Source: a virus. Taken from it: a stretch of DNA of 64,000 bases. Positions 1 through 64,000 of the stretch are shown in pieces. The stretch spans positions 32,001 through 96,000 of IMG/VR virus record IMGVR_UViG_3300044591_000896. One strand, given 5' to 3'. Each line of letters begins with the position of its first letter. The first letter of the stretch is position 1. Below the pieces are notes generated by a model. It did not search any database and was not told the origin of the DNA. It was given only the letters and a program-made list of their open reading frames with translations. Both the position numbers and the translations under genes were made by a program.

Positions 1-627
1 TCTTCTTGTTATATAGTTGTCCGTCCATTTTGAGTTAGCCCCATAATGAAGCATTGGTGCTTCTATGTCATTTAGAACATAAAACCATTCTTCATCTACA
101 AATTTATCTATTGCTACGTTCCATACTGGCCATCCTGTTTCTTGGTCAGAGGCTATGCTATATGAATCAAGAGACTTTAATTTAGAAATCATTAATTCTA
201 TAACCTCTTTTAGTATTGGGTTTTCTGGACTGCAACCAAAAAACCACATTGCATATTCTGTTTTTCTATCTGCTATTGGATTTTTGATTGGAATAAAGAA
301 TGCATCTTTATCTTGTGGTAAAAAAGAATCTATATTGCTAAATGATATTACATCTATATCTATGTACACTCCACCAAACTTATATATAGATAAGTATCTC
401 CAAAAATCTGCTTTAATCTGTGGATGATCTATCTTAAGATATATGTCTGCCATGTCCTGATCATAGTTATCTAGTATCATCTTGTAGCAGTCTTCGTGGG
501 TTAGATACCTATATTCCCAGCCCTCATTATTGTTTTTCCAACTGTCAGAACAAACCTTAACATACTCTGGTAAATCATTATAATCTGATAAGCATGTCTG
601 CCAAATTATCTTTGGGATGTTACTCAT
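1..627 (-). CDS. Glycosyltransferase, DXD sugar-binding (GT32/OCH1-like); 3' end runs off the window
   Basis: Not in the ORF track. Manual translation MSNIPKIIWQT...KADFWRYLSIYKFGGVYIDID has the IPKIIWQT start and GGVYxDxD motif of this family. Confidence 0.85.
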   Translation of the reverse strand, partial: MSNIPKIIWQTCLSDYNDLPEYVKVCSDSWKNNNEGWEYRYLTHEDCYKMILDNYDQDMADIYLKIDHPQIKADFWRYLSIYKFGGVYIDIDVISFSNIDSFLPQDKDAFFIPIKNPIADRKTEYAMWFFGCSPENPILKEVIELMISKLKSLDSYSIASDQETGWPVWNVAIDKFVDEEWFYVLNDIEAPMLHYGANSKWTDNYITRR

Positions 628-1198
628 TAACAGCGTCTCTTGGCATTATGTCTATGATTAAGTGTATTCTTTCCCCGCCCCTATTTTCTACAGAGTGCAC
701 TCTATTGTTATTAATCTCCCAGCACTCACCAGATCTTAGATGCTTTCTCTCTCCACCTACACTAAAATAGACTCTATCGTTTGTTACAATAGGAATGTGA
801 TGTCTTCTAACTAAGCCAAGGTAGTCTCCGCTGTCTGAGTGTGGGTCTATGTCGCTTTCTTCTGAAAGCTTTACTAGCAAAGCCCTGGCCAGCACTCCGT
901 CACAAGAATACTCTAGCCCCTTAATTATTGGGTCAATCTCTTTCCATAAATCTTCATTGGAACTTGATCTATATGTAGTGAAAGGCTCTCCATAATTCCA
1001 TTCAATTGAGCAGGAATTAATTAAATATGAATGAGTAAAAGAATGTGGGTTCTTTCTATCTGGGTATTTATTATTCTGTCTGGTGGTGTCTATCAGCCAC
1101 TCAGACTCAAATTTAGAAACTATATCAATTATAGAATCAATATTAAATTTTCCTTTAAACTTAAAATTAAAGTTTTCTTCTGCTTTATTTAATATCAT
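620..1198 (-). CDS. Aspartyl/asparaginyl beta-hydroxylase family 2OG-Fe(II) oxygenase
   Basis: IDPHSD...RHHIPIVTN...GECWEINNNRVHSVENRGGERIHLIIDI: HxD...H facial triad and RxHLIxD motif. Confidence 0.85.
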   Translation of the reverse strand: MILNKAEENFNFKFKGKFNIDSIIDIVSKFESEWLIDTTRQNNKYPDRKNPHSFTHSYLINSCSIEWNYGEPFTTYRSSSNEDLWKEIDPIIKGLEYSCDGVLARALLVKLSEESDIDPHSDSGDYLGLVRRHHIPIVTNDRVYFSVGGERKHLRSGECWEINNNRVHSVENRGGERIHLIIDIMPRDAVNE

Positions 1199-1994
1199 TT
1201 TCTATACTCCTTACATAGTTATATATTGCATAATCAATATCATTTTGATCTAGTATCATCTGCTTCTCTTCTTCCGTCAACATTTCTTTTAGCTTTGATG
1301 TAGTATATTCTACACCATTATATGTAACTTCAGAAGGATTAACTCTTTTTTCTTTATTCCAGTTTATTGTAACCCCATAGTTATCTTTAAACCATTTTTG
1401 TTTCTTTGACATAAATTCATCAATGTTGTCTACTGTACCAACAATACTAAAAGAATCTATTTGCTTCTTAGCAAATTCAAGAGATGTTTTATCGTTATTT
1501 ACAAACCAAGTAAAAACTTTTCCATCATTAAATTTTCCTTCTTGCTCTAGTATAGCCTCGTCTTCTCTTATAAATTTAGATGCATTAAACAATCTTGAGT
1601 CTGTTGGATTACATATAAATCTTGCCTGATAGTTCTTGTGAGAGGCAGCATTTGGATCAGTAAACAAATAATATCTTAGTTTATCTACATATGAATCAAT
1701 ACTGTCGTACTCTTTTTGTCCTGCAAACTGTGGTTCATATATAAAATTAAAATAGCTAATTCTTGCATCTACTGGATGTCTAACAATGCAGGCAACCTCT
1801 ATGTCCTTCACAACATCAATTGGGTATGTACCAAAATGACCAGCAATATATGCCTGGTCATTTAGGTTTACATTGTGTGGGTAGTGCGTGTTGGTGTAAC
1901 TATTTATATCATTAGCATACAATGTAGTTCTAATATTTTCTTTTACAAACCTGCCAGCAGTTTTAGGTATATGCAAAAAGTATAACTGTTTCAT
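1185..1994 (-). CDS. Sulfotransferase family protein
   Basis: N-terminal FLHIPKTAG (5'-PSB loop) and VRHPVDARISYFNF (3'-PB motif). Confidence 0.85.
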   Translation of the reverse strand: MKQLYFLHIPKTAGRFVKENIRTTLYANDINSYTNTHYPHNVNLNDQAYIAGHFGTYPIDVVKDIEVACIVRHPVDARISYFNFIYEPQFAGQKEYDSIDSYVDKLRYYLFTDPNAASHKNYQARFICNPTDSRLFNASKFIREDEAILEQEGKFNDGKVFTWFVNNDKTSLEFAKKQIDSFSIVGTVDNIDEFMSKKQKWFKDNYGVTINWNKEKRVNPSEVTYNGVEYTTSKLKEMLTEEEKQMILDQNDIDYAIYNYVRSIENDIK

Positions 1995-2113
1995 TATACT
2001 TCTCTCATTTTACCGCATCTAGCACAAGCTTCATATGTCTTGCCAGTAAATGGGCAAGAACCAGCTGCAACAATATCGTGCCCAAGGATTGAGCATTTGA
2101 TTTTGCTAAACAT
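1994..2113 (-). CDS. 39-aa Cys/His micropeptide (DUF1660-like)
   Basis: Manual translation MFSKIKCSILGHDIVAAGSCPFTGKTYEACARCGKMREV (CxxxGH...CxRCG). It fills the gap and its stop overlaps the next start. Confidence 0.65.
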   Translation of the reverse strand: MFSKIKCSILGHDIVAAGSCPFTGKTYEACARCGKMREV

Positions 2114-2118
2114 AAAAA

Positions 2119-2376
2119 CTACTTAGTTGGTAGATGTTTAATTGTTGACTCGTAGTAGTCTGGTGTTGGGTTGTCGAACCAATTCTGTAGGTCCTCAAGA
2201 GACATGTCTCTTTTTTCTGATACAGGCTCCTGACCTTCTTGTGCGAAGGTAGCAACTGTTTCAAATGTTCCATCAGAATTTGGAGAGTATTCTACTCTAC
2301 CTATTTCAATTGTGAATCCGTGGTCGTAAGCTTCTCCAGATTCATCTACACCTTTTGATCCCGCTTTTGTAATCAT
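2119..2376 (-). CDS. Hypothetical protein
   Basis: ORF coupled (ATGA overlap) to the upstream oxygenase gene. Confidence 0.7.
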   Translation of the reverse strand: MITKAGSKGVDESGEAYDHGFTIEIGRVEYSPNSDGTFETVATFAQEGQEPVSEKRDMSLEDLQNWFDNPTPDYYESTIKHLPTK

Positions 2377-3263
2377 TTTTCTTCCTCTTCCTTAATGATC
2401 ATGTCGTTAATTACGCCCTCTGGCACACGACCTTCTTTTACTGCATTTTCTTGGTTTCTACGTGCATTAGACTTAATGTCTGCTGTAGTCAAGCTCTCTT
2501 TAAATCCAGGTGGTAGCTTAGACTCATCGTCAACTCCAGCGTATGGATCTTCTAGTAAAGGGTGGGCAACGCCATCCTTCCATTGTGTTTTTAATTGATA
2601 TTGATGAATTCTTTCTTTTAGAATCATCCTTTCCATTTCTTGCAATTCTGCTTCTGAGTACCATGCATCTGCGTAATCCCAAAAAATAACAATAGTGTAT
2701 CTAGTACCACTTGTTATTTCTGTAACGCTATGAATGTTTTCTACTCCTCCTGGGAAGGATACAAATGAGCCAGCTTCTGGGACTACTTCTAATCCATGAT
2801 CTCTAAACTTTAAAACACCACCAGTGTAATCTGGTTGTGAGTTTAGATAAATGCCAGCGTATTGCTTATTGTCGCTCCAGCCCATGTCATTACCTTCTAG
2901 ATCTGAGCTGTCTGAGTGATCATTTGCGTATGCACCTAGCTCCCATTTCTGGGCATGCATACTGTTAATTTTCATTGGTCTTCCAGCAGCATCTGAAACA
3001 TACTGAATCATTCTTTCACGAAGATTAGCCATGTACTCTTCAGTTATTGTTGTTCCATGCTCCTTAGTAAATGGAGAAACAACATGCATTCCATATGATC
3101 CATAAAAGCAGATAAATCTCCACTCTTCTTCGTTAGCATTGAAGAATTTAATTAGCTCATCGCACTCTTCCTTAGAAAGAAAGTTTTCGTATGACCAAAT
3201 TCCTGTTCCTCCGCCACCTAAAAGCTTACCGCCTAGTTGACTAACTACCTTTGTATCTGACAT
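2373..3263 (-). CDS. 2OG-Fe(II) oxygenase, prolyl-4-hydroxylase-like
   Basis: ENFLSKEEC, HSD, IYLN...YTGGVLKF, HSVTEITSGTRYT motifs; AAGGAG RBS. Confidence 0.88.
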   Translation of the reverse strand: MSDTKVVSQLGGKLLGGGGTGIWSYENFLSKEECDELIKFFNANEEEWRFICFYGSYGMHVVSPFTKEHGTTITEEYMANLRERMIQYVSDAAGRPMKINSMHAQKWELGAYANDHSDSSDLEGNDMGWSDNKQYAGIYLNSQPDYTGGVLKFRDHGLEVVPEAGSFVSFPGGVENIHSVTEITSGTRYTIVIFWDYADAWYSEAELQEMERMILKERIHQYQLKTQWKDGVAHPLLEDPYAGVDDESKLPPGFKESLTTADIKSNARRNQENAVKEGRVPEGVINDMIIKEEEEK

Positions 3264-3281
3264 GTTGTTCTCCTTTTAATG

Positions 3282-3371
3282 TTATGCAATAGATGAATCT
3301 ATTATTAAATCTACGGCATCGTCTAAAGAATTTGAGTGTTCTTTAGAGCAATTACCACATTCTTTACACAT
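3282..3371 (-). CDS. 29-aa Cys-rich micropeptide
   Basis: Manual translation MCKECGNCSKEHSNSLDDAVDLIIDSSIA; fills an intergenic gap. Confidence 0.55.
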   Translation of the reverse strand: MCKECGNCSKEHSNSLDDAVDLIIDSSIA

Positions 3372-3373
3372 TG

Positions 3374-3577
3374 TTAAACTTTTTTACGTCCTGTTTTCTT
3401 TGGTGGCTTTGGAACATTGCTGGTTTCTCTACGAATACCATGTCTGTTTACATCCACTTTCATTCCCTGTCTAGGGTGTTTTTTTGTAGCTTCTCTACTT
3501 GTAACAGCACCAGAAGCCCCAGTGTTTGGTGGTGGGGTATTTCCAGTACCATCATTTTTTTTAAAACTATCAGACAT
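3374..3577 (-). CDS. Hypothetical small basic protein
   Basis: ORF track; GGAGAGG upstream; stop/start coupling. Confidence 0.65.
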   Translation of the reverse strand: MSDSFKKNDGTGNTPPPNTGASGAVTSREATKKHPRQGMKVDVNRHGIRRETSNVPKPPKKTGRKKV

Positions 3578-3762
3578 TAATCAATGTCCTCTCCGTTTGA
3601 TCCTTTTGACTCAGAATTTTCATGAGCCAAGCTTTCTTCTGATTCTGATCCAAACATTGATGGTACAGAAACTAATCCAGTAGCTCCCACATCATATACA
3701 TTTTGGTTTGGCATTGCTACGCCCATAAAATCTTGGCTACTGCATCCACATAAAGCGCACAT
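3577..3762 (-). CDS. Hypothetical peptide with N-terminal CxxCGC motif
   Basis: MCALCGC start and acidic tail; tightly packed with neighbours. Confidence 0.65.
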   Translation of the reverse strand: MCALCGCSSQDFMGVAMPNQNVYDVGATGLVSVPSMFGSESEESLAHENSESKGSNGEDID

Positions 3763-3764
3763 TA

Positions 3765-3923
3765 TTACTTACCGTTTGCGCCTAATCCTGCTCCATCTTG
3801 TGAAGACTTATCTGTTGATGCAAATGCTCCTGCTGGTGCTTCTGTGTAGTTCTCTGTTGGCCATGGTGATGCACCTGCTGGCTTTACTTCGTTGAATCCT
3901 GTTAAATTTAATCCGTCTGACAT
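3765..3923 (-). CDS. 52-aa Gly/Ala/Pro-rich peptide
   Basis: Manual translation MSDGLNLTGFNEVKPAGASPWPTENYTEAPAGAFASTDKSSQDGAGLGANGK. Strong AGGAG RBS and an upstream TGcTATAAT promoter. Confidence 0.75.
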   Translation of the reverse strand: MSDGLNLTGFNEVKPAGASPWPTENYTEAPAGAFASTDKSSQDGAGLGANGK

Positions 3924-3998
3924 TTTATTTCTCCTATAGGTTATTTATTTAAGCGGGACTAGTATTCCGCTTATAAGACTATTATAGCATTTAGTTGA

Positions 3999-4121
3999 TT
4001 AGGATCTGTAATACTCGTGCCAGCAGTCATCACAGATATCTATGATTCCGCCTTCTGGTTTAGCGGCTATTTTTTTTGCCTTTTTGCCACAGCCGTTCCA
4101 TTCACACAAATCACCAAGCAT
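3999..4121 (-). CDS. 40-aa putative zinc-binding micropeptide
   Basis: Manual translation MLGDLCEWNGCGKKAKKIAAKPEGGIIDICDDCWHEYYRS. Confidence 0.6.
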   Translation of the reverse strand: MLGDLCEWNGCGKKAKKIAAKPEGGIIDICDDCWHEYYRS

Positions 4122-4264
4122 TATTTAGATCCTTTGGCCGTCTGGCCACGGTATCCCGTCTTCTTTTTATTCATAGACCCTGGCTTTTTATACCCAGCCC
4201 CATTAGGCGTAGCCGCAATTCTTTGCTCTAAAGCCTTTTTAATTTTATCGTGATGCTTTCCCAT
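4121..4264 (-). CDS. 47-aa basic micropeptide
   Basis: Manual translation MGKHHDKIKKALEQRIAATPNGAGYKKPGSMNKKKTGYRGQTAKGSK; TAATG coupling at both ends. Confidence 0.65.
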   Translation of the reverse strand: MGKHHDKIKKALEQRIAATPNGAGYKKPGSMNKKKTGYRGQTAKGSK

Positions 4265-4482
4265 TATTTAACCTTACTTCCAAACTTGTTCCATGCTCTT
4301 TCATGTAAGAAAAAGCCAACTATCTCGCAACCAGTGTATACGAGTGCAAATGCACCAGCATATTCCCAGTGAGCTTCCCCAGTAATAGCCTTTTCAAAAA
4401 AATAAACTAATGTTCCAACGAATCCAATATGAACTATTGGCCATGTGATTGATTTATATAAACTTCTTTTGTTTGATTCCAT
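4264..4482 (-). CDS. DUF2061-family small membrane protein
   Basis: KRSLYKSITW...FFLHERAW signature with two hydrophobic segments. Confidence 0.8.
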   Translation of the reverse strand: MESNKRSLYKSITWPIVHIGFVGTLVYFFEKAITGEAHWEYAGAFALVYTGCEIVGFFLHERAWNKFGSKVK

Positions 4483-4488
4483 TGTTTT

Positions 4489-4517
4489 ATTATACTCTCT
4501 ATTGTATAAAAGTTCAA
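4489..4517 (-). promoter_or_regulatory. Sigma-70/SigA-type promoter, leaderless
   Basis: TTGAAC-N17-TATAAT, then 6 nt to the ATG at 4482; no SD. Confidence 0.75.
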
Positions 4518-4536
4518 TAGGTAGAACTTTTATTTA

Positions 4537-5148
4537 TTAAAGCCAACTTCTAAATTGCAAAGATGCTCTTGGTGCTGAAACTTCTATTTGATGATATATA
4601 CCTTCTGGGAAAAATAAAAAGTCCCCTGGATTCATCTCAAATGTTTTTTGATATTTAATTGGATCTTCCCCCATGAGACTTTTGTCTGAAATTGTCCAGT
4701 AAGTTTGCCCCTGACACTGTAAAGAAAATGCTGACCAATTATCTTTATGACTTAAGTTTTGATAAGGGCCTACACATACTTTTGGCCCAGCTAAGTTTAT
4801 TGATATTCCACATTCTTGTTCTAATGTTTCTGTCATTTTAAAAATTTCTGGGAAATATTTTTTAAATCTTTCTTTTACATATGCCCCATTATCAATTCCA
4901 TTGAGCGCATTAATATATAAATTTTTACCAACAATAACCGTTCCATTCAACTTTTCATTATTACCAGCGACTATAGTAGCAAGATCATTGTCTGTTGGTT
5001 CCTGCCATTCCTCATAAATGCAATTTAAAAAATCTTGCCATGAAGGAATGTGATCTTCGCCTATAAAATTCTTAAAATATGCTGGCTCAAATTTATCGGC
5101 TGCATCTTTAATTGTTTTTTTAAATTCTTCTAAGTTATAGTTGATCAT
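4537..5148 (-). CDS. JmjC/cupin-type 2OG-Fe(II) oxygenase
   Basis: HKD...LQCQGQTYWTI...MNPGDFLFFPEGIYHQI is a JmjC pattern. Confidence 0.8.
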   Translation of the reverse strand: MINYNLEEFKKTIKDAADKFEPAYFKNFIGEDHIPSWQDFLNCIYEEWQEPTDNDLATIVAGNNEKLNGTVIVGKNLYINALNGIDNGAYVKERFKKYFPEIFKMTETLEQECGISINLAGPKVCVGPYQNLSHKDNWSAFSLQCQGQTYWTISDKSLMGEDPIKYQKTFEMNPGDFLFFPEGIYHQIEVSAPRASLQFRSWL

Positions 5149-5163
5149 ATATTAATTTTACCA

Positions 5164-5195
5164 TAAGAGGCTGGGGATCAGGCCCCAGCCTCTTA
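5164..5195 (-). terminator. 13-bp hairpin after the surface-protein gene (probable terminator)
   Basis: TAAGAGGCTGGGG/CCCCAGCCTCTTA perfect stem with a 6-nt loop; only a weak U-tract. Confidence 0.65.
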
Positions 5196-5204
5196 AAGTG
5201 TTAT

Positions 5205-6305
5205 TTACTTCTTAAGTGCAACCTTTGCCTTTGGGTTCTTGGCGTTCCACTTTTTAGCAAGAGCATTGTACTCCGCCTTATACTTTGCTGCTGATGCTGC
5301 TGCTGCAACATCGTTTGCTGCCTTGGCTGTTGCTGCATCTGTTGCTGCCTTAGCAACTGCATCTGCAAGAGCCTTATCTGCTGCAACCTTATCTGCTGCA
5401 CGTCCAGCCTTCTCTGCTGCAAGAACATTTGCTGCTGCCTGTGCATCAAGTGCACGTCCAGCCTTCTCTGCTGCAAGCTGTGCTGTGAGTGTAGCGACTG
5501 TTCCATTTAGATCTGAAACAGAAAACGCTGCCTGTGCTGCCTTTGTTGGTGCTGCTAATCCAGCAACTGTTGCTGCTGATGTTGCACCTGTTACAACAAC
5601 TGTAACTGTTCCAGCAACGCCAACTGCAAGTGATGCAGTCTTTGAGCCAGCAACTAGAGTTGTGTCTGCTGTTGCTTCTGCTGTTGTAGAAGTAACGAGT
5701 GTCTTTGTGATTGTGCCATCTGAGAAAGTTGAGCCAAGAACTGTTGCAGTAATTGTCTCACCTGTCAAGATTGCGTTTCCAAACACGTCTGTAGCAGATA
5801 CGGTAATTGTTGGAATAGTTCCAACTGCTGATGCTGCTGGGACTGCAACTGCAACATTTGATGCTGCTCCTGCTGTGCCCTTAATGTAAACAATAGTTGA
5901 GTAAGCACCATTTGTGATGGTAACTGTTCCAACCTTTACGCTTGTTGTATAAGCGTAAACAGTTACTGCTGATCCAGCAGATGTTACTGACAGTGTTGAT
6001 ACACCAGACGCAATTGTCTTAGGTGCATCTGTTGTGTGTAGTGCAGTTACAAGCTTAACTGTATCTGAAGCTACAAATGATACTACAGTGCCTGTGTCAG
6101 CTGTTGCTGCTAATGCTACTGATGTTCCAGATGTAATCTGGTTTGCTGCTGGTACCGCAACTGTTGCGGGTGCTGCAGAAGTTGTTGCGTTAGTTACTGT
6201 TGCAACTGTAACGGCTAATGGTGCTGCCGAAGACGGTGCTACAGAAACAGTGATAATTGCTAGAGCTGCAGCAGTAGCAATTGATAGTTTCTTAAATGAC
6301 TTCAT
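5205..6305 (-). CDS. Secreted Ala/Thr/Val-rich surface (S-layer/Ig-like) protein with C-terminal helical tail
   Basis: Sec signal peptide MKSFKK...APSSA; beta-rich body (TVSATDVFGN); Ala/Lys coiled-coil tail; AAGGAG RBS. Confidence 0.75.
   Translation of the reverse strand: MKSFKKLSIATAAALAIITVSVAPSSAAPLAVTVATVTNATTSAAPATVAVPAANQITSGTSVALAATADTGTVVSFVASDTVKLVTALHTTDAPKTIASGVSTLSVTSAGSAVTVYAYTTSVKVGTVTITNGAYSTIVYIKGTAGAASNVAVAVPAASAVGTIPTITVSATDVFGNAILTGETITATVLGSTFSDGTITKTLVTSTTAEATADTTLVAGSKTASLAVGVAGTVTVVVTGATSAATVAGLAAPTKAAQAAFSVSDLNGTVATLTAQLAAEKAGRALDAQAAANVLAAEKAGRAADKVAADKALADAVAKAATDAATAKAANDVAAAASAAKYKAEYNALAKKWNAKNPKAKVALKK
5397..5477. repeat. 27-bp direct repeat encoding LAAEKAGRA twice
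   Basis: tgcacgtccagccttctctgctgcaag at 5397-5423 and 5451-5477. Confidence 0.85.
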
Positions 6306-6352
6306 TTAATTTATTCTCCTTGTTTCCTCTGTCTCTAGGTGAGAACAGAATG

Positions 6353-6544
6353 TTAGTTTAAGTTGTTTATTCTTACTTGGAATGAGCACGGATCTCCGCC
6401 TTCATCCCATTCTTGCATTTCTTCTTCTGTCATAGGCGAACCATCATGAGTATTGCAAAATACATCAGAAATCCATCCACGATCAAAACCATTCTTTAAC
6501 CAAATTTCAAACTCCATGAAGTCATTGTCTGAGTTTATATCCAT
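6353..6544 (-). CDS. Hypothetical acidic protein
   Basis: ORF track; overlaps the thioredoxin stop. Confidence 0.7.
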   Translation of the reverse strand: MDINSDNDFMEFEIWLKNGFDRGWISDVFCNTHDGSPMTEEEMQEWDEGGDPCSFQVRINNLN

Positions 6545-6837
6545 TCAGACAACTCCTTTATTAGAATATGCTTTGGCTTGGCACCAGTAATAGTCTTGAC
6601 TGGCTTGCCATCTACAAATAGTACCATAGTTGGAATTGAATGTACAGCAAATTCTGCTGATTTGGTAGGATTCTCATCAACATTTAACTTTCCAACCCAT
6701 AATCCAGCCTCATTAGATATCTCATCTAATATTGGCGAGAGCATTTTGCATGGGCCACACCAAGGTGCCCAAAAATCAATAAGCACAACTTTATGGGATT
6801 GAATGACAGAGTCAAATGTATTATCTGTTACTATCAT
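6535..6837 (-). CDS. trxA: Thioredoxin
   Basis: DFWAPWCGPCK active site and SIPT cis-Pro loop. Start moved to MIVTD (ATGA overlap). Confidence 0.95.
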   Translation of the reverse strand: MIVTDNTFDSVIQSHKVVLIDFWAPWCGPCKMLSPILDEISNEAGLWVGKLNVDENPTKSAEFAVHSIPTMVLFVDGKPVKTITGAKPKHILIKELSEWI

Positions 6838-7304
6838 AGCGAGTCCACGTGTGTAGGCCAATAGTAATTGCAATTTTCACAACAGGTATAACCAATCTCT
6901 TTATAATCTGCATACTCACTATAGAAGTAGTAGTGAATAGGATCCTTTTCAAACAATCTTCCCTTATGAGTATAATGAACCTGGTCTTCTCCTAGCCACC
7001 AAGGTCTATCTGACTCTAATCCCAGAAAGTTTTCTTTATATATCTCATCGAACAAGGCGTGAGTTGTATTCTTATACCCACGTAGGATTATATCTCGAAC
7101 AATGGCTTCATTGTAAAGGAACAACCAATCTTCATGTCCCCTCCACATTTTGACTGCTGGGTGGTTAGACCAAGCTCCAGTTTCATATAGTCCAGCAAGT
7201 GACTTTAGAATCTGTAAATTTTCAACGCTTTGTTTAATTAATCGCTTTCTATCAAGATGCTTTGCAGTTTCTTGAAAGTCCGCCTCTGGTAGAAATGTTT
7301 GCAT
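6834..7304 (-). CDS. MSMEG_6728-family / pyrimidine-dimer DNA glycosylase-like protein
   Basis: MQTFLP...LDRKRLIKQ...WSNHPAVKMWRG...PWWLG...H...L.EKDP.HY...YYWP. Confidence 0.85.
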   Translation of the reverse strand: MQTFLPEADFQETAKHLDRKRLIKQSVENLQILKSLAGLYETGAWSNHPAVKMWRGHEDWLFLYNEAIVRDIILRGYKNTTHALFDEIYKENFLGLESDRPWWLGEDQVHYTHKGRLFEKDPIHYYFYSEYADYKEIGYTCCENCNYYWPTHVDSL

Positions 7305-7311
7305 GATACCT

Positions 7312-7340
7312 ATCTTACTAAATTAACAAGAACTGGTCAA
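7312..7340 (-). promoter_or_regulatory. SigA-type promoter, leaderless
   Basis: TTGACC-N17-TAAGAT, then 7 nt to the ATG at 7304. Confidence 0.75.
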
Positions 7341-7344
7341 GTAA

Positions 7345-7560
7345 CTAGTCTTGATCTTTTAATTCATCTGCTGCTGCATTAAATTTATTCATAAAGTTTT
7401 GAATAACAAATACAGTAGTCTCATGTGCATTCTTTGACATGGCACTAAATGCTTGCTGATTTCTTTCTTCTTCAGGAAGTGCTGCTGACCACTTATTGTA
7501 CAGGTCAGTAGCAACATCCTCGATGATTCCTTCTAGTACCGTTTGCTTATTTTCATCCAT
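7345..7560 (-). CDS. Hypothetical protein
   Basis: ORF track; overlaps the subtilase stop. Confidence 0.7.
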   Translation of the reverse strand: MDENKQTVLEGIIEDVATDLYNKWSAALPEEERNQQAFSAMSKNAHETTVFVIQNFMNKFNAAADELKDQD

Positions 7561-8668
7561 TAATTTTTGCCGCCCATGCTGCTTTTGTTGCTGCTAGCTT
7601 ATCTGCTGCAGCCTTAACTTCTGCTTGGTACTGTGACTCTGCTAATGCAATCGCTTTCAATGACTCAGCAATTAACAAAGCCTTTTGTTGTGCAGCCAAC
7701 TGTTCTGCTGTTACAGTAGGTGTTGATGTAACTACAGGCTTTCCTGTATAAGAAATTGCTGCTTGGAGATTAATAAGTTTATTAAATGTTCCTTGACGAC
7801 CAGTTGTGCTTGAAGCAGTTGATGTCATTGCATTTAATACCTGAGAGTATGTCCAAGAAGGATTCTTTTCTTTGATGAGCATCCAATATGCAGCAGCAAC
7901 TTGAACAGAAGCAGATGATCCAGCAATATACTTTTGAATATTTCCTGGTGACCAAGCAGCGTGATATCCTAGTGCAAATAAATCTAGGAGTGCGTTATCG
8001 TTGTTGCTGTTAGCTGCCATTTCGCCCTGTTGGTCTGTGTATCCAACTGAAATTGATTCTGGAATACAAGATGGCCAGTCAATTCTCTGATAGTCTCTGC
8101 CATTACCAGAAGGAAAGAATACTGGGATTCCGCTTGCCAATAAAGAGTTAATTGATGATCTTGTTGTTGGTGTTGCTGGGCAATAGTTTGTTCCAACAGC
8201 ACCAAGCATGTGATGACCTTGTGACATAGTTACAGCCTGAATGTTATACTTTTCCTTATTTGCATTTACCCAATTAAGTGCATTAAATACTGTCGACTCA
8301 CCAGCCGTTTGTCGTGAGCCTTTTGCTGTGTTACCAATAATTCTAACAAAAACAATCTTTGCATTTGGGTTATTAGCAATAAATACTGAGGCCATCTGTG
8401 TGCCATGATCAAATCCATTTTGAGACACATAAGGCATTTGAAGTGTAGCTGCTCCTGGGCCTTCCATAAATGTTTTTCCGTTTGGACATGATGCCCAGTC
8501 TAGAATACAAACTTCTGCGGCAATCTTATCTTTAAAGATTGGCAATGTAGAGTCTAGTGCTGTGTCTAGAATAGCAATTGTAGGTGCTGGTGCTGCCTGT
8601 GAGACAGTTGATGATAGCGGTAGGATTAGTGTTAGCGACAATAGCGCTGTTATTAGTTTTTTATTCAT
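7553..8668 (-). CDS. Secreted subtilisin-like (S8) serine protease
   Basis: Signal peptide; catalytic IAILDTA (Asp), DHGTQMAS (His), SGN oxyanion Asn, AGSSAS (Ser). Confidence 0.88.
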   Translation of the reverse strand: MNKKLITALLSLTLILPLSSTVSQAAPAPTIAILDTALDSTLPIFKDKIAAEVCILDWASCPNGKTFMEGPGAATLQMPYVSQNGFDHGTQMASVFIANNPNAKIVFVRIIGNTAKGSRQTAGESTVFNALNWVNANKEKYNIQAVTMSQGHHMLGAVGTNYCPATPTTRSSINSLLASGIPVFFPSGNGRDYQRIDWPSCIPESISVGYTDQQGEMAANSNNDNALLDLFALGYHAAWSPGNIQKYIAGSSASVQVAAAYWMLIKEKNPSWTYSQVLNAMTSTASSTTGRQGTFNKLINLQAAISYTGKPVVTSTPTVTAEQLAAQQKALLIAESLKAIALAESQYQAEVKAAADKLAATKAAWAAKING

Positions 8669-8674
8669 ATGACA

Positions 8675-8702
8675 ATTGTACTAAATATAATCAGGATGTC
8701 AA
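8675..8702 (-). promoter_or_regulatory. SigA-type promoter, leaderless
   Basis: TTGACA-N16-TACAAT, then 6 nt to the ATG at 8668. Confidence 0.75.
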
Positions 8703-8878
8703 TAGTCTTTTGAAGGTTTTTGGTACCATTTTCCAGAATCAAGCGAAGATGCATGATTGTTTAGTTTATCAGTTTCAGAATCTATTAGATTGCCTAGGGC
8801 AGTTGCCATTAATTCAAGATGCATTTCCATTCTTAAAACCTGCATTTCAAGCTGGCGAAGTCTCTCTGCTTTTCTCAT
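8699..8878 (-). CDS. Hypothetical 59-aa protein
   Basis: Manual translation MRKAERLRQLEMQVLRMEMHLELMATALGNLIDSETDKLNNHASSLDSGKWYQKPSKDY; overlaps the upstream stop. Confidence 0.65.
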   Translation of the reverse strand: MRKAERLRQLEMQVLRMEMHLELMATALGNLIDSETDKLNNHASSLDSGKWYQKPSKDY

Positions 8879-9210
8879 TCAGTATTCTCTCTATCTAGTG
8901 GTGTTGGTGCTGTGGCAACGCTCCCGCATTGGGCGCATTCCATGTCTAAAAAATAAGTAGCAATTTCAAAGTTATCAAAGATTGCTTTAACATTAAATAT
9001 GTTACATCCGCATATGCATTCGTGAGTTGGATTGCCTCTTAGATCCATAGAGTTTCTGTAGTCTAGCCCAACACTATTTTCTTCTTGCTCATGTGGCTCA
9101 TCTCTATCCATATAGTATAGCCCTACTTTGTATTTTTCATTAAATTTTTTGACAAGCAAAACTAACTTAACTGTTATGGCTACTGACAAGACAAAGAATG
9201 CATATATCAT
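8875..9210 (-). CDS. Membrane-anchored putative zinc-binding protein
   Basis: N-terminal hydrophobic helix; HECICGC...CAQCG. Confidence 0.7.
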   Translation of the reverse strand: MIYAFFVLSVAITVKLVLLVKKFNEKYKVGLYYMDRDEPHEQEENSVGLDYRNSMDLRGNPTHECICGCNIFNVKAIFDNFEIATYFLDMECAQCGSVATAPTPLDRENTE

Positions 9211-9224
9211 ATACCAATTATACT

Positions 9225-9782
9225 CTATACTTGTATGTATGTAAAGGGAGGCGCAACAGACATATTAAACTCTGCTGCCGCCTCAAGAGCAGCCTTTATT
9301 CTTACTCTTGGGTTCTTTTGATTCTTTGTTGCATATAAAGCACCAAGGGCAATCTGGCCACCGCTGCCTTCAGCCATGTAGTTAACAACATTCTCTCCAA
9401 CATGAAAGTCTTCATCTATAGTAAAGATTCTACCTTCTAGCCCGACTATAAAAATTCCACCTGTATCTTCTTCTGAGCTTGATCCTATGCTTCCGTATCC
9501 ATGATCTTTAAAAGCCTGCTTAACTGAATCAATAAACTTTGTTCTCATGAACTTATCTAGGCCTGAGTTTGTTTTGGTTGGAGTGTACTTTGGTGGAGTC
9601 CATGAGTATTGTAAAATTTGTCCCATACGAAATGAATCAGTAAAAGCAATTGCATACTGACCAGTCTTAAAACACTTAGGTTCTTTTCTTGACAGGATCC
9701 ATCCAGTTTTATCATCTGATGCGGCGTGGTCGGAACCCATATATACAGTTCCATTTTGGGCTATTGCTACTATACATGTCAT
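9225..9782 (-). CDS. HslV/proteasome-beta-like Ntn hydrolase (threonine protease)
   Basis: N-terminal (M)TCIVA nucleophile, GSD, K at about position 35, AEGSGGQIALGAL. Confidence 0.85.
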   Translation of the reverse strand: MTCIVAIAQNGTVYMGSDHAASDDKTGWILSRKEPKCFKTGQYAIAFTDSFRMGQILQYSWTPPKYTPTKTNSGLDKFMRTKFIDSVKQAFKDHGYGSIGSSSEEDTGGIFIVGLEGRIFTIDEDFHVGENVVNYMAEGSGGQIALGALYATKNQKNPRVRIKAALEAAAEFNMSVAPPFTYIQV

Positions 9783-9814
9783 AATACTAGTATACTATTT
9801 TTAAATTCGAAGTG

Positions 9815-10123
9815 CTAGCCCTCATTTATGTGAATATTAATATGGCTTAATTTAATTAAAGTGTCTTCCAGCTCAGCCTTTACTGCAATTAGCTCCTGAA
9901 TGGCCTCATAATATTTATCTTTCCATTCATCTAAATCCCGCTCAAGCTTATATAATTTAATTTGAAGATCTCTTAATTCTATCTTTAAATTATCTTGTGC
10001 TTTTTCTTCTTTTCTGAGCTTTTCTCTTCTTCTCTCCCTAAGCCCAGCAATGACTCCAGTACCCAATCCGCTGAGAAGTGCGGCTAGGATAGCTACTATG
10101 ATTTCTGCTATTGATATCTGCAT
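9815..10123 (-). CDS. Single-TM coiled-coil protein (possible holin/lysis accessory)
   Basis: N-terminal TM helix followed by a charged heptad region. Confidence 0.6.
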   Translation of the reverse strand: MQISIAEIIVAILAALLSGLGTGVIAGLRERRREKLRKEEKAQDNLKIELRDLQIKLYKLERDLDEWKDKYYEAIQELIAVKAELEDTLIKLSHINIHINEG

Positions 10124-10153
10124 TATACATCTATTATACCTTAATAATGTTTA

Positions 10154-10390
10154 TTAAACTAATAATTCAGATGCAGTAATATCATTTCCGCAGTATCTTT
10201 TTTTGATAACAAAATCTCTTACAGACTCTGATCCATACTGTCTTCCAGACAAAATGATTACCCATCTTGGCTCAAATTTTGATGTTATGCATGTCTCGCA
10301 CATTAGAAGATTGATTGGCAATAATGTGGACTTTCTAAGATTAAGTTGATTCTTTGTCTTATTACAGCTATAGCATAAAACTTTTTCCAT
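10154..10390 (-). CDS. Hypothetical CxxC...CxxC protein
   Basis: CYSC...CETC. Confidence 0.7.
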   Translation of the reverse strand: MEKVLCYSCNKTKNQLNLRKSTLLPINLLMCETCITSKFEPRWVIILSGRQYGSESVRDFVIKKRYCGNDITASELLV

Positions 10391-10845
10391 TATTCATTTA
10401 CCTCTTCGCATTGTGTAGATTTAAAAAATCTAGAAACATCAAATCTGATGTTATCTCTTGAAAATAATCCTGCAAAATCTTTGATCAGTATAGCATATAT
10501 CTCTGGGTCTAGGTGTGGCCTTACTGATAAAAGTATCTCTTCTGCCTTTATGTAGTCTGCCTTTACAAATACACATTCGCCAGCCTTTGGTCTCTTTAAA
10601 ACCTTAGTGGTTATTTTTCCACCTGGCTCATGTAGGCTAACTGTCAAATAGTCTTTTGCAAATCCCCAGTCCTGATATCTATTGTACGCTTCTGCTGCAT
10701 CTATGGCATTATTTAAATGATAGATTGATCTTACTGGGCTTTCTCCATCACGAGCAATTGTAAGCATGTAAGAGGCATGATTGTTCTTTTGGCTTTCTAT
10801 AAAAGACGAAACAACATCTTCATGCTCTGGCTTTAATTCATTCAT
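10390..10845 (-). CDS. Hypothetical protein
   Basis: Start moved to MNELK, downstream of GAGGAAG. Confidence 0.7.
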   Translation of the reverse strand: MNELKPEHEDVVSSFIESQKNNHASYMLTIARDGESPVRSIYHLNNAIDAAEAYNRYQDWGFAKDYLTVSLHEPGGKITTKVLKRPKAGECVFVKADYIKAEEILLSVRPHLDPEIYAILIKDFAGLFSRDNIRFDVSRFFKSTQCEEVNE

Positions 10846-11038
10846 CTTCTTCCTCGATGTGCATAAGCACAATTTCATTCATGATAACAAAATCTTCGTT
10901 ATCTATAACTTCAACATGTTCTATTCCATCTTTTACATAAGATGCTTCTGATGCATATATTCCAATATTGCCAACTGTTCCGTAGCATTTTTCACTGTAT
11001 ATATATACAATGTTAATTATTTCAGGACTTTCTTTCAC
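10838..11038 (-). CDS. Hypothetical protein
   Basis: ORF track; operon packing. Confidence 0.6.
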   Translation of the reverse strand: MKESPEIINIVYIYSEKCYGTVGNIGIYASEASYVKDGIEHVEVIDNEDFVIMNEIVLMHIEEEDE

Positions 11039-11345
11039 CTGGCACTCCCTCTAATTCGCATCTAACACCATAGGACTCTATGATATTTTTAACCATCTCA
11101 ACATATTCTATTACTCTTAATTTCATTGAACCGTCGTACTGACTAAAATTATCTTCGTATAACCTTATTGCTAAAAACTCTGGATACTTTACTATATCCA
11201 TTATTAAATTAGAGGCAGGCTTTTTTAATTCCCGCAATTTTGATGCCATCTCTTTTGAATAGAATACTGGCTTGTTTGGCTCACCAGTCCATTGGTTTAT
11301 GCCATACTTAAAGTGATCTTTACCATTGTTCTTATCAATAAACAT
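11022..11345 (-). CDS. Hypothetical protein
   Basis: ORF track; operon packing. Confidence 0.7.
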   Translation of the reverse strand: MFIDKNNGKDHFKYGINQWTGEPNKPVFYSKEMASKLRELKKPASNLIMDIVKYPEFLAIRLYEDNFSQYDGSMKLRVIEYVEMVKNIIESYGVRCELEGVPGERKS

Positions 11346-11646
11346 GTTTAGCCTTCAATCTTTTCCACACTTCTTTTGTTTTATGTGAGTTTCTGACCTT
11401 GTCAATAGAACCAGAATTTAAATAAACTCCACCCCATACTCCATAGTCATTATTATTAATTCCGTTTTCATAACATATAGCTATAACTGGGCAAGAAAGA
11501 CATGCCTCATCAATTGTCCTAGCTATATTTATATCTGACTCATACTTATCAAAAAATAGATTTGTGTCCATACCTAGGCATAAAGCAAGCTTATACCAAT
11601 TTGGATCTTCTTCTTCTATACCTAGATTACTTAAAATACTTGACAT
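11335..11646 (-). CDS. whiB: WhiB-family Fe-S transcription factor
   Basis: W...ALC...LFF...ACLSCPVIAIC...YGVWGG: four Cys plus GVWGG. Start moved to MSSIL. Confidence 0.92.
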   Translation of the reverse strand: MSSILSNLGIEEEDPNWYKLALCLGMDTNLFFDKYESDINIARTIDEACLSCPVIAICYENGINNNDYGVWGGVYLNSGSIDKVRNSHKTKEVWKRLKAKHVY

Positions 11647-11860
11647 ATTTTTTAGGCAGCTTCCAGATACCTTTACCGTTGACAGAAATTTTTTCTGCCT
11701 TACCCCATTGATTATCATGGAACATGCCACTTGTATCTGAGTAGCCGTTGTAATCTTTTTTCCAGATAACTAAATCATAATTATCCCAAAAAGATTTTTG
11801 AACTTTTGTTTGAGATCTGTTTATAAATATCTCAACGCCTTGCATTGTTAAATGAAGCAC
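11627..11860 (-). CDS. Hypothetical protein
   Basis: GTG start after AGGA. The longer track start overlaps the tRNA. Confidence 0.65.
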   Translation of the reverse strand: MLHLTMQGVEIFINRSQTKVQKSFWDNYDLVIWKKDYNGYSDTSGMFHDNQWGKAEKISVNGKGIWKLPKKYVKYFK

Positions 11861-11896
11861 TTCATTCCTATCAGTAAGTCCGCCTGATTTATTTCG

Positions 11897-11969
11897 CTGG
11901 CCCACCAGGTCTCGATCCTGGGACATCAGAGTTAACAGCTCTGCGCTCTACCAACTGAGCTATGGGCCA
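11897..11969 (-). tRNA. tRNA-Asn(GTT)
   Basis: Cloverleaf TGGCCCA-TAGCTCAGTTGGTAGAGC-G-CAGAG CT GTT AA CTCTG-ATGTC-CCAGG ATCGAGA CCTGG-TGGGCCA-G; CCA not encoded. Confidence 0.92.
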
Positions 11970-11977
11970 ATAGACAG

Positions 11978-12025
11978 AACCGCAGCATTACTATAATTAT
12001 ACAGTAACTACTGCGGTTGTGTCAA
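11978..12025 (-). promoter_or_regulatory. Consensus promoter for tRNA-Asn/whiB operon embedded in an inverted repeat
   Basis: TTGACA-N18-TATAAT; AACCGCAG/CTGCGGTT arms flank the -10. Confidence 0.8.
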
Positions 12026-12030
12026 GAAAT

Positions 12031-12177
12031 TTACTTTTTTTCTTTTATTGAAGATATGTTAACCTTTTTGATCTCATCATCAATATTAAATATATCTCCT
12101 ATATAATCAGTAGCGTCATCTAGGTTAAATGCTTCAACCTCGACCTCTACTAATAATTTTACAATATATTTATGCAT
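12031..12177 (-). CDS. Hypothetical 48-aa protein, leaderless
   Basis: Manual translation MHKYIVKLLVEVEVEAFNLDDATDYIGDIFNIDDEIKKVNISSIKEKK; TGcTATACT 6 nt upstream of the ATG. Confidence 0.7.
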   Translation of the reverse strand: MHKYIVKLLVEVEVEAFNLDDATDYIGDIFNIDDEIKKVNISSIKEKK

Positions 12178-12195
12178 AGTAATAGTATAGCATTT

Positions 12196-12507
12196 TTATG
12201 CTTTATTTGTAGCAGCTTTAGTTGAAATTCTACGATTTTCAACCTCTACGTCTGCCACTGTCTTTGCACTCTTATCTACTGTTGAGAATGCTGCATTAAT
12301 TTCATCTGCTGTAAGCTTGCCGTCGTCCATAAAAGCACGAGCTAATTTTTCAACTACAGCCGCTACAGCTGTTAATCCAGCTACGGTTATAGCTTTTGCA
12401 GTTGATATGCCTGCTATTGCTCCAGCGCCAATAACTGCTAGGCCATTTGCTGCGAAGACTGCTATTATACGCATTAATATATTTTTAATATTTTTTACGC
12501 TATTCAT
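12196..12507 (-). CDS. Small membrane protein (two hydrophobic segments)
   Basis: Ala/Gly-rich hydrophobic stretches followed by DDGKLTADEINAAF; GAGGGGG RBS. Confidence 0.75.
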   Translation of the reverse strand: MNSVKNIKNILMRIIAVFAANGLAVIGAGAIAGISTAKAITVAGLTAVAAVVEKLARAFMDDGKLTADEINAAFSTVDKSAKTVADVEVENRRISTKAATNKA

Positions 12508-12508
12508 T

Positions 12509-12691
12509 TTAGTCCCCCTCTCTATTTCTTATTGGGCTGGTTAATATCCACAGTGCAGTTGTGGCAATAATTCCATAGCCAACAATTGTTTTTGCGCTAC
12601 CATCCAAAACAACCCAAGCAATAAACATACCAAGAAGGGTCCATGCTTGGTCAACCATATCCTTTAGGATATTCTTTATTATTCTTACCAT
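12509..12691 (-). CDS. Small two-TM membrane protein
   Basis: WTLLGMFIAWVVL and IVGYGIIATTALWIL helices. Confidence 0.75.
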   Translation of the reverse strand: MVRIIKNILKDMVDQAWTLLGMFIAWVVLDGSAKTIVGYGIIATTALWILTSPIRNREGD

Positions 12692-15105
12692 CTTCGTCCT
12701 CCTCGTGAACCTGGTGAATTTGCTCCTGAGCCTCCACCAGAACTTCCTCCGCCTCCTGTGCCACCCCCTGTGGCTCCTCCTGTAGCAACTGCTGCTGCAT
12801 TAATTGCTGCACCTGCTGCAACTACTGTGGCAACAACCATGTCTGTTGCCTCTTCTCTTTCTTCATCAGTCATATCTGCGCCTATGCTGCCAAGAGCAGC
12901 TATTGCTGCTGCTGGGTTGGTCAGCGCTGCCTCTAGCAATGCTCCTGGATCTTGAACTAATTCTATATTTGCAGCAACTGCTGCAGTAATTACAAGCGCA
13001 TTACCATTTTCATCTGTTCTGACTTCAACAGGTGTGGATGCTGGTAGGTCAGAATATGAAACACCAGCAGCTTTAATATCTGCTGCTGAAACTGATTGAC
13101 CTGGTGCAAGATTTTCTATTAATTTTTCTACAACAATTTCTTTTTGTGCTTCAGTTAGTTTGCCTTCTTCTGCTGCTTTTTTTAATTCCTCCGCCTCTGC
13201 TTTTGCTGCTTCTGCAGCTTTTGCTTCAGCTTCCGCTTTTGCATCTGCCTCTTCTTGTGCTTTAGCTTCCGCCTCTGCTTTAGCGTCTGCTTCTTCTTGA
13301 GCCTTTGCTTCTGCTTCAGCCTTTGCATCCGCTTCTGCCTGCGCTGCAGCTAATGCCTCTGCTTCTAATCTATCTGCTTCTGCCTTTGCATCTGCTTCAG
13401 CTTGTTCTTTAGCTTCTTGCTCTGCTTTAGCAGCGGCTTCTTCTGCGGCTATACGGTCAGCCTCTGCTTTAGCAGCGGCTTCTTCTGCGGCTATACGGTC
13501 AGCCTCTGCTTTAGCAGCGGCTTCTTCTGCGGCTTTAGCTTCTGCTTCTGCCTTTGCTGCAGCTTCCGCTGCTGCTTTAGCTTCTGCTTCTGCAGCTTCC
13601 GCTGCTGCTTTAGCGGCTGCTTGGGCGGCTGCTTGGGCTGCTGCGGCTTGGGCTGCTGCGGCTTCTGCTGCTGCTGCTTGGGCTGCTGCTTGGGCAGCTG
13701 CGGCTTCTGCTGCTGCTTGGGCTGCTGCTTGGGCTGCTGCTTGCTGCTCTGCATAATAATTAACTGTAACCTGTGCTGCATTTGTCATTGCAGTTACTGC
13801 TTCATTTACTTTTGTTGTTGCTGTATTAGCAAGAGTATCTGCTGCTTGAACTGTTACTGTAGCAGTTTCTGTAAGCTGAGTAAGTGTAGCAACTTCTACT
13901 GCTTTTACCTCTGTTTTATCTACAACTACTGCTTCTGCAGCAGTCTTTTGTGCAGTAAGAGTATTAAGTACTGCGGTATCAGCGTTAAGAGTTGTTTGTG
14001 CAGTAGAAACTGCGGCAACTAACACAGGATCTTTTGTAACTACTGTGGTCGCAAATGCTGTTTGATTTGGAGTAGTAAAATATCCACTTCCATCCTGCCT
14101 CATTATTAACCAGCCAAGTATAACTTGTGAACCTCCACCATTTTCATAGTACCAAATAGTAAAGTCCTGTTGCTTATCTGTAGTGGTGTTATAGGTTGGA
14201 GAGTATTGGCTCCACCCTCCGCCCTTATCAATCCATTCATTAATTGCAAGCTGTCCATCAACATACATCTTTGCTCCATCGTCTGAATGTATTGCATATT
14301 TTACCGTTACTGCTTCTTCTGGAACGGTAATAGTTCCTTCAAATTTTACAATTACATTGTCCACTCTGCCAGAATTAAATACCTCACCGCTTCCAAATTG
14401 GTGAGCTATATAAGGAACTGTTGTGGTTGAAAGTGGTGTTGCATTTTCTGCTGGAAGTGGTGGCTGCTGTCCCCCAGGTGATGCGTATGTTGTTACCTCA
14501 ATCCCATTGGTTGTTGTTTCTACAGCTGAGGCATCTGCTGCTGCCTGTGCTGTAGCAAGATTTGTGGTGTCTGTAGCAACTACAGCAGTCTGAGATTCAA
14601 CCTGTTGAGTTACTGTATTTAAATTTGTTTGAGCATTATTTAGATTTGTTGTTGCTGTGGCAACTACTGCAGTTTGTGATTCAACTGCTGCTTGGGCGGT
14701 TGCTGCAACTGTGACTGCTGTTTCAGCAGACTGTATTGCATTATTGGCTTCTTGCACCTTGACAGTAGCTTCAGCAACAGCTGTGGCTATGGGCTCTTGT
14801 GTTGTAGCAATTGTTGTAGCAGATTGAGTATCTGTGTTTGGTACATTAGCCTGTATTGTTGCCACTATTGTTGATGCTTGAGTTTCTGCTGCTTGTGATA
14901 AAGTTGTTTGTGCCGCCTCTACTTTATCTGCGACTATCTCAACTGTAATAGGAGTGGTTGCTGTGGCGGTATCTGAAACTGAACTTGGATCTGCAGGCGT
15001 TACTTGAACTGTAACTTCCTCTGCATTTGCAATGCTTGGTCCAAAAAGGAAAAGCCAGCCCATTATAAAAAGGCTGGTTAAAGAATACTGTAACTTTCTA
15101 GTCAA
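12685..15105 (-). CDS. Large secreted/membrane-anchored protein with PA14 carbohydrate-binding domain and Ala/Glu helical stalk
   Basis: Signal peptide ending ANA; PA14 motifs (VKFEGTI, SDDGAKMYVDGQLAINEW, WYYENGGG); (A/E/K) repeats; C-terminal hydrophobic segment and basic end. TTG start with AGGAG. Confidence 0.85.
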   Translation of the reverse strand: MTRKLQYSLTSLFIMGWLFLFGPSIANAEEVTVQVTPADPSSVSDTATATTPITVEIVADKVEAAQTTLSQAAETQASTIVATIQANVPNTDTQSATTIATTQEPIATAVAEATVKVQEANNAIQSAETAVTVAATAQAAVESQTAVVATATTNLNNAQTNLNTVTQQVESQTAVVATDTTNLATAQAAADASAVETTTNGIEVTTYASPGGQQPPLPAENATPLSTTTVPYIAHQFGSGEVFNSGRVDNVIVKFEGTITVPEEAVTVKYAIHSDDGAKMYVDGQLAINEWIDKGGGWSQYSPTYNTTTDKQQDFTIWYYENGGGSQVILGWLIMRQDGSGYFTTPNQTAFATTVVTKDPVLVAAVSTAQTTLNADTAVLNTLTAQKTAAEAVVVDKTEVKAVEVATLTQLTETATVTVQAADTLANTATTKVNEAVTAMTNAAQVTVNYYAEQQAAAQAAAQAAAEAAAAQAAAQAAAAEAAAAQAAAAQAAAQAAAKAAAEAAEAEAKAAAEAAAKAEAEAKAAEEAAAKAEADRIAAEEAAAKAEADRIAAEEAAAKAEQEAKEQAEADAKAEADRLEAEALAAAQAEADAKAEAEAKAQEEADAKAEAEAKAQEEADAKAEAEAKAAEAAKAEAEELKKAAEEGKLTEAQKEIVVEKLIENLAPGQSVSAADIKAAGVSYSDLPASTPVEVRTDENGNALVITAAVAANIELVQDPGALLEAALTNPAAAIAALGSIGADMTDEEREEATDMVVATVVAAGAAINAAAVATGGATGGGTGGGGSSGGGSGANSPGSRGGRRW
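13421..13534. repeat. Exact 42-bp tandem repeat (about 2.7 copies) in the stalk region
   Basis: tctgctttagcagcggcttcttctgcggctatacggtcagcc at 13421 and 13463, partial at 13505; encodes AEADRIAAEEAAAK. Confidence 0.9.
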
Positions 15106-15172
15106 CTAGGTATCTCCTAAGTAATGCAATATTTTTGCTTACTTAGTAATTATACCAGAATGTTAATTTAAA

Positions 15173-15361
15173 CTACTTAGGATTGTCTGTCTTATAAAAG
15201 CCATTACCTTTAAACTGTATCCCAAATGGAGTAAAGTGTCTTATCATTGGTGACTCACATTCTACACATTCGTAGCCTGGGTCATCTTCCACAATTGATC
15301 TATGTACTGACATGGTTGCATGTGCATCATCTTCGCTGCACTTATACTCATAAACTGGCAT
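15173..15361 (-). CDS. FmdB-family zinc-ribbon protein
   Basis: MPVYEYKC...CVEC...IQFKGNGFYKTD. Confidence 0.9.
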   Translation of the reverse strand: MPVYEYKCSEDDAHATMSVHRSIVEDDPGYECVECESPMIRHFTPFGIQFKGNGFYKTDNPK

Positions 15362-16100
15362 TATCTTCTCCTAAAATCTCTAGCACAACTTGGTGTATAT
15401 CTGAATCATTCTTACCGAAAGATGTATTAGATATAAGTATATCAGTTACACCCTGATTTTCCAACTGTTTAATTTGATTCTTTATCTCTTCTTTATTACC
15501 AAATATAGTATTATTCTTTTCCTTGCCATTTGGCATGCCGTCATAAATAAACTTAGCGTGGTCATCTATAATAGCTGATAGTCTTACTATCGTTCTTCCG
15601 CCCTGTGATCCAAGCTCATCAAATTTTGATAGGGTGACTATCTGTCCATCTCCAAACTTGGCTACGCTTTCAGCAGTTTCCTTAGATGAACCGCTAAAGA
15701 ATATCTCTGGGCAATTTTTATTTACAGATCTAAGTCTTTCAACAAACAAAGCGCTTTGCTTCTTCCTGTCTTCTATTGAAGTGGGGATACAAAACAATGC
15801 TTGATCATCGTCATATGTGCCAGCTATTATATTCAAAGATATTCTGCCTGGCTCAATCTCATTAAATGCGTCTATCATCATAGAGCAATAGGCTGCTGTT
15901 ATAGCATATGGCCTAATAGCAATCATATACTTAACCTTGTCCTCAGTATTAATTGCATGGGCAGCCTTAATCCAATAGTCTGATTCGTCTGAGTGGAATG
16001 TCAGTAGCATAGAATCATACTTATAAAAGTCTATGACCTTAGATAAAGTTTTTAAATCTTTGGGATTAAGATTGTTCTTGACCATCCAATGAAATTTCAT
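15348..16100 (-). CDS. Luciferase-like (LLM) flavin-dependent monooxygenase, SsuD-like, compact
   Basis: YMIAIRPYAI...AFNEIEPGRISLNIIAG, IFFSGSS, IFGNKEEIKNQIKQLENQGVTDILI match LLM TIM-barrel motifs. Confidence 0.8.
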   Translation of the reverse strand: MKFHWMVKNNLNPKDLKTLSKVIDFYKYDSMLLTFHSDESDYWIKAAHAINTEDKVKYMIAIRPYAITAAYCSMMIDAFNEIEPGRISLNIIAGTYDDDQALFCIPTSIEDRKKQSALFVERLRSVNKNCPEIFFSGSSKETAESVAKFGDGQIVTLSKFDELGSQGGRTIVRLSAIIDDHAKFIYDGMPNGKEKNNTIFGNKEEIKNQIKQLENQGVTDILISNTSFGKNDSDIHQVVLEILGEDNASL

Positions 16101-16300
16101 TTTCTACCCCACTGAATGTGGTTCCACCCACGCTCATGTGCGTAGTAAATAAAGACTTTAACTACTGTCTCCCAAAAAGCAATAGCACCTGATAGAGTTG
16201 CGTCTCCAGTAATCACATAAGCAACAACAAATGATGATAGTGTTCCCCATATGCGATAACTAAGTGCTTTAGTAAATGATCTCGCTCTAGTTACTGTCAT
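16097..16300 (-). CDS. DUF2061-family membrane protein
   Basis: RSFTKALSYRI...YYAHERGW. Confidence 0.9.
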   Translation of the reverse strand: MTVTRARSFTKALSYRIWGTLSSFVVAYVITGDATLSGAIAFWETVVKVFIYYAHERGWNHIQWGRK

Positions 16301-16500
16301 TCTTTACCCCAATTAAATGAGTTCCATACTCTTTCATGGTAGTAATAACAAATAAAATTAACAGCATTTGTTATAATAGTTGCCATTGTAGCCATGTTTA
16401 TGTCCTTGCTTAAAGCATAAAGAGTAATAAAGGTTGTCAGTAAAGCAATGGCTCTCCATGTCAAAGACTTGACAAATGATCTTTTTTTAGAGACGTTCAT
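16297..16500 (-). CDS. DUF2061-family membrane protein
   Basis: RSFVKSLTWRAI...YYYHERVW. Confidence 0.9.
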   Translation of the reverse strand: MNVSKKRSFVKSLTWRAIALLTTFITLYALSKDINMATMATIITNAVNFICYYYHERVWNSFNWGKE

Positions 16501-16618
16501 CGTCTACCTCTTCTTTAAACCAATTAGAATACAGTCTTGCCTCTGCATCCGCAATCTTGTTGTCAAAGAAAATGTTATAGACCCATTTCAATCCGCTTTT
16601 GAGTAGCTGAAATAGCAT
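16487..16618 (-). CDS. Possible 43-aa overlapping micro-ORF
   Basis: MLFQLLKSGLKWVYNIFFDNKIADAEARLYSNWFKEEVDDERL spans the cysC-DUF2061 gap; no clear RBS. Confidence 0.35.
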   Translation of the reverse strand: MLFQLLKSGLKWVYNIFFDNKIADAEARLYSNWFKEEVDDERL

Positions 16619-17336
16619 GAATTGTTGCCCCCAAATCTACTTGCTCAATCTTATATCCTACATCACGACCATATACAATATTAGTAATGTTAGGTAATCT
16701 TAATACTAATGCACCATCCATAAATTCATCTTTGGCAATATATTCTTTTACCTGATCAAACTTAAGTGGATCCTTCTCGCTTGTTTTATATGTGTTACGC
16801 ACACCAAGCAGCACCTGCTTTGTTCTCTTTCCCGCCTCTTCATATAATGCGTGATGTCCTTCATGCCATGGCTGATACCTACCAAGCATTAATGTAGTTG
16901 GTGCTGACCAATCGTGAAGATTAAAATAACTAATAATTACTGAGGCTTTTTGCTCAGCATCTAGTTTGTGACTATCAAATTTTGCATCAGGATCTTCTGG
17001 CTTTTCAAACATCTTGTTTGTATCTTCAAATCTTCCCTCTTCTATTGTATCCATGAAGATAAGAATGTCTGGCTTACCGAATGCTGCACGAGTTAATTCT
17101 GTAGGACAAACAAAGTCAACTACTACTGGTGCTACTCCTTGCTTGGCAATTAATCTTGCCATCTCTCCCATGCGTCTTGCTTGCTCTATTCTATCTTCAG
17201 CACTAAATCCTAGGTCAGAATTTACTGTTGCACGGACTTCATCTGCATTAAGATGTATTGCGTTAATTCTTTCTTTTAAAGCTTTTGCAAGCTCTGTCTT
17301 TCCAGAACCTGGGAGACCAATTATTTGAATAATCAT
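16575..17336 (-). CDS. cysC: Adenylylsulfate (APS) kinase fused to an HxGH nucleotidyltransferase domain
   Basis: GLPGSGKT P-loop, LNADEVR, DLGFSAEDRIEQARRMGE; C-terminal LGRYQPWHEGH...ISATQKR. Confidence 0.88.
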   Translation of the reverse strand: MIIQIIGLPGSGKTELAKALKERINAIHLNADEVRATVNSDLGFSAEDRIEQARRMGEMARLIAKQGVAPVVVDFVCPTELTRAAFGKPDILIFMDTIEEGRFEDTNKMFEKPEDPDAKFDSHKLDAEQKASVIISYFNLHDWSAPTTLMLGRYQPWHEGHHALYEEAGKRTKQVLLGVRNTYKTSEKDPLKFDQVKEYIAKDEFMDGALVLRLPNITNIVYGRDVGYKIEQVDLGATIHAISATQKRIEMGL

Positions 17337-17354
17337 TTTAATCTTTCTGTTAAG

Positions 17355-17381
17355 TGGGTAGTTTTAGGACATACCCAGGTC
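17355..17381 (-). ncRNA. Candidate mini H-type pseudoknot, copy A
   Basis: GAC CTGGGTAT GTC CTAAAAC TACCCA; covaries with the copy at 19050-19076. Confidence 0.55.
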
Positions 17382-17387
17382 TCACGG

Positions 17388-17804
17388 TTATTTAATTTTT
17401 AGAATTTTTGGTTGTTTTTCTTTTGGTAGATTTCTAACTACACGGATATGCAACATGCCATCCTTTAGCTCTACACTAGAAACTTCCATGTATTCACTTA
17501 GTTCAAAGATTCTTGTGAACTTACGTGCAGCGATTCCCTTGTGGACAACTTCTGCATCTGTTACTTCTGTAATTTCACCTGTGATCCAAAGACTTCCGTC
17601 TTCAATTGACACAGTCAGATCTTCTCTTGTGAATCCAGCAACTGCCAGCGTTAACTGATAGTTATCTTCGTCTAGCTTTAGCAAATCATATGGCGGGAAT
17701 GCCGTATTGTTTACCTTACTAAGACTATTGAAGCGCTCCAACTCTCTGTTGAAGCCAATAAAAAATGGATCCTTAAATAGATCCATAGCAAATTGTGTTA
17801 CCAT
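17388..17804 (-). CDS. Small heat-shock protein Hsp20 (IbpA-like)
   Basis: FPPYDLLK...LAVAGF...HKGIAARKFTRIFEL...LKDGMLHI...PKILKIK. Confidence 0.95.
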   Translation of the reverse strand: MVTQFAMDLFKDPFFIGFNRELERFNSLSKVNNTAFPPYDLLKLDEDNYQLTLAVAGFTREDLTVSIEDGSLWITGEITEVTDAEVVHKGIAARKFTRIFELSEYMEVSSVELKDGMLHIRVVRNLPKEKQPKILKIK

Positions 17805-17861
17805 TTTATTCTCCTTTTAAGCAAGTAATATGGTCACCCCCATTTGGCAGGTGACCATATT
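17805..17861 (-). promoter_or_regulatory. ROSE-like RNA thermometer in the hsp20 5'UTR
   Basis: 5' hairpin GGTCACC...GGTGACC, then CTTGCT-TAAA-AGGAG pairing over the SD with a bulged G. Confidence 0.6.
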
Positions 17862-17891
17862 ATTATACCATTTAGGTGACTAGGATTGCAA
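17862..17891 (-). promoter_or_regulatory. hsp20 promoter
   Basis: TTGCAA-N18-TATAAT with extended TG. Confidence 0.75.
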
Positions 17892-18299
17892 CTACTTTTT
17901 TGCTTTTGCCCTAGCTTTTGCTAATGCGTCAAAATCTTTTACTTTGGTATCTCCAAGATAACCCCAAGCGTATCCTTCAGATATCATTTGCTCATTAATT
18001 GAAACTTCTGAGCCATCAAGATATACCCACCCTAATATTCTTCCGTATTTTTCTGAGCTGTCCATCTTTTCAGTTTTAATTACAACGCTTTTAGCATCTT
18101 TAATCTTTGACTTAAGATATTCTTTTGACTCAAGACCAAGAACTTTTTCTGCTTTATCTGAAGTTCTGCTTTCTGGTGTATCAATTCCAGCAAGTCTTAC
18201 TCTTGAACTAAAAGATATACTAAATCCTAAATCGATGTCAACATCAATAGTGTCTCCATCAACAACGTTTGTTACTTTTTTTACATAGTATTCAAACAT
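17892..18299 (-). CDS. Thermonuclease (SNase-like) protein
   Basis: VVDGDTIDV...RVRLAGIDTPE...KYGRILG...INEQMISEGYA. Confidence 0.92.
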   Translation of the reverse strand: MFEYYVKKVTNVVDGDTIDVDIDLGFSISFSSRVRLAGIDTPESRTSDKAEKVLGLESKEYLKSKIKDAKSVVIKTEKMDSSEKYGRILGWVYLDGSEVSINEQMISEGYAWGYLGDTKVKDFDALAKARAKAKK

Positions 18300-18922
18300 T
18301 ACTTTGTTGTCTTTTTAGACGCCTTCTTAATGCCTTCTAATGTTGTTGTGTTTACTGTTTCAGTTTTTTTAGCTGCTGGCTTTTCTGCCTTTGGCTTTAC
18401 TGCTACACCAAATGCGGGTCTTCCAAATCCTACTACTGCTACTGGCTGTGACTTGCGTAGCTTTGATCCGTTCTTTTTCTTGTATGCACGAACCTTTAAG
18501 CATGCTTCTCCACCATTTCTTTGGTCTCCCTTTTTATCTGAGCTGGTGTTTCCTTCTACACATGTTACTGTTCCGTCTCCATTGTCTTTTACAACAATTC
18601 CAACGTGAGAAATTCTATCGACACCGTCTCCTGGGAAATCAAAATACAGGATATCTCCTGGCTGTGGTGTTGCTTCTTCTGCTTTCTGCCATGTGCCAGC
18701 TTTAATAAATGCTTGTGCTCCTGCTGGTGTGTAAACTGTGTTAGGAATTTTTACGCCAGCCTCATTTCCGCACCACATAACAAAGCTTCCGCACCATGGT
18801 TGAAAGTTTGCTTTAGCAAACTTGCCATACTTTGTTTCGTTATCTTTTGGTCCTTCAATATATCCAACTTCTGCAAGAGCTACTTCTACTAGTCTTGCCG
18901 CTGATCCTTGTACTGCTGCCAT
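18299..18922 (-). CDS. CHAP-domain peptidoglycan hydrolase (endolysin candidate)
   Basis: PWCGSFVMW...PQPGDILYF...HVGIV...EGNTS. Confidence 0.88.
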   Translation of the reverse strand: MAAVQGSAARLVEVALAEVGYIEGPKDNETKYGKFAKANFQPWCGSFVMWCGNEAGVKIPNTVYTPAGAQAFIKAGTWQKAEEATPQPGDILYFDFPGDGVDRISHVGIVVKDNGDGTVTCVEGNTSSDKKGDQRNGGEACLKVRAYKKKNGSKLRKSQPVAVVGFGRPAFGVAVKPKAEKPAAKKTETVNTTTLEGIKKASKKTTK

Positions 18923-18974
18923 TTTATTTCCTCCTAGAAAATTGATTACTTTAATTATACCATTTTTATATTTG

Positions 18975-19047
18975 TGTCCCCAGATGGGCTCGAACCATCG
19001 ACCCGCAGATTAAAAGTCTGCTGCTCTACCGACTGAGCTATAGGAAC
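18975..19047 (-). tRNA. tRNA-Lys(TTT)
   Basis: GTTCCTA...GCAGA CT TTT AA TCTGC...GATGG TTCGAGC CCATC TGGGGAC A. Confidence 0.93.
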
Positions 19048-19049
19048 TT

Positions 19050-19076
19050 ATGGCAGTTTTAAGTCTTGCCTAGGAC
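19050..19076 (-). ncRNA. Candidate mini H-type pseudoknot, copy B
   Basis: GTC CTAGGCAA GAC TTAAAAC TGCCAT; compensatory changes relative to copy A. Confidence 0.55.
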
Positions 19077-19081
19077 ATATA

Positions 19082-19594
19082 TTAAGCTGAGAGTATCTTT
19101 GCTAATGCGTTTACTGTTGCTGCAATTCTTCCGATATCACGCAACTGCTCGACTGAGTAGCCTTCCTCTTTCAATGTTTCATAGTGTGCTTTAACACAGA
19201 AATGGCATTTCCCTACAATAGATGAAGCTAACGAGTAAGCCTCAAATCTTGCTTTTGTAGTGCCTCCATGAGATGCTATTGCATTCATTCTAAGCTGCGC
19301 TGGTAACCCCTTTAAGTTAGGATCATCTGCCATCTCAATGTATGGATACCAAACATTATTTTGTGCCATGATAGCACCAGCTGTAAGTGCCGCATTTCTT
19401 TCTACTTCGTCTGTTGCACTTGCTGTAATAAAAGCAACAAGCTTTCCGTTTCCAGTAGCAAAGGCTGCAGCTAATGCGAGATAGGTTGCCTGTTCTGAAT
19501 CAATAGTTGATCTATTAATTACTGAATCTAGATTTAACCTAATGTCCTTAGCGTACTCTGGAAGATTTTCATTAATCTGGCCAACCCAAGACAT
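19082..19594 (-). CDS. ahpD: Alkyl hydroperoxide reductase AhpD
   Basis: LPEYAKDIRLNL...AIMAQNNVWY...LRMNAI...GKCHFCVKAH; directly downstream of ahpC. Confidence 0.95.
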   Translation of the reverse strand: MSWVGQINENLPEYAKDIRLNLDSVINRSTIDSEQATYLALAAAFATGNGKLVAFITASATDEVERNAALTAGAIMAQNNVWYPYIEMADDPNLKGLPAQLRMNAIASHGGTTKARFEAYSLASSIVGKCHFCVKAHYETLKEEGYSVEQLRDIGRIAATVNALAKILSA

Positions 19595-20130
19595 TACAGC
19601 GTCTCCCCGCCAAGTGATCTATTGCATGCACATAGCTCACCAGTTTGAAGAGCATCTAGAACACGAAGAGTTTCATCTGGATTTCTTCCTACATCTAAAT
19701 TGTTTACTGTTACATGCTGGATAATATTATCTGGGTCTACAATAAATGTTGCACGATATGCTACTCCAGAAGAGTGTTGAATTCCAAGGTCACCAGATAA
19801 TTGATGTGCTGTATCTGCAAAGGACCAAGAATTAGTTTTCTTTAAATCTTCATGAGCATTGCGCCATGCAATTTTGCAAAACTCGTTATCCACTGATCCA
19901 GTCATAAGGACTGCGTCACGGTCATTAAAATCATTTACAAGAGCATCATATGCAACAATTTCTGTTGGGCATACAAAGGTAAAATCTTTTGGATAGAATG
20001 CAATAATTTTCCATTTGCCTGGAAAAGAATCTTGGTTTATTACTTCAAAAGATGAGTCGTCATAAGATAACGCTCCAGGTTTAACTCCGATAACGGCAAA
20101 GTTACCAAGTTTATCTCCTATTGTTTTCAT
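19594..20130 (-). CDS. ahpC: Peroxiredoxin AhpC
   Basis: FYPKDFTFVCPTEI, GRNPDETLRVLDALQTGELCAC. Start moved to MKTIG after AAGGAG. Confidence 0.96.
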   Translation of the reverse strand: MKTIGDKLGNFAVIGVKPGALSYDDSSFEVINQDSFPGKWKIIAFYPKDFTFVCPTEIVAYDALVNDFNDRDAVLMTGSVDNEFCKIAWRNAHEDLKKTNSWSFADTAHQLSGDLGIQHSSGVAYRATFIVDPDNIIQHVTVNNLDVGRNPDETLRVLDALQTGELCACNRSLGGETL

Positions 20131-20165
20131 GTTTCTCCTTATATATAAGTGATACAAACGTATCG

Positions 20166-20237
20166 CACCCCTGGCTGGAATCGAACCAGCGACCAACAGA
20201 TTAGAAGTCTGTTGCTCTTCCGCTGAGCTACAGAGGT
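20166..20237 (-). tRNA. tRNA-Arg(TCT)
   Basis: ACCTCTG...ACAGA CT TCT AA TCTGT...GCTGG TTCGATT CCAGC CAGGGGT G. Confidence 0.93.
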
Positions 20238-20240
20238 ATT

Positions 20241-20546
20241 TTATTGATCTTCTTCGTCTTGATTCATTTCTACTAATCCCAGGGTCTTTGCCATCTCTTC
20301 TCCTTCTGGACTTAGCGAAAAAGTTGCTTCTAAATTTTCATCATATGAAACATTTAAAAATCCACTTTCAAATAACTTTAGCATTGCATCATCAATATAC
20401 TCTGTGTGCGCTTTCCATAACTCAGGCGCAATATCTTTGGCCTTTTCTGTTATCAGAAAAATAAACTCTCCGTCTTCGTCAATGCCTTCAACTGAAACAG
20501 CACCGATTTCTATGTAGTACTCTATATCTTTCACATATTCTCCCAT
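20241..20546 (-). CDS. Hypothetical acidic protein
   Basis: The ATG begins 1 nt after the tRNA(CAT) discriminator base. Confidence 0.7.
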   Translation of the reverse strand: MGEYVKDIEYYIEIGAVSVEGIDEDGEFIFLITEKAKDIAPELWKAHTEYIDDAMLKLFESGFLNVSYDENLEATFSLSPEGEEMAKTLGLVEMNQDEEDQ

Positions 20547-20547
20547 G

Positions 20548-20621
20548 TGCAACAGGTAGGACTCGAACCTACGATTACCGAATTATGAGTTCGGGGCTTT
20601 AACCAACTAAGCTACTGTTGC
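20548..20621 (-). tRNA. tRNA with CAT anticodon (elongator Met or Ile2)
   Basis: GCAACAG...CCGAA CT CAT AA TTCGG...GTAGG TTCGAGT CCTAC CTGTTGC A. Paired 1-72 and no GGG/CCC anticodon stem, so not an initiator. Confidence 0.92.
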
Positions 20622-20631
20622 CTAGTTGCAA

Positions 20632-20880
20632 TTATAGTATAACCTTATCGTTATTGTCAATGGTTTTTTCAACTATCTGCTGCACGTATTCTGAAAAATG
20701 TTTTCTTATTTTTCCAGGTGGCCTTGATCCAATAGAGTTCCAAACTCTAGTGTATTCCATTATATTGGCAAATGTAGTTGGGCATACAACTATGCCATTA
20801 AACTCTCTCAATACAGTTGGAAGTGGAACATGCTTGCCACAGCACTTACACTCTTTAGCTTTATCTTGATATTCACTCAT
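20632..20880 (-). CDS. Hypothetical Cys-containing protein
   Basis: CKCCG...CPTT; coupled to the terL stop. Confidence 0.7.
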   Translation of the reverse strand: MSEYQDKAKECKCCGKHVPLPTVLREFNGIVVCPTTFANIMEYTRVWNSIGSRPPGKIRKHFSEYVQQIVEKTIDNNDKVIL

Positions 20881-22676
20881 ATTATTTGCATCCTGTCCAT
20901 TGCTTCTCTTAAATCTTGTGGCATTCTTGGTGCCCTAATCATATTAGTTGATGTTACATCTGGGTTATCTCTACTAAAATCATCATGTATTGACATTGAC
21001 TCATATGTATGAATGTTTATTTCATTATTCATGTCTGGCCTTGTTCTACTAATTGAATTAAATATAGATCCACAGACTGCATCCGCCAAGTCTTTAGAAC
21101 CTTTTCGTGGGTGATCAACCTTATCACGCATAATTTTTAACTGCAACAATTCATCAATTAGAAGTGGTATATATGGACCATTGAGTCTTTCTTCTAATAC
21201 AACCATAGCCATATCGTCATAATGCTTTTTAGCCACCGACAAAATTTCAGTATTAATTCCATATTGCTTTAGCTGCTGCATCATATCATGCGAGTTCCAT
21301 CGGTCAAATGTACACACTCCTATATTAAACCCACGTGTTTTAAGTGCAAGTATATAGTCTTTAACCTCAGTAAAATCAACAGACTTATCAGGCGTAGGTG
21401 TCCAGTATCTAACTGCATCTACACTAACAATTGGTGCTGGCTGAGAGTACTCGTTTGTAACTCTAACATTAACCCATCTTTCAACATGTGCTAGCGAGAC
21501 TGCACAGTGGTCGTGCTTTTGTGCAAGGTCAACGTGTATAAAGTATCTTGTATCTTCTTTTGGTTTAAACCATTCTTCTAATCTACCAAAGCTATCTACA
21601 GAAAGAGCAGTATTATTAAATGCCTTCTCTACCTTTTCACGTGACTTAAAGAAAGCATCTACCATCTCTGGTGGCATGCAAGCAAATCTACCAAGAGCGT
21701 CTAACGAATTCTTGTAGAAGTCTACCTTAAAATCTTCAATCTTTTTAGTTGGGTTGACTTCCCATGTTGGCCTCTTTAAAGCATATGTCTTAGGATACAG
21801 ATAAGATATGATGTGGTCTTCTTCCCAATCAATAGTTATCTCATTACCATCAGTTCCGTCTGGGAGATCATCGTCCATCTTAAGAGTCTTTGTTCTAATA
21901 ATAGTTTCTTTTTCTCCAATAACAGACTCATAGAATTTTTGTATTGGATCATTTTTGAAACGGGGGAATGAAAGTAAAATTACTTTTCCATAGTCTGGGA
22001 AACGGGACATCACAGATGCACGGTACATGTCATATATAGCATCAGCTGTCTTAGCCTGGTCATGTCCTGTTGTATTTTCCATGGCAAAACCAGAGATCTC
22101 ATCAAGGATAACAGTTATAACGTTGTATCCTTCCCATGCTTCTCTTTGAGAGTGGCCTGAGTATACATTTACATTCTTATCAAATTTAATTTCAGATGCT
22201 TTAGGCTCATATTTTCCAGCAAACCATGGGGACAATTCAATTCTTGTCTTAAATCCTTTAAAGAAAACATTGTTTGCCTGCTGTGCGTTAATAGCAATAT
22301 TTAGGATATCAATTGTGTCACCTGGTGGCTTACCATAGTATGTTGCTGGATCTTTTAGACATAGCAATAAATAAACTTGATAGGCAACTGAAATCGTAGC
22401 AGTGTAGTCTTTACCAGAACCTTTACCTAGCTGTGCAATTACTTCATTGCATGTCTGCTTAAATCTTAGCTTTCCATCCTCTTCGCCAAAAAGCTTTATT
22501 AGAGTGGACTCTTTATATATCTGGGAAGACTTTTCAATAAGCGTATACTGTAGTTCAGATAATTGTGGCAGCCCTAAATAATTTGGATCAGTAACAAATG
22601 TTTGTAGGTCTACTGGACGCTCTTCAAATTCTTCTCCGTCAAGTATGTCAATTAAATCTGAAAAATCAAACGACAT
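20877..22676 (-). CDS. terL: Terminase large subunit
   Basis: GKGSGKD Walker A variant, VILDE Walker B, RNase H-like HVDLA...FDRWNS...DHPRKGSKDLADA. Confidence 0.92.
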   Translation of the reverse strand: MSFDFSDLIDILDGEEFEERPVDLQTFVTDPNYLGLPQLSELQYTLIEKSSQIYKESTLIKLFGEEDGKLRFKQTCNEVIAQLGKGSGKDYTATISVAYQVYLLLCLKDPATYYGKPPGDTIDILNIAINAQQANNVFFKGFKTRIELSPWFAGKYEPKASEIKFDKNVNVYSGHSQREAWEGYNVITVILDEISGFAMENTTGHDQAKTADAIYDMYRASVMSRFPDYGKVILLSFPRFKNDPIQKFYESVIGEKETIIRTKTLKMDDDLPDGTDGNEITIDWEEDHIISYLYPKTYALKRPTWEVNPTKKIEDFKVDFYKNSLDALGRFACMPPEMVDAFFKSREKVEKAFNNTALSVDSFGRLEEWFKPKEDTRYFIHVDLAQKHDHCAVSLAHVERWVNVRVTNEYSQPAPIVSVDAVRYWTPTPDKSVDFTEVKDYILALKTRGFNIGVCTFDRWNSHDMMQQLKQYGINTEILSVAKKHYDDMAMVVLEERLNGPYIPLLIDELLQLKIMRDKVDHPRKGSKDLADAVCGSIFNSISRTRPDMNNEINIHTYESMSIHDDFSRDNPDVTSTNMIRAPRMPQDLREAMDRMQII

Positions 22677-23202
22677 CTGCGTCCTGAATTACTATTGCCT
22701 CCACTACGCCAGTAATCTGGGATAGCCTTTTTGCAACATCCATTTTACACTTAGGACAAGATGCAGTTACTTCTTTTAATATACCTACTAGTATTTCTTG
22801 CTTACGTTCTGTCTCTGCAATTTGTGATGCTATCTGTGTATTCTCTAGAACTCCAACAGATTGAAGCATGGCTATTCTTTTAGTCTCTATATCTGCAATT
22901 AGTTTTAGTGCTCCCGCCTTAACACTAAGCTGCCCGCTTTGATCTGCGTCTTCTACGGTCTTCCAGGCCTCTTTAATAAGCATTGCATAGTGTTGGTCAG
23001 CACCAGAGATTGCTTCTCTTGCTCTATCTCTTATATTAGAATCATTGTGTACGACTGTCTTCCACTCATCAATAAACTCTAGGACTTCTTTTCTAGAAAA
23101 TCCTGTAGCTGCTGCTATCTGCGTGGCTGAATTTCCCTTGAGTAATTCCTCAACGACTTTATTCATTCGGTCAAAATGTACTGCTGGCTCTATATCGCTC
23201 AT
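22666..23202 (-). CDS. terS: Probable terminase small subunit
   Basis: N-terminal HTH (SATQIAAATGFSRKEV) plus helical oligomerisation region; overlaps the terL start. Confidence 0.65.
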   Translation of the reverse strand: MSDIEPAVHFDRMNKVVEELLKGNSATQIAAATGFSRKEVLEFIDEWKTVVHNDSNIRDRAREAISGADQHYAMLIKEAWKTVEDADQSGQLSVKAGALKLIADIETKRIAMLQSVGVLENTQIASQIAETERKQEILVGILKEVTASCPKCKMDVAKRLSQITGVVEAIVIQDADVV

Positions 23203-23208
23203 GATACT

Positions 23209-23237
23209 ATTATACTTCTAGTCGACTGAAATGGCAA
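23209..23237 (-). promoter_or_regulatory. SigA-type promoter, leaderless, for the terminase operon
   Basis: TTGCCA-N17-TATAAT, then 6 nt to the ATG at 23202. Confidence 0.75.
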
Positions 23238-23562
23238 CCTGAGACATGGCTATTCTTAATAACACCAGGTATCCAATTAAATCATCAACATCATTATCTC
23301 CAGCATACCCCTGTGAGTTCTTAATCCTATTTAATTTATCATCAATGCGAACCTTTAATTGCTCTACTGAATCTGACTGTGCAAATAATCTCATTGGATT
23401 TAAAGCAGAATCTCCGTATGATACATTTTTTTTAATTAACATCTCAGCAATATCAAGACATTCATTCATAATTTTATTTCCTGATGGTGCATCTGTAGCT
23501 AACAACTGCAGGTCTGTAACCCACATTTGAAAACCCTTTTCTCTTTCTGGATAACCCGCCAT
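23218..23562 (-). CDS. DUF1599/Nmad1-like (nucleotide-modification-associated) protein
   Basis: KKNVSYGDS...VRIDDKLNRI...DLIGYLVL. Confidence 0.7.
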   Translation of the reverse strand: MAGYPEREKGFQMWVTDLQLLATDAPSGNKIMNECLDIAEMLIKKNVSYGDSALNPMRLFAQSDSVEQLKVRIDDKLNRIKNSQGYAGDNDVDDLIGYLVLLRIAMSQVAISVD

Positions 23563-24221
23563 TATTCCATCTCCTTATATAGTCTCTTTAGTCCCTTTAG
23601 TGTTCCAATATCCATATATTGTCCACCTGGCTTTACTGCACGAACATCTAAATTCATATCGATCCATTCCTGTATTTGTTTTCCTGGGTGGTCCAACGAT
23701 GAATCAACATATCTTATCAAATTTTTTCTAAATAGCATAGTGCCCCACATGTAAGAATAATCGCAATCATCTACTTTATCTTTAGAGTAAACTACTTTAT
23801 CTCCAGATAAATGTATCTGGCCTACCCTGCCCTTAAGATCTTCAGTGCATTCCCATGCACCTAGCACTAGGTCTCCGCTAGACTTAACCATTTCTTTATA
23901 TATATTATTTGGTGATCCTAATATAAATGTATCTGGCATGCCTATAAGTACGGTGTCATTGCTTTCGCCAACCATAAAGTTTACAGCATCAGACATTGTT
24001 GATGGCTCACGAACTATAAGTTTAATATTCATATCCATATTTTGAATGATTGGAACCCATTCTGCTCTTGTAGATATTCTTACTTCATCACAAACTTCAA
24101 GCATTTGCTCTACATGCCATTGTATTAATGATCTCTCATCTGATATAGGCAGGCAAAACTTTGGTATGCCCCCAACTCTAGAAGCCTTTCCAGATGCTGG
24201 CAGTAGCCCTATCGTAGCCAT
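23562..24221 (-). CDS. Sugar-phosphate nucleotidyltransferase (RmlA-like)
   Basis: GLLPASGKASRVGGIPKFCLPI, GMPD, YMDIGT. Confidence 0.85.
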   Translation of the reverse strand: MATIGLLPASGKASRVGGIPKFCLPISDERSLIQWHVEQMLEVCDEVRISTRAEWVPIIQNMDMNIKLIVREPSTMSDAVNFMVGESNDTVLIGMPDTFILGSPNNIYKEMVKSSGDLVLGAWECTEDLKGRVGQIHLSGDKVVYSKDKVDDCDYSYMWGTMLFRKNLIRYVDSSLDHPGKQIQEWIDMNLDVRAVKPGGQYMDIGTLKGLKRLYKEME

Positions 24222-24850
24222 TCTTGTGACCTTCTTCTATTTAAAGACCAATCATTTGTTAATTGAAAATTGTTTTCAGCTTTAAAATCATAGTACTCTT
24301 TATTCTTTAAAAATGTTTCATCATTTCTATTTCTTAAACTTGAGTCACTATTAATAGTTTGGCTTCCTGAAGATGGCTTTGTTTTTATTGATGTTGTTAC
24401 AATGGTTCCTTCTGGACAAAACCTTGAAACTCTTTCATGAAAATCATTATCCTCAAAATATATTGGATAAAAGTATTCATCAAAAAGCCCCACCTCTTCA
24501 ATAACATTTTCACCAACAGAAAAACACCCATAGGCATCATCTGTTAAAACAACTTTATCTGGCCCACTTGTCTCATCTATTTCTTTTAAAGAGTTCTCTC
24601 CCCAAATTGTGTCAGCTGATGCAAATAGCCAATACTTTGAATGTGGGTAAAGTTTTATACCTAAATTCCATGATGCAGACATTCCTAAATTAGCTGGCAT
24701 ATTTAGAACAGTTACCTTCTTGTCTGTCTTGTATCCGTTACCATTATCTATAACCAATATATTATCTACTGGGTAGTTTATATTATCTAGCATGCTATCT
24801 AGAAGATCATACCTATTTAATGTAGGTATGATTATTACTGGTATGCTCAT
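24209..24850 (-). CDS. Glycosyltransferase family 2
   Basis: IIIPTLNR, VIDNG, NLGMSASWNLG, VGLFDEYFYPIYFEDNDF. Confidence 0.9.
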   Translation of the reverse strand: MSIPVIIIPTLNRYDLLDSMLDNINYPVDNILVIDNGNGYKTDKKVTVLNMPANLGMSASWNLGIKLYPHSKYWLFASADTIWGENSLKEIDETSGPDKVVLTDDAYGCFSVGENVIEEVGLFDEYFYPIYFEDNDFHERVSRFCPEGTIVTTSIKTKPSSGSQTINSDSSLRNRNDETFLKNKEYYDFKAENNFQLTNDWSLNRRRSQEWLR

Positions 24851-24993
24851 CTTTTTTTAATTAATCCAAACTGCTCTAGGTATCTTTGTATGGTCATAGC
24901 AGATACTTGACACTCTTTTCCAATTTCAGTGACTGTCTTTCTTTGAACTACATATCTTCTATACAGCCACTCTTTACTTTGGTAAAGCTTCAC
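24847..24993 (-). CDS. 48-aa HTH DNA-binding protein
   Basis: Manual translation (GTG) MKLYQSKEWLYRRYVVQRKTVTEIGKECQVSAMTIQRYLEQFGLIKKR. Confidence 0.75.
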   Translation of the reverse strand: MKLYQSKEWLYRRYVVQRKTVTEIGKECQVSAMTIQRYLEQFGLIKKR

Positions 24994-25583
24994 ATCGTGT
25001 TCCATTTAAAATGCTGTCTGTAATCTGTGTAACCAATAGCGCTTCTATCAACCCACCAGTCTTCATGGAAATCTCTAACCACAAGAGCATATCCAAGTGA
25101 ATCAAGTATCTGTCTTTGTGCATCACGCATAGCTATATTATTTAAAACTAAATTAGCATCATGCTCAAATGTTATTACTGTAAATCTATACTGGTTTAAT
25201 GGTACTGCTAATAAGCCATGTAAAGATAGGTATGGGTTGCCAACGGCATAGCCCTTTGGATCATACCCGCCATCAATATCTACCTGTAGGTAGTCTATCT
25301 GCTTTGGGAAATTGTTCTCTTCAAAATAATTAATATAATTAAACTGAGTAGCATCTCCAAGGATACATGGGTTCTTTCTATTTTCTGATACCTCTTTGTG
25401 AAATTCTGGAACTATCTCAAAAGAAACGCCCTTCCAGTCAAACTCATTTTCTAGTCTATAGGTATTGCTTCCATTCTTAGAATGAAATGCTCCTAGCTCT
25501 ACATAATATCCTTCTTTTTTATTGTCAAGTAAGCTTAAAACAAATTCTTCTTGAGCACTCTTCTCTTGCCAGTCTGGACTCAT
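24990..25583 (-). CDS. FkbM-like SAM-dependent methyltransferase
   Basis: YYVELGA...NGSNTYRLE...WKGVSFE...IDYLQVDIDG...ITFEHD...EDWWV. Confidence 0.8.
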   Translation of the reverse strand: MSPDWQEKSAQEEFVLSLLDNKKEGYYVELGAFHSKNGSNTYRLENEFDWKGVSFEIVPEFHKEVSENRKNPCILGDATQFNYINYFEENNFPKQIDYLQVDIDGGYDPKGYAVGNPYLSLHGLLAVPLNQYRFTVITFEHDANLVLNNIAMRDAQRQILDSLGYALVVRDFHEDWWVDRSAIGYTDYRQHFKWNTM

Positions 25584-26146
25584 CGTTTAGTTAACACCTC
25601 ATTGGAATAATGTGCAATGCCGAATGCATCTGCAACATCAAAATCATTTAAATTTAAACCATACATCTTATTAAAATAATCAACAGTCCTTTGCTTACGC
25701 ATATTTCTTAATTGATTTTTGTACCAAGAGTCAGCATAACCTGGATTCTTAGTACGGATTGCTTCCTTCTCAGCTTTTGTTGGGTTCTTATTCCCAATAT
25801 GCGCCTGCCATGAGCTGGGTGGTATTGTTATAACTTTTGCCCCCGTGGACATAAGCTCTGCAATTACAACTCCATACACATAAGACAATTTTATCACAGC
25901 ATCTGGTGATCTGACAAGTATGGCGCCCTCAACAACTATATAATCTGATTTAAGTTCCTCTAACATAACAGACATTTTCTTTTTAGCATCATATATTTTT
26001 TCATATATATCCATGCCAGCAAGATCAATCTTTCCCCACTTTAATGGCTTGTTGCCTTCCATTAGGCAAAAAGCAATAGAGTTTGTTGACGCATCTATCC
26101 CAAGGACACGGTGCGCTTTTGTCTTTACAAGGCTACTTAATTTCAT
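25580..26146 (-). CDS. ruvC: RuvC-like Holliday junction resolvase
   Basis: VLGIDAS, VVEG, DVADAFGIA. Confidence 0.85.
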   Translation of the reverse strand: MKLSSLVKTKAHRVLGIDASTNSIAFCLMEGNKPLKWGKIDLAGMDIYEKIYDAKKKMSVMLEELKSDYIVVEGAILVRSPDAVIKLSYVYGVVIAELMSTGAKVITIPPSSWQAHIGNKNPTKAEKEAIRTKNPGYADSWYKNQLRNMRKQRTVDYFNKMYGLNLNDFDVADAFGIAHYSNEVLTKR

Positions 26147-26408
26147 CTATAATTTCCTGAAGCAGGCTCTTGGTTCTGCTTCTTTTCTTTTCGCAATGGG
26201 CGCATATAGTATCAGTGTTGTACCTGCTTAGCTTAGCCTTACATTTAGAACACTGCCTAACAGATCCATTTTTAATTGCTTTTCTTTCATAATATTTTTC
26301 CATTATCCTTCTGTTTGTTGCAACTCTGCAACACTCATCAGTACAATATTTTTGATTATGAGTCTTGGGATCAAAATCTTTTGCACACTCTTTATTTGAA
26401 CATATCAT
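26133..26408 (-). CDS. Zinc-finger hypothetical protein
   Basis: Multiple Cys pairs (CSNKEC, YCTDEC, CSKC, CAHC). Confidence 0.75.
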   Translation of the reverse strand: MICSNKECAKDFDPKTHNQKYCTDECCRVATNRRIMEKYYERKAIKNGSVRQCSKCKAKLSRYNTDTICAHCEKKRSRTKSLLQEIIDEIK

Positions 26409-27196
26409 AATTTTGGTACGCTATACATTTCTATCTGAACAGTTCCTACTGGACCAGACTTATCGTAGCATGCTTTCTTGACAGGGCAATATGTACATGG
26501 CATTTTAGATTTAGTAGCACCAGCAGGTCTCATTGGCAAATCTCCATTTTGGAAATTATCCCAAACTTCTTGCATCCACAAGAATGTATCTTCAATTATC
26601 TTCTTGTTCTTATCATTCATTGATACTGGAATAATCAAAACTTCTTGTGTATTTTTATTCTCGTATAGGAAGAAGCCTTCTTTGGCATTCTTTAATTTCA
26701 TGTATGTAAGTAACTGTAGCATGTGGTTTGGTGAAGACTTCATCTCTGACTGCCTTGTATCCCATACCTCCTGCTTAGCCGTCTTGATTTCACCAATAAC
26801 GGTTTCACCATCGTACTCCATGATCAAGTCAATAAAGCCACGGATAGGTGGGTACTCATTGGTAATCTCTTCTTCTTCTGCAACAAACTGAGGCATTGTG
26901 GAAATAAGCTTTTGTAGTCTTTCGTGGGCCTGTGTTCCCTGGGCCATGTTTGCAACAGCAACAGCATCATTATCATCAATGAACATTGCTCCGCTAAATG
27001 CCATATACCAATATCTTGGGCATGTTCCATGTCCGTACCCTAAAGAGCTTGGGCTAAATGACTTCTTTGTCATGTCTCCGTCAGCACGTTTAGTATTACG
27101 ATATGACTCATCAAGCAGTTGGGCAAATAGCTCTGGATCAAAATGCTTACCCGTATGCTTCTTAAACTTTAAATTTTTTACAATGTCTCTTGCCAT
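26405..27196 (-). CDS. Cas4-like PD-(D/E)XK exonuclease
   Basis: SPSSL...CPR, GFIDLI, GEIKT, QLLTYM, CTYCPVKKAC (four-Cys Fe-S pattern). Confidence 0.88.
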   Translation of the reverse strand: MARDIVKNLKFKKHTGKHFDPELFAQLLDESYRNTKRADGDMTKKSFSPSSLGYGHGTCPRYWYMAFSGAMFIDDNDAVAVANMAQGTQAHERLQKLISTMPQFVAEEEEITNEYPPIRGFIDLIMEYDGETVIGEIKTAKQEVWDTRQSEMKSSPNHMLQLLTYMKLKNAKEGFFLYENKNTQEVLIIPVSMNDKNKKIIEDTFLWMQEVWDNFQNGDLPMRPAGATKSKMPCTYCPVKKACYDKSGPVGTVQIEMYSVPKL

Positions 27197-27535
27197 TTAT
27201 GAATTATACCTAACGACATACTTAAGTGCATCTACAAGTTTGTCTATGGACTCCTTTACTGAATAGTAAATGTTCTTCTTATTGTTATTGGCTGTTCCAG
27301 CCTTGTCTTTTGCAATTGTTGAATATACAGATGCAAGAACAGCAAACTTAGTTGACATTGCCTGTAGCTCCATAATTAAATGTGGTGCCTTTGCTGAAGG
27401 AACATCTGGGTTCATTAACAATTTTACCACAATAGCAAGAGCTTTATCCAAGTGTTCATCCTGCATGAACTCATGGAGATCATTAAACTCTGTTATATCG
27501 CTTATAAGCTCTAATGTATTCTTATCCTCTGCCAT
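27197..27535 (-). CDS. Hypothetical helical protein
   Basis: ORF track; operon packing. Confidence 0.75.
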   Translation of the reverse strand: MAEDKNTLELISDITEFNDLHEFMQDEHLDKALAIVVKLLMNPDVPSAKAPHLIMELQAMSTKFAVLASVYSTIAKDKAGTANNNKKNIYYSVKESIDKLVDALKYVVRYNS

Positions 27536-27626
27536 CTTTTTCCCTCTTATCTAATTTGTCAATAAATAAACCAAGGCCGTAACCAATAATAAATCCAATT
27601 GCCGCCCCACAAATAAAAGAAATCAC
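27522..27626 (-). CDS. 34-aa single-TM micropeptide
   Basis: Manual translation (GTG) MISFICGAAIGFIIGYGLGLFIDKLDKREKDGRG; fills the gap. Confidence 0.55.
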   Translation of the reverse strand: MISFICGAAIGFIIGYGLGLFIDKLDKREKDGRG

Positions 27627-28012
27627 TAGAAAGGAACCTCTGCGTTCATGTCCCAGCTTGCGCCAGATGAAATCTTCTCACGTGAAACAGACCATGGAGT
27701 CAAGCCAATGCTAGTGGCTTTAATTTCGTAGCTATTTTTAGCTTGCCCTGTCTCTTTATCTTTCCATGTTTCTTCATAGATCACACCAGAAATAGTAACC
27801 TCTTGTCCCTTCTTAAGGACGTCTTTAGCTTGCTCTGCAAGTCTATTCCAAACCTTAACTGTCCACCAAGAAGTTGGTCCATCTTTCCATTCTCCTGTAG
27901 AGTCATCTCTAATGCGGTCATTGGTTGCAACTCTTAATCTTAATCCGCCATTGCCAAGAACAACTGGATCTTGTCCAATCTTACCTACCAAATTAATATC
28001 TGGATTACTCAT
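27626..28012 (-). CDS. ssb: Bacterial-type single-stranded DNA-binding protein
   Basis: LVGKIGQDP...LRVATN...WWTVKVWNRLAE...LKKGQEV...C-terminal EVPF. Confidence 0.9.
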   Translation of the reverse strand: MSNPDINLVGKIGQDPVVLGNGGLRLRVATNDRIRDDSTGEWKDGPTSWWTVKVWNRLAEQAKDVLKKGQEVTISGVIYEETWKDKETGQAKNSYEIKATSIGLTPWSVSREKISSGASWDMNAEVPF

Positions 28013-28310
28013 GATTTTCCTCCCAAAACGATATCAGTTCTTCTAATACCGTCCATTCAATGATTCCAAGACGAACCTTAGAATCAGTTCCTATAATTAT
28101 TTTTAACGCTGGGTGCATATCTCTACTTACTTTAAATGTATCAGTGCATATCTTAGACCACACTGGTTTGTTTAAAGTAAAAGAAGAAGATGCTTCTTTG
28201 TAATCAACAAGGAACTGATTCCATTTGGCATCACCCTTTTGATAATCTCCACGTCCACTATTCTTCTGTGCTCTTGCACCATCTCTTTTGACTTCTGATC
28301 TTTCTGACAC
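28005..28310 (-). CDS. Small PD-(D/E)XK nuclease (Hjc-like resolvase)
   Basis: NSGRG...KGDA...LVDYKE. Confidence 0.65.
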   Translation of the reverse strand: MSERSEVKRDGARAQKNSGRGDYQKGDAKWNQFLVDYKEASSSFTLNKPVWSKICTDTFKVSRDMHPALKIIIGTDSKVRLGIIEWTVLEELISFWEENHE

Positions 28311-28504
28311 TAGCCCACCTGATGCTTTGTCTCATGTCCATTGGAACATGTCCATTGCATAGTTAAACTTTCTGGATCCCACAACCCACCATCCACATCA
28401 AGCTCACATTTAGAACAGGGTCTTATACCTTCAAGGCTTTCCAATGTGGAACGCAAAGCCTCTTTCTGCTCTTTGTTATTTAAGAATTCATTAAGATCTG
28501 GCAT
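28310..28504 (-). CDS. Hypothetical zinc-ribbon protein
   Basis: CSKC...CSNGH. Confidence 0.7.
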   Translation of the reverse strand: MPDLNEFLNNKEQKEALRSTLESLEGIRPCSKCELDVDGGLWDPESLTMQWTCSNGHETKHQVG

Positions 28505-29495
28505 TTATTTCATCAGCCAATTCTGTAACTACTTCTGGATTTTCTTTTAAGTAAGCAACTGCTTTTGCACGTCCCTGAAGTCTTTCTCCATTGACAGTAT
28601 ACCAAGCACCACCTTTTTCTACTACGCCAACCATTTCTGCAACATCTAATGTTTCTCCTACTGCATCTACTCCTAAGATTTCTCCTTGATAGTAGAAGTC
28701 GTATTGTCCTGAAAGATTAGGGGGGCCGAGTTTGTTGTAATCAATAATCCAATTGACTGGTCTGCCAACTCTTTGCTCAATGATTTTGTCACCAACTTTA
28801 ATGCCCGCTTTAATCGCATTAGCCTCAGCTTCTGAAGACCATAGCTTAATGACCGTGGAAGAGAAGAATTTAACTGCCATTCCTCCTGTCGGAATATGGG
28901 AGGCATGCATAGATCCAAATTGATTTCTTTGCTGTGAGATGAGTACCAATAGTGTATTTTTGTTTGCATAATTTAACATCTTGACTGCATGAGTCATATC
29001 CTTTGCTTCTGCTCCGATTTGCTTAGTGTCTTGCAAATCTTTCATTTCATTTCCATCTTTTTCAAAATAAATTGCTGGCAATAGTGCTGAGATTGAGTCT
29101 ACAACAATGATATCAACACCAGCATCCATTAGCTTTGTAGCAACATCAACCATATCATTTACAGTTTTTGCTGGTGAATAGATAAGAGAAGAGGAATCTA
29201 CTCCAAGCATTTCTGCCCAAGACTGGTCGTATGAAGCTTCAGCATCAATCCAAGCACATGTCTTTCCCTCTTTTTGTGCCATGCCAATCATCTGCAGACA
29301 GAAAGAAGACTTACCAGCAGACTTGTTTCCCCAAACTAAAACCTGTCTTCCATATCCAAGCCCACCTTTTAATGCCATGTTTAAACCAATGCTAGGTGTC
29401 AACTGCTTTTCAACTTTTACGTCTTGTGCAGACTGAACTCTTGCTCTAGTTTTTGGATCTAACTTTGCTAATATATCATTTATTTGTATAGTCAT
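28491..29495 (-). CDS. recA: RecA-like recombinase
   Basis: GNKSAGKS Walker A, WIDAE, IVVDSISAL, TGGMAVKFFSS, KGGAWY. Confidence 0.93.
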   Translation of the reverse strand: MTIQINDILAKLDPKTRARVQSAQDVKVEKQLTPSIGLNMALKGGLGYGRQVLVWGNKSAGKSSFCLQMIGMAQKEGKTCAWIDAEASYDQSWAEMLGVDSSSLIYSPAKTVNDMVDVATKLMDAGVDIIVVDSISALLPAIYFEKDGNEMKDLQDTKQIGAEAKDMTHAVKMLNYANKNTLLVLISQQRNQFGSMHASHIPTGGMAVKFFSSTVIKLWSSEAEANAIKAGIKVGDKIIEQRVGRPVNWIIDYNKLGPPNLSGQYDFYYQGEILGVDAVGETLDVAEMVGVVEKGGAWYTVNGERLQGRAKAVAYLKENPEVVTELADEINARS

Positions 29496-29524
29496 ATAAA
29501 CCTTTTCTTTGTATTAGTATAGCA

Positions 29525-29866
29525 TTAAAACAAATTCCCGTGAAGCCTTTGTCTCTCTTTATTTTTATTTATTTTATTGTCCATTACTTCATCCAAAGAA
29601 TGTTCAACAAATCCTTCATTCATCATTGCAGCATAAAGGTCAAGTAGTCTAATAATTACATCAGCCATCTCTTCTACAATTTCTTCTGATCCTTTATCTT
29701 TACGAATAGCTTCTAGTACTTCAGTTACTTCTGAATGAACCAAGGCAAGCTTGTTGCCAATCTTGTCATATGTAATCTCGCCATCCCAAAAACCTTTTTC
29801 TAAAGCTAACTCATGTAGGACTGCTGCAAATGCATCAAGTCCATAATCAGTGCTTAGAGCTGTCAT
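29525..29866 (-). CDS. MazG-like nucleotide pyrophosphohydrolase
   Basis: LVHSEVTEVLEA...EEMADVIIRLLD. Confidence 0.85.
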   Translation of the reverse strand: MTALSTDYGLDAFAAVLHELALEKGFWDGEITYDKIGNKLALVHSEVTEVLEAIRKDKGSEEIVEEMADVIIRLLDLYAAMMNEGFVEHSLDEVMDNKINKNKERQRLHGNLF

Positions 29867-30059
29867 CTTTTACCTTTAACTTAAATACAAATGTCTGATT
29901 ATCTGCATCATAATCAACCTGTAGTTCCTTGTCCTCATTTAAAGCATCAATTAAAACACTGGTAGGAACCATTAGCTCCTTGTGTGATTCTAATATTGCT
30001 ACTAATATCTTTGTAACATTTAGCTGTGCAAAGATATCCTCTGGTGCTTCTTCTGTCAT
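29847..30059 (-). CDS. Hypothetical protein
   Basis: ORF coupled to the dnaE stop. Confidence 0.7.
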   Translation of the reverse strand: MTEEAPEDIFAQLNVTKILVAILESHKELMVPTSVLIDALNEDKELQVDYDADNQTFVFKLKVKDDSSKH

Positions 30060-33000
30060 AGTATTTCCTTTATATTCAATGTGCCGTCATCTAATTTAGA
30101 TAGCACAACCTTACACTTCATTCCCTCTCGCATTTTAGCAAGAGACATCTTATACATTGTTGGGAAAGCAATAACTCTAGTTAATTCTTTATCCTTGTTA
30201 GACAATACAATATGGCTCATTTGTTTTCCAGCCTTTGTTGTATATGGAGTAAAGTTAACTACAATATACTCATCTTCCTCTAGGTCATATTCTTTTCTAT
30301 ATAGGTAGTCGACAAACAAATCATCTGACTTAGGATCAATATCGCTTACCTTAATATATCTGGCAATACGATTATCTCCAACTAAAATAAAGTACATCTG
30401 ATTGGTTTCAATTTGTGTTTGCTCTGTATGGAATAGACCAATAGAACCAGTTTCATCTACCAGTTCAACTCTTGCCCAGCCACTTCCACGCTTAATTGAT
30501 TTAACCATTCCAAACATTACAAATGAACCTAGGTCATCGAAGTCTTGAATTGGTCTTGCCTGCGCTTTAATACGTGGCGGAATTCCAGCTAAATTAAATG
30601 TTGGTATTCCTAGGTATTCGTAGTAGTTGTCTTTCTCGTTACCTTGTCTTGGATTATCGTCAAAAGCCGCACCACCGATGGAATTAAGAGCAGTGATAGC
30701 CCTGCTATTAATGCCGCTACCTTTTTTCGACGCCTTATCAATGAAATCAGCATAGTCTTTGTATGGTCTCTTTTCTATGATCTTGTTTGCAATACTGTCT
30801 GAGATAAACTTTACCTCAGCTAAACCAAATCTAATAGACTCTCCTTGTAAAGAGAAGTAAATATCAGACTCGTTAATGTGTGGAAGCTTGATACTCAAGC
30901 CAAGTCTTTTTGCTTCAATTAAATATTCTGTTCTTGCGTCCTTGTCATTTTCGTTTTTAAGAATCGAGAACATGAATTCCAAAGGATAATAAGTTTTGAG
31001 CCAAGCAGTATAGTAAGATAGCATAGAGTAAGCAACAGCATGGGAACGGTTAAAAGAATAACCTGCGTGAGCCTCAAAGTCATGCCATAGTTCTTCTGCT
31101 TTTTTCTTAGTAATGTGCTTTGAAGCCCCAGTAACAAACTGATCTTTGAATTGGTCGAACTCTTTTGCATCTTTCTTTTTACCAATAATCTTGCGTACCT
31201 TGTCGGCTTCAGACCAAGACATCCCTCCTAGGTGTACGCATGCCTGCATAACCTGCTCTTGATATATAATAACACCATATGTGTTTTCTGTAAAAGGCTT
31301 AAGAATGGTGTGCGTATATTCTACCGCTTCACGACCATGCTTACGATTAATATAAGATGCACCAACTGTATTCATCGCACCAGGGCGAACTAGGGCATTT
31401 GATGCAGCAAGATCTTCAAATTTGTCTACACCCATTTTCATTAAAAGGTTTGTGTATGGGGTTGCTTCTGCCTGAAACACTCCCTTTGTATAACCTTCTG
31501 AAAGCATTTGATAAACCTTTGGGTCATCCATAGATAGCCCAGAAAGATTAATATCCTTCTTGTGTCTTTTTTTAATTGAGCCAAGAGTGTCTGATATTAC
31601 AGATAAAGTTTTAAGACCTAGCGCATCTAGCTTAATAAGACCAATGTCTGCAACGGTATCCATATCATATGCTACAACAGGAATTCTTCCTGAAACTTTG
31701 TCCTGTGAGTCTTCACGAGATTCAACTGGGGCAAACTTTCGCAAGTCATCTTTTGCTACCACAACTCCAGCAGCATGTACTCCAACTGACCTGATTCTTC
31801 CACGAAGTCTGTCTGCAAGCCAAACTACTTCTGGGTACCGCAATCTAAATTCTTTTGTGTTTGGTGAGTCAATAAAATCTTCAAATGTATCTACAGACTT
31901 AAGTGCACGATTAACCTCTTGAAGTGGAACCATAAATACACGAGCAGCATCTCTAACAACTCCCTTATCCTTAAAGTAGGTATAGGTTGAAATAGAAGCA
32001 ACATGCTTAAATCTTTTCTTTAAATAATCTTTAACCTCTTTGCGACGACGGTCTTCAAAGTCAGTATCAATATCTGGAAAGTCATTTCGCTCTGGGTTAA
32101 TAAAACGGAAGAACAGCAAGTCATATTCAATTGGATCTACATCTGTAATTCCAAGAGCATAGCAAACTAATGATCCAGCTGCTGAACCACGGCCAGGACC
32201 TACACGAATATCATTTTCCTTGGCCCAGTTAATCATGTCTGCAACCACTAGGAAATAGGAGGCAAAATTCTTTGAAGCAATAATGTCTAGCTCTTCCCTT
32301 AGCCTGTCCCTATAAATAGGGTCTGAAGCCTTCTGAAGCCCCTCTAAGCCCTTTTCAGACAACTCTAGTAGTCTTTCATCGGCATCAGTCTTTGGGACTG
32401 GCAGAAGGTCTAGACCCTGATAGAAATCATACTCCTCAACCTTATTTGCAATCTCCATAGTATTTTCATATATGTCTGTTCGATTAATCCCAGCCTTATT
32501 AAAGTCTGCCTCAATTTCTGAGCGTGACTGAATAAATAGGTTGTAGTCTTGGAATGATATTCTTCTATCTGGATAGAGATAATTAAATCTGTCAAGCATG
32601 TCCTTAATATTTCTAGACATGTCAAAGTCTGTATCCTTATCTGCCTTTGGTGATGTGGACAGAATAAGTAATGCTTCTTCTAATATTCTGTCTTCTTCTT
32701 TAGCAAAGTGAGCATCTCCAGTTGCCACCGCCTTAATTTTAAGCTCGTCAGCAAGATCAAGAAGAGCAGCATTTATTTCTGGCGGATTATGAGATTGAAC
32801 CTCCACATAAAAATCTTCTTGAAAAGTTTGCTTAAAGTCTTTGAGTATAAGCCTTGCTTCTCCCAATTCGCCTTTTTCGATGCACTTACTAATAAGACCA
32901 TTAAGGCATCCGCTAAGTACAATAATACCTTCTGCATATTCTTTTAAAACCTCTCTATCAATGCGTGGCTTATGATAAAAGCCTTCATTCCACGCAAGCT

Positions 33001-33325
33001 CTTGAAGCGTGTTAATATTTTCTAGCCCCTTCTTATTTTTTGCAAGAAGGATAATATGGTTGTAAGCCTGAATAGATTTATCTGTTTTAGATGATCTATC
33101 AAATCTATCTGTGGGTGAGATGTATGCCTCTACACCAAGGATTGGTTTAACTCCTAATTCTTTTGCAGCAATCTGCATATCACGATGTGATGAAAGTGTT
33201 CCATGATCTGTAATTGCAATTGCTGTTTGTCCAGCATCTAGTGCAGCCTGACATAGCTCTTTGGGTGAGTTTAGCCCATCCATTAATGAATAGTATGAGT
33301 GGACGTGAAGGTGTGTAAAGCTCAT
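30056..33325 (-). CDS. dnaE: DNA polymerase III alpha subunit (family C)
   Basis: PHP motifs HLHVHS and AITDHG, GRGSAAGS, PDIDTDF, HAAGVV, GYSFNRSH; no intein seen. Confidence 0.97.
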   Translation of the reverse strand: MSFTHLHVHSYYSLMDGLNSPKELCQAALDAGQTAIAITDHGTLSSHRDMQIAAKELGVKPILGVEAYISPTDRFDRSSKTDKSIQAYNHIILLAKNKKGLENINTLQELAWNEGFYHKPRIDREVLKEYAEGIIVLSGCLNGLISKCIEKGELGEARLILKDFKQTFQEDFYVEVQSHNPPEINAALLDLADELKIKAVATGDAHFAKEEDRILEEALLILSTSPKADKDTDFDMSRNIKDMLDRFNYLYPDRRISFQDYNLFIQSRSEIEADFNKAGINRTDIYENTMEIANKVEEYDFYQGLDLLPVPKTDADERLLELSEKGLEGLQKASDPIYRDRLREELDIIASKNFASYFLVVADMINWAKENDIRVGPGRGSAAGSLVCYALGITDVDPIEYDLLFFRFINPERNDFPDIDTDFEDRRRKEVKDYLKKRFKHVASISTYTYFKDKGVVRDAARVFMVPLQEVNRALKSVDTFEDFIDSPNTKEFRLRYPEVVWLADRLRGRIRSVGVHAAGVVVAKDDLRKFAPVESREDSQDKVSGRIPVVAYDMDTVADIGLIKLDALGLKTLSVISDTLGSIKKRHKKDINLSGLSMDDPKVYQMLSEGYTKGVFQAEATPYTNLLMKMGVDKFEDLAASNALVRPGAMNTVGASYINRKHGREAVEYTHTILKPFTENTYGVIIYQEQVMQACVHLGGMSWSEADKVRKIIGKKKDAKEFDQFKDQFVTGASKHITKKKAEELWHDFEAHAGYSFNRSHAVAYSMLSYYTAWLKTYYPLEFMFSILKNENDKDARTEYLIEAKRLGLSIKLPHINESDIYFSLQGESIRFGLAEVKFISDSIANKIIEKRPYKDYADFIDKASKKGSGINSRAITALNSIGGAAFDDNPRQGNEKDNYYEYLGIPTFNLAGIPPRIKAQARPIQDFDDLGSFVMFGMVKSIKRGSGWARVELVDETGSIGLFHTEQTQIETNQMYFILVGDNRIARYIKVSDIDPKSDDLFVDYLYRKEYDLEEDEYIVVNFTPYTTKAGKQMSHIVLSNKDKELTRVIAFPTMYKMSLAKMREGMKCKVVLSKLDDGTLNIKEIL

Positions 33326-33531
33326 TAGTATCCGCCCAAGCATTCATTTCTAGTATGATAAAGTCTAATCTTTGTCATAGTCTTTTTATTAGGAGCATAT
33401 AAATCTTCTCCACAACACGCAGCTTTTAAGTACCATTCTTTTGCAAAGAAGTCGTACATCAAGCCTTTATAGCTAGCATATTTCTTAGCTACAAAAGTTT
33501 CAAATGGATCTGGTATTTCTAAGTTAATCAT
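33325..33531 (-). CDS. Hypothetical protein
   Basis: ORF track; TAATG coupling to dnaE. Confidence 0.7.
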   Translation of the reverse strand: MINLEIPDPFETFVAKKYASYKGLMYDFFAKEWYLKAACCGEDLYAPNKKTMTKIRLYHTRNECLGGY

Positions 33532-33551
33532 TTCCGCCGTTTTCTATTATG

Positions 33552-33624
33552 TACCAAAGGTGGGATTCGAACCCACGCTGTATAGATTTTAAGTCTACCG
33601 CCTCTACCGCTGGGCTACTCTGGC
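33552..33624 (-). tRNA. tRNA-Leu(TAA) with a short variable loop
   Basis: GCCAGAG...GTAGA CT TAA AA TCTAT ACAGC GTGGG TTCGAAT CCCAC CTTTGGT A. Confidence 0.92.
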
Positions 33625-33627
33625 AGA

Positions 33628-33650
33628 GTGGGGCGGTGACCCGCCCCACC
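33628..33650. other. GC-rich hairpin between the SSB stop and tRNA-Leu
   Basis: GTGGGGCGG...CCGCCCCAC with no U-tract on the minus strand; probably an mRNA-stabilising or processing stem. Confidence 0.55.
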
Positions 33651-33654
33651 TTTA

Positions 33655-34329
33655 CTACCAGTCTAAGCTGCTGCTTGTTGAAGAGTTTGTCTCTTCTACC
33701 TGTCCGCCTTCGCCAGCAAAGAATGACTCTTGATCAGTGTATGGTAAATCACGCACTGCAGTAGTCTCTAAGTCATACAATTCTACAGTAGATAAATCAA
33801 ATGCTGTTTCATCTTTTGCTAGTGGAATGATTGTATAACTAGTATCTGTTTTTGTACCTGAACGCTTAATGCGCCACATAAGGTTTGTAATTGAGCCCAT
33901 CTCTCCTGCGTATTCAATTAGTGTAGGTGTAATTGTTTTTCCGCTTGAGCCCTGTGAAAGAATTGCTACGTATGGATCTTCTTTGCCGTCATCAATAAGT
34001 ACATTAATGTAAAGTCGTGAACGACCCTTCCATCCTGCCTTGTAATCCTTACGATGTTGTTCGCAACCATAGCATTTGCCTTGGTCATCCATTGTGCAAA
34101 GTGCCTTACGGCGATAGTCCTTTGGATTTGTGTGTTCAACTGCAATAAATCCAAGTCCAGCTTTTTCATTGTATGTTGGTGAGTCTGGGTCAAGCTCTTG
34201 TAGAAAACGAATCTTAACGCTTTCTGCATCCTCTAGCTTTGCCCAACGTGCTTTTGTGCTATCTCCTTCTGAATATGAAGGCTTGTCCATTACTTGATTT
34301 AGTCCCTTGAGACCTTTTACGATTCCCAT
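33655..34329 (-). CDS. Phage-type ssDNA-binding protein (gp32-like)
   Basis: Located in the replication module; KIRFL...H...C...CYGC zinc ligands, IKRSGTKTDTSYTI, acidic/Ser tail ending LDW; strong RBS. Confidence 0.7.
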   Translation of the reverse strand: MGIVKGLKGLNQVMDKPSYSEGDSTKARWAKLEDAESVKIRFLQELDPDSPTYNEKAGLGFIAVEHTNPKDYRRKALCTMDDQGKCYGCEQHRKDYKAGWKGRSRLYINVLIDDGKEDPYVAILSQGSSGKTITPTLIEYAGEMGSITNLMWRIKRSGTKTDTSYTIIPLAKDETAFDLSTVELYDLETTAVRDLPYTDQESFFAGEGGQVEETNSSTSSSLDW

Positions 34330-34379
34330 ATTTTCTCCTTTATAGTTGATGGTATAGATCCATCTGTTCTTTTATTATA

Positions 34380-35378
34380 TCACGGGCTCCAAGATTGATA
34401 TTCAATATTGGATACTGCGTTTTTAATACAAGCTTTAATCTCCTCTTGGGTCATATCGCCTACATCTTTTGCATCATGTGGGTATATCTTACCATATTCG
34501 TAAGAAGCCCACAAGAGGTCTTTATTGCGTAGCCTGCTGGCTATATTGTTTCCAAGCTCTCTTCCTGCTTGGTCTGAGTCTGTCATTATAATTATTCTAT
34601 TAAAGTATTTATTTAATAATGAAATATTGTCTGATGATATGTGTCCGCCAAGTGTTGCTACTACATTTGGGAAGCCTGCTTGATGAACTAATATAGCATC
34701 AAAGTTAGACTCAACAATGATTACGATTCCGCCTTCTCTTTTTGCTCTATGAATATTAAACATGGTTTTGCTTCTTGGAAGGTTAGTGCTATTCTTAAAT
34801 CTTTTATCTGAGATTGATCTACCAACTAATCCGACTGGGATTCCGTCTGGGCTATGGACTGGTGTGATTACCATGCCAGTTGCATTTGAGTATCCAAGAC
34901 CAAAGTATTTCATTGACTCTTCATTAATTCCTCTAGACTCCAAGTAGTCTCTAGGACCTTTATTGCCGAACAGATCTGCATGCAATCTGTCTAAGACTTC
35001 TTGTGAAAATTCTTCAAACTCTGGCTTGTCTTCCATAACAGAGCTTAGCATTTCATCAAAGTTATCAAGAACAATATTTTCTTTTGAGAACACATATCTC
35101 ATTGCTTGAAAATCATTTTTATGCAATACTCTTTTAACAAGATCAATTACTGATCCTGACTCTCCACATGATGGATTAAAGCATAGCCATGCGCCAGTTG
35201 TTTTACTTATGCTACAACTAGCACTGTGTCTATTGGAGTGAAATGGGCAGTAGAAAGCTATCTCAACATCAGTTTCACCAGTACAGTCTAGGCCTATTCC
35301 TTTTACTATAGCCTTGATGTGGTCTGGGGCATACTGCGTGGAATCAACTTTCCTTGCGTAATTCCCTCTGACTGCCAT
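34380..35378 (-). CDS. dnaG: DNA primase (CHC2 zinc finger + TOPRIM)
   Basis: CPFH...CFNPSC, YLESRGI, IVESNFDA, DSDQAG, KDVGD. Confidence 0.92.
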   Translation of the reverse strand: MAVRGNYARKVDSTQYAPDHIKAIVKGIGLDCTGETDVEIAFYCPFHSNRHSASCSISKTTGAWLCFNPSCGESGSVIDLVKRVLHKNDFQAMRYVFSKENIVLDNFDEMLSSVMEDKPEFEEFSQEVLDRLHADLFGNKGPRDYLESRGINEESMKYFGLGYSNATGMVITPVHSPDGIPVGLVGRSISDKRFKNSTNLPRSKTMFNIHRAKREGGIVIIVESNFDAILVHQAGFPNVVATLGGHISSDNISLLNKYFNRIIIMTDSDQAGRELGNNIASRLRNKDLLWASYEYGKIYPHDAKDVGDMTQEEIKACIKNAVSNIEYQSWSP

Positions 35379-35605
35379 GCTTTCTTCTTTCCTACATATA
35401 CTCCATAGAGTGTCATTAAGAACACCCATGTTTGTCCGTCAAATTCTACCGAAAATGCTGGGTTTATGTCAAGTACTCTTGCATAACCCTTTCCCTTCAT
35501 GTCTTGCGTTAGAAGACTTTCATACTGTGCTCTAACTCTAATCATGTCGGAATCGTCTTTGAACTCAACCTTTACTTGAAATCTTTTTATCTGTTTGTGA
35601 TTCAT
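35306..35605 (-). CDS. Hypothetical protein
   Basis: Start moved to MNHKQ; bridges dnaB and primase. Confidence 0.65.
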   Translation of the reverse strand: MNHKQIKRFQVKVEFKDDSDMIRVRAQYESLLTQDMKGKGYARVLDINPAFSVEFDGQTWVFLMTLYGVYVGKKKAWQSEGITQGKLIPRSMPQTTSRL

Positions 35606-36833
35606 CTTTTTGGAAAGGATTCTCATAAATTTCTTTGACGATACCACGGTTGATATCCCAATCTAAATATAGACCAAACTCATGGCCGTGTCTATTCTTC
35701 CTTGAAACAACCTCAATCATATTAGTGCCTGGGTATCTGTGAACAGCCATTGCCATATCAGCATCATACTCGATAGCTTTAGACCAAGCAACTTGACTCA
35801 TCATTGGAGGGTTATCTTGATCTGAAACATCGTCTGCAGTTGCTGCAGTAATGTCGATAATTGGAATGTTGTTAGAAACAGCAAGCATTTTAAATTCACG
35901 AGATACGTTTCTATTTCTCTCAACTTCTGAGTTGCTTCTCTTGTTATCATTAAACAGCTGGTGATAGTCAAGGATAACTAAGTCTGGCTTGTGCTGGTCA
36001 ATCTTTCCTTGAATGGTTGCTGGGGTAACTTCTGTGTTACCTTCATTTGAAATAAGAATAAAACTATTCTTGTCCGCAAACTTCTTTGTAGACCATGAAC
36101 GGAAGTCATCAATATTGATATCTCCCTTTGAAAAGTCTGATGCCTTAAATAAACCAGAGCCTAGCATTGTATAAATACGGTCACGCATATTCTCTGGTGA
36201 CATCTCAAGGGAAACAATCATTGGCTTAAAGCCTTGCTCCCAAGCCTTACATGCCAAGTAAGAAGTAAACCATGTCTTACCACGTCCAGGCCATCCAATA
36301 GCCACGATTAAATGTCCAGGAGCCATTCCTGTTGGGTATGCTAAGTCAATGGCCTCAAAACCAGTTTTAATTCCTGGTGATCCACCCATCTCGGCAGAAC
36401 GTACACGAAGTAATTCCATATGCCTAATTGCAGCATCTGCATCTGTAATGTCTAAGTCTCTAACGTTATTTGTAAATCTACTTAGGTTTGCAAGCTGGCT
36501 TTGCATCTGCTCTAGAACTCTTGATGCAGCATCTTCTTTTAATGCAGAGCCACTCTTTAAAATAATATTCTTTAGTCTATTAGACAAAAACTCATTCTTT
36601 AATGTATCAAGATAGTATCCAGTCTCTGCCTTTGTTTCTACTGGCTCAAAGTCTTTAAACTTTTCCTGAAGGATACCCACTTCTGGAACAGCCTTGAATT
36701 TATAGTAGTATGACTTTAGGCCTTCCCAAATGTCTTTGTGCGAAGTAAATAGTTCATCCACATTGTCTGCCAGCAGTGTGCTAATGTCTTTATTCTTACA
36801 TACTGCTGAGATAAGTGTTGCTTCTGTGTTCAC
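35565..36833 (-). CDS. dnaB: Replicative DnaB-like helicase
   Basis: GWPGRGKT, SLEMS, ILDYHQL, IEYDAD, KNRHG. Confidence 0.94.
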   Translation of the reverse strand: MNTEATLISAVCKNKDISTLLADNVDELFTSHKDIWEGLKSYYYKFKAVPEVGILQEKFKDFEPVETKAETGYYLDTLKNEFLSNRLKNIILKSGSALKEDAASRVLEQMQSQLANLSRFTNNVRDLDITDADAAIRHMELLRVRSAEMGGSPGIKTGFEAIDLAYPTGMAPGHLIVAIGWPGRGKTWFTSYLACKAWEQGFKPMIVSLEMSPENMRDRIYTMLGSGLFKASDFSKGDINIDDFRSWSTKKFADKNSFILISNEGNTEVTPATIQGKIDQHKPDLVILDYHQLFNDNKRSNSEVERNRNVSREFKMLAVSNNIPIIDITAATADDVSDQDNPPMMSQVAWSKAIEYDADMAMAVHRYPGTNMIEVVSRKNRHGHEFGLYLDWDINRGIVKEIYENPFQKDESQTDKKISSKG

Positions 36834-37153
36834 TCTATTCCGCCCTGCTCTACCATCTTCTTCGTTTCTTCAAGTAACAAACGACGCTTTTCTTTATCTT
36901 TTTCTATTTCAATCTTTAGGGCATCCATCTTATCAAAGTTATAAAAGAAGAACTGTAGTGGGTGGCCATTCTTTGTAAGAGAGAAATAGTATATCAGAAG
37001 TTCTTTTGCACGATCAAAGCCTACACTATCAATGACATCTTGCATAGCCCACTTCTCACGAAACTTATTCATTGTTGGAACTCTGCCGTACTTCTCTTTA
37101 TAAAGGTTTTGATATAGCCCAATTAAAATGTATGGCTGCTTCTCACTTGCCAC
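36830..37153 (-). CDS. Hypothetical protein upstream of the helicase
   Basis: ORF track; coupled to dnaB. Confidence 0.75.
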   Translation of the reverse strand: MASEKQPYILIGLYQNLYKEKYGRVPTMNKFREKWAMQDVIDSVGFDRAKELLIYYFSLTKNGHPLQFFFYNFDKMDALKIEIEKDKEKRRLLLEETKKMVEQGGIE

Positions 37154-37346
37154 TCTTAAGCTCTTCTTCTACTTCTTGAGTCTTTTGAATAAGCTTGTCT
37201 TCAACAAACTTGTATACACGCTCTGTGGCAGCATCAACATGCTCTCCATCTCTAACATCATCTTCTACTCCAATACCAATCTTGATACTTTCATAGTTTC
37301 CAAGGTTACGTGTAAACGATAGGTCTACTTTAACTCTAGTTGTCAT
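37143..37346 (-). CDS. Hypothetical protein
   Basis: Start moved to MTTRV after GGAG; contains TRNLGNYESIKI. Confidence 0.75.
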   Translation of the reverse strand: MTTRVKVDLSFTRNLGNYESIKIGIGVEDDVRDGEHVDAATERVYKFVEDKLIQKTQEVEEELKSGK

Positions 37347-37831
37347 TACTCCGCCTTCCATACAGGTACAAACTTTCCATCTTCTGTCTTAGTATACAAT
37401 ATTAAGTTGTGTTTGAGAAGCCCCAGTAATTCTGCCTTTGTTGGTACATCTGAAGAATGTCCTGAATCTAATATATGCTGGTGCATGTCCAAAATGTCTG
37501 ACTCGCTAAACATATACTTAGACCAATTAGGATTCTCTGGGTCTCCTATAGGATAAATTTTTTGTGGAGTGATTACTTTACCATCCAAGATATAATCTTG
37601 AATAGTAACCCTATGCCTATTAAGCATTGCCGCCACCTGCTTTACGCTATAGGCAGTCTCCATATATTTTTTAACCTGTGAATATGAATAAAGCATTCTC
37701 TTTTTATCTGGATAACACCAGGCAACTAATTCATCTTTTGATCTTGATGACCTAATAACCTTGTGTATCTTTTGATTTAAGAAGAAATACCGTAGTTCTT
37801 TTGATTTAGGTTTTCTACTTGATCTAGCCAT
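37346..37831 (-). CDS. HTH (MerR/excisionase-like) DNA-binding protein
   Basis: YSVKQVAAMLNRHRVTIQDY. Confidence 0.7.
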   Translation of the reverse strand: MARSSRKPKSKELRYFFLNQKIHKVIRSSRSKDELVAWCYPDKKRMLYSYSQVKKYMETAYSVKQVAAMLNRHRVTIQDYILDGKVITPQKIYPIGDPENPNWSKYMFSESDILDMHQHILDSGHSSDVPTKAELLGLLKHNLILYTKTEDGKFVPVWKAE

Positions 37832-37962
37832 TTACCGAAAGCACTCGTTTCTTTATTAATCATCCAGCGTTTTCCACACATCACACAGAACATTTCCATG
37901 TGTAGCTTTTGAGAAAATACTCTATCTACAAAAACTCTTCCACCGCATTTAGAGCACCACAT
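37777..37962 (-). CDS. Zinc-ribbon hypothetical protein
   Basis: CSKCGG...CVMCG. Confidence 0.75.
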   Translation of the reverse strand: MWCSKCGGRVFVDRVFSQKLHMEMFCVMCGKRWMINKETSAFGKWLDQVENLNQKNYGISS

Positions 37963-38762
37963 TATAGTGTGAATACCTTTCCATCAACTACGCAAGAGTA
38001 GTCTGGCGCAACGTGAATCATATTGATGTGAGGATAGTCATTTACAATATGTGCAATAGCAAATCCTTTTTGCCAGTCATGGTGCTGCATATACTTCATA
38101 CCATCAGACTTTTCATCACACATATGCCCTAGTTCATACCCACGAAGTGTTTCACCCTCGCCATTATTTCTTAATTCATATGTAACTAAATGAGAAGCAA
38201 TTCTATGTGAGTGCCCTCTAATTAAAGATATCTGTAGGTCTTCCATGTCTTTTCTAACTGAGCCTGTTGCTGCAATTGAGAGTCCGTGGTGAACATGGAT
38301 ATCTCCAAATCGGCGCTTTGGCAATTCGTTATAGTAAATATATTCATATCCTAATGAGTCTAAGCTCCATAGGGATTCTGGTGTAACCTCACTGATATAC
38401 TCAGGAAGCTTTGCATCTACATAATTAAAGACTCTAATATCATGGTTACCCAGTGCTGAGAATAGCTGTGCGTCTGGCAGCATCTCTCTTGTCTTTGCAT
38501 AAAAGTCTCTTGCGCCCTTTGCTTCATGACGCATCATAGGAACAATGAGATCTCCGCTTTCAGTCTTGTGATAGTTTAAGAACTCTGCTGAACGTCCCTC
38601 TGTGTACTTGCTATAGCAAGCCTGATCATCTGTGTCTCCCAAATAGTCAACCACATCTGGCTTAAACCATTTCATTACCTTAAACCATAGAGCAATCATC
38701 TTATCGTCTTGATAAGGGAACTGCTGGTCAGAGGATATCATCCATTTTAAATCGTTACTCAT
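37962..38762 (-). CDS. Calcineurin-like metallophosphoesterase
   Basis: SDQQ, LGDTDD, GNHD, HHG, GHSHR motifs. Confidence 0.88.
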   Translation of the reverse strand: MSNDLKWMISSDQQFPYQDDKMIALWFKVMKWFKPDVVDYLGDTDDQACYSKYTEGRSAEFLNYHKTESGDLIVPMMRHEAKGARDFYAKTREMLPDAQLFSALGNHDIRVFNYVDAKLPEYISEVTPESLWSLDSLGYEYIYYNELPKRRFGDIHVHHGLSIAATGSVRKDMEDLQISLIRGHSHRIASHLVTYELRNNGEGETLRGYELGHMCDEKSDGMKYMQHHDWQKGFAIAHIVNDYPHINMIHVAPDYSCVVDGKVFTL

Positions 38763-38778
38763 TGTTTACCTTTATACG

Positions 38779-38845
38779 AAAAAAGTCACGGGTACGTGAC
38801 TTTGATGTTACACCGTAAGTGTAACATATTTTATGCGGTTGTCAA
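38779..38845 (-). promoter_or_regulatory. Promoter with overlapping palindrome, followed by a terminator-like hairpin
   Basis: TTGACA-N16-TACACT; ATGTTACAC-N5-GTGTAACAT; AAAGTCACG-N4-CGTGACTTTTTT. Confidence 0.65.
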
Positions 38846-38847
38846 TA

Positions 38848-39297
38848 CTAGCTAAGCGTTTTGAATTGAACTGCTTGCCATGATATAAATCCATTATCAA
38901 TCTTTGTATCAGAATAGATAAATATCTTTGGATCATCTTTAAGGGTGTTTACGGAAATTGTAATGTTTTTGCCCTTTGATCCTTCTGCACCAATGTTTCC
39001 ATGGTATATTGCTGTAACATATGGGAGCGTTGTTTCTCCACTAAGATCAAATAGCTGGGAGCCCAGCCAGTTTATTGGAAAGCCTTTTACTACGCCCTTC
39101 TGTACGCCACTTACAGGTATTCTTCCAGCATCAATAATTGGAACTCTATTAATAGACTTCTGTCCAACTGTCGCATTCTGCAATGAAGCATTCTGCTTAA
39201 AAACACTTGTTATGTTTTGCTGAAGTATGTTTAATTTATTAGGGTCTAGTGGTTCCCCCTCCATAAAATTTACTGGTGTAAGTGTATAGTCTGCCAT
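38848..39297 (-). CDS. Hypothetical tail-module protein
   Basis: Last gene of the tail operon; GEPLDPNKLN N-terminal motif; AGGAG RBS. Confidence 0.7.
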   Translation of the reverse strand: MADYTLTPVNFMEGEPLDPNKLNILQQNITSVFKQNASLQNATVGQKSINRVPIIDAGRIPVSGVQKGVVKGFPINWLGSQLFDLSGETTLPYVTAIYHGNIGAEGSKGKNITISVNTLKDDPKIFIYSDTKIDNGFISWQAVQFKTLS

Positions 39298-39298
39298 G

Positions 39299-39448
39299 TT
39301 ACTCTCCTACTTGCTGTGTATTTTCTTCAGGCTTGTTTGTTAAATTAGTTATTTCTGCACGAAGGATTGCTATATGTGTCTCATAATTTGAGACAAGCTC
39401 TCCAATACGTTGTTGTAGTGCCTGTACTACTAGTTCTGCTTTATCCAT
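39299..39448 (-). CDS. 49-aa coiled-coil protein
   Basis: Manual translation MDKAELVVQALQQRIGELVSNYETHIAILRAEITNLTNKPEENTQQVGE; AAGGA RBS. Confidence 0.7.
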   Translation of the reverse strand: MDKAELVVQALQQRIGELVSNYETHIAILRAEITNLTNKPEENTQQVGE

Positions 39449-39481
39449 TTTATTCCTTTTCTACTTATCATAAGGATACCA

Positions 39482-42400
39482 TTATCCTTCTAGGGCGTCA
39501 AGCCTATTTGAAAGGGCATCTATTTTTTGAGACATTTCTTGTATTGCTAAAATTAGTGAAGCATTAAGTCTATCGTATGCTATGCCGTCTGGCTGATTTT
39601 CTTCGTTATAATTTACAACTGTTCTTAACTGTGGAATATCATGTAAGTCTTCTGCTATCAAACCAGATAATATACGTGGGTTTCCATTATATCCAGTATC
39701 ACCAATATAATTATATGTGACAGGCTTTAATAAATTAATTATATCTAGGTACCCAGACTTATCAATTTCATTTATGTTTTCCTTATATCTTAAACTGGAT
39801 GTTTGAACTCTTAGAAAACCAGCGTCCTGAACTATTGAATTTCCAGAGCCCAAGCCAAGTGTGTTAGCAAATATTGGTCCAGTAGCATTTAGCTTAATCC
39901 TTGGTCCTGCTGTGGATCCAGGAGATGTAGTTCCTGTTGCATCTTGACTCCTATATCCAACCATTATGGAACCAGCAAATCTTCCATCGTTCCATGGATA
40001 TGCAATTGTTCCAAGATCAAAGTTAGCGGTAGTTCCAGAATAGTAAGGATACCAGTGTGTTGAGACTCCACCAGTTCTGCTAGATTCAATTCCTATTGCA
40101 TTTACAACTACGGACTCTATACCATTTTTAGAAATTCTTGTATTAAAATAATAGCTATCGCCAGATTCGCCAGCTGTCATTTTGGATGCTGTAAAGGTGA
40201 CTCCAGATATTGAGCTGCCAGCAGTAATATTATTTGCTGTTATATCACCAGAAATTATTACTGAGGATGCTTGCAAAACTCCAGCAGAAGATACGCTAAA
40301 CTTACCAGAGCTATTTGATATTGCTCCATTTGCAGCAATTGTTAATGTATTTGTTCCGTCTGTTGCTGTGAAAGAGCCTCCAGAAACTGATCCATTAAAT
40401 GTTCCAGTAGCTCCAGTTATGTTTCCTTTAAATCTAGCGCCTCCACTGGAGTCTATATAAAATTGTGGTCCTATTATAGATCCATTACCATCAAGAACTA
40501 TTTGCATTCCTCTTACTGAGAAAGGAGATGTTCCACCAACGCCAGTTGTTGGTGCTATCCATCCACCAGACTCTATAACACCTGCTCGAATCTTGCCACC
40601 AGAAATTGTTGTAGTATTGCTATTAACATCTGCCGCAGCTCCAGCTGCATTTATTTTGCCAGCAAGTCCAGTGCTTAGCGCTGTAGTTGTTGCGTAGTTA
40701 GATAAGTTGCCTTGTGCGTATCCAGTAATAGTTGCACTTGTCATAACAACTGATCCGTCTGCTCTTACATAAAATGGAGCAGATGTGCTTCTTGATCCAC
40801 CCGCCCAGAAAACAATGTCAGATGGAGAGTTTGTATTCGGTGTAGCTATACCAGCTTGATACGTTGAGCTAGCTGCTGTTATCTGAGCTGTCGATGAATT
40901 AAGTGTTAATGTTCCAGAGCTGCTTGTTTTTGATATGGCGCTTGATGTTACATCCCAGTTACCAATAGAAGCAGATGCTGTAGTGAGCTTACCAGTAGTT
41001 CCATTAATAGTTGTTATACCATTTGTGCCTGCTGAGTTAAATGTAAGGCCACTTGAATTTAATATATATCCAGCACCAGATAAATTTCCACCTACAATTG
41101 CACCAGAATATAATGAGCCACCGTTTGCAATATTAACGCTACCAGTAAATGATCCGCTTGCTGCATTTATATTTCCAGTAAGATAAAGGTTTGTTCCATT
41201 AAAGTACATAAACTGTGTATCTGTTCCAACACGCAATTGTCCTGTTGTAAGCCAGTAGTTGTTTTTGTTTCCCGTTTTATTTAAAAGTATTCCATGATAT
41301 CCGCCAACTGGTGAAGGTGAATTTGTTGGGGTAGTTGTTATAGAAGTATTAATTGAATCAGGTATTCCTGTTCCAAACTTAAACAGGTCTCCTGTTGCTC
41401 CACCAATTGCTAATATTGATTTTAATCTTGCTGCAGCATTTACAGCGGTTGCAGCAGAATCTGCAGCTGTGAAAGTCTGGGTTGCGCTGTATGTTTGTGT
41501 ATTATTATATTGATCTACAGATGCAACTTGATAGTAATATGTTACATTTGGAATAAGCCCAGATGCAGTAAATGAACTAGCATTTGTAAATCCATATTCC
41601 CAATTTGGATTTGGCACTGTTGCTGGGTTATCTGGTGACCACCGAAGTCTGTAACCTCTTGTAGAAGTATCTGTTGATGCTGTCCAAGAAATCCTTGAAG
41701 ACAAACTAAATCCAGTTTGGTCGTAAGCATCAACTGTTGCAACCGCACCTATTCCTGTCGGATTTGTTGGTGGAATTAAATCTGCAACAACTACTGATTT
41801 AGGTGTAACAGAAACTGCTGTTCCGTATTGTCCAGCACTTCCGTTATTAGCAATAAATCTAGCTCTCACCCAACGCTTGTTTTGATTACTTCTTGTTATT
41901 ACTACTGGATTAGATGATCCAGAAAAGCATGTCTCATATCCAAAAGCTGGGTCATTTGTTGCAGTTGACTCTACTTCTTGTATTTCAATGCTGCTAAATG
42001 TTTTATCTGCTGGTGTTGTGTATGCTACGGTATAGCCTTCGACTGCCTCTGTCACTGTTATTGTTGGTGCTGGTAAGTTATTAACGTATACATGTGCACC
42101 AAATGTTACAGCTGTTCCAATATTGCCATATACATCTACTGTGGATACGGAGCCTGAGAATGATGTCTGTGGGACACCAAATGCCGCTGTGTTCTCTGCT
42201 AAGCTTAAAGCAAACTTTTGTGATGCAGCGTTAGTTGCTCTTAAAGTAAAGTCTCTTGTTGTACCATCATTAGCTGTTAACTTAATTAGGTAGAAAGACA
42301 AATATTCATTTCCTGTTGCTGCGGGATTAGAATTAAATCCTATAGTAAAGTCTGTACCAGACCATGCTGGGACAATTGATGTTGGAACTATTGGGGCATC

Positions 42401-42889
42401 TGCTTTTGCTGTTACATTTACAACTTGATTAAACCCAGACCATGCACCTGTTTTTGATACTGACCTTAGCTTTATATTATAGTCACCTGGTAGTACTGGT
42501 ATATTTATTGATCCACCTGTTGCTGGGATTGAGCCTTTGCTAATATATAGGTTATCTGCATCTGCCGCCCACTTTATGTAAACTTCAATCTTATCTAATG
42601 TTGCAGGATAAGACCCACCAGTAGAATTTTTGCCGTCCCATTTTACTGTAATGATTCCCTGTGAGTATGTTACAACTGCTGGGGATGGTGGTTGTGGAAT
42701 AGATTCAGCAGGTGCGGTAATAACTTTTACTGCAGACCAATCTTCTCCAAATGTTCCATCCTTATACTTCCATCTAAACTCTAATGGATAAATAGTTCCT
42801 GGTATCAGGCCTGGTATGGTTACAATAAAGTAATCGCCGTTGTCATATGACTGCGATGTGTCTTTAAGTAAATCCTGATACTCTGCCAT
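39482..42889 (-). CDS. Tail fibre/spike with FN3 domains and C-terminal intramolecular chaperone (S74-like)
   Basis: FN3 pattern (ISWTAS...GYRLRW...GLIPNVTYYYQVASVD), Gly/Ser/Thr beta repeats, SSLRYKENI...LKPVTY...GLIAED...coiled-coil end. Confidence 0.88.
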   Translation of the reverse strand: MAEYQDLLKDTSQSYDNGDYFIVTIPGLIPGTIYPLEFRWKYKDGTFGEDWSAVKVITAPAESIPQPPSPAVVTYSQGIITVKWDGKNSTGGSYPATLDKIEVYIKWAADADNLYISKGSIPATGGSINIPVLPGDYNIKLRSVSKTGAWSGFNQVVNVTAKADAPIVPTSIVPAWSGTDFTIGFNSNPAATGNEYLSFYLIKLTANDGTTRDFTLRATNAASQKFALSLAENTAAFGVPQTSFSGSVSTVDVYGNIGTAVTFGAHVYVNNLPAPTITVTEAVEGYTVAYTTPADKTFSSIEIQEVESTATNDPAFGYETCFSGSSNPVVITRSNQNKRWVRARFIANNGSAGQYGTAVSVTPKSVVVADLIPPTNPTGIGAVATVDAYDQTGFSLSSRISWTASTDTSTRGYRLRWSPDNPATVPNPNWEYGFTNASSFTASGLIPNVTYYYQVASVDQYNNTQTYSATQTFTAADSAATAVNAAARLKSILAIGGATGDLFKFGTGIPDSINTSITTTPTNSPSPVGGYHGILLNKTGNKNNYWLTTGQLRVGTDTQFMYFNGTNLYLTGNINAASGSFTGSVNIANGGSLYSGAIVGGNLSGAGYILNSSGLTFNSAGTNGITTINGTTGKLTTASASIGNWDVTSSAISKTSSSGTLTLNSSTAQITAASSTYQAGIATPNTNSPSDIVFWAGGSRSTSAPFYVRADGSVVMTSATITGYAQGNLSNYATTTALSTGLAGKINAAGAAADVNSNTTTISGGKIRAGVIESGGWIAPTTGVGGTSPFSVRGMQIVLDGNGSIIGPQFYIDSSGGARFKGNITGATGTFNGSVSGGSFTATDGTNTLTIAANGAISNSSGKFSVSSAGVLQASSVIISGDITANNITAGSSISGVTFTASKMTAGESGDSYYFNTRISKNGIESVVVNAIGIESSRTGGVSTHWYPYYSGTTANFDLGTIAYPWNDGRFAGSIMVGYRSQDATGTTSPGSTAGPRIKLNATGPIFANTLGLGSGNSIVQDAGFLRVQTSSLRYKENINEIDKSGYLDIINLLKPVTYNYIGDTGYNGNPRILSGLIAEDLHDIPQLRTVVNYNEENQPDGIAYDRLNASLILAIQEMSQKIDALSNRLDALEG

Positions 42890-42890
42890 T

Positions 42891-43823
42891 TTATAGGTTT
42901 AGGTCCAATCTGTATTCTACGTCTACTGTTCTTCCCGTTGTTTTGTATAGTGGTGAAGAAAGTATTGATCTACTTATAATACCAAAGTTTGGATCAAATG
43001 TATCCTCATCGTTTATTCTGAGTCCGTCTGCGCCAATAGATGTCTGTTGTCCACTAATTGGTGTTACAACTATTCCAATTCTATTAATGCTTGATATGTC
43101 TGGTCCATTTATTGCCCCCGCAAATAGTTGCTCTAGGTATATTTCGTCTGCTATTTTATACCCTACTCCACCTGCAGGCGTTATCTGTATCTGATAGTAC
43201 TTGTCAACATCGCTATAGAATCTTATCTTTATATTTGAAAGATTTAAATCGTTTTGATAATAAACAAAAGATAGGGAGTCTAGCTTTGAATATCCAGATA
43301 AATCAATTGGGATTACTGACGTCACATATTCTTTTGATGATCCCGTTCCTGAATACATCTCAAGTGTGGTATCTCCAATTTTTCCATTTACATAGCCAAG
43401 GGATGGGTTGCCTCCTGCTATCTCTTCCCAGTCTAGGGGACTTGAAAACTCTGAAAGAAACTTGCTATCATAATTATTTGAAGATGTTCTTGTTGATGGA
43501 TAAATTCCAATTTCTGAAATTACACCAGAAACATCTTGTGGCAATGTTGCTTTATATACTACAGCATATGTAGTTCCATCTGTATCAGTCTGTATATCTG
43601 TGCTATAAATTCCTACTGGTATTCTATAGAACTCAAACTCTAATCTTGTGTCGTCCGCCGTTGCTGCAGTTGACCCTATTCCAAATGCCATATCTCTATC
43701 AGCTGTTTCTACCTTGCCAGCAAGAAGATTAGTTAAATATCTTTTACCAAACTTTGTTATAATATTTTTTGAACGGCCTATCTCTTTGCCGTCTTCGTAA
43801 TATATGTATGTACCTGTTATCAT
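42891..43823 (-). CDS. Virion structural protein (tail tip)
   Basis: Position; NIITKFG...MAFGIGSTAATADDTRL...ISEIGIY motif. Start moved to MITGT after GGAG. Confidence 0.7.
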   Translation of the reverse strand: MITGTYIYYEDGKEIGRSKNIITKFGKRYLTNLLAGKVETADRDMAFGIGSTAATADDTRLEFEFYRIPVGIYSTDIQTDTDGTTYAVVYKATLPQDVSGVISEIGIYPSTRTSSNNYDSKFLSEFSSPLDWEEIAGGNPSLGYVNGKIGDTTLEMYSGTGSSKEYVTSVIPIDLSGYSKLDSLSFVYYQNDLNLSNIKIRFYSDVDKYYQIQITPAGGVGYKIADEIYLEQLFAGAINGPDISSINRIGIVVTPISGQQTSIGADGLRINDEDTFDPNFGIISRSILSSPLYKTTGRTVDVEYRLDLNL

Positions 43824-43833
43824 ATTATCTCCA

Positions 43834-44619
43834 TTACTTTGGCGTAGAATACTGTGAGTAGTATGTCTTTCCATTTGTTCCAACTACAACTGCTCTTACA
43901 CGAAGCCACCTTGGGCTAGCTGTTGCAGATGTGTCTCCTTCATATGAGCTCACTCTATATGTTCTATTCTTACCACTATCTCCAATTGTTTTTGAAGCAG
44001 AGGCAACAAAATCTTTAGTTCCGTTATCTAGCGCTGTTGCATTTTTACCAGCAGTTGTGCTAATTATCCATTCATAACTTACTGACTCGTATGAGCCCAA
44101 GCCTGTTGAGTTATTCCATCCCCAGGCAAGAGATGTATTGCTATTTCCATATCTACTAAATGTTACTGCTGGTACAGTTGGTGTAGGCGCAATAAATTTT
44201 TGTGGGTTACCAGATGGTGTCTCATTTACATTTCTAGGTGCAGCAGCATCAAATATTCTTGCATCTACTCCAGCAATGTTTTCTTTATTGTCGCTTGAGT
44301 TTCTAATTTTAATAAATGCCGTCATGGTTGTTAGCTTAGTAGCTGGGTCATAGTCTTCTTGAAATGTAATGCTTTCAATGTCACTAAGATCTGGGACATC
44401 TTTTTTTATAGGCTTTGGCTTTGGGTCAGGCTCAGGTTCTGGCTCTGGATTTGGGTTTGGGTTTGGGTTTGTTGACCCATCATCATAGGCAGAATCTGAA
44501 CCTACATATGCAGCCTGAGCTTCTTTTTTGGTAACAAGAAATTTATTTTTGTTTAAAAATAGGGTATAGTCAATATCATTTTCTGATACTACTGGTTGTC
44601 TTGAGTCATTTCTTGTCAT
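43834..44619 (-). CDS. Virion-associated protein with a Pro-rich linker and FN3-like C-terminus
   Basis: NPNPNPNPEPEPEPDPKPKP linker; leaderless TGgTATAAT-N6-ATG. Confidence 0.7.
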   Translation of the reverse strand: MTRNDSRQPVVSENDIDYTLFLNKNKFLVTKKEAQAAYVGSDSAYDDGSTNPNPNPNPEPEPEPDPKPKPIKKDVPDLSDIESITFQEDYDPATKLTTMTAFIKIRNSSDNKENIAGVDARIFDAAAPRNVNETPSGNPQKFIAPTPTVPAVTFSRYGNSNTSLAWGWNNSTGLGSYESVSYEWIISTTAGKNATALDNGTKDFVASASKTIGDSGKNRTYRVSSYEGDTSATASPRWLRVRAVVVGTNGKTYYSQYSTPK

Positions 44620-44626
44620 TTTATCA

Positions 44627-46618
44627 TTATACCATTTGTGTTCCTAATGATCTACAGGTAATTTCTGTAGTTAGGCCTTCCTTGTATGTGTGATATACGC
44701 CAGTAATAATAAATTTCTCTGTTCCGTCCAGACCTTGATATGTATACTTTACGCTTACAATATCTCCAGGAGACAGTAGTGGGTTTCCAAAAACCTCTGC
44801 TACTAATATTTTTCCTTTATTTACAACTGCATCTTTGATCCAGTATGCCAATGACTCTACATCATTTTCATTTTGTAGCCACATAGACTGAAAAACTATT
44901 GGCTCGTCACTCTTGTAGTCATTTTCTTTTACTGTAGAAAATTCTTGATCTGGGGTTTTGTTTATTTGATTTCCAAAAACAAATAGACTGTTGGTCTTTG
45001 AATCTTCTAGCGGAACTGTTGTAGATGAATTGTTTAAAACAAATATATCTGTCCCATAAGCAGACGTTTTATTTCCCAATATCTTTGCTGACTTATTTAA
45101 AGATAAAGATATGTCAATAGGCTTAGCTGGGCGTTCATCAAATTTTGTACTTAGTCTATATATCTCTCTTACTGTGGATCCAAACTCTTCTACTGCACCT
45201 GGCTTTTTTGTAATTTCGTCATCTTCGCTTACAGAATTATATATAAAATCTCCAAATGATAAATCTAATATATCATTTGAGAACTGTCCTGCATAGAAAT
45301 TTGTAGAGTACTCTGCTTTTTTATATTGCTCTTCTGTTATAGTGTCTGCATATACGTAATCAAAAAATGCTTTGCCTACTGTAGTAAATAAAGATACACC
45401 TTTTTGAGGATAGATTGTTCCTGGAAATCTTTTATCATTACTAACCTTGTCTGTGGCAACAATTCTTTGGCCATTAATAAAACATATTATAGTTGTTTGT
45501 GATGGTGTGTACTTTACCTTTACATCAATAGCATATGTTATTCCTTGCTGAACACCAGCAAACATAGACTCTCTAGTTATTTGAGAATCACTTAGAACTC
45601 TTTGCTCTGATCCGTCTACCTTTATTATCCTAAGAGGTTTTTTATTTGCATCAGAAGCATTTGCCTCTGTGCTTAGCTGTATAAAGTAACCTTTGCCCCC
45701 GTTTTCTGAAACAAAAAATCCTAGGCCTGCTGAATTTCTTCCATTTGAATTGACCTCTGTATCAAAGTAAACTGTGGTTCCAAAAGAATAATATCCATTA
45801 GGTTGTTGTAGTGCTAAGTAGTACTGACTATATGTTATAGCTGGGACAACTATTGAGTCAAAATCTTTATATACAATAGAAGTGTTATTTTTTATATTAT
45901 TAAAAATTTCTAAGTATGACTTTCCAGATGTTTGATTTGCTAATGAGGCAGGAGATATTTTGTCTCTTGCAATTGGAGAATAGTACGATGTCTTGTACTT
46001 ACTTATGAGTTCTGAGTACTTGCTTATGTTCTCATCAAGAGATGGGTTACCTTTATACGGATTAATTCTAAAATCATAATACCTTCCAGAATTTATTCCA
46101 GTTATAATTATATCCTGTATGGCTTTTCCAGTTGTAGCTCTTTCTGTTATAGGAGTTATTCCAGTTCCATCAAAAGAAAATGTATTTGCAGTTACAGATA
46201 TTACTTTCTTTTTTGATACATTAAATCTTGTAAATGTATTGCTTATAGTTACATAATCTCCTACCGCAAAATTGTGTGCATTTGCAGTGAATGTAATTAA
46301 ATTATTTGCACAAACTAATTTTGTTACATTGTGTTTATAAAATATTAACTTTCTTGTTGTGCTTCCTGGCCAAAGGTCTGATGGGGGTCCGTCTGGCGAT
46401 TTTCCATCTGATGAAAACATTTGACGAGTCACAATATATCCGTCTGGGTCTATGCCTAGATCAATTTCTTTTACAGAAATATGTATATTTATATTTGAGT
46501 TTTCAGCTAACCCCAGATCTTTATTTGATATCTCATGTACTGATGATGAGTATAACATGTCAATAACTGGTCCAGTATGTTGAGGATCTTCAATCATTTG
46601 TATTTCTGATAGTCTCAT
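44627..46618 (-). CDS. Minor tail protein
   Basis: Position; C-terminal GNPLLSPGDIV...FIITG...TTEITCR baseplate-hub-like end. Confidence 0.75.
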   Translation of the reverse strand: MRLSEIQMIEDPQHTGPVIDMLYSSSVHEISNKDLGLAENSNINIHISVKEIDLGIDPDGYIVTRQMFSSDGKSPDGPPSDLWPGSTTRKLIFYKHNVTKLVCANNLITFTANAHNFAVGDYVTISNTFTRFNVSKKKVISVTANTFSFDGTGITPITERATTGKAIQDIIITGINSGRYYDFRINPYKGNPSLDENISKYSELISKYKTSYYSPIARDKISPASLANQTSGKSYLEIFNNIKNNTSIVYKDFDSIVVPAITYSQYYLALQQPNGYYSFGTTVYFDTEVNSNGRNSAGLGFFVSENGGKGYFIQLSTEANASDANKKPLRIIKVDGSEQRVLSDSQITRESMFAGVQQGITYAIDVKVKYTPSQTTIICFINGQRIVATDKVSNDKRFPGTIYPQKGVSLFTTVGKAFFDYVYADTITEEQYKKAEYSTNFYAGQFSNDILDLSFGDFIYNSVSEDDEITKKPGAVEEFGSTVREIYRLSTKFDERPAKPIDISLSLNKSAKILGNKTSAYGTDIFVLNNSSTTVPLEDSKTNSLFVFGNQINKTPDQEFSTVKENDYKSDEPIVFQSMWLQNENDVESLAYWIKDAVVNKGKILVAEVFGNPLLSPGDIVSVKYTYQGLDGTEKFIITGVYHTYKEGLTTEITCRSLGTQMV

Positions 46619-48882
46619 ATCCACTCCACCACTCTTTCTGTCCATCCGCCAGATTCTATTACATTCATTGGTGTTGCTTTATGATCCGCTGCCAATGTGC
46701 CAAGTGCTCCACGTGTTTTAACACGATATCTACCTGTTGGCTTAAAATATGCTGTTCCTAAAATATTATTGATATCAACAAATCCTGGCTTTGATAATGA
46801 GACATACTTATTAACATCATTTTGTGATGCTATCCAAACAATATTTTCATCATCATTAAAATCAATAAATTGATATTCTAATGCATCAAATTCAATTACC
46901 TCTGAGTCAATAAGAAAATATCCGCTGAATGCGAATCCGCTTTGATATTGGCTATAAGAATCTCCAACAGTATTATTATTTATTACTAATACTGTATTAT
47001 CTGCTGGTGTGTCCTTTGATATGTCTAGCTTTAGTCCGCCTGCGCTCAAAAAAGTCGTTGGTGCTTGTGCAAGCTTTGTAGCATCTCCAGTATACTGGGT
47101 TGGCACAATTGAATTCCATATAATCTTTACGTTATTTCCAGAAGCAACTTCTTCTTGGCTTAAAGAAATAATGTTGGGAAGAACTGACCCTTCTGGCTTT
47201 TCATAAAAATTCCAAACTGGTACCGTTTGTGAATATATCTTATCTCTTGTATAAAATTGCAAAACATTATTTTGATCAAAGAAGGCATTCATCTGTATGT
47301 CTCTACACAAATCTTGAAGGTGCTCCCATACCGTTTTTGAATCTGTTGTCCACCAGTATCCTATTGTTGGTATTGAAGTGTCTTTAATTACTACGGCGCC
47401 TTTTGCAGATGTTTCTGTTACCATATTTATATTATAGTTTGTAAATCCAACTGAGTCTAGCAGTCTTCTAATTATTGCAGTTGCTGAGTATGTCTCGCAC
47501 AGCATGTCTGGCGCTATTGATTCCATTAAATACTTTGCGCCATCTAGGGCAACTATATCTGTGTCGCCAAAGTTATTAATTGTCCAGCTATCCATGTAGT
47601 AAGATCCCTGTGGAATCTTATACTCTGTTGAGCCATCATATATCTTAAAGTGTGGTCTTAGTTCTGCATTTTTAAATGTGTATAAGAAATCAAAGTCAGA
47701 TGGGCCATTGGCAATAGTTGTCCATGGCTTTTCTCTATTGTATGATCTAATCATAACCTGGTTCTGATTGTAGTTTGATAAAGACAAAGAAAGAACATTT
47801 GCTGAAAGCTTTCCTACTGGAAGGATGTCGCTTGAAGATGAATTTGAAGACTCTTGTGATAATGAAAATCCTGCAACTAGTGGGCTTATTTCCTTTACCC
47901 ATCTTGCAGAAATCTCTATTAATCCCATGACGCTTGTTCCGCCAGGATTTTTTGCAGTTAATGCAATTGATTTTATATACTTTGGGGCCCTGTAAATATT
48001 GTCAGTAAAATGAATCCAGTTTTCATCTATCTCAGTAGGATATAAAGATACTTCTCCTGATGGAAAATCTGTGCTAAAGTTAGGCATTATTCCTGACTTT
48101 ACTGCTCCATCTTTATAGGTTATGCTAACTGTAACTTCGGATGGTAGTGCATGATTCTTATCAAATCTAATTAATATCTTATTTGCAATCGCTGCTTTTG
48201 TTTCTGGTATAGTGGCTACTCCAGCAGATGTTAGATAGCCAATCTTACCTATGTTCTTTTCTATAATAAATGAAGTACTTGATGGTACCTCTATAATTTT
48301 GCCGTTTGTATTATATGCTGTGTCTGACATTCCAGTTATTGTTATTGTATTGCCAGTTACAAATCCATGTGGCACTGTGGTTGTATATTTAACCTTGAAC
48401 CTTGTACCAGTATTTGATGCCTCCGCTTTTATAATAGAAACAGTTGTTTGTGAATATTTAATTGTTATTGTTGAGTCTTTGCCTTCTGGCGATAGCCAGT
48501 ATTTATAAAATGTTGATGGACCTGGATAATAAACTCTTGGTGTAGAAAGATTATAGTATGTAGCTTTTGGATCTTTATATATAAAATTAGTTCCATCTGA
48601 TGGTACTACAAAATACTTGACTCCAGAATTTAGTGGTCTAAATGGCTTTATAATAGAATCAACTGGAAATAGCTTTTTAAATGGATTAGCTGTTCCCTGT
48701 TTAAAATTAGTTATTCCAGCGGTATATTCTGCATCTGTGTTTGATGAATACACTGATATATTGTCTATCATTGTATTCATATTGTATTCTATTTCACAGC
48801 CAACTGATATATTGATTGATGATCTGTTTTTTAATATTCCTGTGACGGCATCTGTTTGTGCTGGAGTTGCAAGAGAAATCAT
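46615..48882 (-). CDS. Minor tail / baseplate hub protein
   Basis: Position after the Dit-like gene; TVWEHLQDLC...FFDQNNVLQF hub motif; Ig-like insert. Confidence 0.75.
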   Translation of the reverse strand: MISLATPAQTDAVTGILKNRSSINISVGCEIEYNMNTMIDNISVYSSNTDAEYTAGITNFKQGTANPFKKLFPVDSIIKPFRPLNSGVKYFVVPSDGTNFIYKDPKATYYNLSTPRVYYPGPSTFYKYWLSPEGKDSTITIKYSQTTVSIIKAEASNTGTRFKVKYTTTVPHGFVTGNTITITGMSDTAYNTNGKIIEVPSSTSFIIEKNIGKIGYLTSAGVATIPETKAAIANKILIRFDKNHALPSEVTVSITYKDGAVKSGIMPNFSTDFPSGEVSLYPTEIDENWIHFTDNIYRAPKYIKSIALTAKNPGGTSVMGLIEISARWVKEISPLVAGFSLSQESSNSSSSDILPVGKLSANVLSLSLSNYNQNQVMIRSYNREKPWTTIANGPSDFDFLYTFKNAELRPHFKIYDGSTEYKIPQGSYYMDSWTINNFGDTDIVALDGAKYLMESIAPDMLCETYSATAIIRRLLDSVGFTNYNINMVTETSAKGAVVIKDTSIPTIGYWWTTDSKTVWEHLQDLCRDIQMNAFFDQNNVLQFYTRDKIYSQTVPVWNFYEKPEGSVLPNIISLSQEEVASGNNVKIIWNSIVPTQYTGDATKLAQAPTTFLSAGGLKLDISKDTPADNTVLVINNNTVGDSYSQYQSGFAFSGYFLIDSEVIEFDALEYQFIDFNDDENIVWIASQNDVNKYVSLSKPGFVDINNILGTAYFKPTGRYRVKTRGALGTLAADHKATPMNVIESGGWTERVVEWI

Positions 48883-49358
48883 TATACTTCCTCCAGCGTC
48901 ATTGATATTGTCCAGAAAGAATGTAATCCACGCTTTTGTAAGACTGCGGAAAATTCTGTAAACGATACTGTATATACTTCTCCTGTATTGACATTGTCTT
49001 CTGCGGCACCAGACTTTGCAAAATTTAATAGTATTCTAAATGTGCCCTTGCCCTCTTCGCTTGCATAAAATCTTCTTAGATCTTCTGCCCCAAGGTTTCC
49101 GTCTGCCGTATGTGTTCTTGTAGTTGGTAGCATATTCCAAGACATGCTAAATGTTTTTTTATCAGCAATAAAAAATTTTCTGAGGGTTCCGTTAGCCATT
49201 CTTTGAACTTGCTGGATTCTATTTGAGCCTACAGTTATTTCTGATCTATTGTGGTCAGATATTTTTAGCCAAGTTAAAGTGGTGCCTGGTACAGTGGCAA
49301 GAACATCCTTGCCCTCTATTTGTAGCCCTACGCCTTTAGGTAATTTTGTATAACCCAT
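48882..49358 (-). CDS. Distal tail (Dit-like) protein
   Basis: Directly after the TMP; RMANGTLR...KKTFSMSW...SMTLEEV. Confidence 0.7.
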   Translation of the reverse strand: MGYTKLPKGVGLQIEGKDVLATVPGTTLTWLKISDHNRSEITVGSNRIQQVQRMANGTLRKFFIADKKTFSMSWNMLPTTRTHTADGNLGAEDLRRFYASEEGKGTFRILLNFAKSGAAEDNVNTGEVYTVSFTEFSAVLQKRGLHSFWTISMTLEEV

Positions 49359-52300
49359 TATGCTCTAACCTCCAATCCACTTCCTAGTGATCTACTTTCT
49401 CCCATAGATTTAACTGATATCTTGCTCATTGTCTTCATAGACTCAACTGTTTTTCTTGTAACCATATCAGATAGTGCATTTATGTCACCATCAAATCCAT
49501 TAATATTATTTGTAATGTTATATACGCCTCCACCCATTGTAGCATTATTAGCATTAGGATTAAAGGGGTTCATGTTAGCAGGAACTACTGCTTCATTCTT
49601 ATGAAGCATCGCAAGCATATCTGCTGGGACATTATTAATTCCAGTTTCAAATTTAGGAATGTTGAATTTTCCTCCAGCCATTCCTCCTTCTGCAAAATGC
49701 CCAGCCTTTAAGAATGGCAAAACCTTACCCAATCTTTCTTTTTGATCAGCAGCTCTCGTAACAATTTCTGTTAGTGTTTTTTCTAATTCTGATGATATTT
49801 TAGTAAATCCCACTTTGCTTAAGTTCAGGGAATCAAAAAATCCTAGATCTCTTCCATCTAATATCTTTTTAAATCCAGATACTACTTTTTGAGGAGCTAA
49901 AGATGCTACAACTGGGTGGGACACAGAATTTGTATTTCTTCCACCTTCATGAACTATTGTGTCAATAAGGTATTTAAATCCTTTTGGACCTAGCTTGGTA
50001 AAAGCTAGCCTTAAATTCTCTCCTTGCAAGAAGCTATCTCTTGCTCTACCAAGTGAGCTAAATGCTTGACCAGGTATTCTTTCTCCTGCCAACATCAGTC
50101 TTGCAGTTTCCATTCCGTGAGTTTTAGCTAAAAACGATTCTAGAGCTGCATAGGCTCTTTTGCTTTGAGACCAAATTGATTTCTGTCCGCCACGTAAATC
50201 TAAAGTTTTTCTTCCAGTAAGTTTTTTGAAAAACATTTCATATATGTTTCCAGCTTCTTCGCTAAACACATTAACCGTATTTTTAGTTTTTGAATATGAT
50301 GAAGACATTCCTTTTGAAGCTGTGGTAAACAAATCAAAGTCAAAAAGGTTTCCGAACATGCTGTGCTTAGCAGCAAACATGTCATCTACTGCATTTCCTA
50401 AAACACCAGGTACTGATCTATCTAAAAGTGTTTCTGGAAGTATGCCTCCATGATAAAAAGGACGCATTGATAGCTCTTTAAGTGTTTCAAACATTTCTGG
50501 TCCTGAGCTTGGATCAACTGCTGAAGGTGACCAGCTTCCTTCTCTTCCACCCATTTCTAATATTTTTCTAGCTTTCATTGTTCCATATGGGGTGTATCTG
50601 TATAAGAAATTTGATATAGCTTGCTTTGGATTAAATGAAGATTTTGCTGGCAATATAAATTCTTTAAAGAATTTAAATGAATTCTTTTTAGCATCAATGC
50701 CAGAAGTTATTTTTGACTTTACCTTGCTTCCAATTTTAGCAATAGGATTTAAAGTTGTCGCTTTAGTTAAATTAGATAGTAGCCCAAAAAGTTCACCAAA
50801 GGCTTCCTGAGGATTTGTCTTACCAACATTGCTTAGGTCTGCCCAATCATCCCAAGCCTTTGCTCCTCCAGGAGCACCAGTACGAGATGGTAGAATACGA
50901 GGACGATTTGTAATATCGTCAAAAAAGCTTTTGCCTGTTCTTCTAACATAATCGGCTGTATTAGTAAATACAGATGGAACCCCCTTTGGACTATAAGGTC
51001 TAAAGCCAGCAATTTTAGGTATTTTATACAACGCCTCTTTGCCTACTTTTGTTGCGCCAACTGTTTTCCATAACACAGACCTTAGAGTATTTAATATGCC
51101 TTTAGGCGTTTGTTGTACGGCTCTTAGTGCTGCTGATCCCAACATCTTTGCAGATGGTGCAGCAACATCTAGTGGGTACTTTGATATAGATTTTGCTGCT
51201 TTGGTTTTGCCTACAAGGAAGTTGAGGGGGAATAACGCAGCATTTGCATAGTCACCCTTATTTGGTTTTCCAAAGAATTCGCTTTCTTTTCCTCCTCGAA
51301 AAATTTTATTTCCTGTTTGCATTAATCCTTTTATACCTAATGCGTCAAGCCAAGGTACTGAGAATCCCCTAAACAGTCCATCTCCAACTGCTGGTCCATA
51401 AGAATAAGGAGAGTTGTTGGATGAACTTTTATTTTTAGATTGGCTTTCAGTATAAACTCCCTTATCAATATATCTAGCATTAAGCTGATCAAGAGTCATT
51501 CCCTTTGTATCTATTACACTGATACCAAATCCACCACTCAACTTATCATAAACATAATGTTTTTTTCCATCAAGCTTTGTCCATTTAGGCGCTGACATCA
51601 CATTTGTTGAGTCGTGCTTATGACCTACTGGACCACCGTCATGGAACCCTTTTATCCTGCCTAGTGGATGATTTTTGACTCCAGTATAGAATGGAGCAAA
51701 TTGTCCAGCAGTTTCATTGCCAATCATGTACTTGGTTCCAATGTATCCGTCTTTCATAGCTGCTTGGACTGCTGGATGATTAAATTTTACTCCATACATA
51801 CCTTCTGTAAGACCATACTTTTTTGCCATATCTGTAGAGCTAGCAAACCCTTTACTTTTTAATATTGTCATTATGGCTTTAACATCTAGCTTTGTCTTAT
51901 ATGAGTTACTACCGTATCTTGGATTTCCAGCTTGATACTTAGGGCTTGATGAAAAGTGTGTAAAGTTTCCTAAAGTTTGTTCTTTTTGAGCCTGGTATTC
52001 GAGTGGATGTAAAAGCTCATCAGCTAGGTTTGGATTTGGGGAATTATGGACTCCCTGCTTCATAAGCTTAAGTGCTTCTAGTTTATTTCTAGTAGATCTG
52101 ATGGCTCTGGTTGGCCTAATAAATGGAATTATAGATGCGTAGTCCATAGCTCCAGCGTTGCCTTGTGCAATTCTTCCAGCTGTGTTGTACATTGAAATTT
52201 CTTTTAATGCCTCTAAAGCAGTAGCGTTCTTTTCTGACTGGCTTAAAGATGTCTTGTATTCTGGTGCACGGTAATCAAGTTTTTTTGCTCCATGGTTTTG

Positions 52301-55300
52301 CATTCCAGTAACATAAGCACTTCCTGCATTACTAAACCAATTTAATGGATTAAATCTTGACAGCCAGCCACCTTCTGCAAACCCAGGAATCATTCCGCCT
52401 TTATTTAAATATCCTGAGTTTATTGGTGAGGGTGACCCTAATCCAACTGGGCCACCACCTGCAAGCTTTTGAGCATTTAGTCCATCAAAGAAACTAACTC
52501 CATATTGCTTTACAGCTTTTTCTTTAATTACATACTCACCATTTGAAAGCCAAGCTGGAATAGAATCAGATGTTCCAGTTCCTGGACCCTTTACATTTCC
52601 ACCCCACTCAAAATTCTTAACTGGTCCTCCTGTAGCATAGGATCTAAATCCAACATTAGGAATATTGTATCCCCAATATCCAACTACTTTTCCTCCCTTT
52701 GTTACAGAACCATTGTGCTCATATTTTAATCCGTCTTGAACAAGAGGAGTTTTTACTCCTTTATTGTAAAGTGCTAGATTTATGTCTTGCACTCCGTTAA
52801 GCGCACCACGATTTACTTTGCTATTTGGATATATATAAGCTTCTCCAGACATAGGCTTTTCTGGGTTCTCAAAGTACTTTGCTCTTCCTTTAGCTCCTTT
52901 GCCAACAGATTTTCCATCTGCTGTAAAGTATTCCATTTTATTATAATCATTAGGATTTTCTGGGTCTTTTTTAATTTCTCCACGAAGCTTGCTTAAAGGT
53001 ATAGTTCTTGTTCCATTAACCTCATCTAATCCAGTTAATGTTTTAACATACAAACCAAAGTCTTCAACGTGAGTGCCAAATTTTTCAAAATAAGTTTTAG
53101 CATATTCTACTGTTGAATTTGCTGGGCCACCAGGATCATTTGTTAATGATTTAAGATACGCTACCCAGTCTTGTTTACCAGGCTGTACTATAGGCTGGCC
53201 TCCTGGCGTTACTATTGTTGATCCCTTTGATGTTGGAACTCCGCTTGTTACGGTTTTAGCAGCTTTTGCACCATCTGATCCAAGCGCTGCTAAGGCAGCT
53301 ACATCTGAGCGAAGTGCCTCAGCAAGTAAAGCAATTGTTCCTTCGTCTGTTGTAATTGCTGCTTTAGATAAAGTTGTTGCAATGCTCTGCTGCAATGCTT
53401 GTACTGACGCATATTCTTTTTGCTTAGCGTTAGCTATTTCCTGTAACTTGTTTGCTCGCTCTTGAAGCTTAATAAGTCTCTCTTGAACACCAGCTTTTTG
53501 AGCCTCAAGTTTTTTAACTTCTGCATCTCTCTTATCTTGAATTGCATTTATTGATAGTGTTTTTTGTCTTTCGTTTGTTAAGCTTTGTATATTAAGCTGG
53601 GATTGTGCTGCACGAGACATATCGCCAGACAATAATGCTTGCTGGTAGTTTAGTTGCTCTTTTTGAACCTCTGTTAAATAGTCTTGCTTTTCTGCTTGAT
53701 CTTCAATGGCACGTATTCTTGCATCTGCTTCTTCATTGATTTTTTCTATCTTTTTATCAAGAGCTTTTATTTCTGCATCTGCATTCTTTTGAGCATTCTT
53801 TGTTGCATCATCTGATGCCTTTTTTGCATCATCGTATGCTTTCTTTGCAGCTGCTCCGTATTCTGCAATTGCATCAATTGGGTTATTCATTAAATTAGCA
53901 TTTGTTGTCATCTCTGTTGCTGCTTGAGATATAGCGTTTACAACCTGTAGTAGTCCTTGAGCCTCTTCTCCACTTATATCAGAAAGGTCTGCTGTGACTC
54001 CATTTGTATATAACTGTATTTTTGCCCAAGCATCAACCATGCTATCAGTTGAATTTAATATGTCTTTATATAGTGGGTTTTCTTGTATAAGTGTATTTAA
54101 TATATTGTCGCCAATATCTTGTTGATTAGATTTGTTGGCATTCATGTGGGCTATAGTGTCATTTAAAGCTTCTACTTGTGACTTTGCTTTTCCGCTAGCA
54201 TCTTTTACCCCTACTAAGCTTTGGTAATAAAGCTGTATTGCATCTAATCCACCGCTAAATGATGCTGCAATTTCTTTTTTATCAACATCGGAAGCATTCA
54301 TTGACTTTACAAAAGTATCTATTGCTACCTTTGCTGCTGAGGCTCTATCGACTATCTTTAAAAATTCTGTTGATGATACAGCCTCTGTAGCCTGTGAAGC
54401 TTTATTTGAAATAGATATAATGCTGTAAATTTCTCTTGCTGCATCCTGTGCTGATTTTCCTGCTGCAACTAGCTGAACCTTTAGTGCTGTTGCTGCTTTT
54501 GTAACATCATTTTTATCAAGGTCATTAAACATAGACACAATATCGCCTTGTGTCTCTTTGGCTTTCTTTTGTAATGCATTAAGTTCTTTTACGGACATAT
54601 TAATTCCGCCGCCAATTGCAGTAGATCCCGCTGCCTTTACCTTAGTTAATTGACTTTGTGCTTGTGCTGCATCTGTTGCCTTTTTTATTTTATCAGTTAA
54701 ACTTACGTATGCAATTCCAAGTTGTTTTGCTTGCTTTTCATTTACATCAAAAGCTTCTTGAGAGGCAAGTCTTGCCTTTCTTGCATTCTCCCACGCTCCA
54801 TAAGATACTGTTGCAAGTGTTGTAAGTGCTACTACTGCTACCTTACCCCAACCAGGAATTGCCATTCCAACTAATCTTAGTTTGGCTAAGCTTTGTGCAA
54901 ATTTACTAACGCTCTTAGTTGCTACTGCGGTTTCTGCGGCATCGTCTACAACACTACCTGCTGCTTTAGCAGCCTTTGCAGCCTTTGCAGTTTTTACACC
55001 CTTGTAAATTGATCCAGCAGTCATTACTGCAAATATTCCATTTAGAATAAGGTTTGATTTTTCGCTGGCGATTCCCAACTTCTCTAAAGCTTTTGGCAAT
55101 AACATGAATGCAGCTAATGGCAAAGCTTGCTGTGCTACAATGCTTGCAACTGGACCTAGTGCTCCATAATTATACTTTCCAGTTCTAATCATTCCGCCTA
55201 ATGCATGGTTAGGAACAATACCTCCACTGTTCATAGGAACAAATAGCTCTGGCCCCTTTTCTCCAACTATGTAAGGTGTGCCACCAGATACAGGTCCGCC

Positions 55301-58300
55301 CTTTTCTCTGCCCTCTAAGCCAAATATTAATTTCTTTAGCTCTTCTGTTAATGGAGTATCTTTTCTAGATTCCCAATTTGTGTATCTTCTCTTAAGAATA
55401 TCTCTATCTATTGCAGATAATACTCTTCTTCCTTCTGGTGCGGAAATTGTAGAAGACGCAGCTGATCTAATGACTGAGTCCATAATGTCTGGCTCTAGTG
55501 CTTTTAATAATTGTCCTTGTGCATTTTTAGCATAGCCATATGGCATTTCTTTTGCAAGTGCTTCTGCAAACTTGTCATAAAGAATTCTTTGTGTTCTCTT
55601 TGTTAATCCGCTAGAAGCAAATAGCTTTTCTGCCATTCCTATTTCTAGTGATGTTACTCCCCATCCGCCAGTTGTATTCTTGCCAAACCCTGCACCAATT
55701 CTACGCATAGCAAGAGATTTAATAACATTGATTAATCCACCGCCATTAAATCCATTAGCATCAGATTTAAATGCCATATCACTTAGGCTTACAGCGTGGC
55801 CTTTTTGTCTTGCTCTTAATGCTGCAGCTTCTTCTAATTTAGCAAGCGCTGCTGGTGTTAATGATTTTGGAGCTGTTGGTTTGACTGCTGAATGTATGCC
55901 ATGAAACTCTTTCCAGTTTACATGCCTTGCATCTTCAAGTCTTTTTATCATTGCAGCATAAACTTCTTCTTCTCTTGGAGTTAGACCTTTAAAGCCAGCA
56001 ATTGTTTCTTTTAGTCTAGGAAGGACTTCATCAATTTCATTAAGCATCGATTGCTGATATTGCTGAGGGGTCATTCCTCTTGGAATGTCTACTGTTGATT
56101 CTGCAAAAAATCTCTTTGCTCCGCCCTTTACGCCAAGTAAATTAATTCTTGCTTGTTCTGCAACTGATGGCATATCGTCTGCATATGATCTTAAACCAGA
56201 AGCTGTTTTAAATACACCCATAGTTCCGCCGTCTGCAACAAAACTTCCTCCAATGTTGCCAGGTGATAAGTCTTTATCTCCTCTTAATGCTGATGCAAGT
56301 AACTGCTGGAAGTACTCCTGCTCTGACATTTCTTTTGGTAAGCTTGCAAATCTTGGATCATAAGGTGATTCAAGAACAAGAAGCTTTCTTTTACCTGCTG
56401 GATCTGTTGGGTCTATCATTACCCTTATTTCCTGCTGAGGAGGTGTTAATCTATGTGCGCCTTGGTGTATTGCATTATATCTTTGCTCAGCAAGTGCAGC
56501 AGTTTCATCAAGGACTGGCTTAACAAATACTCTTGTTCCATCTGGCTTTGTGTATACTCCGCCCACTCCTTCAACTGGGAAGCTGTGTCCTTTTGTATCT
56601 TCTTCTTTCTTTCCAAAGTTAGTTGGTTCTTCTTTTGCAAAACGACTCTTGTTAACTGCTTCTGTCGTCTGCTCCATAACCTCTCTACGTTTTCTTTGCT
56701 CTTGAACCTGCTTAATTGATTTAGGCATTCCAAGGAATAATCTTCCATAGTTAGCTTTTCTCTTTTTAATGATTCCGCCCATTGCAAAGCCATCAAGCAT
56801 CATATGAGCAAATGCTCCATCTTCACCATTAATCTTTAGTTCTTTAGGATTATATGTTTCATAAGAGCCCATAAAGTTTGTACCAAACTCTTCATTTTTT
56901 GTTATTAAAGTATCAAGATCAGATGTTCTATATGGACTTATTGCTGTTGCACCCTGAAATCCAGAGGAGTGGTTTCCTGGATCTTTGAACCCTCTTCTCT
57001 GCCCAGGTACATTTAAAGAATCAATATATCTTTTTCTTAGCCCTAGCTGATCTGCTATTTTAAGGTACTCTGCGTGTTGAGCTTGTGCAAATAGTCTTTC
57101 TCCAATAAGCGAGTCTCCATGTGATGCAAGATTTGATACGATACCGTCTCTTGCCTCTAGCACAAGTCTATCAGCCAACTCGTCATCTATTTTATTTACT
57201 TTTAAAAATCTTCTTAGTGCTGGTAGTGCCTCTGAAGGGGGAAGGAACATTATGTCATCTATTATTTCTTGTGGCTTAGCTGTCCCCGCATTTATCTTTG
57301 AATTTGTTGTTTTTCTAGTATTCAGTCCCCAGTTTCCAACAAAGAAGTATCCATTTTTATTTCCAAGAACTCCTCTTCTTGGTGCAGCAGCTCCAAATAC
57401 GCCTTCAACATAATCATGAGCATCATCTGCGTCAGTTCTATGCTCTCTTCCAAGCCTTATTTGTGGCGAAAGGTTTGCTAAATCATCTGCTGACTTTGCT
57501 TTCTTTCTTTTAAACAAACTCTTTAATGCATCAAATCTTCCATAGTTGTGCTTGCCAGAAACAATTGGTCCGCCTAAGATTCCGCCTGCATTTCTAAATT
57601 GAATTCTTTGTCCGTTATTTGCTGCCTCTAGTATAGGCAACATCTCTTGTGTTTGTTCTGGTGTAAATACTGTCTCATATGGAGTCAGCATTGCATCAAT
57701 CATTCCGCCACGGTTATATGGCTTACTCTTTTTTGCATATTCCACTAGCTGTGGATTATTTCTTGTTGCATCTTGATTTAATACAAAACCACCAACTGGT
57801 ATTTTTGCCATTGTGTTGTCATAGTTTACACTCTTGTCACCAGGTACAACTGGGCCATCTTCTAATGTGTATACATATCCACCATCATTAAAGCCTCTAA
57901 GTGGACCTCTCTTTGGAAGAATAATTCTTGGCTTAGTTGTTTCTATGCTGTATCCGCCGCCAGAAGTTCTAACACCTAATCCTTCTGCAACCTTATCGAC
58001 AAGAGCTGCTGTCTCTGGCTTATGGAACATTTCTTTCATGTTGGACTTGCCAGTTACTGGATCAACCACTGGCTGGCTAGTAAATGGTACTGTAGTTAGA
58101 TTTATTCCTCTTCCCATACCAGCGGCAACCTGTGCAGCTGTTTCTGCCATCATAACTTCAATGGTTGCATTTAATGAAATAATTTTTGCTCTTGCTTGAT
58201 CTACAGTGATTACACCTTGCTGTAGCTGTCTTACAATCATAGCTCCTTCATCTGCAGCCAATTGTGTGAGCTGTTGCATCTGTGGAAGCATTGCTTGGTA

Positions 58301-60637
58301 TACTGAAGATAACTCATGTGTAACTGTGCCAGTTGCTGCTACTTCGGTCTTTAATAATGAAAGCTCTGCTTGTGACTGTGTAGCAATTGCTGCTGTCATA
58401 GCATGCCATTTAGCAGCTTCTGCAGCTACGATTCCCGTAGAAACTCCACTTATAGATGTTACGCCAGGAACTCTTGGAAGATCCTGATCCATATACATCT
58501 GTGGGTTGTTGCTTACTCTAACATTTACTGGACCTGGGTTTGGAACAACGCCAAATATGGTTCCTGGCTGCTGTATAGCTGCAGGTATGGTGTGTGCAAA
58601 TTGTCTGCTATAAGGAGCCCCTATAAACTTGCTATCTTTATCTGCCATTCTTTCTGCATTTGCTGCAACGCCTGTTGGAGACAATACTGTTGCTCCACCC
58701 ATTGTACTTATACTTGAGCTTGTTGCAACTGCTGAATTTAATGCGCTTGCCTTCAATCTATCAAATGACGCTGCAAGATTATTAACTGCTGTCTCTAATG
58801 CTATTGCAGCTTGTGCATCACTAAAGAATGATTTTTCTACAACCTTACCAGCTTCTGCTGCTGCCATCATTTCAGGTGTTAATAATTTAAATCCTGAGCC
58901 ACCCTTAAATAATTGCTTTAGATGGAATACTCCCTTGATAATATATCCAAGGAAGTTTCCAAGCACACCAGTAAGCATGATAAGTGGTCCTGCAAATGCT
59001 GTTAGTCCACCAAGGAATGTCAGTAATGACTTGATTGGTCCTGGTAGATTTTCTACAAACTTAATTATTCCGCTGATTGTTTTTAATACAAATGTGCTTA
59101 TCTTTAAGAACTGATCACCGACGCCTGCAAGTTCTGCCTTAATTGTTTCAAGTGCTCTTTTGTATTGTCCAGATGCAGACTCTGTCATAGCCTTTAATTC
59201 TCGGTCTGCTATACTTGCTAGCTCTTCTGTGCTTGCTTTCATCAAATCTAATACTTGTAAAGTTTGTGAGCCCTCTTTTCCAAGGTTATTAAATAAAGCT
59301 CCCATACGAGCAAACTGGAATTTTCCAAAAAGTTGCTCAATTGCCTGAGCTTTTTGTAACGGATCTAGCTTATCTAATGATGCTTGTAGTGCTAATATTG
59401 TTGCAGTTACATCTCCAGCATTACTCTTTACAATTGATCCAAGATCAATTCCAAATCCCATAAACATTTCTTTTGCAACTTTAGTTGGGTTAATAAGTGA
59501 TGCAAGAGATGACTTAATGGCATTAGCACCTTCTGATGCATTTACTCCGCCTTCTTTCATTGCAGTTAAATAAAGAGCAAGATCTTGAACGTTTCCACCA
59601 AGAGATTCAATTACTGGTCCTGCTTTTGGAATTGCTTCAACTAAATCCGCAAGAGATGTTGAGGTCTGGTTTTCAACTGCGTTAAGGAAGTTAATTGATT
59701 GTGCTAACTCATCATTGCTTTGTTTAAATGCATTTTGAATAGCAAGAGTTGCTTTCATTGCATCTTGTCTATCTACTTCACCAAGGATAGAAAGTCTTGT
59801 TGTTTCTTGCGTTGATACAAGCAGGTCATTTCCTTGCTTGCCAGTTGCTGCAATATCCGCTGCTAATGCGATTGTTTCTTTATATGATGCACCATAGATA
59901 GACGCTAATTCTTTTGCTGTCTCCTCGACATCTTTTCTAACTTGCTTTAGTTCTGCAGAAGATGTTTCTGCTAAACCACCGTAAACCTTTGTAAGTCTAA
60001 CTAGCTGCTGGTCTGCTTCTAGGAATGCTTTTTGTGCTGCCGCACCAAATGCCATCATTGGAACTGTTAATCCAACTGTTAACTGGCGTCCTGCCCACTG
60101 TGTATTTTTACCCCAGTTGATAAGCTGGTTGGATCCATCAAGCATCACCTTGTTAAGAATTGATGCCTCTTGTCTTAATAAAGCAGTTCTATTTTTTAAA
60201 AGATCTAGTCCATTAGCTACGTGGACATTGTATTGCATTTGCCCCTGGGCATTTCTTCCCAGGGGTTGCAATACAGCTTGTTCCATTAATACTTGCTGCT
60301 TAGCAAGATCTTTAATTAATGTACTTGTTTTTCTTGTGTGTCCTTGCCAGACTCCAAAGTACTCGCCAAGTTTCATTCGGCCAGTATCTAGCCTCTTTCC
60401 AAACTTTTGTACATCAGATTCAAGTGTTACAAAGTGTGAAGAAAATTGTCCAGTTGCTCGCATTGTTTCGGCAAATGAACGATTCATTCTGCCTACTTCA
60501 TTAGATAGGTTTCTATCTAATCCAATGGTTGTAGCTTGAAGTTTAACTAACTCGGCGGTTACGGCTCTTAACTGCGCTGTTAAACTTGAAAAGTTTGCCG
60601 TCGCAGTTATGTTCGTATTAATATTTTGTTCAGCCAA
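49358..60637 (-). CDS. Giant tape measure protein (3759 aa) with embedded kinase-like and ADP-ribosyltransferase-like domains
   Basis: Follows the tail chaperones; N-terminal TP901-type TMP core (GRQLTVGLTVP...GVNASEGANAIKS...EQLFGK); TM segments; repeated xxGG motifs. TTG start with GGAG. Confidence 0.93.
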   Translation of the reverse strand: MAEQNINTNITATANFSSLTAQLRAVTAELVKLQATTIGLDRNLSNEVGRMNRSFAETMRATGQFSSHFVTLESDVQKFGKRLDTGRMKLGEYFGVWQGHTRKTSTLIKDLAKQQVLMEQAVLQPLGRNAQGQMQYNVHVANGLDLLKNRTALLRQEASILNKVMLDGSNQLINWGKNTQWAGRQLTVGLTVPMMAFGAAAQKAFLEADQQLVRLTKVYGGLAETSSAELKQVRKDVEETAKELASIYGASYKETIALAADIAATGKQGNDLLVSTQETTRLSILGEVDRQDAMKATLAIQNAFKQSNDELAQSINFLNAVENQTSTSLADLVEAIPKAGPVIESLGGNVQDLALYLTAMKEGGVNASEGANAIKSSLASLINPTKVAKEMFMGFGIDLGSIVKSNAGDVTATILALQASLDKLDPLQKAQAIEQLFGKFQFARMGALFNNLGKEGSQTLQVLDLMKASTEELASIADRELKAMTESASGQYKRALETIKAELAGVGDQFLKISTFVLKTISGIIKFVENLPGPIKSLLTFLGGLTAFAGPLIMLTGVLGNFLGYIIKGVFHLKQLFKGGSGFKLLTPEMMAAAEAGKVVEKSFFSDAQAAIALETAVNNLAASFDRLKASALNSAVATSSSISTMGGATVLSPTGVAANAERMADKDSKFIGAPYSRQFAHTIPAAIQQPGTIFGVVPNPGPVNVRVSNNPQMYMDQDLPRVPGVTSISGVSTGIVAAEAAKWHAMTAAIATQSQAELSLLKTEVAATGTVTHELSSVYQAMLPQMQQLTQLAADEGAMIVRQLQQGVITVDQARAKIISLNATIEVMMAETAAQVAAGMGRGINLTTVPFTSQPVVDPVTGKSNMKEMFHKPETAALVDKVAEGLGVRTSGGGYSIETTKPRIILPKRGPLRGFNDGGYVYTLEDGPVVPGDKSVNYDNTMAKIPVGGFVLNQDATRNNPQLVEYAKKSKPYNRGGMIDAMLTPYETVFTPEQTQEMLPILEAANNGQRIQFRNAGGILGGPIVSGKHNYGRFDALKSLFKRKKAKSADDLANLSPQIRLGREHRTDADDAHDYVEGVFGAAAPRRGVLGNKNGYFFVGNWGLNTRKTTNSKINAGTAKPQEIIDDIMFLPPSEALPALRRFLKVNKIDDELADRLVLEARDGIVSNLASHGDSLIGERLFAQAQHAEYLKIADQLGLRKRYIDSLNVPGQRRGFKDPGNHSSGFQGATAISPYRTSDLDTLITKNEEFGTNFMGSYETYNPKELKINGEDGAFAHMMLDGFAMGGIIKKRKANYGRLFLGMPKSIKQVQEQRKRREVMEQTTEAVNKSRFAKEEPTNFGKKEEDTKGHSFPVEGVGGVYTKPDGTRVFVKPVLDETAALAEQRYNAIHQGAHRLTPPQQEIRVMIDPTDPAGKRKLLVLESPYDPRFASLPKEMSEQEYFQQLLASALRGDKDLSPGNIGGSFVADGGTMGVFKTASGLRSYADDMPSVAEQARINLLGVKGGAKRFFAESTVDIPRGMTPQQYQQSMLNEIDEVLPRLKETIAGFKGLTPREEEVYAAMIKRLEDARHVNWKEFHGIHSAVKPTAPKSLTPAALAKLEEAAALRARQKGHAVSLSDMAFKSDANGFNGGGLINVIKSLAMRRIGAGFGKNTTGGWGVTSLEIGMAEKLFASSGLTKRTQRILYDKFAEALAKEMPYGYAKNAQGQLLKALEPDIMDSVIRSAASSTISAPEGRRVLSAIDRDILKRRYTNWESRKDTPLTEELKKLIFGLEGREKGGPVSGGTPYIVGEKGPELFVPMNSGGIVPNHALGGMIRTGKYNYGALGPVASIVAQQALPLAAFMLLPKALEKLGIASEKSNLILNGIFAVMTAGSIYKGVKTAKAAKAAKAAGSVVDDAAETAVATKSVSKFAQSLAKLRLVGMAIPGWGKVAVVALTTLATVSYGAWENARKARLASQEAFDVNEKQAKQLGIAYVSLTDKIKKATDAAQAQSQLTKVKAAGSTAIGGGINMSVKELNALQKKAKETQGDIVSMFNDLDKNDVTKAATALKVQLVAAGKSAQDAAREIYSIISISNKASQATEAVSSTEFLKIVDRASAAKVAIDTFVKSMNASDVDKKEIAASFSGGLDAIQLYYQSLVGVKDASGKAKSQVEALNDTIAHMNANKSNQQDIGDNILNTLIQENPLYKDILNSTDSMVDAWAKIQLYTNGVTADLSDISGEEAQGLLQVVNAISQAATEMTTNANLMNNPIDAIAEYGAAAKKAYDDAKKASDDATKNAQKNADAEIKALDKKIEKINEEADARIRAIEDQAEKQDYLTEVQKEQLNYQQALLSGDMSRAAQSQLNIQSLTNERQKTLSINAIQDKRDAEVKKLEAQKAGVQERLIKLQERANKLQEIANAKQKEYASVQALQQSIATTLSKAAITTDEGTIALLAEALRSDVAALAALGSDGAKAAKTVTSGVPTSKGSTIVTPGGQPIVQPGKQDWVAYLKSLTNDPGGPANSTVEYAKTYFEKFGTHVEDFGLYVKTLTGLDEVNGTRTIPLSKLRGEIKKDPENPNDYNKMEYFTADGKSVGKGAKGRAKYFENPEKPMSGEAYIYPNSKVNRGALNGVQDINLALYNKGVKTPLVQDGLKYEHNGSVTKGGKVVGYWGYNIPNVGFRSYATGGPVKNFEWGGNVKGPGTGTSDSIPAWLSNGEYVIKEKAVKQYGVSFFDGLNAQKLAGGGPVGLGSPSPINSGYLNKGGMIPGFAEGGWLSRFNPLNWFSNAGSAYVTGMQNHGAKKLDYRAPEYKTSLSQSEKNATALEALKEISMYNTAGRIAQGNAGAMDYASIIPFIRPTRAIRSTRNKLEALKLMKQGVHNSPNPNLADELLHPLEYQAQKEQTLGNFTHFSSSPKYQAGNPRYGSNSYKTKLDVKAIMTILKSKGFASSTDMAKKYGLTEGMYGVKFNHPAVQAAMKDGYIGTKYMIGNETAGQFAPFYTGVKNHPLGRIKGFHDGGPVGHKHDSTNVMSAPKWTKLDGKKHYVYDKLSGGFGISVIDTKGMTLDQLNARYIDKGVYTESQSKNKSSSNNSPYSYGPAVGDGLFRGFSVPWLDALGIKGLMQTGNKIFRGGKESEFFGKPNKGDYANAALFPLNFLVGKTKAAKSISKYPLDVAAPSAKMLGSAALRAVQQTPKGILNTLRSVLWKTVGATKVGKEALYKIPKIAGFRPYSPKGVPSVFTNTADYVRRTGKSFFDDITNRPRILPSRTGAPGGAKAWDDWADLSNVGKTNPQEAFGELFGLLSNLTKATTLNPIAKIGSKVKSKITSGIDAKKNSFKFFKEFILPAKSSFNPKQAISNFLYRYTPYGTMKARKILEMGGREGSWSPSAVDPSSGPEMFETLKELSMRPFYHGGILPETLLDRSVPGVLGNAVDDMFAAKHSMFGNLFDFDLFTTASKGMSSSYSKTKNTVNVFSEEAGNIYEMFFKKLTGRKTLDLRGGQKSIWSQSKRAYAALESFLAKTHGMETARLMLAGERIPGQAFSSLGRARDSFLQGENLRLAFTKLGPKGFKYLIDTIVHEGGRNTNSVSHPVVASLAPQKVVSGFKKILDGRDLGFFDSLNLSKVGFTKISSELEKTLTEIVTRAADQKERLGKVLPFLKAGHFAEGGMAGGKFNIPKFETGINNVPADMLAMLHKNEAVVPANMNPFNPNANNATMGGGVYNITNNINGFDGDINALSDMVTRKTVESMKTMSKISVKSMGESRSLGSGLEVRA

Positions 60638-60642
60638 GTAAT

Positions 60643-61304
60643 TTACTCCTTTGAGTATCCTAATCCTGCTCCAACACCAAAGCCAGCTTCTGCTGCAAAT
60701 GGGCCTTGTAATGAAACCACATCATCTCCTGATGCTTCTATTCCAAGTGCCCTTCTTTGTATGTCTTCAAAGGTAGGACCTTTGTTTTCTTCTTCTTCAC
60801 CATCTAACTCAATGCCTTGAATTGCTGCTAAGAACTTTCTTTTTTCTGACTCACTTTTCTGCATTGACTTAAATGTTTGAACAAGTTCTGGCATTGAGAG
60901 GCTTTCTTCTAGCTCTTCGTAATTTTTCCAATTACCTAAAAGAAAAACTTCTCCTAATAAAGCGGCTAAATCTAGTTCTGCCCAGCCAGAACCGCTGCCG
61001 CTAGAAGGTTTGGGTCGTCCATCTTAATTCCACCACATACTTCTAGGATGCGGTTAATTGTTGGAACATCTAGAACATCTTCAAAAGCATCTACATCTTT
61101 TACCAAGTCTGGTAACTGCTTTTCTAGTGCTACTGCACATGCTTCAATAAGGATTGTTAATGTTTCGTCTTCTGTAGTTACGTCTGCTGTCTTTTGGATA
61201 ACAACCATAAACTTTCTAAGCTCTTTAATTGTTAAAGGCTTTAGCTTTACGGTTACGCCATTTTGTAGAGTAATTTCTTCTACGCTATATACTGTTGTTG
61301 CCAA
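60643..61304 (-). CDS. Tail assembly chaperone G-T fusion produced by -1 frameshift
   Basis: The -1 frame is open from 61023 to 60643 (…GWAELDLAALLGEVFLLGNWKNYEELEESLSMPEL…) and overlaps the end of G. Confidence 0.8.
60972..61304 (-). CDS. Tail assembly chaperone G
   Basis: Between the major tail protein and TMP; LKPLTIKELRKF; TTG start after AGGAGG. Confidence 0.85.
   Translation of the reverse strand: MATTVYSVEEITLQNGVTVKLKPLTIKELRKFMVVIQKTADVTTEDETLTILIEACAVALEKQLPDLVKDVDAFEDVLDVPTINRILEVCGGIKMDDPNLLAAAVLAGQN
61008..61014 (-). other. Slippery heptamer C-CCA-AAC (-1 programmed ribosomal frameshift)
   Basis: X-XXY-YYZ in the correct phase of ORF G (codons D-P-N), followed after 5 nt by a stem-loop. 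Confidence 0.8.
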
Positions 61305-61361
61305 TTTGAATCCTCCTAGGATCTAGTCTTAATTATTGTATCATATAGATTTTATCAGCAC

Positions 61362-61392
61362 AAATAGAAAATCCCCCCATTTCTGGGGGGAC
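61362..61392 (-). terminator. Intrinsic terminator after the major tail gene
   Basis: TCCCCCCA-GAAA-TGGGGGGA followed by TTTTCTATTT. Confidence 0.85.
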
Positions 61393-61414
61393 TGACTATA
61401 ATTAAATTAATTAA

Positions 61415-62080
61415 TTAGTTCTTTGTAACACGGTCAATGATCTTGCCGTATTCTGATCCTGCGTAATTACCGTCTGGAAGCAAACGGAATGTTACTGGGA
61501 ATGTTGTTGCTGCGTTACGAGCAAGTGAGAATTGTGACTGCTGTACAGACAATACTCTACGTGCGTAGTATACACGCTCTGTGTTTGGTGTTACTTCAGT
61601 TGGAGCCTGTCCAATTGCAAATAGCTGACGCTCTGTTGGAGCAACTCCAAGAGCACCTGCCTCAAGGCCAAGAACTTCGTCAACGTTATCGTTTGCAGAT
61701 GCTCCCTTTGAGAGTGTGCCTGACTTTGTTGATGACGCCTGACCAAATACGGCCATAACGTTCTCTAGTGTACCTTCTGCTAATTCTGTTGCAATCATAA
61801 CTTCCATTGACTCCTTGAATAGCTTTGCTGTATCAAGAAGCTGATCTACTGTTACTGAACCGTATGATGGGTTGTAAGTAATCTGAAGACCGTTGTTTGT
61901 GAAACCTACGTTACGAACTGCTGCTGATGCATCTAGTGCAACTGCAGCCTTTGCTCCCTTTGTGAAAGCAACTGTTCCCTTGTCTAACATGTTTTCTACG
62001 TATGCTGCATCAGTTGAATCTTTTGTTGAAAGATAAAGTGGTGATGCACCGACTAGAATATTTTTGGCGTTTAGTGCCAT
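61415..62080 (-). CDS. Major tail (tube) protein
   Basis: NILVGA...VGFTNNGL...VTVDQ...TELAEGTLEN...FPVTFRLLPD; own promoter, AGGAGG RBS, terminator. Confidence 0.88.
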   Translation of the reverse strand: MALNAKNILVGASPLYLSTKDSTDAAYVENMLDKGTVAFTKGAKAAVALDASAAVRNVGFTNNGLQITYNPSYGSVTVDQLLDTAKLFKESMEVMIATELAEGTLENVMAVFGQASSTKSGTLSKGASANDNVDEVLGLEAGALGVAPTERQLFAIGQAPTEVTPNTERVYYARRVLSVQQSQFSLARNAATTFPVTFRLLPDGNYAGSEYGKIIDRVTKN

Positions 62081-62161
62081 TTTACTACCTCCTATTAAAT
62101 AAATATATATATTGATTTATAAAAATCAAAAGTGCTGGCTAGGCTCTTTTCCTCTAGGACA

Positions 62162-62190
62162 ATTCTAGAGTATAATGCCCCCAAATGCAA
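62162..62190 (-). promoter_or_regulatory. Promoter for the major tail gene
   Basis: TTGCAT-N17-TAGAAT. Confidence 0.65.
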
Positions 62191-62191
62191 C

Positions 62192-62698
62192 CTAAATAAA
62201 TCTTCCGCCTGGGCCTGTGACTCTTGAATATTTGACCTCTATTATAATATCTGCTGAAAAGAATCCCTGTATCTCTTCTGAAGGGGCCGTGGCTGAGGCT
62301 TCCAGGATCATAGTATTATGGAATATCAAATTAGACTCTGAGCTAAATTCATTTACATCTCTGGCCGAATCATCCATTCTTCTAAATACATCTAGCATCA
62401 GGTTTCTGATCTCATTTATATCTGCCACGTCAATTGCATATATTGTAAATATAATCTTTTCGCAAGACAATAGCCATATGTCTTCATACGTTAGGCCTAT
62501 CTTATCGTAGACTATATGCTTTTTCCCGCTTAAAAATTGATTAAGTTCTGGCTGTTGCTGTACTGGAATAATAGGTATTATTTCTTGGCCAAGGTTATCG
62601 CTGTAATAATCATTAGCATCAAACACGCCAGATTCAGTCAGCTCTTTCCATAGGTATTTTCTTATTTCGTATATTGAGTCTACTTTATATTTTGTCAT
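62192..62698 (-). CDS. Probable tail terminator/completion protein
   Basis: Synteny (immediately before the major tail protein) and size. Confidence 0.6.
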   Translation of the reverse strand: MTKYKVDSIYEIRKYLWKELTESGVFDANDYYSDNLGQEIIPIIPVQQQPELNQFLSGKKHIVYDKIGLTYEDIWLLSCEKIIFTIYAIDVADINEIRNLMLDVFRRMDDSARDVNEFSSESNLIFHNTMILEASATAPSEEIQGFFSADIIIEVKYSRVTGPGGRFI

Positions 62699-63489
62699 AG
62701 TACCCCTCCAAATGATTGTGTTAATGCCATATCCGCCTGCCGCCTTACATTGTTTGGAGAGAAAGAATATTGAACTTTTTTAATATTAAGTGGTACTGCC
62801 AAGGCTCTTGTAATCTTAGATCCAAATATTTGCTGAAAGCCAGAATTCTTAATTGATTCATTAACAAGCTGTCCGCTAAAGAATATACTATAGGCAAGTT
62901 TGAACTGGTTTGTAGAAGCCCTTCCTCCAGGGCTCTTGACGGTCACTGAGGCCCCTTTAGGCATAAAGACTACTTCACCATCAATCTCAAAGACAAGCCT
63001 TTCAGCGGTCCTTGGACGGATTATTACGGGCATACCTTCTTCCATAACAGAAGCCTTATTTTCAAATATATATTTCTTCTTTTGTTTTACATTCTTTGAT
63101 GGAACAGAAGTCTTAGATAATTTAAAATCAAAATCTATTTTAAAAGAAAGTCCTGTTGTATCAATTGTTCTTAATTTAAAAAGTCTTGCTGCTGGCTTTC
63201 CTGCTTTACCCCATTCATAAACATGGTGAAATGCTTTTGGCTTTGTTCTAGACAATGCGTCTATGTATTGCCCAAAGTCTTTATCTATTTGCTTAAATAA
63301 TGTATGTTTAAACAAAGCTTTAAATGCCTCATTTGCTTCTAGCTCCGCCATTACGTTTGCTTGGTAATATAAGAATGCAGATATCTGTGCGACATTGCTA
63401 TCTCTAATTGCTCCTTTTGTTGGGGTGCCAACCATAAGTCTTTCTAAACCGCTGGCTGCTTGTAATAGCGCTACATTATTAGATGCCAA
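62695..63489 (-). CDS. Virion morphogenesis (neck/tail completion) protein
   Basis: Synteny; contains FHHVYEWG. Start moved to TTG (MASNN). Confidence 0.6.
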   Translation of the reverse strand: MASNNVALLQAASGLERLMVGTPTKGAIRDSNVAQISAFLYYQANVMAELEANEAFKALFKHTLFKQIDKDFGQYIDALSRTKPKAFHHVYEWGKAGKPAARLFKLRTIDTTGLSFKIDFDFKLSKTSVPSKNVKQKKKYIFENKASVMEEGMPVIIRPRTAERLVFEIDGEVVFMPKGASVTVKSPGGRASTNQFKLAYSIFFSGQLVNESIKNSGFQQIFGSKITRALAVPLNIKKVQYSFSPNNVRRQADMALTQSFGGVL

Positions 63490-63907
63490 TTTGCTGATTC
63501 TCCGACCTTGATAATGTAGTGTTATATCCAACCACATTTCCAAATGGATCAGTAATTGGAGTTGAGCCAACAACCTCAAAAACTGTTGGGGTTTCTGTTG
63601 GAAAATCTATTTCTGTCCAGATTGATTTGTTTTTTGCATCACGAATATTAGTAACCTTTTCTCTGTAGGTTATTCTTTCTGACGTTCTAACCTGGATCAT
63701 TTGCTGGTTTGTGTATTTGTTTCCAAATACCTGTCTATCATTTGTGCTACTTGATGATGAGTTGCTAATGATTCCTTTTGCGTGGCAATCTAATGTTTTA
63801 TAAAAATTCCAAGATTTTAGTATTGCCCCAGTGTTTGGGTCTTGTGAATCAGACTGTCTGTATAGATCCAATCTCATTACCAGTATTGAGTCTATAAGGT
63901 CTAACAT
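63479..63907 (-). CDS. Probable head-closure (stopper) protein
   Basis: Synteny and beta-rich pattern (QDPNTGAI..W...C.A.G...FEVVG..P..DPFG). Confidence 0.65.
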   Translation of the reverse strand: MLDLIDSILVMRLDLYRQSDSQDPNTGAILKSWNFYKTLDCHAKGIISNSSSSSTNDRQVFGNKYTNQQMIQVRTSERITYREKVTNIRDAKNKSIWTEIDFPTETPTVFEVVGSTPITDPFGNVVGYNTTLSRSENQQIGI

Positions 63908-64000
63908 TATATAACAACCATGCTGCTTATGACATATGGGTAGAGTAACTGATCTGCATAGGCATTACCAGTTCCTCTGTAAGCATCTGACGCATATTCA
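63907..64000 (-). CDS. C-terminus of a probable head-tail adaptor (partial)
   Basis: ...EYASDAYRGTGNAYADQLLYPYVISSMVVI*; the TGN..D.LL.PY ending is typical of adaptors. Confidence 0.6.
   Translation of the reverse strand, partial: EYASDAYRGTGNAYADQLLYPYVISSMVVI

Follow-up and report, generated by a model that had tools for sequence, protein, structure and literature searches.

Tape measure proteins (TMPs) generally lie in few copies in the lumen of the tail tube, metastable and non-globular; once the phage has bound its host, they are ejected before the DNA. Some carry catalytic or signaling modules that are exposed after ejection, including the peptidase of T5 pb2 and the Rpf-like motif of mycobacteriophage TM4. 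The substrate of these modules is peptidoglycan, outside the cytoplasm, and they work without ATP, unlike what is proposed for the kinase-like cassette described here; muralytic and other TMP motifs are referred to in PMC13277306. We found one published precedent for the fusion of a TMP to an enzyme that acts in the cytoplasm: gp96 of Thermus phage P23-45, a 5,002-aa TMP whose fused virion RNA polymerase has been proposed to transcribe pre-early genes after injection (PMC10770324).

Phage kinases have been described in other settings. Iyer, Burroughs, Anand, de Souza, and Aravind predicted kinase domains in 2017 in injected polyvalent proteins—giant multidomain proteins thought to enter with the DNA and to modify host proteins—in a paper that mentions tape measure proteins zero times (PMC5512222). 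Their kinase clade has lost its whole C-terminal subdomain and occurs mainly in Verrucomicrobia-Chlamydia and Bacteroidetes (pro)phages (PMC5512222). Cited there as a precedent is T7 gp0.7, which phosphorylates host proteins early in infection (PMC5512222). Because gp0.7 is an early-gene product made after DNA entry and is no component of the virion, it is only a functional analogy for the present case.

Outside phages, bacteria deliver the kinases CtkA, LepB, and MavQ into other cells, and the Bacillus spore coat contains CotH, an atypical Ser/Thr(/Tyr) kinase. As predicted for the cassette, CotH (PDB 5jda, PF08757) has a bilobal kinase-like fold and belongs to a large proteinaceous assembly; unlike the cassette, which lies inside a tail protein, it is a free-standing protein acting in spore-coat assembly (PMC7821199).

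The window analyzed here is a 64,000-nt stretch (positions 32,001 to 96,000) of IMG/VR record IMGVR_UViG_3300044591_000896, an uncultured 115-kb lake phage whose hosts are probably Actinomycetota. It encodes a giant TMP with the following features:

49358..60637, minus strand: TMP ORF (P0001), the cassette-bearing protein, 3,759 aa, TTG start
58088..60610, minus strand: TMP core, aa 10–850, defined by PHROG and Pfam matches
58925..59029, minus strand: first hydrophobic segment, aa 537–571, at the end of the core (Kyte-Doolittle 19-aa window ≥1.5)
56744..56788, minus strand: upstream junction FAMGG...ANYG, aa 1284–1298, from the sequence and from recurrent junctions in homologues
55751..56743, minus strand: kinase-fold cassette (P0002), homology unit aa 1299–1629, defined by homologues, the AlphaFold2 (AF2) model, and the VIA-align search
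55736..55750, minus strand: downstream junction FNGGG, aa 1630–1634, from the sequence
55094..55153, minus strand: second hydrophobic segment, aa 1829–1848 (Kyte-Doolittle 19-aa window ≥1.5)

The N-terminal part of the ORF identifies it as a TMP (PF10145, 8e-25; TIGR01760, 6.8e-28; phrog_10030, 4.6e-124, the best of nine matching TMP PHROGs), and its core is 33–35% identical to Streptomyces and Gordonia phage TMPs. The gene is surrounded by the tail module, as expected of a TMP, whose usual place is between chaperone-like ORFs and distal tail proteins: downstream are minor tail and tail proteins, upstream an Ig-domain protein and small ORFs. From its hydrophobicity, the segment at aa 537–571 is a putative membrane hairpin; together with the second hydrophobic segment it flanks the cassette. 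The modules on either side of the kinase (aa 1040–1283 and 1635–1800) are common to few relatives.

The earlier note had read a string of kinase motifs in this stretch, and all of them exist in the minus-strand frame of the ORF, inside the TMP:

56552..56590, minus strand: Gly-rich loop, G1350-x-S1352-F-P...G1357-x-G-G1360-x-Y1362, beta1-beta2
56519..56521, minus strand: K1373, beta3 lysine within VFVKP, conserved in 133/133 sequences, on model strand 71–77
56486..56488, minus strand: E1384, helix-C glutamate within ALAE, conserved in 136/136 sequences, on model helix 80–95
56255..56284, minus strand: catalytic loop RGDKDLSPGN, aa 1452–1461, directly after model helix 141–154
56225..56236, minus strand: ADGG (A-D1469-G-G1471), aa 1468–1471, with a metal-binding Asp at the DFG-equivalent position, preceded by a short beta hairpin

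Within these features, GVGGVY spans aa 1357–1362 (window 56552–56569), VFVKP aa 1370–1374 (56516–56530), and ALAEQ aa 1381–1385 (56483–56497). Conservation was counted over 144 representative domains at 50% clustering, with 28–87% identity. In the Gly-rich loop, which falls between model strands 45–49 and 62–65, G1350 and G1360 are present in 133/133 sequences, S1352 in 132/133, and Y1362 in 129/133. Across the catalytic loop, N1461 is conserved in all 144, D1456 in 143, and R1452 and D1454 in 138 each; D1469 is likewise found in 144/144 and G1471 in 141/144. The spacing D1456-x4-N1461 is canonical. Given this spacing and the replacement of D1454 by Asn in 6/144 sequences, all six of which retain every other catalytic residue, the sequences favor D1456 over D1454 as the candidate catalytic base. 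A profile alignment with the HipA_2 family instead pairs D1454 with that family's DR motif.

An AF2 model of aa 1299–1629 has a protein-kinase-like fold (pLDDT 86.1, pTM 0.79), in agreement with the fold expected from the motifs. Its elements follow the order b1-b2-b3-aC-b4-b5-aE-b6/b7-helices, forming a bilobal structure with an N-lobe beta sheet and helix C, a hinge, and a helical C-lobe. The Gly-rich loop, beta3 Lys, helix-C Glu, Asp-x4-Asn, and downstream metal-binding Asp are all present in the sequence, and the Lys, Glu, catalytic-loop, and metal-Asp assignments land on beta3, on helix C, on the loop after helix E, and at the DFG position of the model. The confidently folded part comprises aa 1308–1598 (window 55844–56716). 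The range first proposed for the domain, 55890–56600 (aa 1346–1583), thus covers the catalytic core and falls short of the whole module.

Structural neighbors were sought with VIA-align against 48,161 chains. Among the best 50 rows, 49 are kinase-like enzymes. CotH (5jda) ranks highest (Z 11.3, 219 residues aligned, rmsd 4.0), followed by MavQ (9.8), PI4KIIalpha (9.5), CtkA (9.1), HipA (8.7), and Fam20C (8.7); PI4KIIIbeta, Vps34, other PI3Ks, and actin-fragmin kinase are also among the matches, and Z-scores to eleven atypical kinases run from 11.3 to 8.2. The best 50 Foldseek matches in the PDB are all protein kinases or LepB-N, at weak scores (best E 1.7e-3, TM-scores 0.2–0.27), and we therefore give more weight to VIA-align and to how uniform the match list is. 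The kinase fold of the cassette is well supported, as is an intact active site.

Sequence models placed the cassette in no described family. It had no match in Pfam (E ≤10), PHROGs, or NCBIfam, none among PDB sequences by phmmer or by profile, and was absent by tblastn from all 50,697 GenBank phage records searched. An hmmscan of 44 aligned relatives gave only scattered noise and one PF00454 match (E 0.0082); the cassette itself does not match PF00454 (PI3_PI4_kinase), and membership in that family is not assigned. For CotH (PF08757), nothing was found in the phage genome at E ≤10 or in the hmmscan of the 44 members, and hhalign of the cassette family against a CotH profile of 23 Actinomycetota sequences gave E 0.21, which we take as no signal. 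For HipA, hmmscan with PF07804/PF20613 returned no match, and hhalign against the single E. coli HipA no signal. A 12-sequence HipA_2 profile did match weakly (E 8e-4, probability 25%), and its 191 aligned columns bring the Lys, Glu, catalytic loop, and Asp into register; K1373 aligns with the VK lysine and D1469 with the Asp of IDH. Protein-language-model neighbors of the cassette carry LepB_N, PI3_PI4_kinase, Act-Frag_cataly, and HipA_2 domains. The earlier classification as a HipA/CtkA/PI3-PI4-kinase-like enzyme thus holds for the nearest solved structures; by hmmscan it does not extend to HipA or PI3K/PI4K Pfam membership. Because it escapes every sequence model of Pfam, PHROGs, NCBIfam, and the PDB, the cassette counts as an unannotated kinase-like family.

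With the HipA/HipA_2/CtkA/PI3K-PI4K/LepB-N/MavQ group the cassette has structural similarity (Z 8.7–9.8 to HipA, CtkA, PI4KIIalpha, and MavQ), but its catalytic loop reads DKDLxxxN rather than DRHxxN, it has its own N-terminal helix and helical C-lobe, it is embedded in a structural phage protein, and no Pfam model of those families reaches threshold on it. With the polyvalent-protein kinases it has in common residence in a giant multidomain protein. Compared by description only, it appears to differ from that clade in retaining a helical C-terminal half—the model has about 130 residues of helices after the DFG-equivalent, and a catalytic loop with neither His nor insert—and in occurring in TMPs of probable actinobacterial phages. 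Fold matches in BFVD include large phage proteins whose annotation names an ART or PI3K/PI4K domain (E 3.8e-5 to 7e-4), and these point toward the polyvalent-protein world. P23-45 gp96 resembles the cassette-bearing protein as a giant TMP carrying an enzyme that must function on the cytoplasmic side from the first moments of infection. It differs in that its enzyme is an N-terminal RNA polymerase of experimentally shown activity in another host lineage, whereas here a kinase occupies the variable middle.

The cassette is carried by at least 301 IMG/VR contigs, nearly always within giant TMPs. Clustering at 50% identity gave 165 representative homologues, nearly all of them giant TMPs or TMP fragments; free-standing copies hardly occur. 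The kinase comes C-terminal to the TMP core in 111/150 representatives, the other 39 being mostly fragments with the kinase at or near the N-terminus, and about 105 of the 150 align to the core over aa 50–600. Kinase and core occur in the same ORF in 45/46 close relatives. Besides the kinase, the core is the only part widely common to the kinase-bearing relatives, and a fixed partner domain is ruled out, since only core and kinase are common to the 150 representatives. About 18 complete TMPs with cores 69–76% identical lack the cassette, which is thus dispensable for tail function and for infection as such. Its position also varies among TMPs with near-identical cores, and its surroundings are hypervariable, cargo-like modules.

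The boundaries of the module are less uniform. GG linkers had been proposed to bound the kinase, and FAMGG (aa 1284–1288), ANYG (aa 1295–1298), and FNGGG are indeed present; a general linker role finds partial support. In the 60 aa upstream of the module, 44/122 homologues carry a hydrophobic-x-x-GG motif, and 25/64 do so downstream, by rough estimate a modest enrichment over chance. Many homologues have a recurrent ...IPG[FY]AxG(G)-x-[FL]LGMP junction directly before the module.

On balance we lean toward reading aa 1299–1629 as a self-contained, catalytically competent kinase of the protein-kinase-like (PKL) superfamily, carried as an optional cassette in the variable region that follows the conserved TMP core and delivered by the virion. 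The cassette is translated as part of the TMP. TMPs insert into the envelope, and ATP is cytoplasmic; in siphophage tails, three folded domains of ~33 kDa are too bulky to lie side by side in a tube lumen of ~4 nm, so the model needs unfolded storage and refolding after ejection. Out of the tube, the module would refold on the cytoplasmic side, where its Gly-rich loop, K1373-E1384, N1461, and D1469 would bind ATP-Mg. D1456 would serve as catalytic base in phosphorylating a host substrate—a protein more likely than a lipid—before any phage gene expression. An enzyme suits a virion cargo of few copies because catalysis amplifies its effect. The virion may in this way bring a ready-made kinase into the host; virion delivery and a role in host takeover or anti-defense, as the earlier note proposed, would rest on general TMP behavior and the P23-45 precedent, and assistance with entry is another candidate purpose.

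Other readings differ in what the fold does and where. Short kinase motifs can arise randomly in a 3,759-aa protein, and the Pfam, PHROG, NCBIfam, and PDB sequence searches were all negative, yet coincidental motifs in a non-globular TMP stretch are refuted by the conservation counts, the AF2 model, and the VIA-align neighbors: the model is globular and of high confidence, the neighbors are almost only kinases, the motif residues are invariant, and the homologues number in the hundreds. We give chance resemblance negligible weight. The module could also be a kinase fold without kinase activity, serving as a pseudokinase or nucleotide-binding spacer, bulk, plug, or binding domain, or could catalyze other chemistry, as SelO and SidJ use the kinase fold for AMPylation and glutamylation. 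Kinase folds are often reused for nonkinase roles, and the eight residues between N1461 and D1469 are fewer than in canonical kinases. Pseudokinases, however, typically lose at least one of Lys, Asp, Asn, and Asp, whereas across 144 sequences, with identities as low as 28%, these residues, the Gly-loop glycine, and the helix-C Glu all show complete or almost complete conservation. Such near-invariance indicates selection for catalysis, and an inert or repurposed module is quite improbable.

An active kinase might instead fold and work in the cytoplasm of the producer cell, before the tail is assembled or while it is. Its substrates late in infection would be the TMP, other proteins of the virion, or host proteins, and into the next host it would travel only as a passenger. 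The best structural match, CotH (Z 11.3), is built into the spore coat and polyphosphorylates coat proteins as the coat assembles (PMC7821199); ATP is certain to be available in the producer cell, and the unfolding and refolding step becomes unnecessary. Against such an assembly role, there is no obvious need for fusion inside the TMP; free-standing versions are all but missing; variable positions among hypervariable cargo-like modules fit exchangeable payloads better; and similarity to the CotH profile was not found (E 0.21). We consider it unlikely. Still less likely is a delivered kinase for lipids or small molecules, for instance phosphatidylinositol or a further lipid in the envelope of actinobacteria, working at the membrane by the TMP channel and aiding channel formation, DNA entry, or membrane remodeling. 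MavQ (Z 9.8) and PI4KIIalpha (Z 9.5) hold structural ranks 2 and 3, with PI4KIIIbeta, Vps34, and other PI3Ks also matched; language-model neighbors carry LepB_N and PI3_PI4_kinase; the cassette lies between two hydrophobic TMP regions; and phosphatidylinositol lipids are found in Actinomycetota, the phylum of the probable hosts. But the protein kinases CotH, CtkA, HipA, Fam20C, and actin-fragmin kinase score as well or better, lipid and protein kinases of this clade cannot be told apart by fold, and a lipid-binding element was not identified. In its most specific form, a long shot, a MavQ/PI4K-type lipid kinase, positioned at the entry pore by the TMP, would phosphorylate phosphatidylinositol-type lipids of its actinobacterial host within seconds of adsorption and so open or stabilize the DNA channel or rewire the membrane; if true, it would provide the first case of a lipid kinase delivered by a phage and of an ATP-dependent step in genome entry by siphophages.

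If the cassette is an active, virion-delivered kinase, the phage would inject a working enzyme ahead of its DNA, an effector in place before any phage transcription, at a time that matters for pre-existing host defenses and for host shutdown. This would extend the cargo of TMPs, so far cell-wall enzymes and one virion RNA polymerase, by a new kind, an ATP-dependent signaling enzyme. It would also add a widespread kinase-like family that present annotation pipelines overlook altogether, found on at least 301 viral contigs and forming 165 clusters at 50% identity. The optional presence of the cassette and its shifting position among near-identical TMP cores suggest that giant TMPs use their variable part as a rack for exchangeable payloads, which would offer a possible route for delivering engineered proteins.

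The cassette with the predicted kinase fold is encoded within a tape measure protein (TMP) of a 115,479-bp IMG/VR virus with direct terminal repeats, of which the window covers bases 32001–96000. TMP identity comes from the N-terminal ~850 residues, which match PF10145 (8e-25), TIGR01760 (6.8e-28), and nine TMP PHROGs (best phrog_10030, 4.6e-124). Genes adjoining the TMP form a siphovirus-type tail module: those downstream encode minor tail and tail proteins, and those upstream comprise small ORFs and a gene for an Ig-domain protein. Every long ORF in window 1–64000 lies on the minus strand, with GC skew negative throughout and ~38% G+C; plus-strand ORFs overlapping the TMP (e.g., 58629–59114) are presumably spurious. 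Two hydrophobic regions of the TMP, aa 537–571 and aa 1829–1848, flank the kinase. The features, numbered by window position or TMP residue, are as follows.

TMP and kinase features (all minus strand; motifs in the TMP frame)
49358–60637: TMP, a single ORF of 3,759 codons that houses the kinase
about 56789–57520 (aa 1040–1283): module of ~245 residues directly upstream of the kinase
aa 1284–1298: FAMGG...ANYG
55751–56743 (aa 1299–1629): kinase homology unit
aa 1357–1362: GVGGVY
aa 1370–1374: VFVKP
aa 1381–1385: ALAEQ
aa 1452–1461: RGDKDLSPGN
aa 1468–1471: ADGG
aa 1630–1634: FNGGG

All seven motifs were listed in an earlier note, drawn from the sequence alone, that proposed an embedded HipA/PI3K-like kinase, and inspection of the translation located each of them in the TMP frame. 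The range proposed there (aa 1346–1583) includes the catalytic core and falls short of the full homology unit. Across 144 aligned representative domains, 28–87% identical to the query, the catalytic set is nearly invariant: K1373 (133/133), E1384 (136/136), D1456 (143/144), N1461 and D1469 (both 144/144), together with G1360 (133/133), Y1362 (129/133), and Q1445 (143/143). G1350-x-S1352, immediately ahead of the Gly-rich loop, is also invariant. D1454 is kept in 138 of 144 and is Asn in the remaining six. Because those six sequences are otherwise intact and the D-x4-N spacing is canonical, D1456 is most likely the catalytic base; the HipA_2 profile alignment instead pairs D1454 with the DR motif of that family.

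The AlphaFold2 model, built from an alignment of 44 sequences (pLDDT 86.1, pTM 0.79), has the secondary-structure order of a kinase. An N-terminal helix leads through beta1 and a 12-residue Gly-rich loop to beta2; beta3 bears K1373 and helix C bears E1384, followed by beta4, beta5, and the hinge. Next is a helix that terminates at R1452 and runs directly into the D1454-K-D1456-L-x-x-x-N1461 loop, after which come a short hairpin, D1469-x-G1471, and ~130 largely helical residues. The top 50 Foldseek matches in the PDB were exclusively protein kinases and LepB-N, with weak scores (best E 1.7e-3, TM 0.2–0.27). A VIA-align search of 48,161 chains, independent of Foldseek, returned kinase-like enzymes in 49 of 50 rows: CotH best (5jda; Z 11.3, 219 residues aligned, rmsd 4.0), then MavQ (9.8), PI4KIIalpha (9.5), CtkA (9.1), HipA and Fam20C (both 8.7), PI4KIIIbeta (8.5), and actin-fragmin kinase (8.2), with PIKKs, RIO, Bud32, WaaP, and aminoglycoside or macrolide phosphotransferases ranked lower. 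Family-named protein-language-model neighbors were LepB_N, PI3_PI4_kinase, Act-Frag_cataly, and HipA_2. Together, these results make the original placement among HipA/CtkA/PI3K-PI4K-like atypical kinases right at the level of fold.

Family membership is a separate matter. Curated models (Pfam, PHROGs, NCBIfam) and PDB sequences gave no match to the domain, and one of 44 relatives touched PF00454 (E 0.008). In hhalign comparisons with profiles of known kinase families built from Actinomycetota genomes, CotH gave no signal (E 0.21); HipA_2 gave a weak, colinear alignment (E 8e-4, probability 25%, 191 columns) in which the beta3 Lys, helix-C Glu, catalytic loop, and DFG-equivalent Asp were all in register. 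We therefore file the domain as a putative new, unannotated family of the protein-kinase-like superfamily, outside CotH and PI3K/PI4K and probably outside HipA as well.

Searched in full with HMMER, 1.84 billion representative proteins yielded 165 homologues (141 at <1e-30), nearly all of them domains within proteins of 2,000–4,400 residues. The kinase occurs at no fewer than 301 IMG/VR loci and in none of 50,697 GenBank phage records. The TMP core is recognizable N-terminal to the kinase in 111 of the 150 representatives listed; the remainder are mostly fragments with the kinase at or close to the N terminus. Across these 150 proteins the widely shared parts are the core (aa ~1–640) and the kinase (aa ~1300–1600), leaving ~2,800 hypervariable residues. 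Among 80 IMG/VR TMPs with cores 69–76% identical to this one, 46 have the kinase (in 45 cases core and kinase share an ORF), at offsets of about 500 to 2,100 residues; ~18 complete ORFs of 2,100–3,550 aa lack it. The kinase is thus an optional cassette of shifting position, outside the tail-length or channel machinery.

In this TMP the distance from core to kinase exceeds that of most relatives, whose median kinase start is aa 734, by ~570 residues, partly because of the aa 1040–1283 module, common to only two of the 150 representatives. Besides core and kinase, the sole stretch common to many relatives is aa ~2651–2750 (39–45 of 150), which contains the GPGTGTSDSIPAWLSNGEYVI motif. The TMP also has three GE-x-V-[IV]P-type motifs (VGEKGPELFVP at aa ~1780, SNGEYVI at ~2700, HKNEAVVP at ~3680), and aa 1770–1816 match phrog_30701 and phrog_1538. 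P0151, a distantly related metagenomic TMP fragment (652 aa, 28% identity), has behind its cassette first a TDTVPAMLTPGEFVI motif and next, at aa 436–562, an acid-phosphatase-like domain of the HAD superfamily (PF03767, E 1.2e-6), placing kinase and phosphatase-type modules within one TMP.

The host is probably an actinobacterium, given that the closest cultured TMP cores belong to ~133-kb Streptomyces phages and Gordonia phages (33–35% identity) and that the only two matches in 185,579 species genomes were MAG contigs labeled Bifidobacterium and Acidimicrobiaceae. Two contigs of one Acidimicrobiaceae MAG each carry a ~2,900-aa open frame with the cassette (50% and 47% identity) and may stem from two related phages or prophages placed in one bin.

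The present analysis contributes the predicted fold, the invariant catalytic set, translation within the TMP, and the optional-cassette behavior. TMPs occupy the tube lumen in metastable form and leave ahead of the DNA into the envelope, and their globular parts are thought to fold only once released (PMC10770324, PMC13277306). The cassette would refold on the cytoplasmic side, draw on host ATP, and phosphorylate a host target, with catalytic turnover offsetting the few copies per virion. We lean modestly toward such a delivered kinase acting before phage genes are expressed. Against it stand the steric problem of a folded 33-kDa domain within the tail tube and the dispensability of the cassette. 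A CotH-like function within the producer cell or during assembly, recalling the top structural match, is unlikely yet deserves a place; a delivered lipid kinase working at the entry pore is less probable than that, and an inert fold or chemistry other than phosphorylation less probable again. Chance motif resemblance is hardly credible in view of the homologues, the IMG/VR loci, and motif residues invariant down to 28% identity.

Enzymes embedded in TMPs are already known as muralytic motifs, and P23-45 gp96, a Thermus phage TMP, is fused with a virion RNA polymerase (PMC10770324). No description of a TMP-borne kinase turned up in full-text literature searches. Iyer et al. 2017, who do not mention TMPs, predicted kinases within polyvalent proteins that are injected; their clade, from other bacterial lineages, is defined by loss of the C-lobe (PMC5512222), whereas the present cassette is predicted to keep a helical C-terminal half. 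Fold matches in BFVD (E 3.8e-5 to 7e-4) include large phage proteins whose annotation is ART or PI3K/PI4K domain. The best viral matches are giant phage proteins: an "ADP-ribosyltransferase" of 1,340 aa from Mycobacterium phage Onyinye, "PI3K/PI4K catalytic domain" proteins of uncultured phages, proteins of haloarchaeal tailed viruses, and a "portal" fusion of 1,201 aa. The BFVD matches suggest that other giant virion-associated proteins also contain related kinase folds, and polyvalent proteins associated with virions may commonly carry kinase-like folds.
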